Origin: a virus
Lineage: Duplodnaviria > Heunggongvirae > Uroviricota > Caudoviricetes
Virus record (IMG/VR): IMGVR_UViG_2541047915_000006
Direction: 5' to 3' (one strand)
DNA: 19,841 nt
The notes under the pieces were generated by a model that was not told the DNA's origin, did not search any database, and was given only the letters and a program-made list of their open reading frames with translations. Positions 1-19,841 of this stretch are shown piece by piece (within the stretch, counting starts at the first letter, position 1; every line of letters starts with the position of its first letter). The translations under genes and the position numbers were made by a program.

Positions 1-9475: not shown

Positions 9476-10029
9476 ATTCCAAACCCCATTTGCCCCGACT
9501 CATCTTCAAGCGGTAAAGGTATTCTCCCAGAGTAAGTTATGTTCAGATGTTTACAGAAGTAATTCCAATACCCTACCAGGTCATCTGGGTTTATGTCATC
9601 TTCGATTGGAAACGCTATTCTATCACTATAGTATCCAGCTTCTTCATAGTATACATGGTAGTGAGCACCGTAAATGATATCTTGGTACTTCGGATGATCG
9701 ACCTTGTAACTATTCGTGTGTTTGTCAAAGTGATAGGTATCTACCGCGAAAACCCTCTTGTTATGATAGAAAGCAATAATATTTATTTTAGGGTAAGAAA
9801 TCGGGTCATCAGGTTCTGAATCCTGATCTGGTTTCCATTTCAGTTCAAACTTTAGCCCTTGTATAGGTATACAATCCTCATCCAAGGGGATGATATGGGC
9901 TTGTAGCCACATATCAGAGCGACTTGGTTTCTGTTTCCATTTAACGCCAGAAAAGTTAACTATTTTTTTACAATAAAGTACTTTATCAACTTCTACTTGG
10001 CTTGGCTGATAATCATCTATTTTTGCCAA
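9472..10029 (-). CDS. Uncharacterised protein A of the cI-distal two-gene cassette (185 aa if started at TTG 10029), in the rexAB position
   Basis: ORF starts 39 nt downstream of the cI stop on the same strand. The ORF-track start is a TTG preceded by AGGGCGG; the first in-frame ATG is codon 40. Rich in Asp/Glu/Tyr/His (e.g. HPKYQDIIYGAHYHVYYEEAGYY). No recognised family. Confidence 0.6.
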   Translation of the reverse strand: MAKIDDYQPSQVEVDKVLYCKKIVNFSGVKWKQKPSRSDMWLQAHIIPLDEDCIPIQGLKFELKWKPDQDSEPDDPISYPKINIIAFYHNKRVFAVDTYHFDKHTNSYKVDHPKYQDIIYGAHYHVYYEEAGYYSDRIAFPIEDDINPDDLVGYWNYFCKHLNITYSGRIPLPLEDESGQMGFGI

Positions 10030-10068
10030 TGTTTACCGCCCTGTAAATTGTAGATAAAAGTGGTTTCA

Positions 10069-10722
10069 TCACCCAAACGTCTCTTCAGGCCATTGGCTGG
10101 CGATAACTTTCCCCACAACGGAACAACTCTCATTGCATGGGATCATTGGGTATTGTGGGTTTAGTGGCTGTAGAAACACCTGACCGCTATCCCTGATCAG
10201 TTTCTTGAAGGTAAATTCATCACCACCAAGTCTGGCTATGCAGAAATCGCCGGGCTCAACAGCTTGCTCAGGGTCAACCAGAATTAACATCCCGTCAGGA
10301 AAGCTGGGTTTGGAACCTGTTGGTGCGGTCATTGAGTTACCTTCAACCTCAAGCCAGAATGCAGAGTCACTGGCTTTTTTGGTTGTGCTTACCAATCTCT
10401 CCGCATCGCCTTTGGTAAAGGTTCTGAGTTCTGGAGAGAACATCCCAGCCTGAACATGAGAAAAAACAGGGTACTCATATTGTTTTTTAACTGGGGCCGA
10501 TGAGTATTCGCCAACAGGTGAAAATGTCCCGTCGTGGTTGAATGATATGTTATCAATACCAAGGTATTTAAACACCACACCAATATCACTAAGAGATGGA
10601 TGACGAGATCCGCGCAACCAGTGTCCAATCCCACCCTGCGTCATACCTAGCTCTTCGGCTAACTTCTCTTGAGTTATGCCGAGCTCTTTCATTCTGGATC
10701 TAGCCAGTTCATACCATTTCAT
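10069..10722 (-). CDS. cI: CI-type prophage repressor (HTH_XRE N-domain + LexA/S24 autopeptidase C-domain)
   Basis: [26 protein letters not shown]; Ala-Gly cleavage site (QAG-MF); catalytic Ser (GNSM) and Lys (FKKL) in the C-domain. Start taken at the ATG at 10722 (AGGA SD 7 nt upstream); the ORF track extends to 10770. Immunity type is not lambda. Confidence 0.85.
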
Positions 10723-10839
10723 TTTCATGTCCTTATTATTACGCTCTGTACTGGAACCATCCATGCACAATGTGTATTTTTACTTGTATTCGCAAAGTAC
10801 ATATTGTATTTTTTTATTCGTGTTTACTATGGAGGGCAT
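10723..10839. promoter_or_regulatory. OR region with divergent pRM/pR and operator OR1
   Basis: Plus-strand candidate pR: -35 TTGTAT (10784..10789), 17-bp spacer, -10 TATTTT (10807..10812). The spacer carries AAAGTACATATTGTA, the same core as the pL spacer. TTGTA/TACAA half-site-like motifs recur upstream. Confidence 0.45.
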
Positions 10840-11055
10840 ATGAGCAACCTACGAAAATATCGAGAGTCACTGAATATCTCTCAAACAACACTTGCTAAGG
10901 CAGTTGGATGCACACAGGGAGCTATCGGACATTGGGAATCTGGTCGTCGCTTCCCAGACCTTAAAACATGCCGTGCTCTTGTTGCGTGCCTAAACAAGTT
11001 AGGCGCAAAAGTCAGTCTTGATGACGTGTTCCCGCCGGAACACAAAGCCGCTTAA
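10840..11055 (+). CDS. cro: Cro-like HTH repressor (71 aa)
   Basis: GGAGGG SD 4 nt upstream of the ATG. HTH TQTTLAKAVGCTQGAIGHWESG. Divergent from cI across the operator region. Confidence 0.8.
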   Translation: MSNLRKYRESLNISQTTLAKAVGCTQGAIGHWESGRRFPDLKTCRALVACLNKLGAKVSLDDVFPPEHKAA

Positions 11056-11065
11056 TAAGCGGATC

Positions 11066-11111
11066 CGCTCTTTGTAACAACGGACATTCGTCCTACGTCG
11101 CTGAAAAGCGA
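11066..11111 (+). promoter_or_regulatory. nutR (boxA + boxB)
   Basis: boxA CGCTCTTTGTAACAA (11066..11080); boxB hairpin TCGCT-GAAAA-AGCGA (11098..11111), downstream of cro. Confidence 0.55.
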
Positions 11112-11196
11112 GTTCCAAGATATCTGACCAACTAAGGCCATATGCGTTTCCACGCATACCTTTCAACTAACTATTCACTATTGGAAATCTTAAGAA

Positions 11197-11493
11197 ATGG
11201 AAAGAACAAGTTACAGCAAACTATCACAGCGTGACGTTGATCGCGCAGAAACAGATTTACTTATCAATCTGTCAGCTATTACCCAGCGCGGTCTGGCAAA
11301 GATGATTGGCTGTCATGAATCGAAGATAAGCAGAACGGACTGGAGATTTATTGCTTCGGTCTTGTGTGCTTTCGGAATGGCATCAGACATCAGTCCGATT
11401 AGCAGGGCTTTTAAGTATGCGCTTGATGGACTCACCAATAAAAAACGCCCGGCGGCAACCGAGCGTTCTGAACAAATCCAGATGGAATTCTGA
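11197..11493 (+). CDS. cII: CII transcriptional activator (98 aa), mosaic
   Basis: C-terminal ...LTNKKRPAATERSEQIQMEF matches lambda CII, while the N-terminal two-thirds differs. HTH near ITQRGLAKMIGCHESKISR. Confidence 0.85.
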   Translation: MERTSYSKLSQRDVDRAETDLLINLSAITQRGLAKMIGCHESKISRTDWRFIASVLCAFGMASDISPISRAFKYALDGLTNKKRPAATERSEQIQMEF

Positions 11494-11516
11494 GGTCATT
11501 ACTGGATCAATCCACA
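11437..11516 (-). ncRNA. oop: oop antisense RNA with its intrinsic terminator
   Basis: Minus strand reads ...CCAGTAATGACCTCAGAATTCCATCTGGATTTGTTCAGAACGCTCGGTTGCCGCCGGGCGTTTTTTATT, near-identical to my recall of lambda OOP RNA, ending in the GCCGCCGGGCG hairpin plus U-run. Confidence 0.6.
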
Positions 11517-11525
11517 GGAGTCATT

Positions 11526-12425
11526 ATGACAAATACAGCAAAAATACTCAACTTCTGCAGAGGTAACTTTGCCAAACAGGAGCGTAATGTGGCAGATCTC
11601 GATGATGGTTACGCCAGACTATCAAATATGCTGCTTGAGGCTTATTCAGGCGCAGATCTGACCAAGCGACAGTTTAAAGTGCTGCTTGCCATTCTGCGTA
11701 AAACCTATGGATGGAATAAACCAATGGACAGAATCACCGATTCTCAACTTAGCGAGATTACAAAGTTACCCGTCAAACGGTGCAATGAAGCCAAGTTAGA
11801 ACTCGTCAGAATGAATATTATCAAGCAGCAAGGCGGCATGTTTGGACCAAATAAAAACATCTCAGAATGGTGTATCCCTCAAAACGAGGGAAAATCCCCT
11901 AAAACGAGGGATAAAACATCCCTCAAATTGGGGGATTGCTATCCCTCAAAACAGGGGGACACAAAAGACACTATTACAAAAGAAAAAAGAAAAGATTATT
12001 CGTCAGAGAATTCTGGCGAATCCTCTGACCAGCCAGAAAACGACCTTTCTGTGGTGAAACCGGATGCTGCAATTCAGAGCGGCAGCAAGTGGGGGACAGC
12101 AGAAGACCTGACCGCCGCAGAATGGATGTTTGACATGGTGAAGACCATCGCGCCATCAGCCAGAAAACCGAATTTTGCAGGGTGGGCTAACGATATCCGC
12201 CTGATGCGTGAACGTGACGGACGTAACCATCGCGACATGTGTGTACTGTTCCGCTGGGCATGCCAGGACAACTTCTGGTCCGGTAACGTGCTGAGCCCGG
12301 CCAAACTCCGCGACAAGTGGACCCAGCTCGAAATCAACCGTAACAAGCAACAGGCAGGTGTGACAGCCTGCAAACCAAAACTCGACCTGACAAACACTGA
12401 CTGGATTTACGGGGTGGATTTATGA
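11526..12425 (+). CDS. O: Replication initiator O (299 aa)
   Basis: Near-identical to lambda O (MTNTAKILNF.RGNFA.QERNVADLDDGYARLSNMLLEAYSG...). Contains the ori iterons. Confidence 0.95.
   Translation: MTNTAKILNFCRGNFAKQERNVADLDDGYARLSNMLLEAYSGADLTKRQFKVLLAILRKTYGWNKPMDRITDSQLSEITKLPVKRCNEAKLELVRMNIIKQQGGMFGPNKNISEWCIPQNEGKSPKTRDKTSLKLGDCYPSKQGDTKDTITKEKRKDYSSENSGESSDQPENDLSVVKPDAAIQSGSKWGTAEDLTAAEWMFDMVKTIAPSARKPNFAGWANDIRLMRERDGRNHRDMCVLFRWACQDNFWSGNVLSPAKLRDKWTQLEINRNKQQAGVTACKPKLDLTNTDWIYGVDL
11873..11960 (+). repeat. ori-lambda iterons: four direct repeats of about 18 bp (O-binding sites), followed by an AT-rich unwinding region (about 11961..12000)
   Basis: ATCCCTCAAAACGAGGGA / AATCCCCTAAAACGAGGGAT / ACATCCCTCAAATTGGGGGAT / ATCCCTCAAAACAGGGGGA inside the O reading frame, then CAAAAGACACTATTACAAAAGAAAAAAGAAAAG. 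Confidence 0.85.
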
Positions 12426-13123
12426 AAAACATCGCCGCACAGATGGTTAATTTTGACCGTGAGCAGATGCGTCGGATCGCCAACAACATGCCGGAACAGT
12501 ACGACGAAAAGCCGCAGGTACAGCAGGTAGCGCAGATCATCAACGGTGTGTTCAGCCAGTTACTGGCAACTTTCCCGGCGAGTCTGGCTAACCGTGACCA
12601 GAACGAACTGAACGAAATCCGCCGCCAGTGGGTTCTGGCTTTCCGGGAAAACGGGATCACCACAATGGAACAGGTTAACGCAGGAATGCGCGTAGCCCGT
12701 CGGCAGAATCGACCATTTCTGCCATCACCCGGGCAGTTTGTTGCATGGTGCCGGGAAGAAGCATCCGTTATCGCCGGACTGCCAAACGTCAGCGAGCTGG
12801 TTGATATGGTTTACGAGTATTGCCGGAAGCGAGGCCTGTATCCGGATGCAGAGTCTTATCCGTGGAAATCGAACGCGCACTACTGGCTGGTTACCAACCT
12901 GTACCAGAACATGCGGGCCAATGCGCTGACTGACGCGGAATTACGACGCAAGGCTGCCGATGAACTGACCTGTATGACAGCGCGAATTAACCGTGGTGAG
13001 ACGATACCTGAACCAGTAAAACAACTTCCTGTCATGGGCGGCAGACCTCTAAATCGTGTTCAGGCGCTGGCGAAGATCGCAGAAATTAAAGCTAAGTTAG
13101 GACTGAAAGGAGCAAGTGTATGA
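12422..13123 (+). CDS. P: Replication protein P (DnaB helicase loader, 233 aa)
   Basis: Near-identical to lambda P (MKNIAAQMVNFDREQMRRIANNMPEQYDEKPQVQQVAQIINGVFSQLLATFPAS...). ATGA overlap with the O stop. Confidence 0.95.
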   Translation: MKNIAAQMVNFDREQMRRIANNMPEQYDEKPQVQQVAQIINGVFSQLLATFPASLANRDQNELNEIRRQWVLAFRENGITTMEQVNAGMRVARRQNRPFLPSPGQFVAWCREEASVIAGLPNVSELVDMVYEYCRKRGLYPDAESYPWKSNAHYWLVTNLYQNMRANALTDAELRRKAADELTCMTARINRGETIPEPVKQLPVMGGRPLNRVQALAKIAEIKAKLGLKGASV

Positions 13124-13410
13124 CGGGCAAAGAGGCAATTATTCATTACCTGGGGACGCATAATAGCTTCTGTGCGCCGGACGTTGCCGCGCTAACAGGC
13201 GCAACAGTAACCAGCATAAATCAGGCCGCGGCTAAAATGGCACGGGCAGGTCTTCTGGTTATCGAAGGTAAGGTCTGGCGAACGGTGTATTACCGGTTTG
13301 CTACCAAGGAAGAACGGGAAGGAAAGATGAGCACGAACCTGATTTTTAAGGAGTGTCGCCAGAGTGCCACGATGAAACGGATATTGGCGGTATATGGAGT
13401 TAAAAGATGA
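13120..13410 (+). CDS. ren: Ren (96 aa)
   Basis: Near-identical to lambda Ren (MTGKEAIIHYLGTHNSFCAPDVAALTGATVTSINQAAAKMARAGLLVIEGKVWRTVYYRFAT...). ATGA overlap with P. Confidence 0.9.
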   Translation: MTGKEAIIHYLGTHNSFCAPDVAALTGATVTSINQAAAKMARAGLLVIEGKVWRTVYYRFATKEEREGKMSTNLIFKECRQSATMKRILAVYGVKR

Positions 13411-13434
13411 CCATCTACATCACTGAGCTAATAA

Positions 13435-13468
13435 CAGGCCTGCAGGTAATCGCAGGCCTTTTTATTTG
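13435..13468 (+). terminator. tR2-like intrinsic terminator
   Basis: CAGGCCTGC-aggtaatc-GCAGGCCT hairpin followed by TTTTTATTT, between ren and ninB. Confidence 0.6.
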
Positions 13469-13483
13469 GGGGAGAGGGAAGTC

Positions 13484-13924
13484 ATGAAAAAACTAACCTT
13501 TGAAATTCGATCTCCGGCACATCAGCAAAACGCTATTCACGCAGTACAGCAAATCCTTCCAGACCCAACCAAACCAATCGTAGTAACCATTCAGGAACGC
13601 AACCGCAGCTTAGACCAAAACAGGAAGCTATGGGCCTGCTTAGGTGACGTCTCTCGTCAGGTTGAATGGCATGGTCGCTGGCTGGATGCAGAAAGCTGGA
13701 AGTGTGTGTTTACCGCAGCATTAAAGCAGCAGGATGTTGTTCCTAACCTTGCCGGGAATGGCTTTGTGGTAATAGGCCAGTCAACCAGCAGGATGCGTGT
13801 AAGCGAATTTGCGGAGCTATTAGAGCTTATACAGGCATTCGGTACAGAGCGTGGCGTTAAGTGGTCAGACGAAGCGCGACTGGCTCTCGAATGGAAAGCG
13901 CGATGGGGAGATCGGGCTGCATGA
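13484..13924 (+). CDS. ninB: NinB (Orf family recombination mediator, 146 aa)
   Basis: MKKLTFEIRSPAHQQNAIHAVQQILPDPTKPIVVTIQERNRSLDQNRKLWACLGDV... matches lambda NinB. GGGGGAGAGGGAAG SD precedes the ATG at 13484; the ORF track starts upstream at 13466. Confidence 0.9.
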   Translation: MKKLTFEIRSPAHQQNAIHAVQQILPDPTKPIVVTIQERNRSLDQNRKLWACLGDVSRQVEWHGRWLDAESWKCVFTAALKQQDVVPNLAGNGFVVIGQSTSRMRVSEFAELLELIQAFGTERGVKWSDEARLALEWKARWGDRAA

Positions 13925-14448
13925 CTATCAAATCAAATACGCCAGCACACGACAAGGACTGCTGGCAAACGCCGCTTTGGCTTTTTGATGCACTGGATAT
14001 TGAGTTTGGATTCTGGCTGGATTCGGCAGCGAGCGACAAAAATGCTCTGTGCGCTCACTGGCTAACTGAGGACGACGACGCGCTCAATTCTGAGTGGGTA
14101 AGCCACGGTGCAATCTGGAATAACCCACCGTACAGCAATATCAGGCCGTGGGTGGAAAAAGCCGCTGAGCAGTGTATACAACAGCGACAGACGGTAGTGA
14201 TGCTTGTGCCAGAGGATATGTCTGTCGGATGGTTCAGCAAGGCTCTGGAGAGTGTTGACGAAGTTCGTATTATCACTGATGGACGGATTAATTTTATCGA
14301 ACCATCGACAGGGCTGGAGAAGAAGGGAAACAGCAAAGGCTCCATGCTGCTGATTTGGCGACCGTTCATCAGTCCTCGACGGATGTTTACTACCGTATCC
14401 AAAGCGGCATTGATGGCGATCGGGCAGGGCGTCAGGAGGGCTGCATGA
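13921..14448 (+). CDS. Phage DNA N6-adenine methyltransferase (Dam-like, 175 aa)
   Basis: NPPY catalytic motif ([10 protein letters not shown]) and upstream CWQTP motif. ATG overlaps the ninB stop (ATGA); the ORF-track start at 13861 lies inside ninB. No adjacent endonuclease gene. Confidence 0.75.
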
Positions 14449-14621
14449 GACGACAGCGACGAAGCATCACCGACATAATCTGCGAAAACTGCAAATACCT
14501 TCCAACGAAACGCTCCAGAAATAAACGCAAGCTAATCCCAAAAGAATCTGACGTAAAAACCTTCAATTACACAGCCCACCTGTGGGATATCCGGTGGCTA
14601 AGATATCGTGCGAGGAAATGA
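14445..14621 (+). CDS. ninE: NinE (58 aa)
   Basis: [58 protein letters not shown] matches lambda/DLP12 NinE. ATGA overlap with the methyltransferase stop. Confidence 0.8.
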
Positions 14622-14965
14622 CAATGGATTATTCACAGTTAAGTGATTTTGAAATTAACAGAATGGTAGGAGACATAATTTTTAAAGGCCTTTGGGCAAG
14701 TAAACCGGAAACATCAGGGAATAACACCAACAAATGGTATTACGGAAATGCTGATACAACTTTTGAGCCATTAAATCATTTGCCTGACTACTGCAATGAT
14801 CCGAGCGCTTCATGGCCGATTATTGAGAAATACAGGATTTCTATCTTAGACCAGTTAACTGAATGGTGTGTGGATGCAAAAGGCGTAAGCCCAATATTTG
14901 ATACCAGACCTCTCCGCGCCGCCATGATTGTCTTTCTCCTGATGCAGGAGGCCAATAATGCTTAG
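14618..14965 (+). CDS. Hypothetical nin-region protein (115 aa), DLP12 YbcN-like position
   Basis: ORF with ATG overlapping the ninE stop (ATGA). No confident family assignment. Confidence 0.6.
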
Positions 14966-15152
14966 CCCATCTCAATCCCTTCAATACCTGAAAGAAAGCA
15001 TAGAGCGGGCTTCAATGTGCACAGAGTGGATTCTATCTAGGTTTAGCGCATACAGAAGATTGCCGGTAAAGGGCATGCCAAGCAAGTCGATGCTGCATAT
15101 GCAAAAGAATGCGCGCTGGAAGGTATGGCGAGAACACAGGTTATGTGGCTGA
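14958..15152 (+). CDS. Chimeric ORF: NinF-like N-terminus ([16 protein letters not shown]) fused out of frame to ybcO-derived sequence (64 aa)
   Basis: The first roughly 18 residues match lambda NinF; the remainder has no resemblance and is the +1 frame of a ybcO-like 3' end. Probably not a functional NinF. Confidence 0.35.
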
Positions 15153-15175
15153 AAGAGGGGGTTATTAAGGCGTGA
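15047..15175 (+). pseudogene. ybcO-like 3' remnant (last 42 codons, no start codon)
   Basis: Hand translation of the frame ending at TGA 15173..15175 gives [42 protein letters not shown], whose tail matches my recall of the DLP12 YbcO C-terminus. An in-frame stop lies at 15044..15046. Confidence 0.4.
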
Positions 15176-15534
15176 ATACCTACAGCATCACATTACCCTG
15201 GCCTCCGAGCAATAATCGCTATTACCGCCATAATCGCGGGCGCACGCACGTCAGCGCAGAGGGGCAGGCATACCGCGATAACGTCGCCCGAATCATTAAA
15301 AACGCAATGCTGGATATCGGCCTGGCTATGCCTGTGAAAATCCGCATTGAGTGCCACATGCCGGATCGCCGTCGCCGTGACCTGGATAATCTGCAAAAAG
15401 CCGCTTTTGACGCACTCACTAAAGCAGGTTTCTGGCTGGATGATGCTCAGGTCGTTGATTACCGCGTTGTGAAGATGCCTGTTACCAAAGGTGGGAGGCT
15501 GGAACTGACCATCACCGAAATGGGGAATGAATGA
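15172..15534 (+). CDS. rusA: RusA Holliday-junction resolvase (120 aa)
   Basis: [47 protein letters not shown]... matches DLP12 RusA. GTG start overlapping the upstream stop (GTGA). Confidence 0.9.
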
Positions 15535-15671
15535 TGTTTGAGTTTAATATGGCAGAACTTCTTCGCCACCGCTGGGGGCGTCTGCGCTTATATCGTTTCC
15601 TCGGTTCTGTTTTGACCGATTACCGAATACTGAAGAATTACGCCAAAACCCTGACAGGAACAGGAGTATGA
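15531..15671 (+). CDS. ylcG: YlcG-like small protein (46 aa)
   Basis: [46 protein letters not shown], hand-translated. ATG overlaps the rusA stop (ATGA). Matches my recall of DLP12 YlcG. Confidence 0.6.
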
Positions 15672-15756
15672 AGTCAGAGATAACAATCAACTAATACTGT
15701 TTTGTTGATTTTTGCTTGTAATTGGCGTTCTGGTCTGATTTTTGTGGAGTAAGTTG

Positions 15757-16140
15757 ATGCGTGATATTCAGATGGTTCTTGAGCGTTGGGGTGCGTGGGC
15801 GGCTAATAATCATGAAGATGTGACCTGGTCGTCCATTGCCGCCGGTTTTAAGGGATTAATTCCTTCAAAAGTAAAATCTCGCCCGCAATGTTGTGACGAT
15901 GACGCGATGATCATTTGCGGGTGCATGGCCCGTCTGAAAAAGAACAACAGCGATTTACACGATTTATTAGTAGATTATTATGTATGTGGTATGACATTCA
16001 TGTCACTGGCAAGTAAGCATTGCTGCTCGGATGGTTATATCGGGAAAAGGTTACAGAAGGCTGAGGGCATAATTGAAGGGATGTTAATGGCATTAGATAT
16101 CCGGTTAGATATGGATATCGTTGCTAATAATTCTAATTGA
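15757..16140 (+). CDS. Q: Late-gene antiterminator Q (phage 82/DLP12 QuuD type, 127 aa)
   Basis: [60 protein letters not shown]... matches DLP12 QuuD. Cys-rich zinc-binding region. The ORF-track start at 15742 is a TTG. Confidence 0.85.
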
Positions 16141-16159
16141 TATGCAATTGTTTACTAAA

Positions 16160-16191
16160 AGTTATTAAAAATGGGGCGTGGAAACGCCCCC
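16160..16191 (-). terminator. Candidate intrinsic terminator for nmpC (minus strand)
   Basis: GGGGCGT-ggaaa-CGCCCC hairpin (16173..16191). T-rich only on the minus strand (ATTTTTAATAACTTTT). Confidence 0.35.
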
Positions 16192-16277
16192 AAAATAAAG
16201 GGTAATATATAACAGAAGGTTTATATAGTAAGAAGCAAGGTAGTGCTTCTAAAGGAAGTGGCTTGAGGGCTCCACTT

Positions 16278-16318
16278 ATATGTTGCGGAGGCAAAGCCTC
16301 CCGCAACATATCTTTTTC
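16278..16318 (+). terminator. Intrinsic terminator downstream of Q (tR'-like, about 178 nt after the Q stop)
   Basis: Long hairpin ATATGTTGCGGAGGC-aaa-GCCTCCCGCAACATAT followed by CTTTTTCG on the plus strand. Confidence 0.55.
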
Positions 16319-16328
16319 GTAAGTCAGA

Positions 16329-19841: not shown

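Follow-up and report, generated by a model that had tools for sequence, protein, structure and literature searches.

A recombination scar, probably formed in two steps, among the nin genes of a lambdoid Escherichia coli prophage, and a recurrent deletion endpoint within it

In the stretch of viral DNA analyzed here (19,841 nucleotides, IMG/VR record IMGVR_UViG_2541047915_000006; hereafter, the window), an open reading frame (ORF) that begins like ninF stands directly in front of rusA, followed in another frame by what looks like the end of ybcO. This raises the question of how the segment at 14958-15175 was assembled and whether any part of it does anything. Our answer, which we regard as very probable, is that the segment is an inert recombination scar in the nin region, laid down in two steps, and that its 64-codon ORF is accidental. 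One bond inside the scar is the feature that may complicate this picture.

The window derives from a lambdoid phage or prophage. Over 12440-17680, its identity to Escherichia phage ev207 is 100%, and positions 14580-15540 are 100% identical in strains CFT073, Nissle 1917, and UTI89 as well as in many further strains. The genes near the scar run in the order P, ren, ninB, an N6-adenine methyltransferase gene, ninE, ninX, the scar, rusA, ylcG, and quuD; beyond quuD lie an ompC-like porin gene on the minus strand and then essD and rrrD. Some variation was seen elsewhere in this setting. The ompC/nmpC-like porin gene downstream of quuD (16329-17471, minus strand) is intact in the window and in CFT073, whereas the K-12 DLP12 copy is split by IS5. 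An IS3-family element lies between ren and ninB in CFT073 (L001 610-1823, at about window 13410-13466) and is absent from the window and ev207. A 1,253-bp segment of the window is missing from 35 fetched related loci, where 5377 is joined to 6628 at a clean junction with a 3-nt overlap; this absence is a common indel or mosaic variant of the early-left region. The features on which the argument turns are listed here.

14582-14965, plus strand: ninX (DUF2591), intact (Pfam PF10765, 61.5 bits), annotated as NinX in CFT073 and ev207
14946-14951, plus strand: AGGAGG, read from the sequence as the Shine-Dalgarno of the ninF' start, 6 nt 5' of the ATG
14958-15152, plus strand: chimeric ORF of 64 codons with an ATG start, composed of ninF', filler, and out-of-frame ybcO sequence
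14958-15020, plus strand: P22-type ninF stub, codons 1-21 (ungapped alignment, blastn, PHROG 672)
15021-15085, unstranded: filler of 65 bp and of a third origin, matching neither ninF nor ybcO
15068-15069, unstranded: site S, the deletion breakpoint between ...GATTGCCGGTA and AAGGGCATGCC..., to which at least 15 distinct left partners are joined exactly
15086-15092, unstranded: second joint (filler to ybcO), crossover within GTCGATG (three-way ungapped alignment of the window, AU6Stx1, and A4 ybcO)
15086-15175, plus strand: ybcO (DUF1364) stub, comprising the final 29 codons and the stop, which overlaps the GTG of rusA; no start codon
15172-15534, plus strand: rusA, intact (Pfam PF05866, 82 bits), the first gene of the DLP12-type right-arm module

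On the left side, ungapped alignment to lambda ninF and to the intact ninF of E. coli Z142-1 showed that ninF homology stops at 15020, after codon 21 (Cys), and blastn against an intact ninX-ninF pair covered 14911-15020 at 92.7% identity. Past codon 21, the ORF at 14958-15152 reads TEWILSRF..., which is unrelated to NinF. A sequence-only reading of the window had described an ORF that starts like lambda NinF and then diverges; the NinF start and its abrupt end are real, but the allele is P22/HK-type (91% identity to P22 over 14940-15020). Lambda ninF, whose product has the N-terminus VIDQNRSYEQESVERALTC (also given as VIDQNRSY), was ruled out as the parent, with only 24 of 29 nt matching, and the P22-type allele fits. 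The stub resembles P22/lambda-type NinF (PHROG 672) in its first 21 codons, its Shine-Dalgarno, and the overlap of its start with the 3' end of ninX, which measures 8 nt as in P22-type phages. It differs in that residues 22-57, with the CxxC...CxxC cysteines, are replaced by unrelated sequence. The PHROG 672 profile aligned to ORF residues 1-22 only (E 3.6e-4), compared with residues 1-57 of intact Z142-1 NinF (E 2.5e-35), so that the 64-aa ORF does not qualify as a full-length NinF (~57 aa), and of the P22-type cysteine core (C21, C24 ... C34, C37, C38), it keeps C21 only.

On the right side, the earlier suggestion that another frame encodes the C-terminus of YbcO, without a start codon and with an in-frame stop at 15044, was confirmed. 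The stub at 15086-15175 corresponds to YbcO residues 68-96, ybcO-frame stops lie upstream of it at 15038-15040 and 15044-15046, and the RefSeq/PGAP annotation of CFT073 marks exactly 15086-15175 as a pseudogene (“DUF1364, incomplete, missing N-terminus”). The remnant had been placed from 15047 onward, and this start needs correction: 15047-15085 is filler, and ybcO homology begins at 15086, with 100% identity to the intact ybcO of strain A4 and 97% to that of K-12 DLP12. Pfam PF07102 aligned to the stub over profile positions 62-92 of 92 with 17.7 bits against a cutoff of 29.9; the stub, therefore, falls below the gathering score of the YbcO/DUF1364 family (a His-Me finger nuclease) and does not cover its N-terminal cysteine/histidine core. 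Past 15086, homology to A4 runs on at 99.9% for 2.6 kb. Homology to the DLP12-type rusA-ylcG-quuD-porin arm likewise starts exactly at 15086, so the view of this point as the left boundary of a right-arm module stands. The arm resembles the ybcO-rusA-ylcG-quuD module of DLP12 and phage 82 in being 97% identical to DLP12 over 15086-16370, in encoding a RusA protein identical to that of K-12, and in its GTGA stop/start overlap; unlike DLP12, it carries only residues 68-96 of YbcO and an undisrupted porin gene. Both ninF and ybcO are, as had been proposed, destroyed, each being reduced to a non-functional stub.

Aligning the segment separately with the two genes mapped the crossovers to 15020 and to 15086-15092. 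At the second joint, the window tracks the sequence found in Stx1 phages up to 15092 and tracks ybcO from 15086, and CGATG (15088-15092) is a 5-bp microhomology present in both parents. As read from these alignments, the overlap is the mark left by illegitimate recombination at a short homology. Intact versions were also found in relatives: E. coli Z142-1 has the order ninX-ninF-orf-DUF1364-rusA, and A4 and K-12 have ybcN-ninE-ybcO-rusA. Because Z142-1 has the intact arrangement, finding ninF beside DUF1364 and rusA does not by itself signify that two phage types have collided. The homology blocks are long, exact, and abruptly ended and are not chance resemblances. With base-mapped and abrupt homology ends, intact parents elsewhere, and microhomology at the second joint, the segment has the properties of a lambdoid mosaic joint, and its interpretation as an illegitimate or short-homology recombination scar was upheld.

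The 65 bp between the two stubs has its own history. It did not align as a diverged piece of ninF, ninG, or ybcO, and no frame of it has protein relatives beyond this locus. Together with the last 29 nt of the ninF stub, it forms a block (14992-15092) that matches the phages AU6Stx1 (15941-16041) and SH2026Stx1 at 88%. Both Stx1 phages have a lambda-type ninF' that passes into this filler at the identical codon, with a different right flank and with no ybcO there. In AU6Stx1, the filler sequence continues for more than 400 bp, leading into several hundred base pairs of AT-rich moron DNA and a 590-aa gene on the other strand. This moron (740-3510 of L007, our AU6Stx1 locus) sits between ninF' and an HNH-endonuclease gene, where it replaces the rest of ninF. 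No 3' ninF remnant was found in it, its 590-aa ORF has no Pfam match, and TTTCTA occurs in it seven times in a row near 3313-3352.

Among 118 IMG/VR loci that contain the filler, about 80 are of the window type and 37 have the lambda-like left flank of the Stx1 type; no other context was found in phage records or GTDB genomes. The window and AU6Stx1 share derived ninF substitutions at 15012 and 15016, so the joint between ninF' and the filler arose once. Copies of the Stx1 type also tell something about the reading frame. In 33 of the 37 (L004 2476-2500 and the Type B loci), the lambda-type ninF' start (GTGATTGACCAAAAT) carries a CAA-to-TAA change at codon 4, the CAA being kept in the other 4; the frame through the filler is, therefore, not conserved as coding sequence.

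From this observed anatomy, with its two joints, we infer the order of events on grounds of parsimony. An older first step would have cut ninF off behind codon 21 and fused it to foreign DNA, in a joint that would survive today in Stx1-converting phages. In a second step, an illegitimate event via CGATG would have connected this foreign DNA, at its positions 65-72, with ybcO at codon 68, leaving 65 bp of filler and bringing in the DLP12-type ybcO'-rusA-ylcG-quuD-porin arm. Later homologous exchange in ninF/ninX may then have given the joint its P22-type left flank. Work by Hendrix and Juhala reportedly describes novel joints of this kind in HK97, HK022, lambda, and P22, arising by illegitimate recombination and then spreading through flanking homology. 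The scar is like such joints in its abrupt in-gene transitions, its little or absent homology at the joints, its intact parents, and its apparent spread by flanking exchange. It is unlike most surviving lambdoid joints, which lie at gene borders, in that it falls inside two genes, with two joints stacked 65 bp apart; because of this position, it leaves pseudogene stubs.

The scar is also widespread. Copies at 98-100% identity occur in 27 phage genome records (ev207, ev017, 2G7b, mEp332, and PhiR57_1 among them), and 584 of the 5,426 complete E. coli genomes contain the scar. Given such a wide distribution, ninF and ybcO appear to be dispensable for the phages that carry it.

The filler may nevertheless not be inert DNA, since one site in it behaves clearly non-randomly. 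In defective prophages (loci L127-L136, L138, L165-L169, and L172), at least 15 different deletions end on the right at one and the same bond, that between A15068 and A15069 (site S). Protein matches gave fusions of lambda P (codons 1-33 or 1-47) and of 434 Cro (codons 1-61), all immediately before KGMPSKS, and at the DNA level these have ...TA joined to AAGGGCATGCC, between A15068 and A15069. Pattern scans of IMG/VR and metagenomes, together with another protein search that used the frame of ybcO, extended the list of partners to window positions 2984 and 7352, two points in an Ea22-like gene, N, a cro-like gene, the start of the methyltransferase gene, and int-proximal DNA. The junction with the Ea22-like gene was found in the complete genomes AST198 and JKHS016; two others, cro/P47 joined to S and the int-proximal junction of L166, had no match among the 5,426 complete genomes. 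All of the junctions are direct-orientation deletions, those whose left end maps within the window measure up to ~12 kb, and no inversions were found among them. The deletions remove the immunity, replication, and nin genes and keep rusA, Q, the porin gene, and lysis. In Nissle 1917 and CFT073, site S is intact. A single rightward deletion has S as its left endpoint, joined to 15622.

Could site S be an active element rather than a passive endpoint? It may be a genuine site-specific hot spot of breakage and rejoining, either a pseudo-site (or pseudo-end) recognized in cis by a TA-crossover recombinase or transposase or a strong, nucleotide-precise replication pause with template switching. The scar would then drive prophage-inactivating deletions and provide a built-in route for disarming and domesticating a widespread E. 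coli prophage family. We consider this a possible but rather doubtful reading. It would account for the use of one phosphodiester by at least 15 left partners, for the restriction to deletions, and for the single use of each neighboring junction (~15043, 15095, 15100, 15101, and 15110). The dinucleotide TA stands at the crossover in all 11 partners with known native sequence, followed by C in 8 of them; an identical central dinucleotide is what would be expected of a serine-recombinase-type site. Homology at the junctions is mostly exactly 2 nt (2 nt in nine, 3 nt in two, and 4 nt in two), and these lengths suit a fixed 2-bp requirement with chance extension better than homology-driven joining. 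As for binding arms, a weak imperfect dyad (GATTGCC-N7-GGCATGC) is seen by eye; no recombinase was identified, and the partner sites share no motif beyond TA(C).

Several observations weigh against an active site. Neither the window nor the Stx1 moron contains an inverted-repeat partner for S, no transposase was found, and no insertion sequence sits at S in the deleted forms. The 21-mer at S is unique to this locus in GTDB genomes, without copies in other species. Having neither an inverted repeat nor a transposase nor multiple copies, S does not have the makings of an insertion sequence or transposon end, and the filler was likewise rejected as an IS end or MITE for want of an inverted partner and of copies in other species. 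To our knowledge, nothing in the ends of IS1, IS5, and other insertion sequences resembles the filler convincingly. The Stx1-type copy of S had no alternative partner in 36 contigs. Some of the events may also be derived from each other, as the fusion at P codon 33 may come from that at P codon 47 by CAGGTA/CAGTTA slippage, and selection for prophage inactivation shapes the sample of deletions observed.

The behavior of other sites also argues against a property peculiar to S. TA sites at 12520, 2984, 12189/90, 15143, 15622, 14891, 1570, and 12226 recur as deletion endpoints with different partners. The endpoint at P codon 33 occurs with S, with 14891, and, about 3 nt to the right, in a third deletion (12523 joined to 12901, L163). 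Site 2984 is joined both to S and to 12190, and 12189/90 is used from both sides. Site 15622, within ylcG, is joined both to S and to 15143, with rusA lost in both deletions. Such recurrence points to TA-based deletion as a wider process among these prophages.

Other sources of a fixed endpoint were also weighed as explanations of S. An insertion at S was rejected as the source of the deletions, as no element was present at S in 81 IMG/VR loci. The only insertions nearby are an IS100 (IS21-family) end adjoining window-equivalent 15070/71, inside the filler, in L162 (4111-4224), and an IS5 end after CTAGG at ~15041, in the filler of one IMG/VR contig. Judged by eye, the break position and retained sequences do not fit CRISPR self-targeting, Chi/RecBCD, or Xer/dif-like recombination, nor do they fit secondary att sites of lambda Int or the cutting preferences of RusA (before CC) or RuvC. 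A literature search found nothing relevant. Deletion hot spots with a fixed endpoint are known from Int-promoted deletions at lambda att, IS-promoted adjacent deletions, and replication-arrest (Ter) sites. Site S is like these in having one nucleotide-fixed end, another end that varies by up to ~12 kb, and minimal homology; it is unlike them in that S is not an att site, the deleted forms carry no insertion sequence there, nothing resembling Ter or a hairpin was found, and the crossover dinucleotide is always TA.

Whatever the nature of S, the ORF that runs through it is, on our reading, an accidental reading frame without a function of its own. The strong Shine-Dalgarno and ATG of ninF are kept, and for this reason, the ORF is probably translated. 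Its stop (15150-15152) lies 19 nt 5' of the rusA GTG (15172), just upstream of a GAGGGGG Shine-Dalgarno (15155-15161), and translation would at most leave ribosomes 19 nt short of where rusA begins. It is conceivable that the scar has been retained for this very effect, as a translational bridge that carries ribosomes from ninX to rusA, replaces the lost ybcO-rusA GTGA coupling, and prevents polarity on rusA and Q. The geometry, including the overlap of ninX with ninF', would fit such a role, and in-frame fusions of P or cro to the ORF frame recur in deleted prophages. However, the fusion set was found by protein search and is, therefore, biased toward in-frame cases, and in many deletions anchored at S the fused DNA is in another frame or does not code for protein. 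By chance alone, 44 codons in a row past the joint would be open with a probability of about 12%, and N antitermination, which suppresses polarity in lambda, would do so here anyway. Selection for a bridge, hence, seems improbable to us.

That the joint gave rise to a new small protein with a function is far less probable still. Its best arguments are the translation signals, the ORF's being open in 22 of 23 haplotypes (99 of 101 loci, the exception being one deletion type), and the label “protein ninF” given by some pipelines. The openness carries little weight, as fewer than one stop would be expected by chance from ~18 substitutions. A conserved protein family over the full 64 aa, which would have overturned the scar interpretation, was sought in Pfam, NCBIfam, PHROG 672, and a cluster search and was not found. 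Neither Pfam nor NCBIfam gave a match, and in a search of 5.8 billion protein clusters, 20 clusters matched, all from E. coli. Those with a ninF' start are 76-100% identical to the ORF and near-identical over the shared part, with C-termini that vary freely through frameshifts, deletions, and fusions. One matched protein (P0016) ends in DVYKRQ..., read as a translated Nextera mosaic-end adapter, and looks like a sequencing artifact.

The remaining evidence also speaks against a selected protein. All NinF cysteines but one are lost, a stop precedes the same filler frame in most Stx1-type copies, and PGAP does not call the ORF in CFT073. Polymorphisms in the ORF frame (101 loci, 23 haplotypes) comprise 14 nonsynonymous and 4 synonymous changes; this ratio is the neutral prediction, and the polymorphism looks neutral. 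Nor did we find signs of a function at the level of RNA or regulation: Rfam gave no hit to the scar at E≤1, no promoter or terminator was found inside 14958-15175, and the folding z-scores (0.10 and 0.30) indicate no stable fold.

The sequence-only reading had proposed that a lambda-type ninF and a DLP12/82-type ybcO were joined in one illegitimate crossover. Although right about both stubs and about DLP12 homology starting at the scar, this proposal is hardly tenable, as two joints are stacked there around 65 bp that match neither gene, those 65 bp are contiguous with ninF' in Stx1 phages without ybcO at that place, and the ninF allele is P22-type.

The two-step scar is of a known kind, a textbook mosaic joint, and is largely ordinary; the new details are its two-joint history and the filler that it has in common with Stx1 phages. 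It offers a dated, two-layer example of how the nin region is rebuilt, and its anatomy explains why annotations of the segment disagree between “protein ninF,” “hypothetical,” and a DUF1364 pseudogene. The breakpoint at S is the one feature of the scar that deserves follow-up. If it is true that a single bond seeds many independent prophage-inactivating deletions, this locus would be a tractable natural system, and S could be used to study RecA-independent deletion with 2-bp homology in E. coli and the way in which prophages become cryptic.
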